Part shown: positions 1 through 64,000 of the stretch, piece by piece
Layout of the letters: every line of letters starts with the position of its first letter
Position numbering within the stretch: position 1 is the first letter of the stretch
NCBI GenBank assembly: GCA_013403045.1
Contig: GCA_013403045.1_3037.1
Length of the DNA: 64,000 nt
Reading direction: 5' to 3' (one strand)
From: Escherichia coli O157:H7
Lineage (GTDB): Bacteria; Pseudomonadota; Gammaproteobacteria; Enterobacterales; Enterobacteriaceae
Made by a program: the position numbers and the translations under genes
Notes under the pieces: model-generated
What the model saw: the letters and a program-made list of their open reading frames with translations, nothing else
Told to the model about the DNA's origin: nothing
The model's database searches: none

Positions 1-666
1 TTTAAAAATGGTGATCGATTGCCAAAAGGTATTACTTTATATCGTTCACAGCGAATGTTACCTTCAATATATGAAGCATTGGTAAAAAATCGAGTTTTTT
101 ATTTTAGAAATTTTGTATCAACATCATTATATCCAAACATTTTTGGTACTTGGATGACTGATTCAGCTGTTGGTGTTTTACCAGATGAAAAGCGTCTAAA
201 CATTTCTATCGATAAAAATGATGAAGGGCTTGTTAATTCTAGCGATAATTTAGTCGGAATTGGATGGGTTATTACTGGGGCTGATAAAGTCAATGTTGTT
301 TTACCCGGTGGAAGTTTAGCGCCTTCAAATGAAATGGAAGTTATTTTGCCACGTGGATTAATGGTCAAAGTTAATAAAATAACTGATGCATCTTACAATG
401 ATGGAACAGTTAAAACTAACAACAAGCTTATTCAAGCTGAAGTTATGACCACGGAAGAGCTCACCGAATCGGTAATCTATGACGGAGACCATTTAATGGA
501 AACTGGTGAATTGGTTGCAATGACAGGTGATATTGAAGTAGAAGACAGAGTTGACTTTGCATCATTTGTTTCATCAAACGTTAAACAGAAAGTAGAATCA
601 TCTCTTGGAATTATTGCGTCTTGCATAGATATTACAAACATGCCTTACAAGTTCGTTCAAGGATAA
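1..666 (+). CDS. Alt-like ADP-ribosyltransferase paralog, C-terminal part (5' end lies upstream of window)
   Basis: Frame is open from nt 1. Translation aligns with the C-terminal region of the downstream Alt (YR[SG]Q, FYF[RK]NFVSTSL, EVILPRG, DGDHLMETGE). Confidence 0.7.
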   Translation, partial: FKNGDRLPKGITLYRSQRMLPSIYEALVKNRVFYFRNFVSTSLYPNIFGTWMTDSAVGVLPDEKRLNISIDKNDEGLVNSSDNLVGIGWVITGADKVNVVLPGGSLAPSNEMEVILPRGLMVKVNKITDASYNDGTVKTNNKLIQAEVMTTEELTESVIYDGDHLMETGELVAMTGDIEVEDRVDFASFVSSNVKQKVESSLGIIASCIDITNMPYKFVQG

Positions 667-669
667 ATC

Positions 670-2727
670 ATGGAACTTATTACAGAATTATTTGACGGCG
701 CTTCGGCGCCGGTTGTTAACTTAAATCCTAAGCATAAAATACCACAAATTTTTGCTATCCAAGCCGGCGAAGAAAGCGTGCTTCCTGGATTTAGATTTTG
801 TACATACACCTCTGGTGGTGATACAAATAAAAATGTTAAGCCAGGCGATAAAATGATGCATATCGTAATGATAGGTGTCAACGAGAAATTATCGCTGGTT
901 AAGCTTAGAAACTTGGGTGGAAATCCAATTGGCGTCATTAATGCCGTTTTTGATACTGCTCTTCAAACAATGAAACAGTATAAAATTGACGCATGCCTAT
1001 TCCGCGTACTAAAAAGTAAAACAAATGGCGCTGCTCGTCAAATGCAAGTTATTGCTGACCGTTTAGTACGTACTAAAGGAGCAGGTCGATATGTTCTTTT
1101 AAAGGAAATCTGGGATTATGATAAAAAGTATGCATATATTATGGTTTACCGTAAAAATGCCAATTTAGAAGACATTCCAGGTGTACCTCCTATTTCAACT
1201 GAGTTATTCACAAAAGTTGAATCAAAGGTTGGTGATGTTTATGTAGACGTTAAAACAGGTAATGCTGTTCCTAAAGCTGTCGCTGTTGCTGCTTCTATTG
1301 CTTTAGAAAATGATAAGCGCACGGACCAAGCTGTTATTCAGAAAACTAAAATTAGTCGTCGATTAGCAGCACAAGCTCAATATTCTACTGTTGATGCTTC
1401 ACTTCAGGGTGATAGCTTCGCTGCTAAGAAATATCAAGAGTTTGAATCTAAAGTTCCGGTATATAAAGCAGAAGGACCAATGAACTCTGGCGTTATTCAG
1501 ATTGGTTCAAACTTCAGCAAAGGAGCTATCGGTGGTATGAGGAGTGCTTCTCGTTTTAAATCTAGCGATTATGAACTAGAAAGTTTCCGAAATCATATTG
1601 CATTAGCCCATGCGCGTTTACGCGATCCATCTATCAAGTTGCAGAGCGATACATCATATCAAGGTTCCCAGGAATATTTAAAGAATAAAGACTTCTTTAA
1701 TTACAAAACTGATAAAATTTTAAGCGATCTTGCTGATATTAATATTTCTAATAGTTTTGATGTTATTAAGAAAATTATCAATGATTTAGTTAAAGGTTCT
1801 AAAGCTACACCAGATGAAAAGACAGCTATTATTCAATTTGTAATGAATGGAATTTATAAATTAATTGATGAATCCGCTGCTCAGGCGTATGAATATGCAA
1901 GCACTGAAGTAACTCCAAAAGGATTGACTCAGGCTGAGTCTGATGTAATTGAAGATTATTGCGCAGATTCGTATGTTGAAATGAACTCATTCCTTTTAGG
2001 TAAACCTGATTCTACACGTGAAGAATATATGGAACGAGCTATTAAACATATTGAGACGCTGGATTCTGCATTCGCTAAAGGTTCAGTTCTTCCTCCAGGA
2101 ACTACACTTTACCGTGGACAAGAAGTTACTTTTAAAACTTTGCGTCATAACATTGAAAATAAAATGTTCTATTTCAAGAACTTCGTATCGACATCACTTA
2201 AACCAAATATCTTTGGTGAGTATGGTAAAAATTATATGGCCTTAGATAATTCCGGAGCAGTATTTTCTGGTGAAGGAGAAGGTTCCGTTGATGCAGAAGA
2301 TTTGATGCATATGGGTAGTCATTCTACATATGCTAATGAAGATGCTGAAACTAGCGTGGGTATGGTAATTAAAGGAGCTGAACGAGTTAAAGTTATCGTT
2401 CCAGGTCATTTATCAGGATTTCCATCAGAAGCTGAAGTTATTCTACCACGTGGAATTTTACTGAAGATTAATAAAGTAAGTACTTACTTTATGAAAGAAA
2501 CTGCTTATAACAAGTATCTAATCGAAGGTACAATCGTTCCTCCTTCTGAACAATTAGAAGAATCAGTATATGATGGCGACCATCTAATGGAAACTGGTGA
2601 AGTTCGTCCAATGGCTGGATTTAATCAATTCCTTGTAGAAGAATCAAAAGAAGAGGAAAACGAAGTTTCTCAAATCTTAGCTTCTTTGGTTAACATCAAC
2701 GGAATGTCTAAAAAGTTCAAAATGTAG
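670..2727 (+). CDS. alt: Alt, packaged RNA polymerase ADP-ribosyltransferase
   Basis: 685 aa, close to T4 Alt length as recalled. N-terminus MELITE resembles a gp21 cleavage site. R / STS / ExE-type ART motifs in the C-terminal domain. AAGGA ribosome-binding site upstream. Confidence 0.9.
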   Translation: MELITELFDGASAPVVNLNPKHKIPQIFAIQAGEESVLPGFRFCTYTSGGDTNKNVKPGDKMMHIVMIGVNEKLSLVKLRNLGGNPIGVINAVFDTALQTMKQYKIDACLFRVLKSKTNGAARQMQVIADRLVRTKGAGRYVLLKEIWDYDKKYAYIMVYRKNANLEDIPGVPPISTELFTKVESKVGDVYVDVKTGNAVPKAVAVAASIALENDKRTDQAVIQKTKISRRLAAQAQYSTVDASLQGDSFAAKKYQEFESKVPVYKAEGPMNSGVIQIGSNFSKGAIGGMRSASRFKSSDYELESFRNHIALAHARLRDPSIKLQSDTSYQGSQEYLKNKDFFNYKTDKILSDLADINISNSFDVIKKIINDLVKGSKATPDEKTAIIQFVMNGIYKLIDESAAQAYEYASTEVTPKGLTQAESDVIEDYCADSYVEMNSFLLGKPDSTREEYMERAIKHIETLDSAFAKGSVLPPGTTLYRGQEVTFKTLRHNIENKMFYFKNFVSTSLKPNIFGEYGKNYMALDNSGAVFSGEGEGSVDAEDLMHMGSHSTYANEDAETSVGMVIKGAERVKVIVPGHLSGFPSEAEVILPRGILLKINKVSTYFMKETAYNKYLIEGTIVPPSEQLEESVYDGDHLMETGEVRPMAGFNQFLVEESKEEENEVSQILASLVNINGMSKKFKM

Positions 2728-2756
2728 TTTACAAGTCCCTCGTGTTGTGTTATAGT
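2727..2756 (+). promoter_or_regulatory. early (sigma70-type) promoter: GTTTACA, 17-nt spacer, TATAGT
   Basis: Motif read directly from sequence upstream of ORF 2788. Confidence 0.55.
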
Positions 2757-2787
2757 AGTCTTACTGACATAACATGAGGAACACAAA

Positions 2788-3078
2788 ATGAAATCTTCTT
2801 TGCGCTTTTTAGGTCAAGAACTCGTCGTTGAAGGCGTTATTCCCGCTGATAACGCTTTCAATGAAGCAGTTTACGGTGAATTTATCAAAATTTTTGGAAC
2901 AGATAAAAAGTTCGGAATTTTTCCTTCTGAAAATTTTTCAAAGCCAGAACAGACTGAAAGTATTTTCCAAGGTGTAGTAACAGGTAAATTTGAGTCAGAA
3001 GCTCCGGTAAAAATTGAGGTTTATATTGAAGAAACCTCTGTTGCTTCAGTTTCTGCTTTTATTTCATTCCGTAAATAA
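2788..3078 (+). CDS. hypothetical early protein
   Basis: 96-aa ORF preceded by an early-type promoter and GAGGAA ribosome-binding site. Confidence 0.55.
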   Translation: MKSSLRFLGQELVVEGVIPADNAFNEAVYGEFIKIFGTDKKFGIFPSENFSKPEQTESIFQGVVTGKFESEAPVKIEVYIEETSVASVSAFISFRK

Positions 3079-3084
3079 AAATAT

Positions 3085-3102
3085 GGGGACCGAAAGGTCC
3101 CC
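3085..3102. terminator. bidirectional hairpin terminator (GGGGACC-GAAA-GGTCCCC) between convergent ORF 2788 and gene 54
   Basis: Perfect 7-bp GC-rich stem with GAAA loop, flanked by T-rich runs on both strands. Confidence 0.65.
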
Positions 3103-3106
3103 ATTG

Positions 3107-4072
3107 TTATATTGCTCCTAATATTTTACTTTGCGAATTGACAATTCCTGTCATAGTATTAATATTTGAAATGCTTCCTGCAGTTCCCCCTAATCTACTA
3201 AGTCGTGAAAGCGAATTAGATAGTCCAGTAACACCTCCACTATTTCCGAGAACGCTTTGAATACCATTTATAGTAGCAGATTCAAGCCATTCAAGGGCAG
3301 CTTGTCTATCAACTGCTCCAGCCTGCATGACTCTATAAGCGAAAGTAACATCAAATGTAGTTATTTGGTTATCTCCATCATATGATAACTCAGGAGCACT
3401 CACAGATATTGGAATACAGCCAGTGAACATCACCGCAGTATGTGGTAATCCATTGCGAGAATGAAGATTGACCTGAATATCTGCCTCGACATCTTGCGGT
3501 AAAGCACGCAATCCAGTTACTGGGTCTTGAACAGCGTTAACCCAGTCTTGCATTGCACGATAGTTACAAGCTTCTGAATCCATTCTAAATGAAATAACCA
3601 AAGGGTCTAATTCTCTTCCAGTTATACGAATATTAGGAGAATTATAGTTCCAGTCAGTTTCATAGGATAATCTATTCTCTGGCATTTTTACAGAATATAT
3701 CATCAATCCAGATGAGTTATATGCCATGTTAAAGAAGTCAATTAAATATGTACCAACTGTAAATGAGCCTAATAAACTTTGAACTGTACGTTGACTCATG
3801 GCACCAATAAGATATTTACTAACCCCTGATTTTCTTATCAGTTTTTGTGTGCCAGCGGTAATTAGCGTAGTAATTCCCTGATTAATATCACCTTGAGTTA
3901 ATCCCAACCAATCTGAATTTAGACCCAAGTTATTATAAGCAAAGTTACTAATTGAGCTTATTAACGATGAGCTTTTAGTTGATGGAGTTGTAGCAAAAAC
4001 ACAGCTGAACATATTATTACGTTGGAAGTCTGCGTTTATTGCTTGATTATTAAATTCCTCTAAAGAATACAT
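3107..4072 (-). CDS. 54: baseplate tail tube initiator gp54
   Basis: 321 aa; position between alt and 48; length matches T4 gp54 as recalled. Confidence 0.9.
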   Translation of the reverse strand: MYSLEEFNNQAINADFQRNNMFSCVFATTPSTKSSSLISSISNFAYNNLGLNSDWLGLTQGDINQGITTLITAGTQKLIRKSGVSKYLIGAMSQRTVQSLLGSFTVGTYLIDFFNMAYNSSGLMIYSVKMPENRLSYETDWNYNSPNIRITGRELDPLVISFRMDSEACNYRAMQDWVNAVQDPVTGLRALPQDVEADIQVNLHSRNGLPHTAVMFTGCIPISVSAPELSYDGDNQITTFDVTFAYRVMQAGAVDRQAALEWLESATINGIQSVLGNSGGVTGLSNSLSRLSRLGGTAGSISNINTMTGIVNSQSKILGAI

Positions 4073-5166
4073 TAGAAAGTCCCCGTATATAAAGAAGCAC
4101 GGTTTAACGTAATAATCTCTCTCATAGTAATCTCGAGTGTAAAAGAACTTGGAAGGTTAGGAGCAATAGCTAATCCATTAAAGTTACCATTTGGTGTTTT
4201 ATCAAATCTAATACTCTGTATTTGGCATGGACCGAATACTTCAGTCTTTCCATCAAATTTAGAAGTTGCACCAAAGTTTTTCACCATCCAAATTGTCGGG
4301 TTTGAAACTACAAGAACGTTCGTTAAACTCGATGTCATTTTTTCAAATAACGTCTTGTTTTTAATCGCGTCTTCTGGCGTTAATGGTTCAATAAATGTAG
4401 AACGATACCACTCATCTAAATATCCTTTTATTTCAGCAGCATATTGAGATTTACCAGTTTCACCGTAAGAAAAATAGTTAAAATACTGATAGATATTAAT
4501 AATAGCCATTAAATCTTCTGTTGAGCGCGGAGTCAAATCCCAGGTGAACACTTTTGTTCTATTTTCAGCACCGCCATACATACTTCTAGCTGTTGTATAG
4601 ATCTGTTCATTATTATCAGCCATTATTCCTTGTGTTATACTTTCAAGCGCACCAAATACTGCAGTTGAAGCCATATTACTTAGCACACCAGTAGCAGTAC
4701 CTCCGCCTTTTGTAATAAGACTATCTTGAACATCATTAAATCTATGTGATGACGTATCGACGTCAGATTTAGATCTAGGTAAAAGAATATTTGCAACAGG
4801 AACTTTACTTATTGTTCCTGAATTATTATCTGATATTAGTCCATTTGATAGTTTTGATACTGTATTACTGATAGTGTTTCTGGCTGTACGTAAAATACTC
4901 GAAGATGAAGAAGAGTAGTTAGATCTCATCGTTCTAAGACTTCCAGAATCCCTAGATGACATATTGTATGCAGTAAATAATAATCCATTCTTATATAGAT
5001 CTGTTACCTGGAAGTCCCCTGTAGTGTCATTACCACTAGCACGCCCAGTTGGAAACTGGGCTGTGTATGTTTTAGTTCCTACTTCTGATTTAGTACTCTG
5101 TCCGGCTGAAATTGTTTCACCGGACTTTTTAATTAAATCAGCAGTTATTTCTTTAACAATTGCCAT
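4072..5166 (-). CDS. 48: baseplate tail tube cap gp48
   Basis: 364 aa; synteny and length match T4 gp48. Confidence 0.9.
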   Translation of the reverse strand: MAIVKEITADLIKKSGETISAGQSTKSEVGTKTYTAQFPTGRASGNDTTGDFQVTDLYKNGLLFTAYNMSSRDSGSLRTMRSNYSSSSSSILRTARNTISNTVSKLSNGLISDNNSGTISKVPVANILLPRSKSDVDTSSHRFNDVQDSLITKGGGTATGVLSNMASTAVFGALESITQGIMADNNEQIYTTARSMYGGAENRTKVFTWDLTPRSTEDLMAIINIYQYFNYFSYGETGKSQYAAEIKGYLDEWYRSTFIEPLTPEDAIKNKTLFEKMTSSLTNVLVVSNPTIWMVKNFGATSKFDGKTEVFGPCQIQSIRFDKTPNGNFNGLAIAPNLPSSFTLEITMREIITLNRASLYTGTF

Positions 5167-5174
5167 ATTATTCC

Positions 5175-6947
5175 TTAATTAACTCCCGTCGCACCAAATA
5201 CACCAGGAGCAGTTGTGCTTGTGACAGGTGTCATATTATGAACGACAGTATTTTTCTTAATAACATTATTAGTATTATTGATTGAAGGAGATGCTTGTTG
5301 AACAGGAGCTTGTTGTGCTTTGTTCTTTTCAATCACCTGGACCTGTTTTGCTTCTGGTGATTTAGCAGAAGTTTCAGGTTTTGCTTCAGGTTGATTTTTC
5401 TTGAGCTCTTGATAAGTGGCATCAATTTTAGCAAATCTAGAAGCAAGTTCTTTTTTAACTGCTGGTGAATTATTTAAATCCGGATCATTCATTCGTTTTT
5501 TAAGGTCTTCATGAGCAGCTTCAATTGATTTAACTGTCGAGTCTTTGCTCATATCAGCTGAATCAGCGTATTTTTCAAAACGAATCATCGCAGCACGAGC
5601 TTCATTAGCTTTCATTAAAGCATTTTTTCTTTCTTCCGGTGAAAGTTGTTTTAATTTTTCTTCTTCTGCTGCACGTTCTTCGTCAGTAGTCAATGCTTCT
5701 TTATTATCTACACCACGAATCCAGTTAGATGCACGAGTTTTCCAGTTCGCAATTTTGTCTAATCCTTTTGCTATTGGGCCAAGATCATCATTCATTCGTT
5801 TATCTTGATAATTTGCTACTTTTTCTTGGTCTTCTTTATTAAGAGATGCTCCAGTAGAATTTTGGAAATTTTCTAATGCTCTTCCTTCTACTTCATCAGC
5901 AGTATCCTTCATGCCAGGAATGACTCGAAGAATTGCTGCAGATAATTTAGCCATACCTAATTGAATAAGCTCTCCTAAATTATAAAGAACACTTCCAAGC
6001 CCTTCAACAATAGCTACTGTTAATCCGCCCCAATCTCCAGCTTCCCAGAACTTTTTAATTTCATCAATAGAATCAAAGATGCTCTGTAATAAAGGACCCC
6101 ATGTTCCGGTTTCGCTAGAGAATTTAGTAAAATCAGTGCTAAATAAATCCCAGGCTTTTGAAAATTTATCTGACCAGTATTTAAAATGAACCATCAGCAG
6201 GTCTATTCCAATAACAACAGCCATTATCAATGCAACCATTTTAGCAGCTTCAATAGCAGCACTGACGGTATACTTAAATAGCATACTAGATATTTTATCA
6301 GTAATTGAAATAGATTTCTTAAATCCGAAATCAACTGTCTTTGTTAATTTATCTAAAGCTTGAGATAATTTTAAGTTAAATGCGTCTCTTTTTTGCTTCT
6401 CTTCTGGAGACTCTTGTTTTGGTTCAATTGGCTGAGGAGTAGGGAAAAAATCAGCATCAGGATCATTATTAACTGCTTCAGGAGCCGGTAATAAAGGACC
6501 CACAGATTCAGCTGTATCATCCTCGACGACTTTAACAGGAATAGCATTTTCGACTACTGCTAAACTCGTTCCAGTTTGCTGAATTCCAGCTGTCTGAATT
6601 TTTTGTTCCAGTAAACTTGTTAATTTATCTAATTTGCTTCCGAGCGATTCACCGATTTCTTTATTAATATTGTTTCCAATTTCAACAGTTTCAGCAATTA
6701 ACTCAGAACCGGCAGTAGTATCACTTACTGCGCTTTCAACGTTATCAATTGCTCCAACTATTTCATTTGATTTTTCTTCAACAGTCTGAGCTATTAATTC
6801 AGAAGCAGCTTGAGCATCATCTAATTTTGTAGAAATGTCATTAAGACCAGATAAAGTATTAGAAGCGGATTTAGCCGCTTCCTGTGTTGGTTTATTATCT
6901 GAAATAACTTTTCTACGCATCGTTTGCATTTCTTGTGGCTTTTTCAT
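5175..6947 (-). CDS. 29: tail tape measure / baseplate hub protein gp29
   Basis: 590 aa; synteny and length match T4 gp29. Confidence 0.9.
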   Translation of the reverse strand: MKKPQEMQTMRRKVISDNKPTQEAAKSASNTLSGLNDISTKLDDAQAASELIAQTVEEKSNEIVGAIDNVESAVSDTTAGSELIAETVEIGNNINKEIGESLGSKLDKLTSLLEQKIQTAGIQQTGTSLAVVENAIPVKVVEDDTAESVGPLLPAPEAVNNDPDADFFPTPQPIEPKQESPEEKQKRDAFNLKLSQALDKLTKTVDFGFKKSISITDKISSMLFKYTVSAAIEAAKMVALIMAVVIGIDLLMVHFKYWSDKFSKAWDLFSTDFTKFSSETGTWGPLLQSIFDSIDEIKKFWEAGDWGGLTVAIVEGLGSVLYNLGELIQLGMAKLSAAILRVIPGMKDTADEVEGRALENFQNSTGASLNKEDQEKVANYQDKRMNDDLGPIAKGLDKIANWKTRASNWIRGVDNKEALTTDEERAAEEEKLKQLSPEERKNALMKANEARAAMIRFEKYADSADMSKDSTVKSIEAAHEDLKKRMNDPDLNNSPAVKKELASRFAKIDATYQELKKNQPEAKPETSAKSPEAKQVQVIEKNKAQQAPVQQASPSINNTNNVIKKNTVVHNMTPVTSTTAPGVFGATGVN

Positions 6948-7477
6948 TCAAATAATCCAATAATATTGCCAATTCCGGTTATTGGACCATTAGGGCCAGG
7001 AATTGCTAAAGTTGTAGAAATATCATTTGCCCATTTTAAAACAAATGCTGGCATCTCAAGAAAATTAATTTCTTTAACTTCATCATTGACCTTAAGCAAG
7101 CATTTGGATAACATATCGCTTACAGTTAAAAATTGTTCAAATTTTCCAGGAGGTCTAAAATAAAATGTATTTCCTTGGTATTGAAATTCCAATCTTTGGC
7201 ATACATAAACGTCATTAATATCATAAGTATAACCATCTATTTCTTTACGAGATTTAATCTTTCCATTAAATTCTAGCAAATGAATAGAAACGAAATCAAC
7301 TTCTGCCGGTGATAAATTTGGACAAATAGAATCAATAAGAAGCTTTAAATTTTCATCAGGACCTTTAACATCTTTTAAAATGTTATAATGTTTAAGACCC
7401 ATCTTAGGAATAGAAACCTCTTTATTACTTATCGGAAGAACTACTTTCTTCAGTGGTAGTATCAGTTTTAAATTCAT
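6944..7477 (-). CDS. 28: baseplate hub distal subunit gp28
   Basis: ORF extends to 7519; internal Met at 7477 gives 177 aa, matching T4 gp28 length as recalled. Overlaps the 3' end of gene 27. Confidence 0.8.
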
Positions 7478-8597
7478 TTTTAACCTTAACTGGGTCGATT
7501 GTTTCCAGTTTCGTTGCATTAGTGAACATATAAAGATGAGTTACGGAATTATTATTTGATAATTCGTGAATAACTTCATCAACGTAAAATTCTGTTTTAA
7601 ATTGGTTTTTACTATCATTAAAAATAATTTTAACGCCAGGAGTCAAGTTAAAATTACCGACAGTAGAACATTTAGCGTAACCATCATACTGCGCCATAGT
7701 CTGAAGACGAATAGCTTCTTCATATCCATTTCTATAAGTCATTTCAGAATAAGCACCTGACCTTGACACTACAATAGAGTTTTCACCCTTTCCTGTAGTA
7801 ATCATTGGTAATGAAGAATCTAAAAATGAATGAGCATAGATAGTAGCATTTTTCATTGGATCGCGTTTATGCGGGTTTGATTTAGTCAACCAAACAAAAT
7901 CATATGCTAATGGATATTTCAATTCTTGGACGAATTGACCTATTAAAGTTGGCTCACCTACAATCATTGGATATGGTTCTTGATTTATCATCATATCATA
8001 GTCCATCATGTTAACTCCCATGATGTCTTGCCATACAAATACGAACTTATCGCTTCCTACCGCTAGAGCAACTTCTCTTACATATGACAAATAGTTTTCA
8101 AATGTGCTAGTCCATGGAATATCAGGAACATAAGCATTAATAGCATTTATCGCTGGAGTTAATAATGTACGATCTTGATAAATTACGCCAAGCATTTCCT
8201 TTATAGATTCACCGGCATCAGGGAAAAATGGTCTACCAAATTTAAGATTTTCTATAGAATGAATAGTTCCTAATTCAATAGCAATGATGTTATCGCCTTT
8301 TGAATCTACTGACACGGAAAAATGCTTGCATCCATAAATTCGGGTTTTAACATTATTAATATCGTTTGCATTAGCTACAGAAATCTGAATTATTTCATTT
8401 CCATCCATTTTTGTATGAATGTTTTTAGAATCATAAAATTGTAGCATTCCTTCATTTCGACCATAAAGAGAGTCACGCATAGTTAATGTGGTAATAGTAG
8501 CAGCTAATTCAACAAATCTATTATTACTCCAAGCGTCATAACTCTCAAATAATTTAACGCTGAGATTTGGATATCCAGGACGTTGTAACATACTCAT
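7425..8597 (-). CDS. 27: baseplate hub subunit gp27
   Basis: 390 aa; synteny and length match T4 gp27. Confidence 0.9.
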
Positions 8598-9346
8598 TGA
8601 TGTTTATCCTTCTCAATCAGTTTTAATACGAATCCGCGCTCGGCAGGAATCATTTTCATTATTGAATTTAAGCTATAATTACTTTTTACAAGCGTGTGAT
8701 TAATTTGATAAAAAGTAAATATCTCATCTGGATTAACTAATAGCTTAAACACATCTACTATATCAGTGTATTTTTTAATGTACTTATCACAACACGACAT
8801 GTGCAATGTTAAATTAATAGGATTCATTGCATCGAGAATTTTTTCTAATGTTTCTATCTCGATGGCGTCAACAAGTTCTATTTGACTTGATTCACTAATT
8901 TCCTTCCAATCATACCACATTTCATCGACTTGAACAGAATGAATATTTTCAGTAATCATCTTTGCTTTATTTTCATAAAACTCAGAAGGAAAATTTAATT
9001 TAATTTTAACATTAGCTACATCAAAAATAGGTTCCTTTAATTCTTTTTGATATATTTCAAATGGAACTGTCTTTTCTTTTTTACATTTTGGACATACAAA
9101 TGTGACTGGTACTTTAGTTTTACCTATTGACCCTACAAATACCTGCAAAAATATAAATGGTTGCCAAGTCTTTGGATAGTCTCCAAAATAATCAGCAATT
9201 AAATCAGCAATTACTTCTTTTTGTTCTTGTGGTGACCGATGTTCTATATCGTTTCGAACTAACAAAAAATCTCGATAATCTTCTACCGTAAATGGTTTAA
9301 AACGATGAACACCATCAGGTAATTTACAACGAATAATGTTTGCCAT
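8594..9346 (-). CDS. 51: baseplate hub assembly catalyst gp51
   Basis: 250 aa; synteny; late promoter motif immediately upstream. Confidence 0.85.
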
Positions 9347-9363
9347 AGATGCTCCTTTTATTC

Positions 9364-9375
9364 TATTTATAAATA
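9364..9375. promoter_or_regulatory. overlapping divergent late promoters (TATAAATA on both strands) for genes 51 and 26
   Basis: TATTTATAAATA: the minus-strand TATAAATA faces gene 51, the plus-strand TATAAATA faces gene 26. Confidence 0.65.
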
Positions 9376-9396
9376 TGATAAATAAAGGAGCTAAAT

Positions 9397-10023
9397 ATGT
9401 ATGAATACAAATTTGACGTGAGAGTTGGTTCTAAAATAATCAACTGTCGCGCATTTACTCTTAAAGAATATCTAGAACTTATTACTGCCAAAAATAATGG
9501 TTCCGTAGAAGTAATTGTTAAAAAGCTAATCAAAGACTGCACAAATGCAAAAGATTTAAACCGCCAAGAATCAGAACTATTACTGATTCATTTATGGGCG
9601 CATTCTCTTGGAGAAGTTAATCACGAAAACTCCTGGAAGTGCACCTGTGGAACTGAAATACCAACCCATATAAATCTATTACATACACAAATAGATGCAC
9701 CAGAAGACCTCTGGTATACACTGGGTGACATTAAAATTAAATTCCATTACCCTAAAATTTTTGATGATAAAAATATAGCCCACATGATAGTATCATGTAT
9801 AGAAACGATTCATGCTAACGGTGAAAGCATTCCAGTTGAAGACTTAAATGAAAAAGAATTGGAAGATTTATATTCTATCATCACAGAGTCAGATATTGTA
9901 GCTATAAAAGATATGCTTTTAAAGCCTACTGTTTATTTGGCTGTTCCAATTAAGTGCCCAGAGTGTGGAAAAACCCACGCTCATGTAATAAGAGGACTCA
10001 AAGAATTCTTTGAGCTATTGTAA
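9397..10023 (+). CDS. 26: baseplate hub subunit gp26
   Basis: 208 aa; divergent from gene 51 as in T4. Confidence 0.85.
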
Positions 10024-10421
10024 TGGCAAATATTAATAAGCTTTATTCTGATATTGACCCAGAGATGAAAATGGATTGGAACAAAGACGTTTCAAGATCA
10101 CTTGGATTAAGGTCAATTAAAAATAGTCTTTTAGGAATTATTACAACAAGAAAAGGTTCAAGACCGTTTGACCCTGAATTTGGATGCGATTTATCTGACC
10201 AACTTTTTGAGAATATGACTCCTCTTACTGCTGACACGGTTGAGCGTAATATCGAAAGCGCAGTAAGAAACTATGAGCCACGTATTGATAAATTAGCAGT
10301 TAATGTAATACCGGTTTATGATGATTATACTTTGATAGTAGAAATACGCTTTTCAGTCATCGATAACCCTGATGATATTGAGCAGATAAAACTACAACTG
10401 GCTTCCAGTAATAGAGTATAA
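10023..10421 (+). CDS. 25: baseplate wedge protein gp25
   Basis: 132 aa; synteny and length match T4 gp25. Confidence 0.9.
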   Translation: MANINKLYSDIDPEMKMDWNKDVSRSLGLRSIKNSLLGIITTRKGSRPFDPEFGCDLSDQLFENMTPLTADTVERNIESAVRNYEPRIDKLAVNVIPVYDDYTLIVEIRFSVIDNPDDIEQIKLQLASSNRV

Positions 10422-10447
10422 TGCTTCACGTATAAACGTGGTATAAT
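10422..10447 (+). promoter_or_regulatory. middle promoter (MotA box TGCTTCA plus TATAAT) upstream of uvsY
   Basis: aaTGCTTCA followed 13 nt later by TATAAT, about 40 nt before the uvsY start. Confidence 0.6.
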
Positions 10448-10487
10448 GAATCTAAGTCCATCCAATAACAATTGAATAGAGAACAAT

Positions 10488-10901
10488 ATGAGATTAGAAG
10501 ATCTTCAAGAAGAATTGAAGAAAGATGTGTTTATAGATTCGACTAAATTACAGTATGAAGCAGCTAATAATGTGATGTTATATAGTAAATGGCTTAATAA
10601 GCATTCAAGTATTAAAAAGGAAATGCTTAGAATTGAAGCACAGAAAAAAGTTGCTCTTAAAGCTAAATTAGACTACTACTCGGGACGAGGAGATGGTGAT
10701 GAATTTAGTATGGATCGTTACGAGAAATCAGAAATGAAAACAGTTCTATCAGCTGATAAGGATGTTTTAAAGGTTGATACTTCATTACAATATTGGGGAA
10801 TTTTATTAGATTTCTGTAGCGGAGCTCTTGATGCTATCAAATCACGAGGATTTGCTATTAAGCATATTCAAGACATGCGGGCATTTGAGGCTGGAAAATA
10901 A
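10488..10901 (+). CDS. uvsY: recombination mediator UvsY
   Basis: 137 aa; synteny; MotA-type middle promoter upstream. Confidence 0.9.
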   Translation: MRLEDLQEELKKDVFIDSTKLQYEAANNVMLYSKWLNKHSSIKKEMLRIEAQKKVALKAKLDYYSGRGDGDEFSMDRYEKSEMKTVLSADKDVLKVDTSLQYWGILLDFCSGALDAIKSRGFAIKHIQDMRAFEAGK

Positions 10902-11128
10902 TGAGATATAACATTGATGACGCTTTTAATTATGAAGAAGAATTTGAAACGGAAATTCAATTCTTAATGAAAAAGCATAATCTTAAGCGTCAGGATATTC
11001 GTATCCTGGCCGACCACCCGTGTGGTGAAGATGTCCTTTATATTAAAGGAAAATTTGCCGGATATCTTGATGAATATTTTTATTCTAAAGATATGGGCAT
11101 TGATATGCATATGAGAGATATGGGGTAA
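10901..11128 (+). CDS. UvsY.-1-like small protein
   Basis: 75-aa ORF directly following uvsY. Confidence 0.7.
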   Translation: MRYNIDDAFNYEEEFETEIQFLMKKHNLKRQDIRILADHPCGEDVLYIKGKFAGYLDEYFYSKDMGIDMHMRDMG

Positions 11129-11130
11129 AT

Positions 11131-11223
11131 ATGACAAATTATAAAGAAGTATTTAGACTTTTAGCAGAAATGGAAGCATGTTTAAAGCTTGTACAAGAAA
11201 TGCGCTTTAAGATGGGGTTATAA
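11131..11223 (+). CDS. small ORF (30 aa), uvsY.-2-like
   Basis: ATG immediately after the upstream stop; not in the supplied ORF track, found by reading the sequence. Confidence 0.35.
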   Translation: MTNYKEVFRLLAEMEACLKLVQEMRFKMGL

Positions 11224-11251
11224 ATAGATATATAATTCAGAGGAGACAATC

Positions 11252-11419
11252 ATGTCAGATAAGATTTGTGTTGTCTGTAAAACTCCAATCGATTCTGCAT
11301 TGGTTGTTGAAACAGACAAAGGTCCTGTACATCCTGGGCCTTGCTATAATTACATTAAAGAACTACCAGTTTCAGAAAGTTCGGAAGAACAATTAAATGA
11401 AACACAACTTTTGCTATAG
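11252..11419 (+). CDS. small Cys-containing protein (55 aa)
   Basis: GAGGAG ribosome-binding site then ATG; CxxC ... C pattern; hairpin with T-run downstream. Confidence 0.5.
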   Translation: MSDKICVVCKTPIDSALVVETDKGPVHPGPCYNYIKELPVSESSEEQLNETQLLL

Positions 11420-11442
11420 TGTGACCTTTAGTCTATAGTTTT

Positions 11443-11470
11443 GGCCCTTCCTTTTTGGTTGGGCCTTTTT
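11443..11470. terminator. hairpin plus T-run between convergent small ORF and uvsW.1
   Basis: GGCCC ... GGGCC stem followed by TTTTTT; weak stem. Confidence 0.4.
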
Positions 11471-11474
11471 TAAT

Positions 11475-11708
11475 TTAAAAGCTTTCTTCTACTTCATCAT
11501 CGTCTGAATCTTCTAATTCAGCTCTTTTTCCTGCCAAAGCATCTCTCACAGAGATGTCATCAGTATCTTTTAATTCAGTTTCTTTAACTCTTTTCTTATA
11601 ATAAGCTTCAAGTTCTTCTAAACCTTCTATCGTTTGGCAAGAGGCAATTTTACCCATAAATTCATCAATAGAAGCTTCATAAAGAAATTGTTTAAATTCT
11701 AGTAACAT
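11475..11708 (-). CDS. uvsW.1: UvsW.1
   Basis: ORF track starts at a TTG (11720); the ATG at 11708 with a GGAG ribosome-binding site gives 77 aa, directly downstream of uvsW. Confidence 0.7.
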   Translation of the reverse strand: MLLEFKQFLYEASIDEFMGKIASCQTIEGLEELEAYYKKRVKETELKDTDDISVRDALAGKRAELEDSDDDEVEESF

Positions 11709-11733
11709 CTTTTTCTCCAAAGGGCCGAAGCCC

Positions 11734-13242
11734 TTATAAATTAACTGTTTTCATTACGTAATTAAATTTTTCATCTGCGTAGCGCTGAATACGATCAATG
11801 CCGTGTTTTAAAAGATAGTTCAAATGAACATATTTCTTTTTCGTATTAGCAGATTTTGGCTTAACACCACAATCATCTATGAGGTCCCAGACTGTTGCTA
11901 TTGTCTTAGAACCATGCTTACGTAATACACGACCGATTGTTTGTAATACAATGATTTTTGATTTAACACCGTGCGCTAAAACAACGTGATGCAGATTTTT
12001 AACTGAAATACCAGTAGAAAATACACCATAACTAGCTACTATAATTATTCCTTTACCATTTTCAGCTAAGGTTTTCATTATATTGCGGGTTTCGGTATCA
12101 ACTTCCCCTGATACGTAATAAACTTTATCGTATTCATTTTTAATTAAATCGAAAATAGCTTTACCATGTGATACATGTTTAAACATGACAAAAGCGTTTT
12201 CATCTTTTTGCGCAAGCTTAATAGCTAATTTAGCGATCCATTTATTTCTTTTACTAAGCCCAGTAATAATTTTTATTTCTTCTTGATAAGTTTTTCCCTT
12301 TAATTTAGTAGTGAACTCATCGGGATAGCGAAGAAAAATACTATTAATTTTTAGCTCAGTTACTTGCCCATCTTCCATTAATTTAGAAGTCGTTACTGGC
12401 TTAAATATTTCACCAAACAATCCAACATACTGCATGATATTGGCTTTGCCATCACGTAATGAACCTGATAGACCAAATTTAAACATACAGTTATTTAAAC
12501 CAGATATGATAGATGAAATACTTTTTCCTGTAGCAAGATGGCATTCATCATTCATCATCATTCCAAACTGTGAGAACCATTCTTTTGGTTGTTTAACTAC
12601 AGTTTGCCATGTACCAACAACGACTGGTGCATCATTTTTATATTTATCATCTTTTGATGCTCCTCCGCCAATTTTCTTTATCATTGCATGACTGAATAAA
12701 CGATAGTCAACGAAGTCATCAGCCATCTGAGTTGTCAGAGCAGTTGTTGGAACAATGATAAGAATTTTACCTTCATAATTTTCCAAATAATACCGAGCAA
12801 GCAGAGCTTGAATTAACGATTTACCAGCGGATGTTGGAAGATTAAGAATTCTACGACGATTAACTAATCCTTCGAACACTGCATCTTTTTGATACCAGTG
12901 TGGTTCAATTCTTTTATTTCCTGAATAGATTTCTAATTTAGAAAGCCATTCATCAAAATCTTTTCTTGATAATTCTTCTTTTTCATTAATTTGTGGGTCA
13001 ATCCAGGCTTTATAGCCAAAGTTATCACAGAACTTTTTAATTTGCCCGACTAAGCCGAATGGAAGAAGACGATTATAATCTAAAAGACGGATTCGTCCAT
13101 CCCAGTTGCCATATCTGAAGCGAGGGTTAAATCTATATCCATCGGCCTCAAACGAAAAGAAATCTCTTAATTCGTGGAACGTGCTCTCTTCACAATCGAT
13201 GCGTACATGACTGAAGTCGTGAAAATGTACTTTAATATCCAT
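11734..13242 (-). CDS. uvsW: UvsW RNA-DNA / DNA helicase
   Basis: 502 aa, matches T4 UvsW length; helicase motifs (GKS, DECH). Confidence 0.9.
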   Translation of the reverse strand: MDIKVHFHDFSHVRIDCEESTFHELRDFFSFEADGYRFNPRFRYGNWDGRIRLLDYNRLLPFGLVGQIKKFCDNFGYKAWIDPQINEKEELSRKDFDEWLSKLEIYSGNKRIEPHWYQKDAVFEGLVNRRRILNLPTSAGKSLIQALLARYYLENYEGKILIIVPTTALTTQMADDFVDYRLFSHAMIKKIGGGASKDDKYKNDAPVVVGTWQTVVKQPKEWFSQFGMMMNDECHLATGKSISSIISGLNNCMFKFGLSGSLRDGKANIMQYVGLFGEIFKPVTTSKLMEDGQVTELKINSIFLRYPDEFTTKLKGKTYQEEIKIITGLSKRNKWIAKLAIKLAQKDENAFVMFKHVSHGKAIFDLIKNEYDKVYYVSGEVDTETRNIMKTLAENGKGIIIVASYGVFSTGISVKNLHHVVLAHGVKSKIIVLQTIGRVLRKHGSKTIATVWDLIDDCGVKPKSANTKKKYVHLNYLLKHGIDRIQRYADEKFNYVMKTVNL

Positions 13243-13244
13243 AA

Positions 13245-13862
13245 TTATGCCTTACTAAATTTGCCTTTAGAATCTCTTTTCATGAGACGACCTTTAATAA
13301 ATCCGTCGGGAATAATACCGTCTGGTTGTATTAATTTATTTATTGCGCCATTATTGACCCAAAAAGTTCCTGTGGTAGTCGGTTTGACTTTACATCCTTT
13401 TCTGGACTTTCTATTAGGATGAACCATCCCTTTTACAAATCCTTCTGGAACAAGTTCTCCAGGTTTAATAAAAATATTTTTAGTTCCATTAGTGTAACAA
13501 GTTTTACCTAATACCGTGCCTGGTGAGTTTTCAAATCTTTTAGCGGAAGATTCTTTCATCTTTGCTATAACCTCTGTAGTCATAACAATTCCACCAATTC
13601 CACCAGGTTTCATATTATAATAATTTTTGCTTTTTATTAGTTCAGGAGTTATAATTTCTTCTTCATACATGTACGCTTCTTCGGAAGTTTTAAACTCTTT
13701 TAGTATTGTTCTAGAGAAATTGTTTTCACCATATTTCTTTATAGCCTGCTGAATTGCCTTACCGGAACCAAGGTAACCATCATTCAAGTCATCAGTAGAG
13801 TGTTTTCCTATATACTTTTTACCATTTATTAGATTTGTTGTTTCATATACAAAGTGGTACAT
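13245..13862 (-). CDS. segE: GIY-YIG homing endonuclease SegE-like
   Basis: N-terminal GIY-YIG module (YIGKH ... Y ... E); sits between uvsW and inh as segE does in T4. Confidence 0.8.
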   Translation of the reverse strand: MYHFVYETTNLINGKKYIGKHSTDDLNDGYLGSGKAIQQAIKKYGENNFSRTILKEFKTSEEAYMYEEEIITPELIKSKNYYNMKPGGIGGIVMTTEVIAKMKESSAKRFENSPGTVLGKTCYTNGTKNIFIKPGELVPEGFVKGMVHPNRKSRKGCKVKPTTTGTFWVNNGAINKLIQPDGIIPDGFIKGRLMKRDSKGKFSKA

Positions 13863-13911
13863 ACTATTTTCCGAGTAATAAATATATCTATATTTATACT
13901 GAGGAAATATT

Positions 13912-14592
13912 ATGATAGATAAAGATTATATTGCAGAGCTGAAGGCTCTTGATGATAACAAAGAAGCTAAAGCTAAATTAGCTGAATATGCTGAACAGTT
14001 TGGTATAAAGGTCAAAAAGAATAAATCTTTTGATAATATCGTTGTTGATATTGAAGAAGCCCTCCAGAAGCTCGCTAGTGAACCTATGCCAGAGACTGAT
14101 GGGTTATCTATTAAAGACTTAATTGATGCTGCTGATGCTGCAGAGGGATTAAAATATGACGATGAAGAAGTTAATCCAGAAGCAGCACTTCTGATTGATT
14201 CTCCAGTTAAATCTGATATTAAAATTGAAGTGGTAGAAACGGATAAAATTCCTGAAAATACTGATGTTTTGATTGAAGACACTCCTTTTGTTGAAGAAAA
14301 GTTTGAACAAGCTGTAGATAAGATTATTGAATCTGAAAAGCCGTCTGTATTTACTCTTCCGGAAAACTTTAGCCCGAATCTTCAGCTGATTGGAAAAAAT
14401 CCAGGATTCTGCACTGTTCCTTGGTGGATTTATCAATGGATTGCTGAAACTCCGGATTGGAAATCTCACCCAACTAGTTTTGAGCATGCGTCAGCACACC
14501 AAACTTTATTTAGCTTAATTTATTACATTAATCGCGATGGATCAGTTTTAATTCGTGAAACACGCAACTCTTCTTTCGTAACATTAAAATAA
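13912..14592 (+). CDS. inh: Inh, inhibitor of prohead protease
   Basis: 226 aa; synteny and length match T4 Inh. Confidence 0.85.
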   Translation: MIDKDYIAELKALDDNKEAKAKLAEYAEQFGIKVKKNKSFDNIVVDIEEALQKLASEPMPETDGLSIKDLIDAADAAEGLKYDDEEVNPEAALLIDSPVKSDIKIEVVETDKIPENTDVLIEDTPFVEEKFEQAVDKIIESEKPSVFTLPENFSPNLQLIGKNPGFCTVPWWIYQWIAETPDWKSHPTSFEHASAHQTLFSLIYYINRDGSVLIRETRNSSFVTLK

Positions 14593-14601
14593 GGATAACT
14601 T

Positions 14602-16026
14602 ATGGCTTTTACAGTTGATATAACTCCTAAAACACCGACAGGGGTTATTGATGAAACCAAGCAGTTTACTGCTGCACCCAGTGGTCAAACTGAAGGTGGA
14701 ACTATTACCTATGCTTGGAGTGTAGATAATGTTCCACAGGATGGAGCTGAAGCAACTTTTAGTTATGTACTAAAAGGACCTGCCGGTCAAAAGACTATTA
14801 AAGTCGTTGCAACAAATACAGTTCCAGAATCTGAATCTGAACCTGAAACAGCAGAAGATACGACAACTATCACAGTTCAAAATAAGACACAGACTACTAC
14901 AATAACAGTAACTCCTGATAGTCCTTCGGAAGGAGTAATCGGAACAGCTGTTCAATTTACCGCTGCCTTAGATTCACAGCCGCCAGGTGCATCTGCTACG
15001 TATCAATGACACGTCGACGGTTCTCCTGTGGGAGAAGCAACTGACGCTACATTTAACTATACTCCTGCCACAAGCGGAGTTAAAAAAATTAAGTGTGTAG
15101 CTCAAGTAACTGCGACAGATTATGATACAAAGACCGTTACTTCTGACGAAGTGTCGCTGACTGTTAACAAGAAAACCCAAGCGACTACTTTAGTTGTAAC
15201 TCCTAATAGTCCTTCAGCTGGAGTAATTGGAACTCCAGTTCAATTTACTGCTGCCTTAGCTTCTCAACCTGATGGAGCGTCTGCTACATATAAGTGGTAT
15301 GTAGATGATTCTCAAATTGGTGGAGAAACTAACTCTACATTTAACTATACTCCAACTACAAGTGGAGTAAAAAGAATTAAATGTGTAGCGCAAGTAACTG
15401 CAGAAAATTACAATGAAAAGGAAGTTACTTCTAATGAAGTATCATTGACAGTTAATAAGAAGACAATGAATCCACAGGTTACATTGACTCCTCCTTCTAT
15501 TAACGTTCAGCAAGATGCTTCGGCTACATTTACGGCTAATGTTACTGGAGCACCTGAAGCAGCACAAATTACTTATTCATGGAAGAAAGATTCTTCTCCT
15601 GTAGAAGGGTCAACTAACGTATACACCGTTGACACCTCATCTATTGGAAGTCAAACTATTGAAGTTACTGCTGTCGTTACAGCAACCGACTATGATAGTA
15701 AAACAGTTAAAACAACAGGTCAAGTTCAGGTAACTGATAAAGTTGCTCCGGAACCAGAAGGTGAATTGCCTTATGTTCATCCTCTTCCACATCGTACTTC
15801 AGCTTATATCTGGTGCGGTTGGTGGGTTATGGATGAAATCCAAAAAATGACTGAAGAAGGTAAAGATTGGAAAACTGAAGATCCAGATAGTAAGTACTAC
15901 TTGCATCGTTATACGCTTCAGAAGATGATGAAAGATTATTCAGAAGTTGATGTTCAAGAATCACGTAATGGATACATCATCCATAAAACTGCTTTAGAAA
16001 CTGGTATCATCTATACTTATCCATAA
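14602..16026 (+). CDS. hoc: Hoc outer capsid protein with Ig-like repeats, interrupted by an in-frame TGA at 15007-15009 (possible pseudogene or leaky opal)
   Basis: N-terminus MAFTVDITPKTPTGVIDETKQFTA and C-terminus ...HKTALETGIIYTYP match T4 Hoc. The two track ORFs (14602-15009 and 15028-16026) are in the same frame, separated by one TGA. Confidence 0.8.
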
Positions 16027-16030
16027 TCGA

Positions 16031-16058
16031 AAGGGGCTTCGGCCCCTTTCTTCATTTT
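16031..16058 (+). terminator. rho-independent terminator after hoc (UUCG tetraloop)
   Basis: AAGGGGC-TTCG-GCCCCTT followed by TCTTCATTTT. Confidence 0.7.
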
Positions 16059-16115
16059 GAAAGCACACAAAACACAATCAGAAAATGATGTATATAATGG
16101 CACCAACTCGATAAC

Positions 16116-16331
16116 ATGAGATTGATTATGAGAACTGAAGTTGTGGTGTTTACACTTCATGAGTCTGGAAAGTCATTCATTGAAATTGCTCGTGAATTAA
16201 ACTTACAGGCGAAAGAAGTGGCTGTATTATGGGCTCGAGCTATGACTGCAAAGAATAAATTTGAGACTCGAGAAAAAGTTGTCTATAGAAAAAGACACAT
16301 TAATAAAAAGGTGAAAAATGGAACAGTATGA
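16116..16331 (+). CDS. hypothetical protein (24.3-like)
   Basis: 71-aa ORF at the T4 24.3 position. Confidence 0.55.
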   Translation: MRLIMRTEVVVFTLHESGKSFIEIARELNLQAKEVAVLWARAMTAKNKFETREKVVYRKRHINKKVKNGTV

Positions 16332-16596
16332 TCTTTATGAAAATGAATCTTTTGCTAATCAATTACGTGAAAAAGCATTAAAAAGTAAACAGTTTAAGCT
16401 AGAGTGTTTTATTAAAGATTTTTCAGAACTTGCTAATAAAGCAGCTGAACAAGGTAAAACATATTTTAGTTATTATTGTACTGCTCGTGATAAATTGATT
16501 ACTGAAGAAATTGGTGATTGGCTGAGAAAAGAAGGATTTAATTTTAAAGTCAATAGTGATCAGCGTGATGGTGATTGGTTAGAAATTACATTTTGA
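16318..16596 (+). CDS. hypothetical protein (24.2-like)
   Basis: 92-aa ORF at the T4 24.2 position. Confidence 0.55.
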   Translation: MEQYDLYENESFANQLREKALKSKQFKLECFIKDFSELANKAAEQGKTYFSYYCTARDKLITEEIGDWLRKEGFNFKVNSDQRDGDWLEITF

Positions 16597-16605
16597 GGAT
16601 TAATT

Positions 16606-17610
16606 ATGTTTAAAAAGTATAGCAGTCTTGAAAATCATTACAACTCTAAATTTATTGAAAAACTTTATAGCTTGGGATTGACTGGCGGCGAATGGGTAGC
16701 TCGTGAAAAGATTCACGGCACAAATTTCTCATTGATTATTGAGCGTGATAAAGTAACTTGCGCTAAACGTACTGGACCGATTCTTCCTGCTGAAGATTTC
16801 TTTGGGTATGAAATTATTCTAAAGAATTACGCTGATTCCATTAAAGCAGTACAAGATATTATGGAAACTTCAGCGGTTGTATCTTATCAAGTTTTTGGCG
16901 AATTCGCTGGACCTGGCATTCAGAAGAATGTTGATTATGGTGATAAAGATTTCTATGTATTTGACATTATTGTCACTACAGAAAGTGGTGACATGACTTA
17001 TGTCGATGATTATATGATGGAATCATTCTGCAATACATTTAAATTTAAAATGGCTCCACTTTTAGGTCGCGGTAAATTTGAAGAGCTTATTAAATTGCCA
17101 AATGATTTAGATTCTGTCGTCCAAGATTATAATTTTACAGTAGACCATGCTGGATTAGTTGATGCAAATAAATGCGTTTGGAATGCCGAAGCCAAAGGCG
17201 AAGTATTTACCGCTGAAGGATATGTATTGAAACCTTGTTATCCTTCTTGGCTGCCTAATCGCAATCGTGTAGCCATCAAATGCAAGAATTCTAAATTTAG
17301 TGAAAAGAAAAAGTCTGATAAGCCTATTAAAGCTAAAGTTGAATTGTCAGAAGCTGATAACAAATTGGTGGGAATTTTAGCTTGTTACGTTACACTGAAC
17401 CGAGTAAATAACGTTATTTCTAAAATTGGCGAAATTGGTCCAAAGGATTTTGGAAAGGTGATGGGGCTAACTGTCCAAGATATTTTGGAAGAAACTTCTC
17501 GTGAAGGTATTACTCTAACTCAAGCAGATAATCCTTCTTTGATTAAAAAGGAATTAGTTAAAATGGTGCAAGATGTACTTCGTCCAGCTTGGATTGAGTT
17601 GGTGAGCTAA
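16606..17610 (+). CDS. rnlB: RNA ligase 2
   Basis: 334 aa; KIHGTN nucleotidyltransferase motif I; synteny next to gene 24. Confidence 0.9.
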
Positions 17611-17614
17611 ATAA

Positions 17615-17640
17615 AAAGGGACCGAAAGGTCCCTTTGTTT
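17615..17640. terminator. bidirectional terminator between convergent rnlB and gene 24
   Basis: AAAGGGACC-GAAA-GGTCCCTTT with T-runs on both sides. Confidence 0.7.
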
Positions 17641-18923
17641 TATTCATCGATAATAATTTTTGGTAATTTAACACCTAATAAAACAGACAAATCTGAACGA
17701 CCCGCCATTTTATCCATGTCTCCACCATCAATTACTCTTGCTTCTTTTTCATCTTTTGCTACGGTATAAGGATTTGCAGATAAAGCATATCTAACTAATA
17801 AACCGATAGACGGTTGTAAGCTTTCTGGATCAACAACAACTTTAAATGCACCTACATGTTCAGGGTCATCTAAGTCGAGACCTTCTGTATACGGAGCATA
17901 GAAAATTGATCCAACAATTTCTTTTTCACCGATATTTTCTACTACGCCAACGATTACATAATCTAATGGGCTGTTAGTATCGCAATAAAGCGGTAAACCA
18001 TTAGCTAAGAACCCGTAGGCATTTTGTGAAAGATATTTATCATCTTCTGGTTTATGTTTTAACCAACCAGATGCAGCAAGAATCGCAGCGGCACGAGCTG
18101 AAGCAACACAAAACGTTGCTGTATAAGTTGATTCTTTTTGGATATGCGAAACCATTTCACATACCATTCGGTATAATGAACGACCAGCTTCAGGTGCAGA
18201 TGCATAACTCAAATCAATGAATCCAGTATCAGTAATTCCTGTAACTTTATAACGTTTTGATACTGTAATCAAAGACTGCAGAATATCTTTATTGATTTCA
18301 TCTGCCATTTCAGTTGCAAGCAAATCTTCCAAGAAATTAGGAGCATCGAATCCATTTGCTTCTAAATCTTGTGCTAATTCAACTGTGATACCGGTTTTAA
18401 GTTTACGAGATTTAACTGCGGTTTGCCATTTATTAATCTGGAATCTAGCATCCGCAATTTCACTATCAGAGCTTTCAAATTTGCTTGTTGACGCTGCGTC
18501 AGAAAATAGACGAACCTTTAAAAGAACAATTGCAATCTGAAGAGCTAATTCTAAATCACTTTCTTCAATATCAGCAAATGGTGTATCTTCTAATACTTTA
18601 TAAACGATATTATTATATTTGAATAAATCGCCTTTATTGAGAGTTAATTTAGACTCTTCTGTTAATTCTGTGATTTGTTCTCGGTCTACATATCCAGCTT
18701 CGCCAGCGTAAGTAGCACCAGTTTTAAATGTAAATTCATTGTCTGGGTTAAGGTATTTGATACCATAAAAAGCAGCAACAGGTTGATTAGTTCTTTGCGT
18801 TGCTACAATGTCAGAATATATTAATTTAGTGGTAGCGCGAGTCAAAGCAACGAGATTTGGGCGACCGATTGAGTTGCTATTCGTTGTGGTTGATTCGCGC
18901 AGAAGTTCGTTGATTTTAGCCAT
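17640..18923 (-). CDS. 24: capsid vertex protein gp24
   Basis: 427 aa; synteny and length match T4 gp24. Confidence 0.9.
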   Translation of the reverse strand: MAKINELLRESTTTNSNSIGRPNLVALTRATTKLIYSDIVATQRTNQPVAAFYGIKYLNPDNEFTFKTGATYAGEAGYVDREQITELTEESKLTLNKGDLFKYNNIVYKVLEDTPFADIEESDLELALQIAIVLLKVRLFSDAASTSKFESSDSEIADARFQINKWQTAVKSRKLKTGITVELAQDLEANGFDAPNFLEDLLATEMADEINKDILQSLITVSKRYKVTGITDTGFIDLSYASAPEAGRSLYRMVCEMVSHIQKESTYTATFCVASARAAAILAASGWLKHKPEDDKYLSQNAYGFLANGLPLYCDTNSPLDYVIVGVVENIGEKEIVGSIFYAPYTEGLDLDDPEHVGAFKVVVDPESLQPSIGLLVRYALSANPYTVAKDEKEARVIDGGDMDKMAGRSDLSVLLGVKLPKIIIDE

Positions 18924-18950
18924 TGCGCTTTCCTTTCAGTTTATATGATT

Positions 18951-18958
18951 TATTTATA
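18951..18958 (-). promoter_or_regulatory. late promoter (TATAAATA) for gene 24
   Basis: TATTTATA on the plus strand about 30 nt upstream of the gene 24 start codon. Confidence 0.65.
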
Positions 18959-18973
18959 CCATAAAAACAACTA

Positions 18974-18993
18974 AAGGGACCCGAAGGTCCCTT
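18974..18993 (-). terminator. terminator hairpin downstream of gene 23
   Basis: GGGACC-TTCG-GGTCCC on the transcribed strand followed by a T-rich run. Confidence 0.7.
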
Positions 18994-19006
18994 AAATCGT
19001 CAAAGA

Positions 19007-20572
19007 TTAGATACCTTTAACATATACACGGCGGAAGTAAGCGTTCTTACCAAGGCTGTTCAGGATAGAAGGCATACCGCTCTGAATGCGAGAAGCCGGA
19101 GCCTGAGCAGCGGATTCTGCAAATGGGTTGATACCGATACCGTAACGAGTTTTGAATCCCATTACTGGTTGGAAGTTCTTCGGATCAGAACCACGCAGTG
19201 GAGTCAGAGCTACATATGGAGCGTAGTAAATACCAGCATCCATTTCGTTCGGACCTTTATAACCTACAGTGAAATAATCCTGTTTAGCATACTGGTCGAT
19301 ATATACACGGTATTTACCACCCAGAACACCAGCAAATACTGACTTGGTAGTATCAGTGTTAAAGCCAGTTGCCAGACCCTGTGCAGCATAAGAAATGCCG
19401 GTATCAACTGAAGCCAGAACGTTAACTACGTTACGGGAAGCGATAATGAAGTTACCTTCACCACGACCGGTCTGACGAGCGATTTCAACTGCTTCTTTAT
19501 CAATCTGGAACAACAGAGCTTTAAAGGATTCACCAGCCCAGCGAGCACCACGAATATCGATTGGGTCCTGGAAGTCAAATACACCAGCTTTAGAACCCGG
19601 AGTCAGGGTCATACCAGATTTACCAACCTGTGCTGAGTAGTTAATCCAATCAACAACTTCACGGTTGATTTCCAGCATAATTTCGGTAGCCAGAATACCA
19701 GACAGTTCAGCATCAGCATCCATACCATGAACAGCGCGGAGGTCTTGTGCTAATTCGATAGAGTAAGCAGCTTTCAGCTGGCGAGATTTAGCTTCGATAA
19801 CTTGTTTATCGATACGGAAGCCCATTTCATTCCATGGGTTATCGGTAGAACCATTGAAACCTTCCTGAAGTTCAGCGATAGAAGTAGCCATACCTTCAGC
19901 GATTTCTACCAGTACACCAGCTTCCATTTGTTTCTTGATTTCAGCATCTAATTTAGCTGCATCATTTGCACTAGTATCAATTTGCTTAACTTCTGTAGCT
20001 TGCAGATACACAGTACCAGTGTCCTGGAAGAAGTGAGTGTAAATAGTTCCGACTTCAAGAGTATCACTTGCTTTCAAAGCAGCGAATTTCTTAGCAGCAC
20101 CCTGACCAGAGAACATTGCATCTGGACCATACATTGGGTGGAATGCTTCTTTAGCGCCGGAAGCGATTGGATCTTTACCATATACTGCGCGCAGCGCGAA
20201 TACCTGGCCAGTCGGGCTGTTCATTGGCTGAACACCGCAAATATCGAAAGCAATCAGGTTAGGAATGGCACGACGTACCATACCCATAACAGCTGGGCCA
20301 ATCTGAGTTACTGCGCCAGAAGTCTGACCTGCAGCGATGTTGGTAGCATTGTAACCGTGGTCACCACCGATTTCAGCTTCTGTTAAGAAAGAACCGAATG
20401 CCTGAGCAATTTTTTCGTCTTTATATTCCGGAGCTGTCTGGAAATCTTTTTCCTGGTTTTCAAAGATTTTAGCGATAATCGCTTGTTTGCTATTAGCAAT
20501 TTCCGGTAAACCTTCACCTTCCAGTAATGGCTTCCATTTGTTCAAAAGTTCAGCTTTAGTTTTGATAGTCAT
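19007..20572 (-). CDS. 23: major capsid protein gp23
   Basis: 521 aa; N-terminus MTIKTKAELLNKWKPLLEGEGLPEIANSK matches T4 gp23 from memory. Confidence 0.97.
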   Translation of the reverse strand: MTIKTKAELLNKWKPLLEGEGLPEIANSKQAIIAKIFENQEKDFQTAPEYKDEKIAQAFGSFLTEAEIGGDHGYNATNIAAGQTSGAVTQIGPAVMGMVRRAIPNLIAFDICGVQPMNSPTGQVFALRAVYGKDPIASGAKEAFHPMYGPDAMFSGQGAAKKFAALKASDTLEVGTIYTHFFQDTGTVYLQATEVKQIDTSANDAAKLDAEIKKQMEAGVLVEIAEGMATSIAELQEGFNGSTDNPWNEMGFRIDKQVIEAKSRQLKAAYSIELAQDLRAVHGMDADAELSGILATEIMLEINREVVDWINYSAQVGKSGMTLTPGSKAGVFDFQDPIDIRGARWAGESFKALLFQIDKEAVEIARQTGRGEGNFIIASRNVVNVLASVDTGISYAAQGLATGFNTDTTKSVFAGVLGGKYRVYIDQYAKQDYFTVGYKGPNEMDAGIYYAPYVALTPLRGSDPKNFQPVMGFKTRYGIGINPFAESAAQAPASRIQSGMPSILNSLGKNAYFRRVYVKGI

Positions 20573-20590
20573 TTGTGTTAACCTTTAAAA

Positions 20591-21400
20591 TTAGAAACGA
20601 GATGCGACTTTCGCATATACACTTACAATATCTTCTGCACCTTGTGCAGATTTATCTTCTACAGCTTCAGTGACGAAATTCAGTCCGGCTGCTTCAGTAT
20701 CAGGAGTATTTATACTCTCAGTAATAGTGCTTTCATCTTTATTAGATTTCTTCACCATTTCTACTATGGCACTCAATTTGCTTGAGAATGCATCTGAATA
20801 ATCAATACCTTCGACCAGAGCAGAGACTTTTTCTTTTTGAGACTCAGTCAGATCTTTAGTACTTTCGCTCAATGCCACTTCACGCTGCACATAATTGATA
20901 TATGCGTCACGCTTATTGAGTTCTTCGAACAGACGAGCTGATTCTTCTTTATGTTCTTGCAGTTCTTCTTCCATTTCAGCTACAACATCAACTGATTCTT
21001 CTGGAACAACAACGTTGTGTTCAACGAAGAGCTCTTTCAATCCACCAAGCATGGATTCAAACAGTTCGGCTTTGATACCTTTATCTACTGCTAATTTATT
21101 TTCAGTGAGCCATTCTTTTGCAAGATGGTCAAGGAATTTAGAAGCTTGCTCAGCGATTTTCTTCTCAGCTTTTTCTTCTGCTTCTTCTTTATTTTTTTCT
21201 ACTTCTTCTTCTGCTTTTTCAGCAATTTTAGCGATATGAGATTCAGCTAATTTAACGGCGTGCTGCTTGACGGTAGCTTCGAATACAGTGCCGAAAGTTT
21301 CTTTTGCTTCCGGAGAAATATTAACTGATTCGAAAATACTATCAAGAGCAACGGAAGCATCAATTTTCTGCGCTTCGGCAATCAGTTGTTCTTTAAGCAT
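20591..21400 (-). CDS. 22: prohead core scaffold protein gp22
   Basis: 269 aa, Glu/Lys-rich coiled-coil; synteny. Confidence 0.9.
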   Translation of the reverse strand: MLKEQLIAEAQKIDASVALDSIFESVNISPEAKETFGTVFEATVKQHAVKLAESHIAKIAEKAEEEVEKNKEEAEEKAEKKIAEQASKFLDHLAKEWLTENKLAVDKGIKAELFESMLGGLKELFVEHNVVVPEESVDVVAEMEEELQEHKEESARLFEELNKRDAYINYVQREVALSESTKDLTESQKEKVSALVEGIDYSDAFSSKLSAIVEMVKKSNKDESTITESINTPDTEAAGLNFVTEAVEDKSAQGAEDIVSVYAKVASRF

Positions 21401-21427
21401 TTTGTAGTCCTGTTGTTTAGATAATAA

Positions 21428-21435
21428 TATTTATA
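21428..21435 (-). promoter_or_regulatory. late promoter (TATAAATA) for gene 22
   Basis: TATTTATA on the plus strand overlapping the gene 21 stop, about 30 nt upstream of gene 22. Confidence 0.55.
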
Positions 21436-22069
21436 ACGCTTTTTTCATGGCCTCTGCGAGAGCCATATAGGCGTCATCGGCACTTGTATCGGCTTCCGCC
21501 GTCTGTGATTCTGTAATTTCCTTAGGAGTTACCCATGCATCTGGAGCACTTGGACCCCATACTGCATCAACACCTACAGTTAATTTGAATCCTTCGTTTA
21601 CGATACGATAACCTTTATTTGTGTCAGTCAATGAACCTAATCCACGAGAAGAAACTCCTGGAATCCATCCGGCACGAATATTAGCTGCTAATTTATCTCC
21701 AGGACCATGGTCACCTTCAATAACACGAGCTCGTCCGTATACGTCATTTCCTTTCCACCACATATCTTCTATAATGATAGCGGCTTGCATCGGGTCAACA
21801 TTAGCGCGTGGAGGATGATTTAATTCTCCGAGAGCTTGTTTAGTTAAAACTTGCTCATTAATATAGTCTTTTACCGCTTTTTCTAATATACGTTTTGGAT
21901 AAAGACGTTTATTTCTATTGACGACTTCTGCTTGCATGAATATTCCTTCGATGTATAAACCAGGTTTTAAACCTAAGTCTTTCCCATCATGGGATTCAAG
22001 CATTGGCACACCATCAATAATTTCGCCAGGTTGACCCCAAGTTTCAATTAGCAATTGGGGTTCATTCAT
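21431..22069 (-). CDS. 21: prohead protease gp21
   Basis: 212 aa; synteny and length match T4 gp21. Confidence 0.9.
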   Translation of the reverse strand: MNEPQLLIETWGQPGEIIDGVPMLESHDGKDLGLKPGLYIEGIFMQAEVVNRNKRLYPKRILEKAVKDYINEQVLTKQALGELNHPPRANVDPMQAAIIIEDMWWKGNDVYGRARVIEGDHGPGDKLAANIRAGWIPGVSSRGLGSLTDTNKGYRIVNEGFKLTVGVDAVWGPSAPDAWVTPKEITESQTAEADTSADDAYMALAEAMKKAL

Positions 22070-22494
22070 TAGCTTAATCCTAATGCTTTACGGCGTTTAA
22101 GAGCTTTTTTACGCTTACGCTGAGCACGAGATTGACCTGCTGGATTGGCAATCTTCGTTTTGGTAGCTTTACGAGCAATTTGTCTACGTTTTGCTTTAGA
22201 CAACCCGGTAGTTTGAAATGCATTACGTTCGCGGGTTTTGCGATCTTTAGTGCGAGTAATTTCACCACGGGCAGAAACATGTTTAACGATAAATTCATTT
22301 AACGGCATATTTTCATTAATAGAAGCTAATGCAACCGCTAAATCAGTTTCATCATCAAGCATATTCTCGATAATTTTATTTATATCGTCTTTATTTAAAG
22401 CAGAAGACAACTCGTCAAAGCGACCCTGTGCTTCAGGAATAAGTGCTTCGACATTCTCGAGAACTAATTCATGAGTTTCAGGGATTAGAATCAT
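22069..22494 (-). CDS. 68: prohead core protein gp68
   Basis: 141 aa; synteny. Confidence 0.8.
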
Positions 22495-22729
22495 TATTCA
22501 TCATCCTCGTCTTCATCAGAGTCTTTGTCTTTTTTGTCGTCTTTATCATCATCGCTATCTTCGTCGTCATCCTCGTCATCAGGTTCTTCACCCTCGATTA
22601 AGAAATTACGAGCGATAGTGATTTTTTCTTCTTTGATTAAATCAGTCGTTCTTGCAGCCATGGCTTCAGCAAATAATTTACGAGCGGCTACGAGGTCGTT
22701 TGATTTAATAGCTTCAATTAAACCTTCCA

Positions 22730-22730
<1 letters not shown>
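22494..22730 (-). CDS. 67: prohead core protein gp67
   Basis: 78 aa with a poly-acidic C-terminus; synteny. Confidence 0.8.
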
Positions 22731-24355
<1,625 letters not shown>

Positions 24356-24387
24356 TTAAGCAGGATGGGGATTTCTCCCCATTCATT

Positions 24388-24879
24388 TTATTCCCAATAA
24401 TCGAGAGCAAGAGTTACTTCAAATGTTTGGATTTCATTGTTTGAATCCCAATCTAATTGAAGTTCACCCACGTTAGTAGGCCATAGACCTTTAATTTCAA
24501 TTTCTTTTGTTACTGTTTTAGCATCACGAGCATATTGACGAACAATAGCGCTCTTTTTATACTCTGCAGGTTTTCCACCAGTAATTTCGTTTCCTTGACC
24601 AGCAGCAATGCTTTGCCAATCAACAAACTTCTGACGAGCATCATGAGCTTCATCATTCATCACTGTAACAGTCCAATCATCGAATGTACGGTCTCCTGCT
24701 ACATTAATTTTACGGTTCATAAATCCGACTGGAATTTTTTCTACAATACCAGCTGGTAAAGCAGTAGCTTTACATTGGAACGTAAAATTTTGGCCAAGAT
24801 AAGAAATCTCTACTTGGAATAAGTTAGGTCGCGCAAAATCACCAGATTCAAACGCTCGTGTTACATCATCTACAAACAT
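24388..24879 (-). CDS. 19: tail tube protein gp19
   Basis: 163 aa; synteny. Confidence 0.9.
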   Translation of the reverse strand: MFVDDVTRAFESGDFARPNLFQVEISYLGQNFTFQCKATALPAGIVEKIPVGFMNRKINVAGDRTFDDWTVTVMNDEAHDARQKFVDWQSIAAGQGNEITGGKPAEYKKSAIVRQYARDAKTVTKEIEIKGLWPTNVGELQLDWDSNNEIQTFEVTLALDYWE

Positions 24880-24893
24880 ATTAGCCTCTGTAG

Positions 24894-24960
24894 TATTTAT
24901 ATCCCTATGTTTAACCTAGGGCATATAGAATTAAAGAATTAAGGATATAGTGTATTTATA
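24894..24960 (-). promoter_or_regulatory. two tandem late promoter motifs upstream of gene 19
   Basis: TATTTATA at about 24894-24901 and 24953-24960 on the plus strand, in the 18-19 intergenic region. Confidence 0.55.
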
Positions 24961-24961
24961 T

Positions 24962-24979
24962 GGCCTGTCGAAACAGGCC
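24962..24979 (-). terminator. hairpin (GGCCTGTTTCGACAGGCC) downstream of gene 18
   Basis: Perfect inverted repeat just after the gene 18 stop; flanking sequence is only moderately T-rich. Confidence 0.4.
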
Positions 24980-24995
24980 TTTAGAATGCACCGTA

Positions 24996-26975
24996 TTAAC
25001 CAGCAAGACCAGTTAACTCATCGAAATCTGCACCAGTAGCAGTCGCAACGAAGTTAAGCTGGATATAATTTATACTGCGCGCCGGTTGGATGTAGAATGT
25101 TGCAACAAATTCATTTCTATCAATTACTGACGGAGTGTTATTTGTTGTATCGCAAACTACACGATATTCATAAATTCCGCCAAGAGCTTTAATTCCTTGC
25201 AAGTACTGAGCAGTTTCTGTACGGAATGAAGAACGAGTAAACGCGTTGTTTAATTCGAACAAACGATATTTTGAACTACGTCCGATATTCGTTTTCAACA
25301 TATTAAACAGACGACGAACGTTAATACGATCAAATGGAGAAGGAACAGAAGTAGCTGTTTTATCACCATACAATACGTAACCATCACCACCTGTACCAGT
25401 TACTGGGTTGATAGCTTCTTGATATAAGCGGTCACGTTGTGCCTGGCGAGTTTCAATAGCAAGTTTAATAACGTTAAGAATCTGGCCACGATTATAACCA
25501 GCTGGTGACATCCAAGTCTGAGATACGTTATCAGTTCTTGCGCATAAACCAGCAATATCAGCTGCTAATGGAACCCAACGATTCACATCATTATATTTGT
25601 CATACTGATATTTGTAGTTACCATCAATTGCTGCGTAGGTTGAACTAATATTAAAGTTATTATCAGTATATGAACCTGCGGCAGTTCTCCAATTGACTAA
25701 GTTGTCAACAGCACGGGTTACAGGAATTCCAACTACAGTTTCACGCGGTGGTGAGCACAATACTAAGCAATCCTGGCGAGCATCACCAATTGAAACGACG
25801 TGTTTTTGGACAGTAGATGCTGTTTCCAAAGATTCACCGGCACAAGAACCCGCAATAAACAGTTGAACATCAACGGATTCACGGTCAGCAAAGAAGTCCC
25901 AAGCTTCCATCAAATCTCCTGCTGTTACTTCAGCATTTGATGATAATCCACCAGAAAGAGTTAAAATTCCAGAGAATCCTTCTGGCCAGTTTTGTGCAGT
26001 TGCAAAAATATATTCTGAACCACCTTTTGCGAAAAAGTCATCGATATAGATGTTACTATCGTAAATATCTTTTTCACCACGCTTAGTTGAAAGAACAACG
26101 CTTTGAACAATAGCATCATTTCGACGAACTATAATAGCGTACTGTGAGTCAGTCTGCGGCCCATATCCAAATACTGCCTTGGCAGTAGATGCACGAGTAC
26201 CACCACCTGGATAAATTGGCAGTAATGCAGAAGCGCCTTTCGCATAGTCAGCTTTAGATACGATTTCAATTTCAATTTTATCGCCTAATTCGCCTGGATA
26301 GAGAGCTACTACTCCTGGAATTCCATATTTTTCAAGATTTGCCTGAAAATCAACTGCTGTCATAGCAGTTTCAGCGCTCTCGATTTCAGCTAATAAAATA
26401 CCGGAATCAGTAATAATTTTTCCAAGAGTTATTACTGCAGCTAAACCGGAAGAAGATGAAGAAATTTCTGCAGTCCAGTTAGAACCTAATGTTGGGTATT
26501 CGCCAACTTCTTTAGCTTTAGCAATAATTTTTGCAGTAGGAATATTAATTTTCTTAATTTTTCCATCTGCGTCTACTTCGGTAATTTTACCTTCAGTTTC
26601 AATATCATCTGAAACATATTTGACCGTGATTTTATCTCCAACTGCATAGTTACTACCCGGGGTAGAAATTGTGTATTCAATATTACCAGCAATTGGCGAT
26701 GAGTTTTTAGCGGTATCTCTATCAACAGCACGAACTACTCGTAAGTCATTTCCGTACTGCAAGAAATTCATCGCAGACATAAAATAGTCAGCAGTTTCAG
26801 CGGTTGGTTGACCAAAAGTATTAACTAAATCTACTTCATTTGTAACCTGTTTAATCTGAAAAGCAGGACCCCACTGGAATTTACCGGCCAAAGCTGCTGT
26901 ACCAGTAGAGTTATTAACCACGGTGCTTTGAACCGTAGTTTCTTTGAGCTCAATGCCCGGAGATAATAAAGTCAT
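24996..26975 (-). CDS. 18: tail sheath protein gp18
   Basis: 659 aa; synteny. Confidence 0.95.
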   Translation of the reverse strand: MTLLSPGIELKETTVQSTVVNNSTGTAALAGKFQWGPAFQIKQVTNEVDLVNTFGQPTAETADYFMSAMNFLQYGNDLRVVRAVDRDTAKNSSPIAGNIEYTISTPGSNYAVGDKITVKYVSDDIETEGKITEVDADGKIKKINIPTAKIIAKAKEVGEYPTLGSNWTAEISSSSSGLAAVITLGKIITDSGILLAEIESAETAMTAVDFQANLEKYGIPGVVALYPGELGDKIEIEIVSKADYAKGASALLPIYPGGGTRASTAKAVFGYGPQTDSQYAIIVRRNDAIVQSVVLSTKRGEKDIYDSNIYIDDFFAKGGSEYIFATAQNWPEGFSGILTLSGGLSSNAEVTAGDLMEAWDFFADRESVDVQLFIAGSCAGESLETASTVQKHVVSIGDARQDCLVLCSPPRETVVGIPVTRAVDNLVNWRTAAGSYTDNNFNISSTYAAIDGNYKYQYDKYNDVNRWVPLAADIAGLCARTDNVSQTWMSPAGYNRGQILNVIKLAIETRQAQRDRLYQEAINPVTGTGGDGYVLYGDKTATSVPSPFDRINVRRLFNMLKTNIGRSSKYRLFELNNAFTRSSFRTETAQYLQGIKALGGIYEYRVVCDTTNNTPSVIDRNEFVATFYIQPARSINYIQLNFVATATGADFDELTGLAG

Positions 26976-27003
26976 TTTTAATCCTCTTTAATATGCTTTA
27001 ATA

Positions 27004-30144
<3,141 letters not shown>

Positions 30145-30185
30145 GATTTCTCCTAATCTGGGCTTTAATTAGTTTATAATATTTA

Positions 30186-31887
<1,702 letters not shown>

Positions 31888-31893
31888 TTAAAA

Positions 31894-31909
31894 TCCTTTG
31901 GGGCCTTGC
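31894..31909 (-). other. GC-rich hairpin (GGGGCC-GCAA-GGCCCC) between wac and gene 13
   Basis: Perfect 6-bp stem with a 4-nt loop directly downstream of wac and adjacent to the gene 13 ribosome-binding site. Confidence 0.45.
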
Positions 31910-31918
31910 GGCCCCATG

Positions 31919-33376
31919 TTATGCTGGTGATAAAAAGGTAGAAAGTAATACCCATTCGCCGTCTTTACGAACGTAAGCTTGACCATCTTTTGGAGCTTCA
32001 GGAATATAACCAGCTTCTTGTAAAGTCTGGACATCCCTCTGCAATGAGGACACATTACCTTTAATACTACGAATCTCTTGATTAATTGAAGAAATGTTAG
32101 TCTCATTAGCTTTTATTGAATTAGTCAATCCGCGTTCTTCGACAGTTGAACCATTCGGATTTGTTCCATTTACTAATTTATTTAGTGTTACAACTTGCCC
32201 TTTAATTCCGGAATTGTTATTACCAATTTCAACCTGTAAGTTTTGAACATCATTGTTAAGTCTATTAACAGAGGTTTCAACAGTTGAAACTCTATTTAAA
32301 AGAGACCCCGGAGGAGAAGGTTGACCTCCGCTAGAATCAGTTCCAACTATCTGATTTAGCCATGAAACGTTAGCTCTTAAACCGGACGAGGTGTTTTCAC
32401 CTACAATTCCATTTAAAGATTCAATAGAAGTGGTATTATCTTTAATTTGACCTTTAATACTAGAAGGAATATCATCTGAACCAATCGATGTTTCAATAAC
32501 AGTTAATCGCTGTTTAACGCCGCCACTTTTATTTAGTTCATCATTTAAAGCTGAAATTTCTTGACTGTTGACATTGACATCTGTGATTATTGAAGTATTT
32601 CCTGGATATCCAATAGAAGTTTTGATAGATTTAATTTCGGAACTAAGATTAATTTGAGATTGATCTAAATTATGCACACGTGAATATATGCTTTCACTAA
32701 ATGAAGATGGTCTTTGTCCAAGTTCTTGTCTAAGATTTCCGACTTCAATTGTCAGTGAACCTACATCAGATTCAATAAATTTTTCTTCCAAATCACTTAG
32801 ACGTATTCCTTGGGAAGTTATAGCATCTGTATTATTAATGATACGGTGCTTCATACCCGTGCTGCTATTTCCTACAACAGGAAGACCGTTAATGTCTTGC
32901 CCAGCATATTGTCCTAATTCCCTTTTAATCCATAACAAATCATTTCTAATCGTTCTATAAACTGAATTTGCTTGCGAATTAAATGGACCAATGTCAGCAA
33001 GAATGCTATCGACAGTATTATTAGTTCCATTTAATATTTCGGTATGTTCACTCGTAAGCGTTTTAAGATCAGTGATATCCTTTTTATTGATACTTATTTG
33101 CGATAAAGCTTCTATATCACCAGATACATCTAAGATACCCTGAATGGTTTTAATATCTTCCTGGGATGTTTCTAATGCTGTTTTAAGAATTCCTATATTT
33201 TCGTCAAGAACCTCAACATTTTTAAACACGGAAACAGTTGGTCTATTCATTGATCCATCGTTTCCATACTTAGTACTAGCTCCTAATATTTCTTCACCAT
33301 TTTTAATCCATGAAATACGCTCCTGACCTTCGCCAGGAACGCTATCAACAAAAGGTAACTCTTTTAATTCAATCAT
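31919..33376 (-). CDS. wac: fibritin (whisker) Wac
   Basis: 485 aa; C-terminal [27 protein letters not shown] foldon sequence. Confidence 0.9.
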
Positions 33377-33385
33377 TTGTAATCC

Positions 33386-34936
33386 TTAGTAATGAATTTT
33401 AATAATATAGTTTAATGATATATTCCATGGTCTAGTTTCATAACCAATTAATCCTTCACGATTAAGTGTACCAAGGGCATCTCTCGGTCCACCCAATTCA
33501 AATCCATCATTAGTGAAGTATGAAGCATTATCCCAGTCGGAATATTTTCTAGTTCCAAGATATCCTTGATAAACGGACGCGCCAAATGGACCTTCACTTC
33601 TGTTATATTCCCCCCAACCACCAGCGTGTTTATGGTATGACATTTGTTGTGCTTGAACGCCACCAACATGCATTCCGTCACATCCTACACCAAGTCTATC
33701 CTTCCCATAACCATCTTGTCCACGTTGATTTAAAATATGACCGCCCGTGCCAGCTCCTCTAACAAAAAGACCTCTCATATCAGGAATGCCAGGGTTATTC
33801 CAATCACCACCAAATCTTGTTCCAACTGTGTTTCTATAATCAGGATATTGATCTCCTGACACTGTTCCACCGTGGCACATAATCCAACCCGGAGGTGCTG
33901 AATCACCCGCAAACATCATAATAGTTCCAACTGGAACTCTTTCGGACGCATATCTTTCAGTGGCAACAGGTTGATCGCCATTTTTCCACATTCCGCCGCG
34001 CGACCAAATTCCGTTTGCTGTAAGATGGTCTAAATTTAAAGAACCATTAATAGTTTGTCCACCGCGAGTATTAATTACATCTGCGTTCCATGCTAATGCT
34101 CCAGAGCTATCACCTTCGGGGGCAATACCGGCCTGCGTCGTTAATTTGACGACTCCACGCATAGAACCAGTAGCTCCTCGACCATTTAGTGTTTCACCTG
34201 TTACTGCAACATCTCCTAAATTACTGTTAATTTCCGATTGTGTTCCTAAACGTATAACACCCTTATATTCTTGTGTTGCAACAGAATTCATAAAGGTATA
34301 TGGAGAAATTGCATATCCTTCGCGGAGAGTTCCTTGACGAGTTTGCGCAACAGTAGATAATTGAACTACACCTCTCACAGATTCTGATGCAGTATCTTCG
34401 GAAGGAGCTATTTGCGAAATTAATTTTATTGCAAGTTTTTGTGTTTTTAGCGGAGTCATTGCCGTAGTATCATCTACTCCAGCTAAAGCTGCAGGTGTAG
34501 ATGATATTTTAATAACCCCGTTTGATGACTCAGACGAATATCTATTTTGGAACACATCGTCAGTATGGTATTTCAGTTTTTGCGGCGTTATTGATGAATT
34601 ATTATCTGAGCCTTCTAATGTTTCTTCATTTGTTGAATAGCGCGTTAAACCATACTTAGTTTCAGTAGCATTTGGATACAATAATCTTGTTGCTAATGTA
34701 GCTGGTGTAACGATTTTAGAATTATTAGTTCCATCTAAAACCTCTTGCTCTGACGCAATCATTGCTATTCCTTTAACTTCCATAGTTGCATCAGGAATAC
34801 CATTTACGCCGATATTACTTATTTTTGATAATGCAGACTGCACTGTCGTGACAGTGTCAGGAAAATTCGATCCAGTAGGATCGAATTTAACATATTTTGA
34901 TTCATTTGATACGTGCTGATATGTATTGTTACTCAT
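33386..34936 (-). CDS. 12: short tail fiber gp12
   Basis: 516 aa; synteny. Confidence 0.9.
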
Positions 34937-35610
34937 GCTATTCTCTCAAAATAATAAAATACCGTAGGTTGTGTGTGACTATCTAGCGTAACAGTTTGCG
35001 CACCTAATAATTGCCAAGTTCCGTATCCGGGTTTAGAAGGAGAAATTATTTCTTGTTTGAAAGTAATTCCTTTATCAGAGTATTGTTCTAAGATATGTTC
35101 TTGGTTATCTAAATACTTAACTTGTATTTTATTTCCTATGGTAGGATGGTCTTCAAATGAATCAATTGCAATAAATTTTGCAACCATTTCCTGCAGAGCT
35201 GTTCTAACGGCACTGGTAAATTCGATTGAAGTCATTCCATTAGTAGCTTTAACTGGAATACCAAACATGTTAACAATAACTGTGTCACCTGGTTTGGCTG
35301 AAGTATCATTGACAGTTCCTTCAAATGACCAGTAGTCTGTTTGTTGCACTCCAGTAGGAGATACGCCGCTTATATTAACTAATACAGCTCCAACCTGTTG
35401 CTCTGCCATATTTCTAACATCATTAATAGCAGATTCTACATTTGGGTCATAAAAACCTTTTGCTATTTGTGAAATTGTTACAGCACCTACTGGCTGATTA
35501 TTCATAACCGAAATATCATTTTTCTTAGTTCTAAAACCAAGAAAATCTGCTAAGCGGGAAATAACTCCCGCTTTATTATTAAGTAAACTCATTATGCAAT
35601 CCTTATCCAA
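34933..35610 (-). CDS. 11: baseplate wedge / short tail fiber attachment protein gp11
   Basis: 225 aa; synteny. Confidence 0.9.
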
Positions 35611-37397
35611 CGGTATACAGTAATAGACGGTTGAATATTACTAATATTAGCAGGAGGAGTATGTGAAGAGTTTGTTGTTGCGTAGTCTTCACGATATTTT
35701 GTATATATAGGACCAGTTTCATCTGGGTCATATTGGCAACCTCCAATAATAACCGATCCATTTTCGTCTTCAATTAAAACTCTTTCGTCGGTTTTAGTTG
35801 CAGGAAGATTTGCGTTTTCAAGCGTTACTGATGTTGTACCAACTGTTCCACCGGCGGTATGTGAAGGATTTCCGCTAGAATCTAAATCATTATTGTTTAA
35901 TGCAAAGTTTGGATCTGTAACATCATCATTCCATCCTACTAAAACCTGCCCTTTACCAAATAATTTCCATGAACCAAATCCCATATAAGTCACCGGATTA
36001 TTTGGGTTTATAGCATTTTCATAAATTGAACCAACAGGATAAATGCTGTCGAAAATAGATGATATTGAATTATACGTTCTAGTATAAGAATCAACTTTTT
36101 CAACATTTGGCCAACCGATTTTATCAAAATCTGTTAAGGCCACATCACCAGTAACTTCAGTAGATGATCCTTTACTAACATAACGGTCATCAGTCAATTC
36201 AATGATGTCATCTTTTTCTAAAAGAGTTCCTAAATCATTATTGAACCATGTTATAACGATAATGTCACCGGATTCAAATTTTCTATCAAATAAAAGACTG
36301 ATAGGTTTTCCGTCTTCATACTCTATAGAATAATCGGTGTTTGATTCTTTCCATTCGCCACCAAGAGATATACATCCTTCTTGCGTATCTGAATTAGCGC
36401 CTTCACACAAAAACAGAGGATATCCAGCTGTTCCAGCCTGCTGCTGCAAAATTCCATTAAAACGAACCTCAAGAGAGTTAGGATTAATGGGTTCACCAGG
36501 AATTAATCCAAATGCAGAAAATGGAATTGATTTCATCGCTGATAAATCAGTAACATAAATGCTTCCTTCTAAAGAAGTCTTTGATGTTAGTTTTGAATCC
36601 AGTACTTTTATTTGGCGTCTTGTATATGAACTTCTCCATTGTGATACACCATCCATAAATGTTTCAATTTGAACAGTGTCACCAATATTACAAGGCTGTC
36701 TTAATCGAATGTTAAATCCATCAAGAGGAACTAATTCGCCTTCATTTTCTCCAGGAGAGCCAAAGTCACTGTTTTCGCTAAATACATCGCCGTAATACAA
36801 TTCGTTACCACGATGTTTTACTCTGATGTTATTGACATTATAACTAGTTCCATTAAAAACATCTAAAAAGTCTGTTTGCCCTTGAACTTCGACTAAAAAT
36901 TCTTTACGAGCTACATTACTAATGTCTGAACTGATAATTTTATCAATTTGCTTATTTTTGACATACTCCCAGCGTCCTGGAGCGCAATAAACGAGTTCTA
37001 AATCACTAAATTGAATATTAATTTCAACTGACGATGACGACCCTTTAATTGTATCTCCAGAAGCAGCTACTAAAGTAACTGGATTGATGTTCCATGTAGC
37101 GAATACGTCTCTAGCTCTAATTACCTTGTTGTAATCATTAACAGTTCCTTTAGGAAGTTGTAGAGTTACTCTTCCAGACGAAGTATTAATGGCATATGAT
37201 TTTCCCCATTCTGCCGTTAGTGTTTGTCCAGATGAAGCATTATAAGTTTTCCAGGCACCGGCTGAATATGGAACATCTCCATCACCAAGTTCATAATAAA
37301 GTTCATCAAAGTTTTCATTTATTTTTATACCACCTTTACGCAGGTAGTCACCGGTACCATCATCAACAACATTACCGATATTAATATTTTGTTTCAT
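35592..37397 (-). CDS. 10: baseplate wedge protein gp10
   Basis: 601 aa; synteny. Confidence 0.9.
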
Positions 37398-38263
37398 TAT
37401 TGAGCCACCCCGATTTTCTGCGTAGCGATAACTTTAACTGCTGCTCTCATACCGACAGTTGAAGAACTTATAGTCGCCGTTACATAATTTTCTTTAATAC
37501 TAAATGCAATATTAGCGATTTCGTCTTCTTCAGTTTCATTCCCAACCCGCATGACAGCATATTCAGAAGAAATGACCGTTGAATTAACAGTATCTACAAG
37601 AATATTTATTTCTGCCGTTTTAATTTTTCTTCCATCTACCGATTGACAAGTAACTAGCAATTTAGCCATATTGTATTCAGTACGATGAAATAATGGAATG
37701 TCAACTGATCCAGATGTAGAAATATTCCATGTACCTTCGGCCGGTGATTCCTTTTGGCCAAACATACTTTCAATAGAATAATTCCAAACTGACGTAGAAT
37801 TATCAGATGAAATACAGCGCAAAGTTACTTTACTATATGGGCTAGTTACTACCAAATTACCCGAAACACCTTTAATTGAATCAATGGCTTGAATTGTTAA
37901 AGGATTAGTAACTGATATCGATCCATTAGAATTAATGAATTCAACACAGTCACCGAGTTCTCCTCTTTCAATGATAACTTTAACACCAACAGTAGAGGTA
38001 TCAATATCATGCCTAGTACCAACTTTCACCGGAGTTGCGTACTCTGTGATAGAATGCTTTTGATAATATCCAGTAGCATGGATAATTTGGCCGTCAGCAC
38101 CAGTACCATTTGCTACTGCCATTTTACGCTGATCGCCAAACGCATTATAAATTGCGTTAAAATCACTATTAATTTTATTACCACCGTCGAATAAGATATC
38201 ACCAGTAGAAGCGTTACCAATTTCGCCGGTATCAATCAATTTCTTTGGTTCTTGAATGAACAT
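37397..38263 (-). CDS. 9: baseplate wedge / long tail fiber socket protein gp9
   Basis: 288 aa; synteny. Confidence 0.9.
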   Translation of the reverse strand: MFIQEPKKLIDTGEIGNASTGDILFDGGNKINSDFNAIYNAFGDQRKMAVANGTGADGQIIHATGYYQKHSITEYATPVKVGTRHDIDTSTVGVKVIIERGELGDCVEFINSNGSISVTNPLTIQAIDSIKGVSGNLVVTSPYSKVTLRCISSDNSTSVWNYSIESMFGQKESPAEGTWNISTSGSVDIPLFHRTEYNMAKLLVTCQSVDGRKIKTAEINILVDTVNSTVISSEYAVMRVGNETEEDEIANIAFSIKENYVTATISSSTVGMRAAVKVIATQKIGVAQ

Positions 38264-38287
38264 AGCAGTTTCCTTATGAGTTTATAG

Positions 38288-38295
38288 TATTTATA
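38288..38295 (-). promoter_or_regulatory. late promoter (TATAAATA) for gene 9
   Basis: TATTTATA on the plus strand about 25 nt upstream of the gene 9 start. Confidence 0.6.
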
Positions 38296-38302
38296 AAGAA
38301 AA

Positions 38303-38321
38303 AGGGAGCCCATGGGCTCCC
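38303..38321 (-). terminator. rho-independent terminator after gene 8
   Basis: AGGGAGCCC-A-TGGGCTCCCT palindrome followed by TTTTTCTTTAT on the transcribed strand. Confidence 0.7.
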
Positions 38322-38326
38322 TTAAT

Positions 38327-39331
38327 TTAAAATGTAAACAGAATATTGATTTCTTCTGTTTGATCCATTGCCATAATAATAGGTGGCCTATTTTCCATAT
38401 AAATCATTTCGCCCGAATGCCTCATTAAATCTTCCGGATCATAGTAATCCTTTTCAGCTTTAACGTTTGGGTCATTTGGATGAACTTTAGCTTCAAGAGG
38501 ATTCGTGATTATCGATATTTGTCTAAATCCTTTATTTCCTGGCAATGCAGCTTCAGGAAAATAAACTGAATCTAAGTATGCTTTAAAACGAATAGTATTT
38601 GCCTTAACCCGGTAAATTAATCCAAAATCATCTTGCTGCCAAGTGAGATTATCTTCATACCCCCATCTAGTCGGGTCTTCTTTTAATTCCTCAGGCCAAG
38701 GAACTACGATATATTCATTCGTACATCTATTTATAGATACATCAGGCGGAATCTCAAATAGATATTCCCATACATACCCGTCTCCAGGTTCGATTGTTCC
38801 TTCCGCGTCTCCTCGACCTTCAGGAGGAGTCATTGACCTAACAGAAGGAGTCCATTTTCCACCTAGCTTAAGGCATTCATCCTTATTAGTTAAAGACTCA
38901 ATTGAGCACATTCCAGTATCAGGAACATCTAAACAACGATATACTAACCAGCCTGCGCCTGATTCGGTAGCGTTGTAAGGAGCTGAGTTACACACTACAA
39001 TATCGTTAATTCTAAATGTGTATGGATCCGGATATCTAGTATCTCCCCAATCTCGACGAGGAATAACTGCATCAAGCATAGATGGAAGAACCTTCACGGT
39101 TCCCATCATATGAGTCCACATGTCAGTTACACCTAACACAGAATCGGTGGGATAAGGTGGGGCAAATCCCACCTCATTTTCGTTTGATGACCACGGTTCT
39201 GATCTTCCAAATGTAATAAAGATAGTGTTTTTATCCGGACCACTTCCAATTGAATTATAAAAATTCAACATTTTTTCTGTTCTAAATTTTGAAGTAACTA
39301 TCGCACGATAGATAACACTTGAATCATTCAT
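38327..39331 (-). CDS. 8: baseplate wedge protein gp8
   Basis: 334 aa; synteny. Confidence 0.9.
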   Translation of the reverse strand: MNDSSVIYRAIVTSKFRTEKMLNFYNSIGSGPDKNTIFITFGRSEPWSSNENEVGFAPPYPTDSVLGVTDMWTHMMGTVKVLPSMLDAVIPRRDWGDTRYPDPYTFRINDIVVCNSAPYNATESGAGWLVYRCLDVPDTGMCSIESLTNKDECLKLGGKWTPSVRSMTPPEGRGDAEGTIEPGDGYVWEYLFEIPPDVSINRCTNEYIVVPWPEELKEDPTRWGYEDNLTWQQDDFGLIYRVKANTIRFKAYLDSVYFPEAALPGNKGFRQISIITNPLEAKVHPNDPNVKAEKDYYDPEDLMRHSGEMIYMENRPPIIMAMDQTEEINILFTF

Positions 39332-42300
39332 CTATTTTAACCTGTGTTGGATTTTCAGGGTCTCTTGGATTTCCTATATTATCTTTTAGACGTTTATTAA
39401 CTAAATCCCTAAATTGTGCAAATGTTGTTCCAGATGCATCAAATAGAGGACTCATTAATTTACGTCGTTCAGATGGCAATTGACCTTGAAATATTGAATT
39501 ATTATTTTCAGCATTATAGTCATCAGGAAGAGGATATTCTACACCAGCCATTGGGCCAGGTTCATAAATTGCTTCGCCTGTTACTGAATCATGCTCAATT
39601 TCACCGGTTGGAGTCAATTTGGCTACTCTATCAGCATATTCAGTAGGCAATCCAGAATCCCATTTATAGTTTTTGTATTTATTAATTATAGTCTCTGTAT
39701 GTTTAAGAGTTAAACCAACATTAATAAACATTGTTAAAAGGGTAATTGCTATAAATCCAAATCCTACTGGATGAACAAAACGAATAACGTCAGATTTCCA
39801 GCGGGAAGAAGGTAAATTGGATTTAATTTTCATTACATAATATGATCTACTTCTATTAATATAGTCTATATTATTTTGAAGCAAATCCTTTCCTTTAACC
39901 CCGCGAATAATTTCGCCTTCGAAACTAGGGAGTCTTTCTGCTTTAACTTCTTGACCGGCAATTAATCTTCCCAAAAGATTATGAATAGTTACGGTCCATT
40001 GCAATTTACCATTAGAATAGCTTCTTTCTATATAAGTAACATTACATCTTCCTGTAGCTGTATAAATCGTTTGTCCTACTAAGTCTTCGGTCAAAGAATC
40101 AGATTGAACGATTATATCATATTCAGTACCAGCCCCAGATTCAATTTCAATTTCAACTTCTTCATTATAAAGAACTTTAAAAAGAAATTTGTATGATGCT
40201 TCAATTCCTTTAGTAGAATAAAAATCATAGCTACGTGATTCAAAAAATCTTGCAACAGCATCACGTTTATCAGCATTTAAATAAATGTTTCTTTTATATA
40301 TCTCTGACCACAAATATTCCCACGCGTGCTCTTCTCGCGGATATTGGTTACGAATTAAATTTCGTAAATTATTATACTGAGTTCCATATCCATCGGAAAG
40401 ATACTGAATATATGCTTCGCAGAATGCCTCAAAATTAGAATCCTGTAGCAAATAAGAATCAGGCATCATTGTGCCAATCAATGGTCTTAAATCAGGATCA
40501 GCTAATCCATGCTCTTCTTCCGGGGACCAAGGAGTTTCACGCTCTTGGTTTTGTAAAAATGCTTTTAAAAATATTCCAGTTGGCTTCCAAATTATTTCAA
40601 CCGTGTCTCTCACTCGATAGTTAAAATCATAGTAAGAAATTATTTCACCAGAAGACTTATAAAAAAGCATTCCTGATGCGTATTTTTTAAATCCAGTGAA
40701 TTTGACATTTGGCATTACTATAGTGCAATCACCATCATCCCAGTATTCATGAACTAATCTATCTGGTGATGTTTCCGGAATATTTTCTATAACTTTGGTG
40801 TATTTTAAATCCGCATAAACTACTACAGCTCTGTCAGAGTTGTTTATCCAACAGCGTGTGTTAGATTTTTTAGACCAGTTAAAGAATGGTTCTGCATAGT
40901 ATTTCATCGGCTGAGGCGTAAAAGTTTCCCAATCAGATTTTTCATCCGCTATAAATGCCATCATATGATAATGCTTATCAGCTAACCATTCACGAGGAAA
41001 TTCATATTTAACAGCACCGATTAACTGATATTTCACCACAGTTTCAGGGTCATTAACAATGTTATCACTTAAAAATTTAAAATTACTCGAAGATAGAGAA
41101 ACTAATTTACCGTCAGTTGACATATTCGCATATCCGGGTTGAATACGTCTTCTTTCTTCTTCGGTATTACCGAAAACTCTTTTCCACGTTTTCGTATCAT
41201 GGTTTAAAACATATATTCCTTTATCAGCAGAATCAATTATTTTTGATGTTCTAGGATTGGCATTTAATGTTTCAACTTCACCAATAATAAGAGCAAAAAC
41301 TTTATCACCAACAGAATCCATTTTATAGCATACTGCTTTAGGATTTCCGGTTATAGTCATGGTATCAGGTTCAAAAAGTCTTTCCGAATATGTTGGAGAT
41401 AATGGATCAGAATCTATAGGTGCATTACTCGTTTTTATGTATCTAACTTTGTCTCTGGCGACAACGTAAATGTAATCATCGGTGCAAGTAATAGCTTCTG
41501 CAATGCGGTATACATTCGCTGGTAAAGTCGCATAAGTGGCAAAAATTTCTACATCAAATCCTAAATGTAATTGGTCGCCAAGTTTAGCGAATGTTATATC
41601 CTGTGAACTGAATCTGACATCATCAGCTGACCATCTAACATCAGTAGATTTGCGGCCATAGAAAATCTTGTCGTATCCTAGAACGTATGTAGTGTTCGCA
41701 GATTGGTAATATACTGTCTTAGATAAAGGATATCCTACACGGTCATTGAAGAGCTTTACAGCTTTCCAGGTTTGTCCTTTATCATTAGATACTTTAACCA
41801 CGGGTTGATAACGCTCAAAAAGATATAGAATCCCTTCTGATTCCATCAAATAAACTCGGTTAATATCCTTACATACTTGCTGAATGGAACCTTGTATTTC
41901 ATGATACTCATTTTCACCAATAATAAAATTACTGATTGATGAAACATCAACATATGATGGGCTGAATTGGAACGATTCATTCATCAATGCAGCCATTATA
42001 GTGTCATTATTAAAATTGACATAATTAGAATTGTTAAGAGTAAACTTTTCCTGAATGAATTTATTGGCTAATTGCATTTCAATCATGTTTTGAAATGTGT
42101 AAGCATTCGTAGCAAAAGTTTCAAACTCTTCCGTATAAACCCAATCAGATTGCTCAAAATCTTGTGCAGCTGTAGCTACTCTAATGATGTATGATGTTAG
42201 TGGATCAGCATCATCAAAAAAGAAACTATTGTTTGCTGTATATCCTAAATTAATCCAACGATATTGATCACTCGGGAGATTTTCCCCCGAGTCTGTTTTT

Positions 42301-42422
42301 GTCTCAGCGATTTCTACAAAATAGTAGAAATTAGCACCAACGTCATCCCAGCGTACTTGCACCTGATTTGCGGATAACTTGGAAATTCTGAGACTAGTGA
42401 CTGAAGGTGCTTTTACTGTCAT
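39324..42422 (-). CDS. 7: baseplate wedge initiator gp7
   Basis: 1032 aa; synteny. Confidence 0.9.
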   Translation of the reverse strand: MTVKAPSVTSLRISKLSANQVQVRWDDVGANFYYFVEIAETKTDSGENLPSDQYRWINLGYTANNSFFFDDADPLTSYIIRVATAAQDFEQSDWVYTEEFETFATNAYTFQNMIEMQLANKFIQEKFTLNNSNYVNFNNDTIMAALMNESFQFSPSYVDVSSISNFIIGENEYHEIQGSIQQVCKDINRVYLMESEGILYLFERYQPVVKVSNDKGQTWKAVKLFNDRVGYPLSKTVYYQSANTTYVLGYDKIFYGRKSTDVRWSADDVRFSSQDITFAKLGDQLHLGFDVEIFATYATLPANVYRIAEAITCTDDYIYVVARDKVRYIKTSNAPIDSDPLSPTYSERLFEPDTMTITGNPKAVCYKMDSVGDKVFALIIGEVETLNANPRTSKIIDSADKGIYVLNHDTKTWKRVFGNTEEERRRIQPGYANMSTDGKLVSLSSSNFKFLSDNIVNDPETVVKYQLIGAVKYEFPREWLADKHYHMMAFIADEKSDWETFTPQPMKYYAEPFFNWSKKSNTRCWINNSDRAVVVYADLKYTKVIENIPETSPDRLVHEYWDDGDCTIVMPNVKFTGFKKYASGMLFYKSSGEIISYYDFNYRVRDTVEIIWKPTGIFLKAFLQNQERETPWSPEEEHGLADPDLRPLIGTMMPDSYLLQDSNFEAFCEAYIQYLSDGYGTQYNNLRNLIRNQYPREEHAWEYLWSEIYKRNIYLNADKRDAVARFFESRSYDFYSTKGIEASYKFLFKVLYNEEVEIEIESGAGTEYDIIVQSDSLTEDLVGQTIYTATGRCNVTYIERSYSNGKLQWTVTIHNLLGRLIAGQEVKAERLPSFEGEIIRGVKGKDLLQNNIDYINRSRSYYVMKIKSNLPSSRWKSDVIRFVHPVGFGFIAITLLTMFINVGLTLKHTETIINKYKNYKWDSGLPTEYADRVAKLTPTGEIEHDSVTGEAIYEPGPMAGVEYPLPDDYNAENNNSIFQGQLPSERRKLMSPLFDASGTTFAQFRDLVNKRLKDNIGNPRDPENPTQVKIDE

Positions 42423-44401
42423 TGTGATATAGGCTCCAAATCGATAGTTAAGTATTGCGGACGTAAATCATTTTCAAATACAATCAGTGAACCATCGCGA
42501 GTAAAGATAACATCATCGGTTGGGTCAGAATATAATTCAATAGTCTGAACCTCAAATTTTTCAGATGTTAAATTAATTTTAGCGATATTCCAATAAATCA
42601 TGTCAGCCGGATAATTTATTTCACCGATAACATAATATTTGTCACGTCCATCAGAATTTGCTAATTTATTAAAATCATTGCCTGTATACGGCTGAATGTT
42701 TTCATTTTCTGTAACATCGCCAGAAGCAAATGGACCAATAATAACTTTACCAATTCCTTTAGAATCTCGGTCTGTTGATACTATACGAACGTCATATAAT
42801 ACATCTTCTTCTAAACCAGTATCAGGATTTACAACCTTTCGTCCAGAATTAAATGAAAACGTATTAGATTCCATAGAACGATCTTTTATTTGATTATTGT
42901 ATTTAATACCCGCTTCAGGCGTTTTATAGAAGTTTTGTACTTCACGAACCATTTGAATAGTCGCTGATGAACCAATGATAGAATGATCTGCATCATCTAC
43001 ATAAGTTAACATCTTAGACTTAGCGAAAGATGAGTTAAAAATTTCTACATCTTCGGTATAATAGCGATCAATTTTATCAATTATTTGACCTTCAAGCCAC
43101 TGCTCGGATTCTTGCAGTTTATTTAAAGCATATGTGACTTTTAAATTAGTCTTAATAAAAAGATAATTAGGAGAAATAATTGATGGCGTAATAGGAGCTA
43201 AATTATAGTCTTTGAGATAATTTTTAATATCTTCACGTTGTACAGTAGTTAAATACAGACCTGATTTAGGTTTAGCAGCAATAAATGCATACCCAGGTTT
43301 AGTAGAATCAGTGAAAGTTTGAACAGCTTGAATAATAGAACCGAATCTCTCTGAAACGAATGTATCGTAGTCAGTCGCAGTTACGCATCGTTGCTGAGTT
43401 TCGCGTTTAATAGTACCCAATTCGCGAATACGCTCAATATCTTCTGGATCACCGCCGCCATCTGCCCCAACAAAATCTGGGTCATCGTTTGGATTTTCAT
43501 TAATATTGATGACAGTTATATTTGTTAATGTATCTGCGTATGAAAATCCGACTGCTCCGTTCGCGTCAGCACCATTAGTACTGATGTACTCAATAACAAT
43601 CGTAGAGTTCTGAGTAGGTTTAAGACCTCCGATATAATTAGCGGTCAAAGCTCCTTCAGAAGCATTAACAGAAATTTCACCTTCGCCAAAATAAAATTCA
43701 GTGTTTCCATCAATAGTTTCACGCATATAGTAAATCGTTGATGTTGAACCAGCATGAACCATTGACTTTCTCGTCCAGTTAATCCATTCCGCTCCATCAA
43801 CATATAATTTAACCTGGTTTCTATCAATATTTTTATCATAAATGATAATAGGTGTTAATTTATCATAAATGATTTCAGTTCTTACTATACGCCCCTGGGC
43901 CAATTTTAAACGCGGAAAATACTGGTTATTTTTATCACGAATAGCAATAACGTCTTCGGTAGAAACGAAGTTATATGGATTAACAGAAGTATCTTTTGCA
44001 TATGCTAAAAAGCGAGTTCCGCGAGGAATTGTAATGTAATTCCTATTCAATGCGTCGGTGCATGTTAACATAATTTCGGTCTGCGCAGCGGATTTTGAAG
44101 TAGGTAAATATCCGTTATCTTGCGCAGCTTGAACAACTGAACTTCGTAAGTTAGCAGTACGCATAAAGCTTTCATACACAGCAGCATTACCAAACTGTTG
44201 AATGTACAGCGTATTATAAGCCAAAAGGTCACACAGAACGTTTAATCTTGAGCCTTCAAAATCATAATCCAAAAATTCATTTTGGCCATTAAGCCATTCA
44301 ATGAGGTTTTGTTTTATTTCAGCAAACGTACCCCCGACGAATATCTCGGGAATAGCATTTGCTGTTCTTGTTAATTGATAATTTACAGGGGTATTTGCCA
44401 T
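42419..44401 (-). CDS. 6: baseplate wedge protein gp6
   Basis: 660 aa; synteny. Confidence 0.9.
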   Translation of the reverse strand: MANTPVNYQLTRTANAIPEIFVGGTFAEIKQNLIEWLNGQNEFLDYDFEGSRLNVLCDLLAYNTLYIQQFGNAAVYESFMRTANLRSSVVQAAQDNGYLPTSKSAAQTEIMLTCTDALNRNYITIPRGTRFLAYAKDTSVNPYNFVSTEDVIAIRDKNNQYFPRLKLAQGRIVRTEIIYDKLTPIIIYDKNIDRNQVKLYVDGAEWINWTRKSMVHAGSTSTIYYMRETIDGNTEFYFGEGEISVNASEGALTANYIGGLKPTQNSTIVIEYISTNGADANGAVGFSYADTLTNITVININENPNDDPDFVGADGGGDPEDIERIRELGTIKRETQQRCVTATDYDTFVSERFGSIIQAVQTFTDSTKPGYAFIAAKPKSGLYLTTVQREDIKNYLKDYNLAPITPSIISPNYLFIKTNLKVTYALNKLQESEQWLEGQIIDKIDRYYTEDVEIFNSSFAKSKMLTYVDDADHSIIGSSATIQMVREVQNFYKTPEAGIKYNNQIKDRSMESNTFSFNSGRKVVNPDTGLEEDVLYDVRIVSTDRDSKGIGKVIIGPFASGDVTENENIQPYTGNDFNKLANSDGRDKYYVIGEINYPADMIYWNIAKINLTSEKFEVQTIELYSDPTDDVIFTRDGSLIVFENDLRPQYLTIDLEPISQ

Positions 44402-44409
44402 TTTAAATC

Positions 44410-44703
44410 CTATTTAATGAATACTTTAGATGATGCCTGAGCCACAGTATCACCGCATGATATTGGATCAGCCATTTGAACAGCTTTCTTTCCAGTGACA
44501 TATACCTTAGAAGTTCTAGGTTGTGTCACTCCGCCATGTGTTTCATACGGCTTTTTAATTTCTGTATGTTCTGTAATTGGATCGCCTGCTACGAGAACAG
44601 CAATTCCTCCAGTGAATACTTTACTTTGTGTAGCATTCACAACTGTTGGAGGCCACGCTTCATGGCCAGCAGTAACACACTTATCATAACTTAATCCTGA
44701 CAT
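44410..44703 (-). CDS. 5.4: PAAR-repeat spike tip protein gp5.4
   Basis: 97 aa, small Gly/Val-rich protein between genes 5 and 6. Confidence 0.8.
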
Positions 44704-45261
44704 TTATGGCCTCTCATATACATAGCTTCTCAATTTATTAGCCCAACGACTCCAATTTCCAACTATAGTTTTAGTATAATTTTTAACGAGAGTTTTTCTT
44801 ACTGGAGCAGGAGGATCCGTCGGTTCAGTAGTATCAGAAGATGACCTAGAATTACTGCCAGAACCTCCAGATTCGCTTTGTTCTTGGTAGTCATATATTA
44901 ATGTTACTTCGTAAGTGAATGTCTTCTGGAGATTTTGAGGAGCTTTCCACAAATACAACTGAGTATTAGAATCAGTAGGAAGTTCTTCCCATGAAGCAGC
45001 AGTTTTAAATTCATCGCCTAAACGATATTTCAACGCGTCATCTCCAAATCCAAACACAGATTCATATGTTCCATATAAGCGATTTTCTTCTACTAAAACC
45101 CCAGGAGTTTCTTCGTAACTAGTTATATTTATAGATACTAACGTTTCACCTGTTTCTAATTGAGCGGTAAAGGTGACGTCGATAGAAGAACCTTCCATGG
45201 ATTCTCCTAAATCAGCGCTCATTGGAAGTATATTAGCCAATGTCAATCCTCGATCCATCAA
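44704..45261 (-). CDS. gp5.1-like hypothetical protein
   Basis: 185-aa ORF directly downstream of gene 5. Confidence 0.65.
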
Positions 45262-46960
45262 TTGTGTATTGACCAGATGAAATAGAACTCATAGATGCCA
45301 TTTTTTCTGTCCAATCACCACCAACGTCCCAATCAACTGTCCCAGCAACTTTCCAAGAAAGATTTCCATTTACTGTATTAGTTTGATTTCCTTCAACTAA
45401 AGTGGTAGCATCTCCTTTAACTGTAATGTCAGCATTACCTTCAACTACAATAGTAACATTACCTTTAACTAGGATAGTTCCATTACCTTCAACCGTCTTA
45501 GTTTCATCGCCGCGCACAAATATTGTATTGCTTCCATCTATCTGGTGAAGACGATTATCCATGTTGTAATAAATTTCTGAACCACCGACGTTAGTCTTTT
45601 TATCACCGGCTACCAAAAAATTACCATCAGCATTTGTTATATCATACAAATTATCGACAGTTTTTCTTGTTCTTCTTCCTGACGGTGATACTTCTTCATA
45701 AGTTCCAGTTGGATGAACTAATCTGTATCGTTCTTGCCCAGGGGTATCATCAAATTCCTGAATATGTCCGCTTTCAGTTTCCATTGTATGTACATAAGGA
45801 TATTCACCTTTATATGAAGAAACTGGTTCTTTGAATAAAATTCTCGAGTCATTTGGAATAGGAGGGTCAGCAGGGTCAGAAGATTTAGCTACAGTAGCAG
45901 CCATTGCTGATAGAGACCTAGCTGGGGTTTTCACTTCAACACCGTATGATTCCAAATTCCCCGTAAGAATAATCATGGTAACACGGGATGCACGGCCTTT
46001 TGTTTGTTGATACCACAATGAATCACGACCGGCTTTATATGCTTTTTCCCAATCTCCGGCTAACATAGCAGTTAACATTGTGTTAAATTTAGCTACACCA
46101 CCAACACCCATTTGAAATGCCATATTTTCTAACGCCATTTGACGAGAACGGTTGACAGCTTGCCAGACTGGTCCTACTTTAGAATGTGATTTAATGTCCC
46201 GTTGCATATCAGCCAAATCACGCTCAAATAAAGTCGTCGCCTCTTCCATTGTAATAGAACCTGGGTTTCCAGTAATTTCACGACCAACTTGTTTTGATAA
46301 AACTTTATTAATTTGAGCCATATCACGAACTGGCTGTTTCATGATAAGATGACCAATACCAATTGTCGGATATCCTTCGGTATCCCAATAAACTTTTAGT
46401 CTTAATCCTTCATCACGGCGAAGCATTTCAGCCATTGACATATTTGGATTATCATCGGTTGGAATCTCTGATAGTGGTCTATCATCGGGATTTATTGCAG
46501 TGTCTAAGTTACTATCTTGAATAACGTTAGAAGAGGAATCATATCCTACTTCTCCGCCTTGGTTTAATACGTTAGTATCATTTCCTAAACGTCTAGGATA
46601 TTGCCCAGTTGGGTCAGAAAATCCTTCAAGTCTATTAGGTTTTTCGCGAACTATTCCACCATACGTGCCAAGGACAATTCCGTTAGTTTTCCATTTGTCT
46701 AAAAAATGACCATAAACTCTAGTTCCTTCTACTGGCCCTGTAACAGAACCTCCAATTCCTGACATTGCTGCAGAAGTTATAGGTTGAATAACTGACATCC
46801 ATGGTAATTTTTCAGTTGGAATACCCATTACATCACCTTGTGCTCTTTGTGGTGGATGCAGACCAACCACACGAACGCGAACACGACCTAATTTTAATGG
46901 GTCCATTCTATCTTCAACAACACCAACAAACCAATTAAGGTTATTACTTATCATTTCCAT
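45233..46960 (-). CDS. 5: baseplate hub and tail lysozyme gp5
   Basis: 575 aa; internal lysozyme domain (EGLRLKVYWDTEGYPTIGIGH) and C-terminal VxGxxxV beta-helix repeats. Confidence 0.95.
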   Translation of the reverse strand: MEMISNNLNWFVGVVEDRMDPLKLGRVRVRVVGLHPPQRAQGDVMGIPTEKLPWMSVIQPITSAAMSGIGGSVTGPVEGTRVYGHFLDKWKTNGIVLGTYGGIVREKPNRLEGFSDPTGQYPRRLGNDTNVLNQGGEVGYDSSSNVIQDSNLDTAINPDDRPLSEIPTDDNPNMSMAEMLRRDEGLRLKVYWDTEGYPTIGIGHLIMKQPVRDMAQINKVLSKQVGREITGNPGSITMEEATTLFERDLADMQRDIKSHSKVGPVWQAVNRSRQMALENMAFQMGVGGVAKFNTMLTAMLAGDWEKAYKAGRDSLWYQQTKGRASRVTMIILTGNLESYGVEVKTPARSLSAMAATVAKSSDPADPPIPNDSRILFKEPVSSYKGEYPYVHTMETESGHIQEFDDTPGQERYRLVHPTGTYEEVSPSGRRTRKTVDNLYDITNADGNFLVAGDKKTNVGGSEIYYNMDNRLHQIDGSNTIFVRGDETKTVEGNGTILVKGNVTIVVEGNADITVKGDATTLVEGNQTNTVNGNLSWKVAGTVDWDVGGDWTEKMASMSSISSGQYTIDGSRIDIG

Positions 46961-47534
46961 AAGATTTCTCCATTATACGTATAAGGTCGTTCATAAATGA
47001 ATTGATGTCTGATTTTGCTATTATTTTTATTTGACGAAGTTTTTCATTTTCAAGAACAGCCGCTTCATACGTATCGACCGCAGCAAGTGCTCCTTCATAT
47101 TGAGGATATTTTCTAGCTTTATCGCCTTTATCATACCAAACATATGGATTATCATCGTATGATATTAAATTATAAAATTTTTCACCGTTCTCATTCACAT
47201 GATATACTATTTGGTCTCCACCCACATTTTTGTATTTTTGTATAGATGCTTGATAAGCAGCTTCTTGTGAAGTAATCCATCCATAATATGGATCATAATT
47301 ATCATTACACATCAATAAAACCCAATACAGCTGTGGATTTCCATATATAGTATTTGCTAATTCTTCCGGACGTGGTGAACCTTTGATATAATAAGTACGT
47401 AAGCGGTATCCCGCAAGAGCGCGTTTAAAATAGTCTTTATAGTTTCTAAAAATATCTGTCATAGGAATAGTCGGCGCGTTTTTATTCACCGTTTTGGCCG
47501 CATATTCAATCGGATCAAAAAATGTAAAGAGCAT
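46944..47534 (-). CDS. 53: baseplate wedge protein gp53
   Basis: 196 aa; synteny. Confidence 0.85.
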   Translation of the reverse strand: MLFTFFDPIEYAAKTVNKNAPTIPMTDIFRNYKDYFKRALAGYRLRTYYIKGSPRPEELANTIYGNPQLYWVLLMCNDNYDPYYGWITSQEAAYQASIQKYKNVGGDQIVYHVNENGEKFYNLISYDDNPYVWYDKGDKARKYPQYEGALAAVDTYEAAVLENEKLRQIKIIAKSDINSFMNDLIRIMEKSYGNDK

Positions 47535-47547
47535 GGGCCCTCCTGTT

Positions 47548-47570
47548 TATAAATATATTATCTATTTATA
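47548..47570. promoter_or_regulatory. divergent late promoters for gene 4 (plus) and gene 53 (minus)
   Basis: Plus-strand TATAAATA at about 47548-47555 and minus-strand TATAAATA (TATTTATA on plus) at about 47563-47570 in the 47-nt intergenic region. Confidence 0.6.
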
Positions 47571-47581
47571 AGGAGAATCCA

Positions 47582-48034
47582 ATGGCATATTCTGGAAAAT
47601 GGGTTCCTAAAAATATATCAAAGTATAGAGGTGACCCTAAAAAAATTACGTATAGATCAAATTGGGAAAAATTCTTTTTTGAATGGTTAGATAAAAATCC
47701 AGAAATTATTGCATGGGGTAGTGAAACAGCAGTAATTCCTTATTTTTGTAATGCCGAAGGGAAAAAACGTAGATACTTCATGGATATTTGGATGAAAGAT
47801 TCTTCTGGACAAGAATTTTTTATTGAAATAAAACCTAAAAAAGAAACACAACCACCAGTTAAACCAGCACATCTAACAACCGCAGCGAAGAAAAGATTTA
47901 TGAATGAAATTTATACATATTCTGTTAATACCGACAAATGGAAAGCAGCGCAAGCTTTAGCTGAAAAGCGTGGAATAAAATTTAGAATTCTAACAGAAGA
48001 TGGATTACGAGCTCTTGGCTTTAAGGGGGCATAA
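47582..48034 (+). CDS. 4: head completion protein gp4
   Basis: 150 aa; divergent from gene 53; late promoter upstream. Confidence 0.85.
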
Positions 48035-48858
48035 TGGCTATTTTTCAAATAATTAATGAAAGCACTCCCCAAGTTCCAAAGGTTAAGCAATCATTAAACG
48101 AAAAGAAATGGATTCAAATAGGTCTTGAATATAAAAAGGCCAAAGCAAAAGGAATGACAGGAAAGCAATTTGCTGAAGAAAGAGGAATCAAATACTCTAC
48201 GTTTACTTCAGCAATGTCAAAATATGCTTCAGGAATTAAAACGGCTGAAAAGATTCAAAAGCTTGAATCAAAACCAATGAATAAACTCAATAAGCAAGAA
48301 AGACAACTGCTTATGATAAATTCATTCAGACAAACATTGCGTGATAAAATTCGTAATGAAGGTGCAGCAATTAATAATAAAACCAGAAAGTGGTTTGCTG
48401 AAACTATTAAGCAAGTAAAAGGACATAAAGTTGTTCGCCCGCAGCCGGGACGAATATATGCTTTTGCTTATGATGCTAAACACAAGGAAACTCTTCCTTA
48501 CTGGGATAAATTTCCTTTAATAATTTACCTTGGTTTAGGTAAGCATAATTTAATGTATGGATTAAACTTGCACTATATTCCACCTAAAGCTCGTCAACAG
48601 TTTCTAGAAGAGCTTTTAAAGCAATATGCAAATACACCTACTATTACTAATAAAACGAAATTAAAAATTGATTGGAGTCAAGTGAAAGGATTTAGGGGTG
48701 CAGACCAAATGATTAAGGCATATATACCTGGTAATATTATGGGTAGCCTTGTTGAAATCGCCCCGAAAGACTGGGCGAACGTTGTGTTGATGCCACTTCA
48801 GCAGTTCGTTTCAAAAGGAAAACGTTTCTCTGCAAACAAAGTCTGGTCAAATATCTAA
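48034..48858 (+). CDS. 2: DNA end protector protein gp2
   Basis: 274 aa; synteny. Confidence 0.85.
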
Positions 48859-48964
48859 TTCTATTATCTTCCATTCTTTTCTGTTGTTTGTTCTAAATGG
48901 AATTGAATGGAAGGGACTTAGACCCATTATACCACCAACAGTTATAAAGCATTATGAGGAATAT

Positions 48965-49495
48965 ATGTCGCAAGCTCTGCAACAAATTTTTAACCAAGCA
49001 AATACAACTAACTTTGTAGTATCAATACCGCACAGTAATACTACATCTGCTTTTACTTTAAATGCTCAGTCAGTTCCTATTCCAGGAATTAGAATACCTG
49101 TTACTGATACCGTGACTGGGCCGTTTGGACTGGGCCGAGCACAACGTCCAGGTGTTACATTTGAGTATGATCCACTCATTGTGAGATTTATAGTTGATGA
49201 AGAACTTAAGTCGTGGATAGGAATGTATGAATGGATGCTAGGAACTAGCAACTATCTTACAGGTGAAAATACTGCCCAAAAAACAGGTCCTGAGTACATT
49301 ACGCTTTACATCTTAGATAATAGCAAAACTGAAATAGTGATGTCAATAAATTTTTATAAGCCTTGGGTTTCTGACCTATCTGAAGTAGAATTTAGCTACA
49401 CAGAAGATTCAGACCCGGCTTTAGTATGTACTGCAACGATTCCTTACACCTATTTTCAAGTAGAAAAAGATGGTAAAATTATAGCAGAAGTTTAA
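48965..49495 (+). CDS. 3: tail completion and sheath stabilizer protein gp3
   Basis: ORF track starts at 48884; the ATG at 48965 with a GAGGAA ribosome-binding site gives 176 aa starting MSQ, matching T4 gp3 length. Confidence 0.8.
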   Translation: MSQALQQIFNQANTTNFVVSIPHSNTTSAFTLNAQSVPIPGIRIPVTDTVTGPFGLGRAQRPGVTFEYDPLIVRFIVDEELKSWIGMYEWMLGTSNYLTGENTAQKTGPEYITLYILDNSKTEIVMSINFYKPWVSDLSEVEFSYTEDSDPALVCTATIPYTYFQVEKDGKIIAEV

Positions 49496-49519
49496 TGCTT
49501 CAGTTTTGTGTGTTATAAT
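49494..49519 (+). promoter_or_regulatory. middle promoter (MotA box aaTGCTTCA plus extended -10 TGnTATAAT) upstream of gene 1
   Basis: Read directly from sequence, about 25 nt upstream of the gene 1 ATG. Confidence 0.55.
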
Positions 49520-49544
49520 CTTAATTAAATTTGAGGAGAGACAC

Positions 49545-50269
49545 ATGAAACTAATCTTTTTAAGCGGTGTAAAGCGTAGTGGAAAAGATACTACTGCTGA
49601 TTTTATCATGAGCAATTATTCTGCAGTTAAATACCAACTTGCTGGTCCTATTAAGGATGCATTGGCTTATGCATGGGCAGTATTTGCAGCAAACACTGAC
49701 TATCCTTGCTTAACTCGTAAAGAGTTTGAAGGAATTGACTATGATCGTGAGACTAATTTAAATCTGACTAAATTAGAAGTAATCACGATTATGGAACAAG
49801 CATTTTGCTATCTTAATGGTAAAAGCCCAATTAAAGGTGTGTTTGTTTTTGATGACGAAGGAAAAGAATCAGTTAATTCCGTAGCATTTAACAAGATTAT
49901 TGACGTTATAAATAATATTGAAGATCAATGGTCAGTCCGTCGTCTGATGCAAGCCCTAGGTACGGATTTGATTGTTAATAACTTCGACCGCATGTACTGG
50001 GTAAAATTATTTGCTTTAGATTATCTTGATAAATTTAACTCAGGTTATGATTATTATATCGTTCCTGATACTCGTCAAGATCATGAAATGGATGCGGCTA
50101 GGGCGATGGGTGCTACAGTAATTCATGTAGTTCGTCCTGGTCAAAAATCCAATGATACACATATTACAGAAGCTGGATTGCCAATTCGTGATGGTGATTT
50201 AGTAATTACAAACGATGGTTCTCTTGAAGAACTTTTTTCTAAAATTAAAAATACACTAAAGGTACTATA

Positions 50270-50270
<1 letters not shown>
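49545..50270 (+). CDS. 1: dNMP kinase gp1
   Basis: Start at MKLIFLSGVKRSGKDT (P-loop), 241 aa, with GAGGAG ribosome-binding site; the track ORF includes 13 extra upstream codons. Confidence 0.9.
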
Positions 50271-50967
<697 letters not shown>

Positions 50968-50979
50968 TTTCACAAAGTT

Positions 50980-51009
50980 GTTTACACACTGATGAGGTAG
51001 TGATACTAT
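50980..51009 (+). promoter_or_regulatory. early promoter (GTTTACA, 17-nt spacer, TACTAT) upstream of IPI-like gene
   Basis: Motif read from sequence; part of a repeated promoter cassette. Confidence 0.6.
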
Positions 51010-51039
51010 TATCTCATCAAAATTAATTAGGAAAATAAA

Positions 51040-51297
51040 ATGAAAACTTTCAAAGAGTTTGCTACAAAAACTACTATCACTGAATCTTCTCATGGTATGG
51101 AAGTAAAGCTTGGAATGGCTTTAGCTGAAGCTGAGCGTCTTTTCTCTCGTATTAAAGAACTTGCTGCTGCAGTCGATCCTTCGTCTTTTAAAGGAGACCA
51201 AACTAAAGTTAAAGCACTTTTAGCATTATGCTCTGACGCAGGAGAAATCGCTAAAAATGGTTCTAAGATGAAGAAACGATTAGAAGATTTAAAATAA
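51040..51297 (+). CDS. internal protein (IPI-like), capsid-targeted
   Basis: N-terminus MKTFKEFATKTTITE resembles the T4 capsid-targeting sequence with an I-x-E gp21 site; early promoter upstream; located next to 57B where ipI lies in T4. Confidence 0.6.
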   Translation: MKTFKEFATKTTITESSHGMEVKLGMALAEAERLFSRIKELAAAVDPSSFKGDQTKVKALLALCSDAGEIAKNGSKMKKRLEDLK

Positions 51298-51309
51298 TTT
51301 CACAAAGTT

Positions 51310-51339
51310 GTTTACACGGGGTTTTAGTAGTGATACTAT
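51310..51339 (+). promoter_or_regulatory. early promoter (GTTTACA, 17-nt spacer, TACTAT), second copy of the repeated cassette
   Basis: -35 and -10 regions identical to the copy at 50980-51009. Confidence 0.6.
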
Positions 51340-51367
51340 TACCCTATCAACTACTGAGGAGAATAAA

Positions 51368-51553
51368 ATGAAACGCTGTGAATTAATTCGAAATGTTGCT
51401 ATTGCAATTTCTGCTTCCGCTTTTAGTTTTTCAATGTTTGTTGGATTTATATGCGGATTATTAACTACAGCAGAAAATGTATTTTCACTTGTAGTAGCAT
51501 TTTTAATTGGTTTAATTGCTATCGTTATGGATAAAATTTCTAAAGGTGAGTAA
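51368..51553 (+). CDS. small hydrophobic membrane protein (61 aa)
   Basis: GAGGAG ribosome-binding site then ATG; two hydrophobic stretches. Confidence 0.5.
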   Translation: MKRCELIRNVAIAISASAFSFSMFVGFICGLLTTAENVFSLVVAFLIGLIAIVMDKISKGE

Positions 51554-51554
51554 A

Positions 51555-51935
51555 ATGTATAAAGTATATGCAGATTATCAGGCTAATCCATCTGAAAAGC
51601 CAGATTGCCAAATTGGATGGGCTCATGATACCTTGCTTGAAGCAGTAGATGCTGCTCAAAAATTAGGATATAGTTATGTAGATATTGTTCAACCTGGTGG
51701 AACAGTTATTACTCTTGAAGAGTTCAATAACATTAAACCAAACTTTTTACTTTTTGCAGGTGATAATTATTATCCTCGCGGTGGATATGCTGATTTAATC
51801 GCGAAAGCCGCTACCGAAGATGAACTCCGTGACATTATCAAAGAAAATGAGAACAAACCAATGTATGGTTCTAATCGCTTTGATTGGTGGCAAATTGTAA
51901 ATGCCCACACTCATACTATTGTTGATGAAGGGTAA
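51555..51935 (+). CDS. hypothetical protein
   Basis: ORF; likely start MYKVYADY immediately after the upstream stop. Confidence 0.55.
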   Translation: MYKVYADYQANPSEKPDCQIGWAHDTLLEAVDAAQKLGYSYVDIVQPGGTVITLEEFNNIKPNFLLFAGDNYYPRGGYADLIAKAATEDELRDIIKENENKPMYGSNRFDWWQIVNAHTHTIVDEG

Positions 51936-51937
51936 TA

Positions 51938-52228
51938 ATGATTCTTTATGCTAAAGTATCGTCCATTGAAAATGGATATAAATATGATCAAGAAGCAGCT
52001 AAAGCCTTGATTGATGATTATGGCATTTTAACATGTTTTGAAGTTGAAAAGGTTTACATTGACCGTTCATCTTCTCAGGTTAAATTAGTGAAGGAAGACC
52101 GTAAATTTAATACAGTAAATTTTGATTTCTTTATTGAAACAGAAAAAGGTCCTCTTGAATATGATATTTTCAAGAATCCTTTAAATCTTGAATGTATTAA
52201 ATATACTTATATTAATGCAGCGTGGTGA
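51938..52228 (+). CDS. hypothetical protein
   Basis: 96-aa ORF tightly packed with neighbours. Confidence 0.55.
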   Translation: MILYAKVSSIENGYKYDQEAAKALIDDYGILTCFEVEKVYIDRSSSQVKLVKEDRKFNTVNFDFFIETEKGPLEYDIFKNPLNLECIKYTYINAAW

Positions 52229-52230
52229 AA

Positions 52231-52746
52231 ATGAATATTTGTTTAGGTACTACAATTCCGCAGGGTTACGTAATTGATGTCACTACCTGGGAAAATGATG
52301 GTGACAACTATAAAACTAAAACACTGTTTGGCGTAGAAGAGCATGAAATCTTACAGTTCCAATATCTTTTAAAGAAGTTTAAAAGCAGACATTCTAGTAC
52401 TAAAGCTGAACGTTATTGTGGTAATGGCTTGTTCAGCGAGCAATCGCTTTTTATTTATGAATACTTGGTTGAAGGACTGTTCTCAGAACAACTTTATCCA
52501 GAATTCATTAAAAAGGTCTTTGATATAGAAGTTGACCTTGGTAATAAATCCGAAGAAGATGAAGAACGTGTATTTGACTTATTCTTTGTGAATGGTAATA
52601 AGATATTTGAAGGCCTTATTGATATTCTTGGTCATGCTTCTGAATATTATGACTATGATTTCTTGCGTGTAGTTGAGAGTGTTAAATACTCTTATATAGA
52701 AGAAGAAATTGTTTTGCCGACCGTTAAAATGTTTAATTTGCTTTAA
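52231..52746 (+). CDS. hypothetical protein
   Basis: ORF; ATG at 52231 after the GTG listed by the track. Confidence 0.55.
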   Translation: MNICLGTTIPQGYVIDVTTWENDGDNYKTKTLFGVEEHEILQFQYLLKKFKSRHSSTKAERYCGNGLFSEQSLFIYEYLVEGLFSEQLYPEFIKKVFDIEVDLGNKSEEDEERVFDLFFVNGNKIFEGLIDILGHASEYYDYDFLRVVESVKYSYIEEEIVLPTVKMFNLL

Positions 52747-52843
52747 GAATTATTTGTTATTATTAACTCATACCGCACTGATTAATACCCTCTATCATCA
52801 GAGAAAGTCCAATAGGCAGAACAGGAGATTGGATTCTTTTAAT

Positions 52844-52984
52844 TATGCTTGTTAATATTTTGACAGCAGCAATATTATCTGGGATATGGTGCGCGTTCAT
52901 TGAAATGCCATGGCGGTTACGCAGACAGCAAAAGATTTTTGATGAAAAGAAATATACTCAAAATTTAAATAACTTTATCACTGA

Positions 52985-53002
<18 letters not shown>
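52844..53002 (+). CDS. possible small membrane peptide (52 aa)
   Basis: Short ORF with a hydrophobic N-terminus, overlapping the nudE start; weak ribosome-binding site. Confidence 0.25.
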
Positions 53003-53972
<970 letters not shown>

Positions 53973-53977
53973 AGTTA

Positions 53978-54006
53978 TTTACTTTCTCCTAGAATTGTGA
54001 TAGTAT
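53978..54006 (+). promoter_or_regulatory. early promoter (TTTACT, 17-nt spacer, TAGTAT) upstream of internal-protein gene
   Basis: Motif read from sequence. Confidence 0.5.
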
Positions 54007-54066
54007 ATTCACAGTTACTTGAAGAGATAAATTATTAATTAAAATATTTACATTTAAAGGATACAC

Positions 54067-54540
54067 ATGAAAACATATCAAGAATTTATTACTGAAGCAG
54101 CTATTAATTCTCAAATTATTGCTGAATCTTTTACTGATCTTTTGAAATTTAAAAAAGGTCAAAAAATCACTGCTGTATTGGATGATGGTACAGAAGTTGA
54201 GATGGATGTACAGGGATATAATTATGCAGTAGATGGAAAACTGTATAATAAATCTCATGCTAAATTTGATTCATTTGACGACTTTGTTAATACAGTTGAA
54301 GATGAAAAAACTCGTAGATCCATTGCAACTGGCGACGCTAAGGTTCTTATGGCACATGGCCATGAACGCATCCGCGCTAAACAGAATAAAATGGGCGAAG
54401 ATAATTTTGCATTAGTTGGTTATCAATCTGGTAAACAAACTTATGGCTATCAGCGTACTGCTACCATGTATAACAAAAATGGTAAAATTGCCTTTGTGAA
54501 TAGTAAAGGTTCTATTCAGTACGTTAAATCGTTCAAATAA
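54067..54540 (+). CDS. internal protein (IPII/IPIII-like), capsid-targeted
   Basis: N-terminus MKTYQEFITEAAINSQIIAE has capsid-targeting sequence features and I-x-E sites; early promoter upstream. Confidence 0.7.
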   Translation: MKTYQEFITEAAINSQIIAESFTDLLKFKKGQKITAVLDDGTEVEMDVQGYNYAVDGKLYNKSHAKFDSFDDFVNTVEDEKTRRSIATGDAKVLMAHGHERIRAKQNKMGEDNFALVGYQSGKQTYGYQRTATMYNKNGKIAFVNSKGSIQYVKSFK

Positions 54541-54645
54541 GCAAATAAGAAATATGGGAACAAGCTGGACCTCATGATTCTGTGAGGGATTCCCGCCAAC
54601 CTGTAATAAGGTCGAGCCCAAGTGCGGTAATGGGTAAATACAGAA

Positions 54646-55233
54646 ATGGACAATTCATGCGCCATGGAATGGCCCAAATTTAGAGAGAATAAAATGAGAA
54701 CATTTTTAACTGGTCCTTATCTATCCCTGATGAATGCTTTTACACACCATTCTGATGCTAGAGTAGAAGAAATTTGTAAAAACGATTATATCCCACCATT
54801 TGAAGAATTACTTAAACAGTATTGCACACTTCGACTAGATGGTGGACGTCAATCCGGTAAATCAATTGCTGTGACTAACTTTGCTGCTAATTGGTTGTAT
54901 GATGGCGGAACAGTTATCGTTCTTTCTAATACTTCAGCTTACGCTAAAATTTCTGCAAATAACATTAAAAAGGAATTTTCGCGTTATTCTAATGATGATA
55001 TACGTTTTCGTTTATTTACTGATTCTGTGCGCAGTTTTATTGGTAATAAAGGAAGCAAGTTCAGAGGTTTATCGCTTTCGCGAATTTTGTATATAATTGA
55101 TGAGCCTGTCAAATCTCCTGATATGGATAAGATTTATAGTGTCCATATTGAGACTGTACACTACTGCTGTAATAGTAAATGTTGTATTGGTGGTATTACT
55201 CGTCCACAGTTTTTCGTAATCGGAATGCAATGA
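54646..55233 (+). CDS. small P-loop NTPase, unknown function
   Basis: Walker A GGRQSGKS and Walker B ILYIIDEP; C-terminal Cys cluster HYCCNSKCC. Start may be the internal Met at about 54694. Confidence 0.55.
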   Translation: MDNSCAMEWPKFRENKMRTFLTGPYLSLMNAFTHHSDARVEEICKNDYIPPFEELLKQYCTLRLDGGRQSGKSIAVTNFAANWLYDGGTVIVLSNTSAYAKISANNIKKEFSRYSNDDIRFRLFTDSVRSFIGNKGSKFRGLSLSRILYIIDEPVKSPDMDKIYSVHIETVHYCCNSKCCIGGITRPQFFVIGMQ

Positions 55234-55559
55234 TGACAGACACTCAGCTTTTCGAATATCTTTATTTTTCGCCAAAAACTATTAAAAATAAATTGGTGAA
55301 TCATTTTGAAATTTTGGCAAATAACAACGTCTTGAGCGAATTTTATCCTAAGCAATACAAATTACAAAAAGGCGTATTCAAAGGATGCAGAGTTTTGTGT
55401 ACTGCTCCTAATGCACGGCTAATGAATAAAATTCCATATTTTACCATGGAATTTATTGATGGTCCTTTTAAAGGACTAATCACACAGAGTTTAATGGCAT
55501 ATGATTCTGAGCCATTTTTAATTAAAGAACAATCTTGGATAAATTTATTTTCTAATTGA
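55230..55559 (+). CDS. hypothetical protein
   Basis: ATG overlaps the upstream stop (ATGA), suggesting translational coupling. Confidence 0.5.
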
Positions 55560-55566
55560 GGTTTAT

Positions 55567-55929
55567 ATGAAAGCATATCAAATTCTTGAAGGCACACATA
55601 AAGGTACTATTTATTTTGAAGATGGTATTCAAGCACGAATTATTGTCTCTAAAACCTTTAAAGAGGACTCTTTTGTAGACCCAGAAATTTTCTATGGTTT
55701 GCATGCCCGTGAAATTGAAATTGAGCAACAGCCTACAGTTAAAATTGAAGGTGGTCAACACCTGAACGTTAACGTTCTGCGTCGCGAAACTCTGGAAGAT
55801 GCAGTTAAGCATCCGGAAAAATATCCGCAGCTGACCATCCGTGTATCCGGTTATGCAGTTCGCTTTAACTCTCTGACTCCGGAACAGCAGCGCGACGTTA
55901 TCGCTCGTACCTTTACTGAGAGTTTGTAA
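55567..55929 (+). CDS. autonomous glycyl radical cofactor (GrcA/YfiD-like; T4 Y06I-like)
   Basis: C-terminal 60 aa ([60 protein letters not shown]) matches E. coli GrcA from memory, including the radical Gly in RVSGYAVRF. Confidence 0.85.
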
Positions 55930-56150
55930 TGGCAAAGATAATTATTGAAGGTTCTAAAGATGTGCTAAATGCTTTCGCCGAGTGGTTTAGTAATTCAGGC
56001 GAACAGCAATTTAATGAAGCCTGGAATATGGGTGATATTGATGGAATTTATCCTACGACAGAAATTTCTGTTCAAGGATATGGCATTCATGAACCTATTC
56101 GTTTAGTTGAATATGATTTATGTACTGGTGAGGAAGTCAAATATGATTGA
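55929..56150 (+). CDS. hypothetical protein
   Basis: 73-aa ORF, start overlapping the upstream stop. Confidence 0.5.
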   Translation: MAKIIIEGSKDVLNAFAEWFSNSGEQQFNEAWNMGDIDGIYPTTEISVQGYGIHEPIRLVEYDLCTGEEVKYD

Positions 56151-56409
56151 AGACATTAAAGGTTATAAGCCGCATACTGAAGAGAAAATCGGTAAAGTGA
56201 ATGCTATTAAAGACGCTGAAGTTCGTTTAGGACTTATCTTTGACGCTTTATACGATGAATTCTGGGAAGCACTAGATAATTGTGAAGATGATGAACTCGC
56301 GAAGAATTATGCTGAAAGCCTCGATCAGTTAACTATTGCTAAAACGAAACTCAAAGAAGCCAGTATGTGGGCTTGTCGTGCAGTGTTCCAACCAGAGGAA
56401 AAATACTAA
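56143..56409 (+). CDS. hypothetical protein
   Basis: ORF; internal ATG at 56143 overlaps the upstream stop. Confidence 0.5.
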
Positions 56410-56687
56410 TGGCTCAATTAAGTGCAGGGTTTGGTTATGAGTATTATACTGCACCTCGTCGTGTATCTGCCGCTCCTAAGAAAATTCAAAGTCTTGATGA
56501 CTTCCAGGAAGTAGTCCGTAAAGCTTTTCAGGACTATGCACGTTATCTTAAAGAAGATTCACAGGACTGTCTCGAAGAAGATGAAATTGCTTACTATGAG
56601 CAGCGTCTTGAACAGCTTAAAAACTTACATGAGGTTCGTGCAGAAGTTTCAAAGTCTATGAATAAATTGATTAGATTTAAAGAATAA
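56409..56687 (+). CDS. hypothetical protein
   Basis: ORF; TAATG start/stop overlap. Confidence 0.5.
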
Positions 56688-56689
56688 CT

Positions 56690-56719
56690 GTTTACTTTTC
56701 CTCTTGACTGTGGTATAAT
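56690..56719 (+). promoter_or_regulatory. early promoter (GTTTACT, 17-nt spacer, TATAAT) upstream of regB
   Basis: Motif read from sequence, about 30 nt before the regB ATG. Confidence 0.6.
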
Positions 56720-56746
56720 TTTTCTATCAGTTAAGAGGAGAATAAC

Positions 56747-57208
56747 ATGACTATCAATACAGAAGTTTTTATCCGTCGAAATAAGCTTCGTCGTCACTTT
56801 GAGTCGGAGTTTCGTCAAATTAACAATGAGATTCGTGAGGCATCAAAAGCAGCAGGAGTCTCATCGTTTCATCTAAAATATTCTCAACATCTTCTTGATC
56901 GTGCAATTCAACGGGAGATTGATGAGACATATGTTTTTGAATTATTCCATAAAATAAAAGACCATGTTTTAGAAGTTAATGAATTCCTGAGTATGCCTCC
57001 GCGTCCTGACATTGACGAGGATTTTATTGATGGGGTTGAATATCGTCCTGGACGTTTAGAAATCACAGATGGAAATCTTTGGCTTGGATTTACAGTTTGT
57101 AAGCCTAATGAGAAGTTTAAAAACCCGTCACTTCAATGCAGGATGGCAATTATCAACAGTCGTCGTTTACCAGGAAAGGCTTCTAAAGCAGTAATTAAAA
57201 CTCAATGA
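56747..57208 (+). CDS. regB: RegB site-specific endoribonuclease
   Basis: 153 aa, MTINTEVFIRRNKLRRHFESEF matches T4 RegB from memory; early promoter upstream. Confidence 0.9.
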   Translation: MTINTEVFIRRNKLRRHFESEFRQINNEIREASKAAGVSSFHLKYSQHLLDRAIQREIDETYVFELFHKIKDHVLEVNEFLSMPPRPDIDEDFIDGVEYRPGRLEITDGNLWLGFTVCKPNEKFKNPSLQCRMAIINSRRLPGKASKAVIKTQ

Positions 57209-57215
57209 GGTAAGC

Positions 57216-57761
57216 ATGAGAAAAGCACTACTCGCTGGTCTATTGGCCATTTCAATGATGGCACATAGCTCCGAGCATACTTTCAGTAATGTCCAACTCG
57301 ATAACATGCGTTACGCGTATCAATTCGGGGAACAATTTTCTAAGGATGGAAAATATAAAACACACAAAAATATCCACAAGAGCGGATTAGGTCATATAAT
57401 GGCTGCTATTTTATGGCAAGAAAGCTCTGGCGGAGTTAATTTAAAATCTAAACCAAAGCATCACGCCTACGGAATGTTCCAAAATTATTTGCCTACTATG
57501 CGAGCAAGAGTTAAGGAACTTGGTTATAATATGACCGATGCTGAAATAAAAAGAATGTTGAATAAACGATCCAATTCAGCTTCCTGGGCGTACATTGAAC
57601 TTTCTTATTGGTTAAATATACATAAGGGCGATATAAGAAAAGCAATATCCTCTTATAATTCGGGATGGAATGTTAAAGCAGGTTCTAAATATGCTTCTGA
57701 AGTCCTAGAAAAGGCTAATTACCTTAAAAATAATAAACTTTTGGAAATAGTAAATGACTAA
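57216..57761 (+). CDS. secreted lytic transglycosylase-like protein (SLT domain)
   Basis: N-terminal signal peptide MRKALLAGLLAISMMAHS; ILWQESSGG ... YGMFQ resembles the SLT catalytic region. Confidence 0.6.
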   Translation: MRKALLAGLLAISMMAHSSEHTFSNVQLDNMRYAYQFGEQFSKDGKYKTHKNIHKSGLGHIMAAILWQESSGGVNLKSKPKHHAYGMFQNYLPTMRARVKELGYNMTDAEIKRMLNKRSNSASWAYIELSYWLNIHKGDIRKAISSYNSGWNVKAGSKYASEVLEKANYLKNNKLLEIVND

Positions 57762-58101
57762 AATTTTGGTTTTATGTATAGGATTAATTTCATTTTCTGC
57801 TTCTGCGTCAGCAGATACATCATATACTGAAATTAGAGAATATGTAAACCGCACTGCGGCAGATTATTGTGGGAAAAATAAAGCATGCCAAGCTGAATTT
57901 GCACAGAAATTAATATATGCATATAAAGACGGAGAAAGAGATAAATCAAGTAGATACAAAAACGATACATTATTAAAACGATATGCTAAAAAGTGGAATA
58001 CCTTAGAATGTTCAGTTGCGGAGGAGAAAGATAAAGCCGCTTGTCATTCAATGGTTGACCGTTTGGTAGATTCTTATAATCGAGGATTGAGTACTAGATG
58101 A
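57754..58101 (+). CDS. small secreted Cys-containing protein
   Basis: Signal peptide MTKILVLCIGLISFSASASA; four Cys residues. Confidence 0.5.
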   Translation: MTKILVLCIGLISFSASASADTSYTEIREYVNRTAADYCGKNKACQAEFAQKLIYAYKDGERDKSSRYKNDTLLKRYAKKWNTLECSVAEEKDKAACHSMVDRLVDSYNRGLSTR

Positions 58102-58565
58102 TTGTAAAATATATCAAGGGCGATATTGTCGCCCTTTTCGCTGAAGGTAAAAATATTGCGCATGGATGTAATTGTTTTCACACGATGAAAGCTGGAGTCG
58201 CAGGTCAATTAACTAAAGCTTTCCCTAAAATTTTGGAAGCTGATAAATTACAGACTGAATGGGGTGATGTAACTAAACTTGGTTCTTATTCAGTCTATGA
58301 AAAATACTTTAGGACTCATAAAGCTTACTGCTTTAATCTTTATACTCAATTTCAACCAGGGCCAAATTTTGAGTATTCCGCTTTAATGAATTGTATGTTA
58401 GAATTAAATGAGTTTGGTAAAAATAAACTGATTAAACCTACAATCTATATGCCTAGGATTGGTGCAGGCATAGGTAAAGGGAACTGGGATATTATTGAGG
58501 GGATTTTAGATACATATTCTTCTAAATTAGAAATTGTGATTGTTGATTGGGAACCGTTATTATGA
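58098..58565 (+). CDS. macro-domain protein (putative ADP-ribose binding / hydrolase)
   Basis: IVKYIKGDI ... NIAHGCNCFHTMKAGVAGQL and IYMPRIGAGIGKGNW resemble macro-domain motifs (GDIT ... VNAAN ... GGGV ... FPxISTGxYG). Confidence 0.55.
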   Translation: MIVKYIKGDIVALFAEGKNIAHGCNCFHTMKAGVAGQLTKAFPKILEADKLQTEWGDVTKLGSYSVYEKYFRTHKAYCFNLYTQFQPGPNFEYSALMNCMLELNEFGKNKLIKPTIYMPRIGAGIGKGNWDIIEGILDTYSSKLEIVIVDWEPLL

Positions 58566-58774
58566 ATATACATTATCCACATCCATATGACCCAAAGAAT
58601 AAGGCAGTAATTATTCGTCAATGGGAACGCATTTGTCGTACTAAATGTCCAATTAATAGTCCACATGATGTAGATAAAGACTACATTGGAACATTCGTTG
58701 AATATACCTTTATTGATAAGAAAGGTCGTAAACAGCATGTAGAAGAATACTGCTTAAAGGTTACATGGTTATGA
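58562..58774 (+). CDS. hypothetical protein
   Basis: ORF; likely start MNIHYPHPYD. Confidence 0.5.
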   Translation: MNIHYPHPYDPKNKAVIIRQWERICRTKCPINSPHDVDKDYIGTFVEYTFIDKKGRKQHVEEYCLKVTWL

Positions 58775-58977
58775 GCCAAACTAGTATTCTTAAAAATGCC
58801 CACTGTGAAAAGTGTAAATGGCCGGTTGTTTTTGCTTTATGCAACGATGAAATGGCTTGTGATTTCGATTATTGGTGCTATTGTTCTAATAAAGGATGCA
58901 TCAATCATAAAGGTGAAGGATTTTATTCGGGATTTTATCCTTATCCTGATTTCGTTAAAGAAGGTAAACCAAAATGA
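58765..58977 (+). CDS. small Cys-rich (putative zinc-binding) protein
   Basis: About 10 Cys in 70 aa (CEKCKW ... C ... C ... CYC ... C). Confidence 0.5.
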   Translation: MVMSQTSILKNAHCEKCKWPVVFALCNDEMACDFDYWCYCSNKGCINHKGEGFYSGFYPYPDFVKEGKPK

Positions 58978-59150
58978 ATGATGATTTAAAATATCAATTA
59001 TTACGTGAACTTGATGTTTTGATTGAACTTTCTGCGCAAAAAGGATTTATAATTGGATCAGGTCAAAAAGACCCCAACGGTCATTCAATCGTAGCGGTTA
59101 TGAATCAGAAACGAGTCATTTTAAAACTTTTGGGGATTGACATACTGTGA
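58974..59150 (+). CDS. small hypothetical protein (58 aa)
   Basis: ATG overlaps the upstream stop; found by reading the sequence, not in the ORF track. Confidence 0.4.
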   Translation: MNDDLKYQLLRELDVLIELSAQKGFIIGSGQKDPNGHSIVAVMNQKRVILKLLGIDIL

Positions 59151-59332
59151 GTCTAAGCAAAGAACAAAAAGATAAATTGTTTGAGCTTATCCATGAACTT
59201 CTAGATGAGCATATAGAAGCAAACACCTTTTATGATGAATACGGCCCGCTATCTCCCGAACAGCAGGAAGAATTTGCTGATCGGTTTGATAAGAAAGAAA
59301 ATGAATTAATAGCTTATGTGAATACGCTTTAA
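59147..59332 (+). CDS. small acidic hypothetical protein
   Basis: ORF with GTG start overlapping the upstream stop. Confidence 0.4.
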   Translation: MSLSKEQKDKLFELIHELLDEHIEANTFYDEYGPLSPEQQEEFADRFDKKENELIAYVNTL

Positions 59333-59341
59333 GAAGGTGAT

Positions 59342-59923
59342 ATGGCGAGTTTAATTTTTACTTATGCAGCAATGAATGCTGGAAAATCTGCTTCTCTTTT
59401 GACTGCTGCACATAATTATAAAGAACGTGGAATGAGTGTATTAGTTCTTAAGCCTGCTATTGATACTCGCGATTCTGTCTGTGAAGTTGTTTCTCGCATT
59501 GGAATTAAACAGGAAGCGAATATTATTACAGATGATATGGATATTTTCGAGTTCTATAAATGGGCTGAAGCACAAAAAGATATTCATTGCGTATTTGTAG
59601 ATGAAGCTCAGTTTTTAAAAACTGAACAGGTGCATCAATTAAGTCGAATTGTTGATACATATAATGTTCCTGTTATGGCTTATGGATTAAGGACTGATTT
59701 CGCTGGAAAATTGTTTGAAGGTTCTAAAGAACTTTTAGCGATTGCAGATAAACTTATTGAACTAAAGGCAGTTTGTCATTGTGGTAAAAAAGCGATTATG
59801 ACAGCTCGATTAATGGAAGATGGAACACCAGTTAAAGAAGGTAATCAAATCTGTATTGGTGATGAAATTTATGTTTCTTTGTGTAGAAAACATTGGAATG
59901 AATTAACTAAAAAGCTCGGTTAG
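59342..59923 (+). CDS. tk: thymidine kinase
   Basis: 193 aa; P-loop AAMNAGKSASLL; Cys cluster CHCGKKA. Confidence 0.95.
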   Translation: MASLIFTYAAMNAGKSASLLTAAHNYKERGMSVLVLKPAIDTRDSVCEVVSRIGIKQEANIITDDMDIFEFYKWAEAQKDIHCVFVDEAQFLKTEQVHQLSRIVDTYNVPVMAYGLRTDFAGKLFEGSKELLAIADKLIELKAVCHCGKKAIMTARLMEDGTPVKEGNQICIGDEIYVSLCRKHWNELTKKLG

Positions 59924-59965
59924 TGCAAAAGTTATAAATAGGTTTATCTAACTAAAGGGGTATAT

Positions 59966-60178
59966 ATGCTACAATTAACTGAAAAGCAACTTCGCAATCT
60001 TACTGTTCTTCAATTAGATGAAATTCGTAGGGAAGTTGGAAATATCATTTCAGCTTTGCGTCGAGAAGTATCACTCAACCAATCTCCGGCAGACTATACT
60101 AGATTGCGAAATTTTGAAAAATACCTTGATAAAGTTAAGGCCGTGCATCGGCATAAAGTAAATACAGGACAAAAATGA
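59966..60178 (+). CDS. hypothetical protein
   Basis: 70-aa ORF between tk and rI. Confidence 0.5.
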
Positions 60179-60190
60179 TAGGAGGCCTTT

Positions 60191-60484
60191 ATGGCCTTAA
60201 AAGCAACGGCACTTTTTGCCATGCTAGGATTGTCATTTGTTTTATCTCCATCGATTGAAGCGAATGTCGATCCTCATTTTGATAAATTTATGGAATCTGG
60301 TATTAGGCACGTTTATATGCTTTTTGAAAATAAAAGCGTAGAATCGTCTGAACAATTCTATAGTTTTATGAGAACGACCTATAAAAATGACCCGTGCTCT
60401 TCTGATTTTGAATGTATAGAACGAGGCGCGGAGATGGCACAATCATACGCTAGAATTATGAACATTAAATTGGAGACTGAATGA
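60191..60484 (+). CDS. rI: lysis inhibition regulator RI
   Basis: 97 aa with N-terminal signal-anchor MALKATALFAMLGLSFVLSPSIEA; length and position match T4 RI. Confidence 0.85.
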   Translation: MALKATALFAMLGLSFVLSPSIEANVDPHFDKFMESGIRHVYMLFENKSVESSEQFYSFMRTTYKNDPCSSDFECIERGAEMAQSYARIMNIKLETE

Positions 60485-60867
60485 AATTCAGCGACTTTTC
60501 ACAAAGTGGAAAACCTTCAAAGGCAGATGAATACTTAGGTTTATTAATGGCTGCACAAGCTTATTTTCATTCTGCACATTTTGAAACTAAAAGTTATGCT
60601 AGACACAAAGCATACGATTTTATTTTCTCCGAGTTGCCAGATTTGATTGATAAATTTGGTGAGCAATATTTGGGGTATTCTGGTAGAAAATACACGCCTT
60701 CAATTCCAGATGCCAGTAAACTTCCTACCGACACAATTAAAATGATTGATCGCATACTAGACCAATCTAACAGCATTTATAAAGAAATGCCTCCAGCCAT
60801 TCAAAGCACGATAGATGATATTACTGGGATGTTTTACCAGAGTAAGTATCTTCTTTCCCTCGAATAA
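60481..60867 (+). CDS. hypothetical protein (rI.-1-like)
   Basis: 128-aa ORF, ATGA-coupled to rI; terminator downstream. Confidence 0.6.
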
Positions 60868-60871
60868 CATT

Positions 60872-60896
60872 AGTCTCCTTCGGGAGACTTTTTTCA
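60872..60896 (+). terminator. rho-independent terminator after rI.-1 (UUCG tetraloop)
   Basis: AGTCTCC-TTCG-GGAGACT followed by TTTTTTCATTTT. Confidence 0.7.
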
Positions 60897-60904
60897 TTTT
60901 ACCG

Positions 60905-60934
60905 GTTTACTTTCCGTTTGAGCTGTGGTACTAT
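60905..60934 (+). promoter_or_regulatory. early promoter (GTTTACT, 17-nt spacer, TACTAT)
   Basis: Motif read from sequence upstream of ORF 60963. Confidence 0.5.
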
Positions 60935-60962
60935 ACAACTATCGGATAAAGAGGAGAACATC

Positions 60963-61151
60963 ATGAAAATTGAAGCACTCAATCAAGAAGGAAATATCTA
61001 CGTCATCATTAATGGTGATTTTTTCGTCGACATGGATGAAGTTACTAGTGAAGAACTTGTAGAATTTCTTAAGAAACGTTATAATATGTGTGATGAAGTT
61101 GCAACTCACATGGCGTGTGCAATATTCTCTCTTTCATATGTGGTGGAATAA
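60963..61151 (+). CDS. small hypothetical protein
   Basis: AGAGGAG ribosome-binding site then ATG (MKIEA...); early promoter upstream. Confidence 0.45.
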
Positions 61152-61354
61152 TGATTAGTATCGAACAAGCGGATAAGATTAAAGAATTGGTAGCTTTAAT
61201 TCGTAAAGCAGACGAGGAACTTAGTGACTTTGCTTGGTTTTCGTCAGGCATTGCAAATAAAGGCATTGATGAACTTGAAGCTAAAGTTGATAATGCTTTA
61301 GAAGCGTTAGATATGTTTCTTGATGAAATTATCGATCATAATACGAGAGTTTAA
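61151..61354 (+). CDS. small hypothetical protein
   Basis: TAATG-coupled ORF. Confidence 0.45.
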   Translation: MISIEQADKIKELVALIRKADEELSDFAWFSSGIANKGIDELEAKVDNALEALDMFLDEIIDHNTRV

Positions 61355-61356
61355 TT

Positions 61357-61551
61357 ATGCTAACACGCGAACAGTTTGAAAAAATCATTAAATTAGCACG
61401 TGATATTGAAATAGATTCATATCAATTGGCAGTTGAGCATTGTGAAGGATATTCATACGACGGTATAGAAGCAGCTAAAAAGGATTTGGACAAATCTAAA
61501 GCTAAGTTAGTTCAATATCTTGAAATGATTAGGTGGAATAATGAAAACTGA
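61357..61551 (+). CDS. small hypothetical protein
   Basis: 64-aa ORF. Confidence 0.45.
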   Translation: MLTREQFEKIIKLARDIEIDSYQLAVEHCEGYSYDGIEAAKKDLDKSKAKLVQYLEMIRWNNEN

Positions 61552-61711
61552 AAAGCAGATGTTTTTAATGAAACTAATTGAAGAATATGCTAATGCAGTT
61601 TCTGACTATGAGTGTTCTTCTCGGGAAAGAGGTACAGCTTTCGCAAAGGAAGAAATGAAAATCATGGTTGATGCTCACACAAAGCTTCAGAATTTTATTG
61701 AAAACGTCATT
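61541..61711 (+). CDS. small hypothetical protein (56 aa)
   Basis: ATG overlapping the end of the upstream ORF; read from sequence. Confidence 0.3.
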
Positions 61712-61716
61712 TAATG

Positions 61717-61746
61717 GTTTACAAGTTGGCAAGGTTATGGTATAGT
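61717..61746 (+). promoter_or_regulatory. early promoter (GTTTACA, 17-nt spacer, TATAGT)
   Basis: Motif read from sequence; followed by an AAGGAG ribosome-binding site and a 34-codon hydrophobic mini-ORF (about 61775-61879). Confidence 0.5.
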
Positions 61747-61881
61747 AATCTTGTCAACTGCCAAGGAGAAGAGAATGAAAGTTTTGTTTGTTGTGTATGT
61801 GATGATTCAATATAATTACCCAATGTTTACTTATAATCTGGTGAACAACATTATTGATATTATTCAAAGGAGTATGTAATT

Positions 61882-62439
61882 GTGAGTGAGTCGAAGAGAA
61901 TCAATATGAAACGATTAGTATTAGAAGTTAGTCCGCTTTTTGGTGAATTGACTATAGAAAAAGTAAATAACATGTATCGTTTGACGCAAGAAGACGATAT
62001 GCTATATTTTACGCCTAGTGAAATCATTCATTTAACCCAAATTGAATATCCTTATACTGATAAAATAGTAAGCATCAATGATGAGCACAAAATTCATTTT
62101 TATTCTTCATGCCCAGGATTTAATATTAAAAGTGAGTCAATGTGTTTATCAGTTATCCATTGGGATAGTTTTATAGCTAAGATTAAATATTTTTATTATT
62201 CTAATGAAAGAAAACATAGTTTAAAATGGCTCAAAAATTGCAATGCTATTATTACTAACGCTTGCAATCAGAATGATGAAACTCTTTTAAATGTATCAAA
62301 ATGTTATGAAGAGGGAGATGTCTTAACTATTCGCCAAATTGACGATTTTCGATCACATATCATTACATTTACCAAAGACGAAGCTATTGCGCTAAAGACT
62401 TATCTTGATTCTGTTATTCCAACTATGATTTCAAAGTGA
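61882..62439 (+). CDS. hypothetical protein, paralog of 62446-62967
   Basis: ORF; C-terminal motif shared with the next gene. Confidence 0.5.
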   Translation: MSESKRINMKRLVLEVSPLFGELTIEKVNNMYRLTQEDDMLYFTPSEIIHLTQIEYPYTDKIVSINDEHKIHFYSSCPGFNIKSESMCLSVIHWDSFIAKIKYFYYSNERKHSLKWLKNCNAIITNACNQNDETLLNVSKCYEEGDVLTIRQIDDFRSHIITFTKDEAIALKTYLDSVIPTMISK

Positions 62440-62445
62440 GGAAAT

Positions 62446-62967
62446 ATGTTTATTTCAAGTGGAAGTGGTTTAATTCGTGTTGAATTTAAAAATGACATCT
62501 TTCTTATTCAAGGAGATGATATTATTAAAATGAGTTATGACGAAATCAAGAAAATTTGTCATGCTCTTGAAAGTCATGGAAAAGTGAACGCTGTTATTGA
62601 TATTGGCGATTTATGGGTGACACTTTATGAAGTATCCGAAGGATTTAACATTGAAGATGAAAATAACATTTTAGCTATTGATAAAAGAAGTGATTTGTTT
62701 GATGTATTAAAAGTTTATGAACAGTCAAATGGCGGAAGAAAAGCTGCATTGATTTATCAAAAACCGCATTCATGTGGAACTGCTTCAATCATTTCAAATA
62801 TTGAAGATGAAGTTGATACTTATATGTGTGTTTTAAAAGCTGGTGGTGACCGTCATCCGGATTTTATTTCTATTCGTCAAAACAATGGAGAAATTTCATT
62901 ATCAAAATCAGAAGCTGAAGCTATGATTAAGTATTTAACAACTGTTACGCCTTCAATGAAAGGATAA
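62446..62967 (+). CDS. hypothetical protein, paralog of 61882-62439
   Basis: ORF; C-terminus ISLSKSEAEAMIKYLTTVTPSMKG resembles ITFTKDEAIALKTYLDSVIPTMISK of the upstream gene. Confidence 0.5.
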   Translation: MFISSGSGLIRVEFKNDIFLIQGDDIIKMSYDEIKKICHALESHGKVNAVIDIGDLWVTLYEVSEGFNIEDENNILAIDKRSDLFDVLKVYEQSNGGRKAALIYQKPHSCGTASIISNIEDEVDTYMCVLKAGGDRHPDFISIRQNNGEISLSKSEAEAMIKYLTTVTPSMKG

Positions 62968-62969
62968 TT

Positions 62970-63431
62970 ATGATTATTAATGAAAACTCTTGGCACTATA
63001 AATTATTCAAATTGTTTAACGATGAATGGCAACGACCTAAGACACTATGCGCATATTTTTGGTCTATTGCCATTCCTACATTTTTCGTTTCTATTTTTGG
63101 ATGTGCTATACTCGTAGGGCTAACAATTATTTGTGCAGAAAGCCTACAACGTTGGCTTATTTTCGGTAGTTTATGGACTCTTCTTCCATCGGCATTTATA
63201 CTTGCACTTTTGGTTGTTTTACTTATTATCGGTTCATTTGTTATTCCTGCACATTTGCGTGAAAAATATAAAGATTATAAATGGAAAAAGGATTATGCTT
63301 TACACGTAGAAAATATTGATAGGGCGTATAAAGGTTTACCTCCTATTCAACCCAAGAAATCGGTTATCGTTGAATTTTTAAAAGCTCGTAAAGCTAAAGT
63401 ATGTCCTGTTATTGAATATAAGGCTGAATGA
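62970..63431 (+). CDS. membrane protein with two predicted transmembrane helices
   Basis: Two long hydrophobic segments. Confidence 0.5.
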   Translation: MIINENSWHYKLFKLFNDEWQRPKTLCAYFWSIAIPTFFVSIFGCAILVGLTIICAESLQRWLIFGSLWTLLPSAFILALLVVLLIIGSFVIPAHLREKYKDYKWKKDYALHVENIDRAYKGLPPIQPKKSVIVEFLKARKAKVCPVIEYKAE

Positions 63432-64000
63432 TGAAAACAGTAATGAAAAGCTATTTTGGTAGTCATCTTTATGGAACTTCTACTCCAGAATCTGATGTAG
63501 ATTTTAAAGAAATCTTTGTTCCTCCTGCTCGCGATATTCTTATTGGAAATGTTAAAGAGCACATGAGTAAAAATACTAACAACACATCATCTAAAAACAC
63601 TAAAGATGATATTGACCATGAACTATACAGTCTTAAATATTTCTTTAAATTAGCAGCAGATGGTGAAACTGTAGCATTGGATATGCTTCACACTCCACCT
63701 GAACTAGTGGTTAAATCTGATTTGCCTGATGTGTGGAAGTTTATTCAAGACAACCGTTCTCGTTTTTATACGACTAACATGAAATCCTATTTAGGATATG
63801 TCCGCAAGCAAGCTTCTAAATACGGTGTCAAGGGTTCTCGTTTGGCTGCATTACGTGATGTATTGAAAGTAGTTAATCAAATCCCTGAGCAGTGGATTGA
63901 TTACCAAGAAGATGGTTCTATTAAGCAGCGTCGCACTAAAGTTGAAGATATTAAGCATCGTCTTCCAGAAAACGAATTCTGTGAATGGGTGTTCCATAAT
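63428..64000 (+). CDS. nucleotidyltransferase-fold protein (partial; 3' end beyond window)
   Basis: Open frame from the ATGATG at about 63428 to the window end (191 codons, no stop). FGSHLYGTSTPESDVDF fits the GS ... DxD motif of Pol-beta-type nucleotidyltransferases. Confidence 0.5.
   Translation, partial: MMKTVMKSYFGSHLYGTSTPESDVDFKEIFVPPARDILIGNVKEHMSKNTNNTSSKNTKDDIDHELYSLKYFFKLAADGETVALDMLHTPPELVVKSDLPDVWKFIQDNRSRFYTTNMKSYLGYVRKQASKYGVKGSRLAALRDVLKVVNQIPEQWIDYQEDGSIKQRRTKVEDIKHRLPENEFCEWVFHN

Follow-up and report, generated by a model that had tools for sequence, protein, structure and literature searches.

The open reading frame that runs off the 3′ end of the window (the whole 64,000-nucleotide stretch of DNA analysed here) corresponds to the 5′ portion of nrdC.11, an early-region gene that is conserved in T4-like phages and dispensable. 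By analogy to characterised RlaP enzymes, we predict that its product adds nucleotides to RNA 3′ ends and plays a role in RNA/tRNA repair, a reading to which we give a probability of about 60%. The identity of the gene, taken together with a Pol-beta nucleotidyltransferase fold of its product, is virtually certain.

Identity and genomic setting of nrdC.11

Over its final 7.1 kb, the window matches Escherichia phage AR1 (NC_027983.1, Tequatrovirus) with 100% identity; a 6,062-bp block of the AR1 record is absent from the window, as seen by BLAST. The segment 62900–64000, which shares this 100% identity to AR1, is 95–99% identical to several hundred further T-even genomes. The AR1 record lists this ORF as nrdC.11 (AR1_099, YP_009167910.1) with the RefSeq product name “nucleotidyltransferase.” The last two genes of the window are as follows.

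62970..63431, plus strand: ar1_100, an ORF for a 153-amino acid protein with two hydrophobic segments (Kyte-Doolittle; PHROG 944 “membrane protein”)
63428..64000, plus strand: nrdC.11, codons 1–191 (DNA 100% identical to NC_027983.1; translation; Pfam RlaP match on the fragment)

An earlier note on this DNA had described the ORF at 63428–64000 as running off the window end, and the frame is indeed open throughout. It begins with the ATG at 63428, which is the RefSeq start, and a second in-frame ATG follows at 63431; the stop-free stretch 63431–64000 has a translation that begins MKTVMKSYFGSHLYGTSTPESDVDF. The window contains 191 of the 338 codons of the gene (stop counted), approximately the first 57%, which encode the nucleotidyltransferase domain, a long helix, and the start of a β-rich insert. 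The other 146 codons and the stop lie past position 64000. Extension beyond the window, as proposed in the earlier note, recovered the full ORF of 337 amino acids from locus L001 (L001:6529-7542).

The orthologue in T4 is NrdC.11, a 38.9-kDa protein encoded in the nrdC–mobD region (COG3541/PF10127), from which the AR1 protein does not differ in anything substantial. The closest relatives are 96–99% identical (99% for the T2 protein) and are encoded at the same genomic position. Homologues are present in 1518 phage records, some of them named “RNA repair pathway DNA polymerase beta,” and one T4 record retains only the last 39 codons of the gene. T4 tolerates the deletion of nrdC.11 (PMC9825161), and therefore no phenotype backs any role for its product.

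In T-even genomes, nrdC.11 is located between the mobD/rI block and nrdC.10. The rI gene occupies 60191–60484, which places the ORF in the region beyond rI, as the earlier note had it. The neighbors of nrdC.11 in AR1 are a membrane protein gene and a y05I-like gene, which it follows, and nrdC.10, whereas in some relatives (locus L004) nrdC.11 directly follows mobD.3 and the membrane protein gene is missing.

The membrane protein gene is ar1_100. Its hydrophobic segments, centered on residues 34–51 and 71–89, correspond to the two-helix membrane protein recognized in the earlier note, and its C-terminal tail is basic (Kyte-Doolittle). The stop codon TGA of ar1_100 and the start codon ATG of nrdC.11 overlap as ATGA, and the two genes are probably co-transcribed. 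Nevertheless, ar1_100 is not a conserved partner of nrdC.11: a gene of this type adjoins nrdC.11 solely in relatives that are at least 76% identical, is absent in L004, and was found at 3 of 80 bacterial loci (the best 80 of 179).

We also searched for a partner gene downstream, as the earlier note had suggested. The candidate nrdC.10 encodes an AAA-ATPase-like protein with sub-threshold Pfam scores. It was rejected as a partner, because it is missing beside nrdC.11 in ∼10 of 31 viral loci (the spacing is otherwise 110–3300 nt), does not recur in bacteria, and is separated from nrdC.11 in AR1 by a strong terminator-like hairpin that follows the stop codon of nrdC.11 and by a promoter-like sequence ahead of nrdC.10.

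Catalytic residues and family assignment

The nucleotidyltransferase reading of the earlier note had started from the signature hG[GS]x(9-13)DhD, and this signature is present in NrdC.11. We searched 1.8 billion cluster representatives, which gave 818 matches at E ≤ 1e-30, and aligned 69 homologues with 34–54% identity taken from this search. The conserved residues in the window are as follows.

63455..63505, plus strand: FGSHLYGTSTPESDVDF, containing the hG[GS] motif (G11, S12) and the first two catalytic aspartates (D23, D25, AR1 numbering); all 69 homologues have the same G, S, and two D, which line up with their counterparts in canonical RlaP
63614..63616, plus strand: codon GAC of D63, predicted to be the third catalytic carboxylate and located on a core β-strand; invariant in 69/69 homologues and aligned with a conserved aspartate of canonical RlaP (hhalign)
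63680..63682, plus strand: codon of D85 in a DMLH motif, an extra conserved acidic residue; D in 66/69 homologues

The motif is laid out with FGS at residues 10–12, a spacer of 10 residues after GS (inside the permitted 9–13), and then D23-V-D25. In an hhalign comparison, FGSHLYGTSTPESDVDF aligns with GSRAWGF...DSDYD of canonical RlaP, and D85 pairs with the glutamate of its “EWL” motif. By itself, the signature is weak and unspecific evidence; stop-free stretches of 60 or more amino acids in the window contain it three times, versus 0.6 times expected from residue shuffles, and the two remaining matches fall in hoc and 24, both structural (head protein) genes. The weight is carried by the Pfam match described below.

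The earlier note had made its reading depend on a second catalytic acidic motif, and the acidic residue concerned, D63, is present inside the window. In the AlphaFold2 (AF2) model, D63 sits on the strand formed by residues 61–67 of the nucleotidyltransferase core. In T2 numbering, to which 1 is added to obtain AR1 numbering, the residues invariant in the 69 homologues are G10, S11, S21, D22, D24, N56, D62, Y131, R230, K243, H247, R250, P267, and K278. Judged from this conservation, the catalytic set predicted for NrdC.11 (G11/S12, D23, D25, and D63) is intact.

Profile searches assign the N-terminal domain of NrdC.11 to the RlaP family (PF10127, “RNA repair pathway DNA polymerase beta family”) of the Pol-beta superfamily. 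The window fragment matches PF10127 with E = 1.3e-10 and 41.9 bits (cut-off 23), the full 337-amino acid protein scores 44.7 bits against the same gathering cut-off of 23, and all 69 diverse homologues match the family as well. The protein also matches PHROG 388 (“nucleotidyltransferase”) from end to end (5.7e-137). Together with the predicted structure, whose neighbors are mainly nucleotidyltransferases, these matches bear out the Pol-beta-superfamily reading of the earlier note. The finding is correct and was already known, both from the literature and from the annotations in RefSeq, Pfam, and PHROGs. As early as 2006, nrdC.11 was assigned as a nucleotidyltransferase gene (COG3541; PMC1524935), so that the T4 counterpart, far from being unrelated to nucleotidyltransferases, is itself a predicted one (PMC1524935, PMC12776372). 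The name RlaP and the repair hypothesis stem from 2016, as cited in PMC12776372 and PMC7824862.

The match to RlaP is confined to the N-terminal part of the protein. The Pfam alignment covers residues 7–135, which correspond to profile positions 23–142 of 249, and profile–profile alignment with canonical RlaP (hhalign, Prob 92%, E = 5.6e-7) spans only residues 2–138. The match does not extend over the whole RlaP model with its C-terminal helical domain, and the C-terminal ∼200 residues of NrdC.11 stay unaligned. Because the alignment is restricted in this way, we regard NrdC.11 as belonging to a divergent, longer subfamily and not as a typical RlaP, in agreement with its placement by Carruthers et al. 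in a cluster of its own (PMC12776372).

Other branches of the superfamily fared less well. The earlier note had named cyclic-nucleotide synthases, minimal nucleotidyltransferase toxin/antitoxin components, and tRNA-modifying enzymes as members of the fold; of these, an RNA- or tRNA-acting enzyme is favored and the first two are disfavored. A cyclase role as in CBASS was rejected, as the cyclase families SMODS, Mab-21, and CD-NTase gave zero Pfam matches at E ≤ 0.1, PADLOC matched neither nrdC.11 nor the upstream membrane protein, and AR1 has no effector-like gene next to nrdC.11. An MNT antitoxin of the type VII MNT–HEPN kind was rejected too, since the only NCBIfam match was to MntA and sub-threshold (13.3 bits versus a cut-off of 60), NrdC.11 has 337 amino acids compared with ∼100–140, and no HEPN gene adjoins it. 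NTP_transf_2 of Pfam scored 13.6 bits, below its cut-off of 21, and the head domain of class II CCA-adding enzymes and poly(A) polymerases (PF01743, PolyA_pol) gave no match at E ≤ 0.1. Searches of PDB sequences with the protein or the 69-sequence profile as query returned nothing meaningful.

Predicted structure and its relatives

The AF2 model of NrdC.11, calculated from the 69-sequence alignment, has a mean pLDDT of 94.2 and a pTM of 0.82. It comprises an α/β core (residues 1 to ∼112), a long helix (residues 118–150), a β-rich insert (residues ∼154–208), and a helical C-terminal domain. The model thus confidently predicts a three-part fold, in which a nucleotidyltransferase core and a β-rich insert are followed by a HEPN-like helical domain with many conserved basic residues. 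The β-rich insert is the least conserved part of the protein. Neighbors of the model among solved structures are mainly nucleotidyltransferases (HalB, 3c18, KNTase, and LinB), in addition to HEPN-type helical bundles; Foldseek returned the same structural families with weak E-values. A library of viral structures contains this fold many times, in “nucleotidyltransferases” of phages and giant viruses. The HMM and structure searches proposed in the earlier note therefore both support its reading.

NrdC.11 shares with canonical RlaP (PfRlaP and PaRlaP, known from rtcB–rlaP–rtcA operons of Pseudomonas; PMC12776372) the Pfam family, the GS...DxD...D set of residues, and the order of a nucleotidyltransferase domain followed by a helical domain. 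In contrast to canonical RlaP, NrdC.11 is ∼70–90 residues longer, possesses the β-rich insert at residues ∼152–210, has a distinct C-terminal helical domain, and falls into a separate similarity cluster (PMC12776372).

The closest solved structure among the PDB matches is HalB (PDB code 9dbh), with no solved RlaP, such as PfRlaP, among those matches, so that the comparison is a biased one. HalB synthesizes tyrosine-primed oligodeoxyadenylate and has the HalA channel as its partner (PMC13434031). By this precedent, NrdC.11 could produce short (deoxy)oligonucleotides in a template-independent manner, perhaps with one of its own tyrosines as primer, that serve as a signal or decoy and, for example, keep a DNA-gated channel of the Hailong type closed. 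The catalytic pair of HalB (D21/D23 in the PDB title) is at almost the same position as D22/D24 of NrdC.11 (T2 numbering), and NrdC.11 has conserved tyrosines (the invariant Y131, and Y14, Y123, and Y227). Moreover, the translational coupling of nrdC.11 to the small membrane protein gene in AR1 superficially echoes HalA–HalB (Hailong: PMC13434031). However, HalB has 217 amino acids and is only 15% identical to NrdC.11, to which no PDB entry could be matched at the sequence level even with a profile, and NrdC.11 lacks a conserved membrane partner. A Hailong-like pair of membrane protein and nucleotidyltransferase was rejected, because the adjacency of the two genes is not conserved (see above). 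The neighbors of the bacterial relatives are RNA-repair genes rather than channel genes, and the lack of a PADLOC match for either protein also speaks against such a pair, although it is uncertain whether the PADLOC version used contains Hailong models. Altogether, we consider oligonucleotide synthesis by NrdC.11 very unlikely.

The two-domain plan of NrdC.11, a Pol-beta nucleotidyltransferase followed by a HEPN-like helical domain, is also found in KNTase/ANT(4′) and in the “nucleotidyltransferase-like protein” 3c18. NrdC.11 might accordingly transfer nucleotidyl groups to a protein or small molecule in the manner of ANT/KNTase/Lnu, the MNT antitoxin, or the AMPylating GlnE and DrrA, for instance to inactivate a host defence protein or metabolite. 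A HEPN-like C-terminal domain as in KNTase, and a C-terminal half that is unlike canonical RlaP, would fit this alternative. The structural matches are weaker than those to HalB, though, and reflect the common superfamily fold, and none of the corresponding Pfam or NCBIfam families comes near its cut-off (see the NTP_transf_2 and MntA scores above). Nor was an adjoining HEPN toxin gene found in AR1, and the RNA-repair neighborhood of the bacterial relatives points to RNA. The characterised RlaPs, for their part, labelled neither proteins nor DNA of E. coli (PMC12776372). This makes a protein or small-molecule substrate quite unlikely.

RNA-repair neighborhoods and the proposed function

We scanned one genome per prokaryotic species with a 12-sequence alignment as query. 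This yielded 179 loci encoding full-length NrdC.11 relatives, and the best 80 of these were examined. Within 6 kb, 38 of the 80 contain an RNA-repair gene. Counted over the same best 80 of 179 loci, canonical RlaP occurs 29 times, RtcB 13, the Pnkp ligase 6, Ro60/TROVE 6, a T4-Pnk-like protein 4, and an Rnl1-like ligase 1 time. Clustering of the neighbors gave four recurrent families, which by Pfam are canonical RlaP (253 bits, full length), the Pnkp ligase domain, RtcB, and Ro60/TROVE-vWA. Because RNA-repair genes are normally present in a single copy per genome, their frequency in these 12-kb windows should be far above chance, a conclusion that we reasoned rather than computed. The full-length bacterial relatives of NrdC.11 therefore sit in RNA-repair gene clusters.

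Linkage to genes for RNA ligases or other RNA-repair proteins, from which the RlaP family takes its name, is seen across the NrdC.11-like clade and not in the AR1 genome. No RNA ligase or kinase gene lies next to nrdC.11 in AR1 or other T4-like phages. AR1 encodes rnlB, pseT, and rnlA; of these, pseT and rnlA are ∼80 kb away from nrdC.11 (AR1 record), and rnlB is the sole RNA-repair gene of the phage inside the window, 46 kb from nrdC.11.

16606..17610, plus strand: rnlB, T4-type RNA ligase 2 (tblastn with AR1 RnlB: 100% over 334 amino acids at 16606–17607)

A functional link that makes rnlB a pathway partner of nrdC.11 is possible. Among metagenomic phages, one contig carries an Rnl1-family ligase 1.5 kb downstream of its nrdC.11 relative, and on another (L033/L034) a CCA-adding enzyme is encoded 5 kb downstream of the relative.

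RNA repair has its founding example in the mending of tRNA by T4 Pnkp and Rnl1. For RlaP, the first biochemistry of the family dates from December 2025, when a structure of PfRlaP was also reported. PfRlaP and PaRlaP extend an RNA 3′-OH by one or two NMPs with a preference for Mn2+, favor the 5′ half of a nicked-tRNA mimic, and are inactive on DNA and protein (PMC12776372). After pre-treatment with RlaP, a tRNA from which one nucleotide of the anticodon loop is missing regains part of its aminoacylation (PMC12776372). Beside phage RNA ligases, RlaP has been predicted to restore nucleotides removed by RloC-type nucleases (PMC7824862). T4 NrdC.11 itself was listed by Carruthers et al. as an RlaP without assigned function in cluster 5, apart from the assayed enzymes (PMC12776372).

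We infer the same RlaP chemistry for NrdC.11 from the catalytic core that it has in common with RlaP and from the RNA-repair neighborhoods of its clade. In the proposed mechanism, the three aspartates would hold two divalent metal ions, probably Mn2+, and NrdC.11 would add one or two NMPs, with NTP as donor, to an RNA 3′-OH in a template-independent manner. During infection, it would act ahead of the phage Pnkp (pseT) and the RNA ligases (rnlA and rnlB), putting back nucleotides that tRNA anticodon loops have lost to host anticodon nucleases of the end-trimming RloC type. With an enzyme of this kind to put back excised nucleotides, T4-like phages could cope with end-trimming anticodon nucleases, and the neighborhood data make trimmed tRNA a concrete candidate substrate of NrdC.11. 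Several observations count against the RNA 3′-end role: NrdC.11 falls in another similarity cluster than the assayed enzymes (PMC12776372), its C-terminal half does not align with canonical RlaP, its bacterial relatives usually accompany a canonical RlaP instead of replacing it, Tequatroviruses have no canonical RlaP partner, the closest solved structure, HalB, belongs to a maker of DNA oligomers, T-even genomes show no local linkage to RNA-repair genes, and T4 tolerates loss of the gene.

Addition to RNA 3′ ends might also serve another purpose, such as mending or maturation of the 3′ CCA ends on tRNAs of the phage or the host, or tailing of other RNAs to alter their stability. The family evidence for this alternative, a variant of our main reading, is identical to that for RNA repair. 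The CCA-adding enzyme 5 kb from the relative in L033/L034 and the ten tRNA genes of the AR1 RefSeq genome are in line with it, as is the labelling of full-length tRNA and rRNA-sized species by the characterised RlaPs (PMC12776372). Conversely, the genes that recur in linkage encode ligases, kinase-phosphatases, and Ro60, which implies that the RNA is broken and not undergoing 3′-end maturation, and the CCA-adding family PF01743 is not matched (see above). Such another purpose is unlikely in our view, and repair of broken RNA remains our preferred reading.

NrdC.11 might further represent a distinct “long” RlaP paralogue, with the nucleotidyltransferase core, the β-rich insert, and a HEPN-like domain of its own, whose activity perhaps does not duplicate that of canonical RlaP; we put this forward tentatively. 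In that case, NrdC.11 would be a missing third enzyme of classical T4 tRNA repair by Pnkp and Rnl1, able to counter nucleases that excise a nucleotide, such as RloC. Its substrate could differ from that of canonical RlaP, because the C-terminal ∼200 residues including the β-rich insert do not align. A non-redundant activity is also suggested by the fact that NrdC.11-like genes in bacteria usually accompany canonical RlaP and do not replace it. At 26 of the 71 loci that could be assessed from the best 80 of 179, canonical RlaP is located directly downstream on the same strand, and the projected gap between the long and the canonical gene is 0–30 nt in all of these loci except one (117 nt). The two forms may thus work as a pair or each on its own type of lesion, and the neighborhood data raise the question of whether they cooperate. 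What may be additions to what was known of the family are the C-terminal architecture specific to the clade and the tandem arrangement of long and canonical RlaP seen in bacteria. Canonical RlaP genes were found in jumbo phages such as phiKZ and in no Tequatrovirus; T4-like phages keep only the long form.

The 3′ boundary of nrdC.11

In the locus of phage AR1 that carries the full-length gene (L001), a strong terminator-like hairpin begins 2 nt past the nrdC.11 stop codon and reads AGGGAGCC-TTCG-GGCTCCCT, followed by TTTTTATTTC. The downstream gene nrdC.10 is preceded by a promoter-like site that consists of TTTACA, a 17-nt spacer, and TACTAT, with a TG upstream. The two elements are located ∼443–521 nt past the end of the window:

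L001 7544–7563, terminator-like hairpin after nrdC.11
L001 7594–7622, promoter-like site ahead of nrdC.10

Because a terminator-like hairpin follows the stop codon and a promoter-like site precedes nrdC.10, nrdC.11 is probably the last gene of its transcription unit, as judged from these sequence elements. Among the T-even loci (L002–L031), nrdC.11 and nrdC.10 lie anywhere from ∼110 nt to 3.3 kb apart, and AR1 possesses a segE-like gene just 3′ of nrdC.10. This region of the T-even phages resembles an insertion hot spot, probably for homing endonucleases.

Neighbors of NrdC.11-like genes in other genomes

In bacteria, a canonical RlaP gene directly follows the full-length NrdC.11-like gene on the same strand in 26 of the 71 assessable loci (L036–L115). 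These pairs represent two paralogous nucleotidyltransferases in tandem and are often found within RtcB/Pnkp/Ro60 clusters. On a metagenomic phage contig, the gene that comes immediately after the NrdC.11-like one contains an AcrVA2-like domain (Pfam PF26125):

L033 8974–9978, gene with AcrVA2-like domain
L034 1529–2533, gene with AcrVA2-like domain

A block of the AR1 record absent from the window

A block of 6,062 bp in the AR1 RefSeq record (63895–69956) is absent from the window, and both flanks of the resulting junction (window 52800/52801) are 100% identical to that record. In AR1, all ten tRNA genes lie in this block, along with segD, e.3–e.8, ar1_137–139, and part of ar1_129; in the window, ARAGORN detected no tRNA. 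The window may represent a naturally occurring deletion variant, or its sequence may have been edited.

Motif specificity and annotation

The pattern hG[GS]x(9-13)DhD is not specific by itself, since its two further matches in the window, at 15643 (+) and 17915 (−), are located in hoc and gene 24, which are head proteins. The ORF preceding the membrane gene upstream of nrdC.11 is labeled “hypothetical” in the RefSeq record. It matches both of the “y05I-like putative transcription factor” domains in Pfam:

62446–62967 (+), T4_y05I_N (2e-34) and T4_y05I_C (7e-23)

Many GenBank and UniRef entries name the product of nrdC.11 orthologues “thioredoxin,” a name transferred from nrdC, and one public record carries the label “HNH homing endonuclease”; misannotation of these orthologues has propagated across records. 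Similarly, RefSeq AR1 mixes up a phage gene name with a bacterial one by listing mobD.1 and mobD.5 (L001 4064–4252 and 5007–5540) as [quoted passage not shown]
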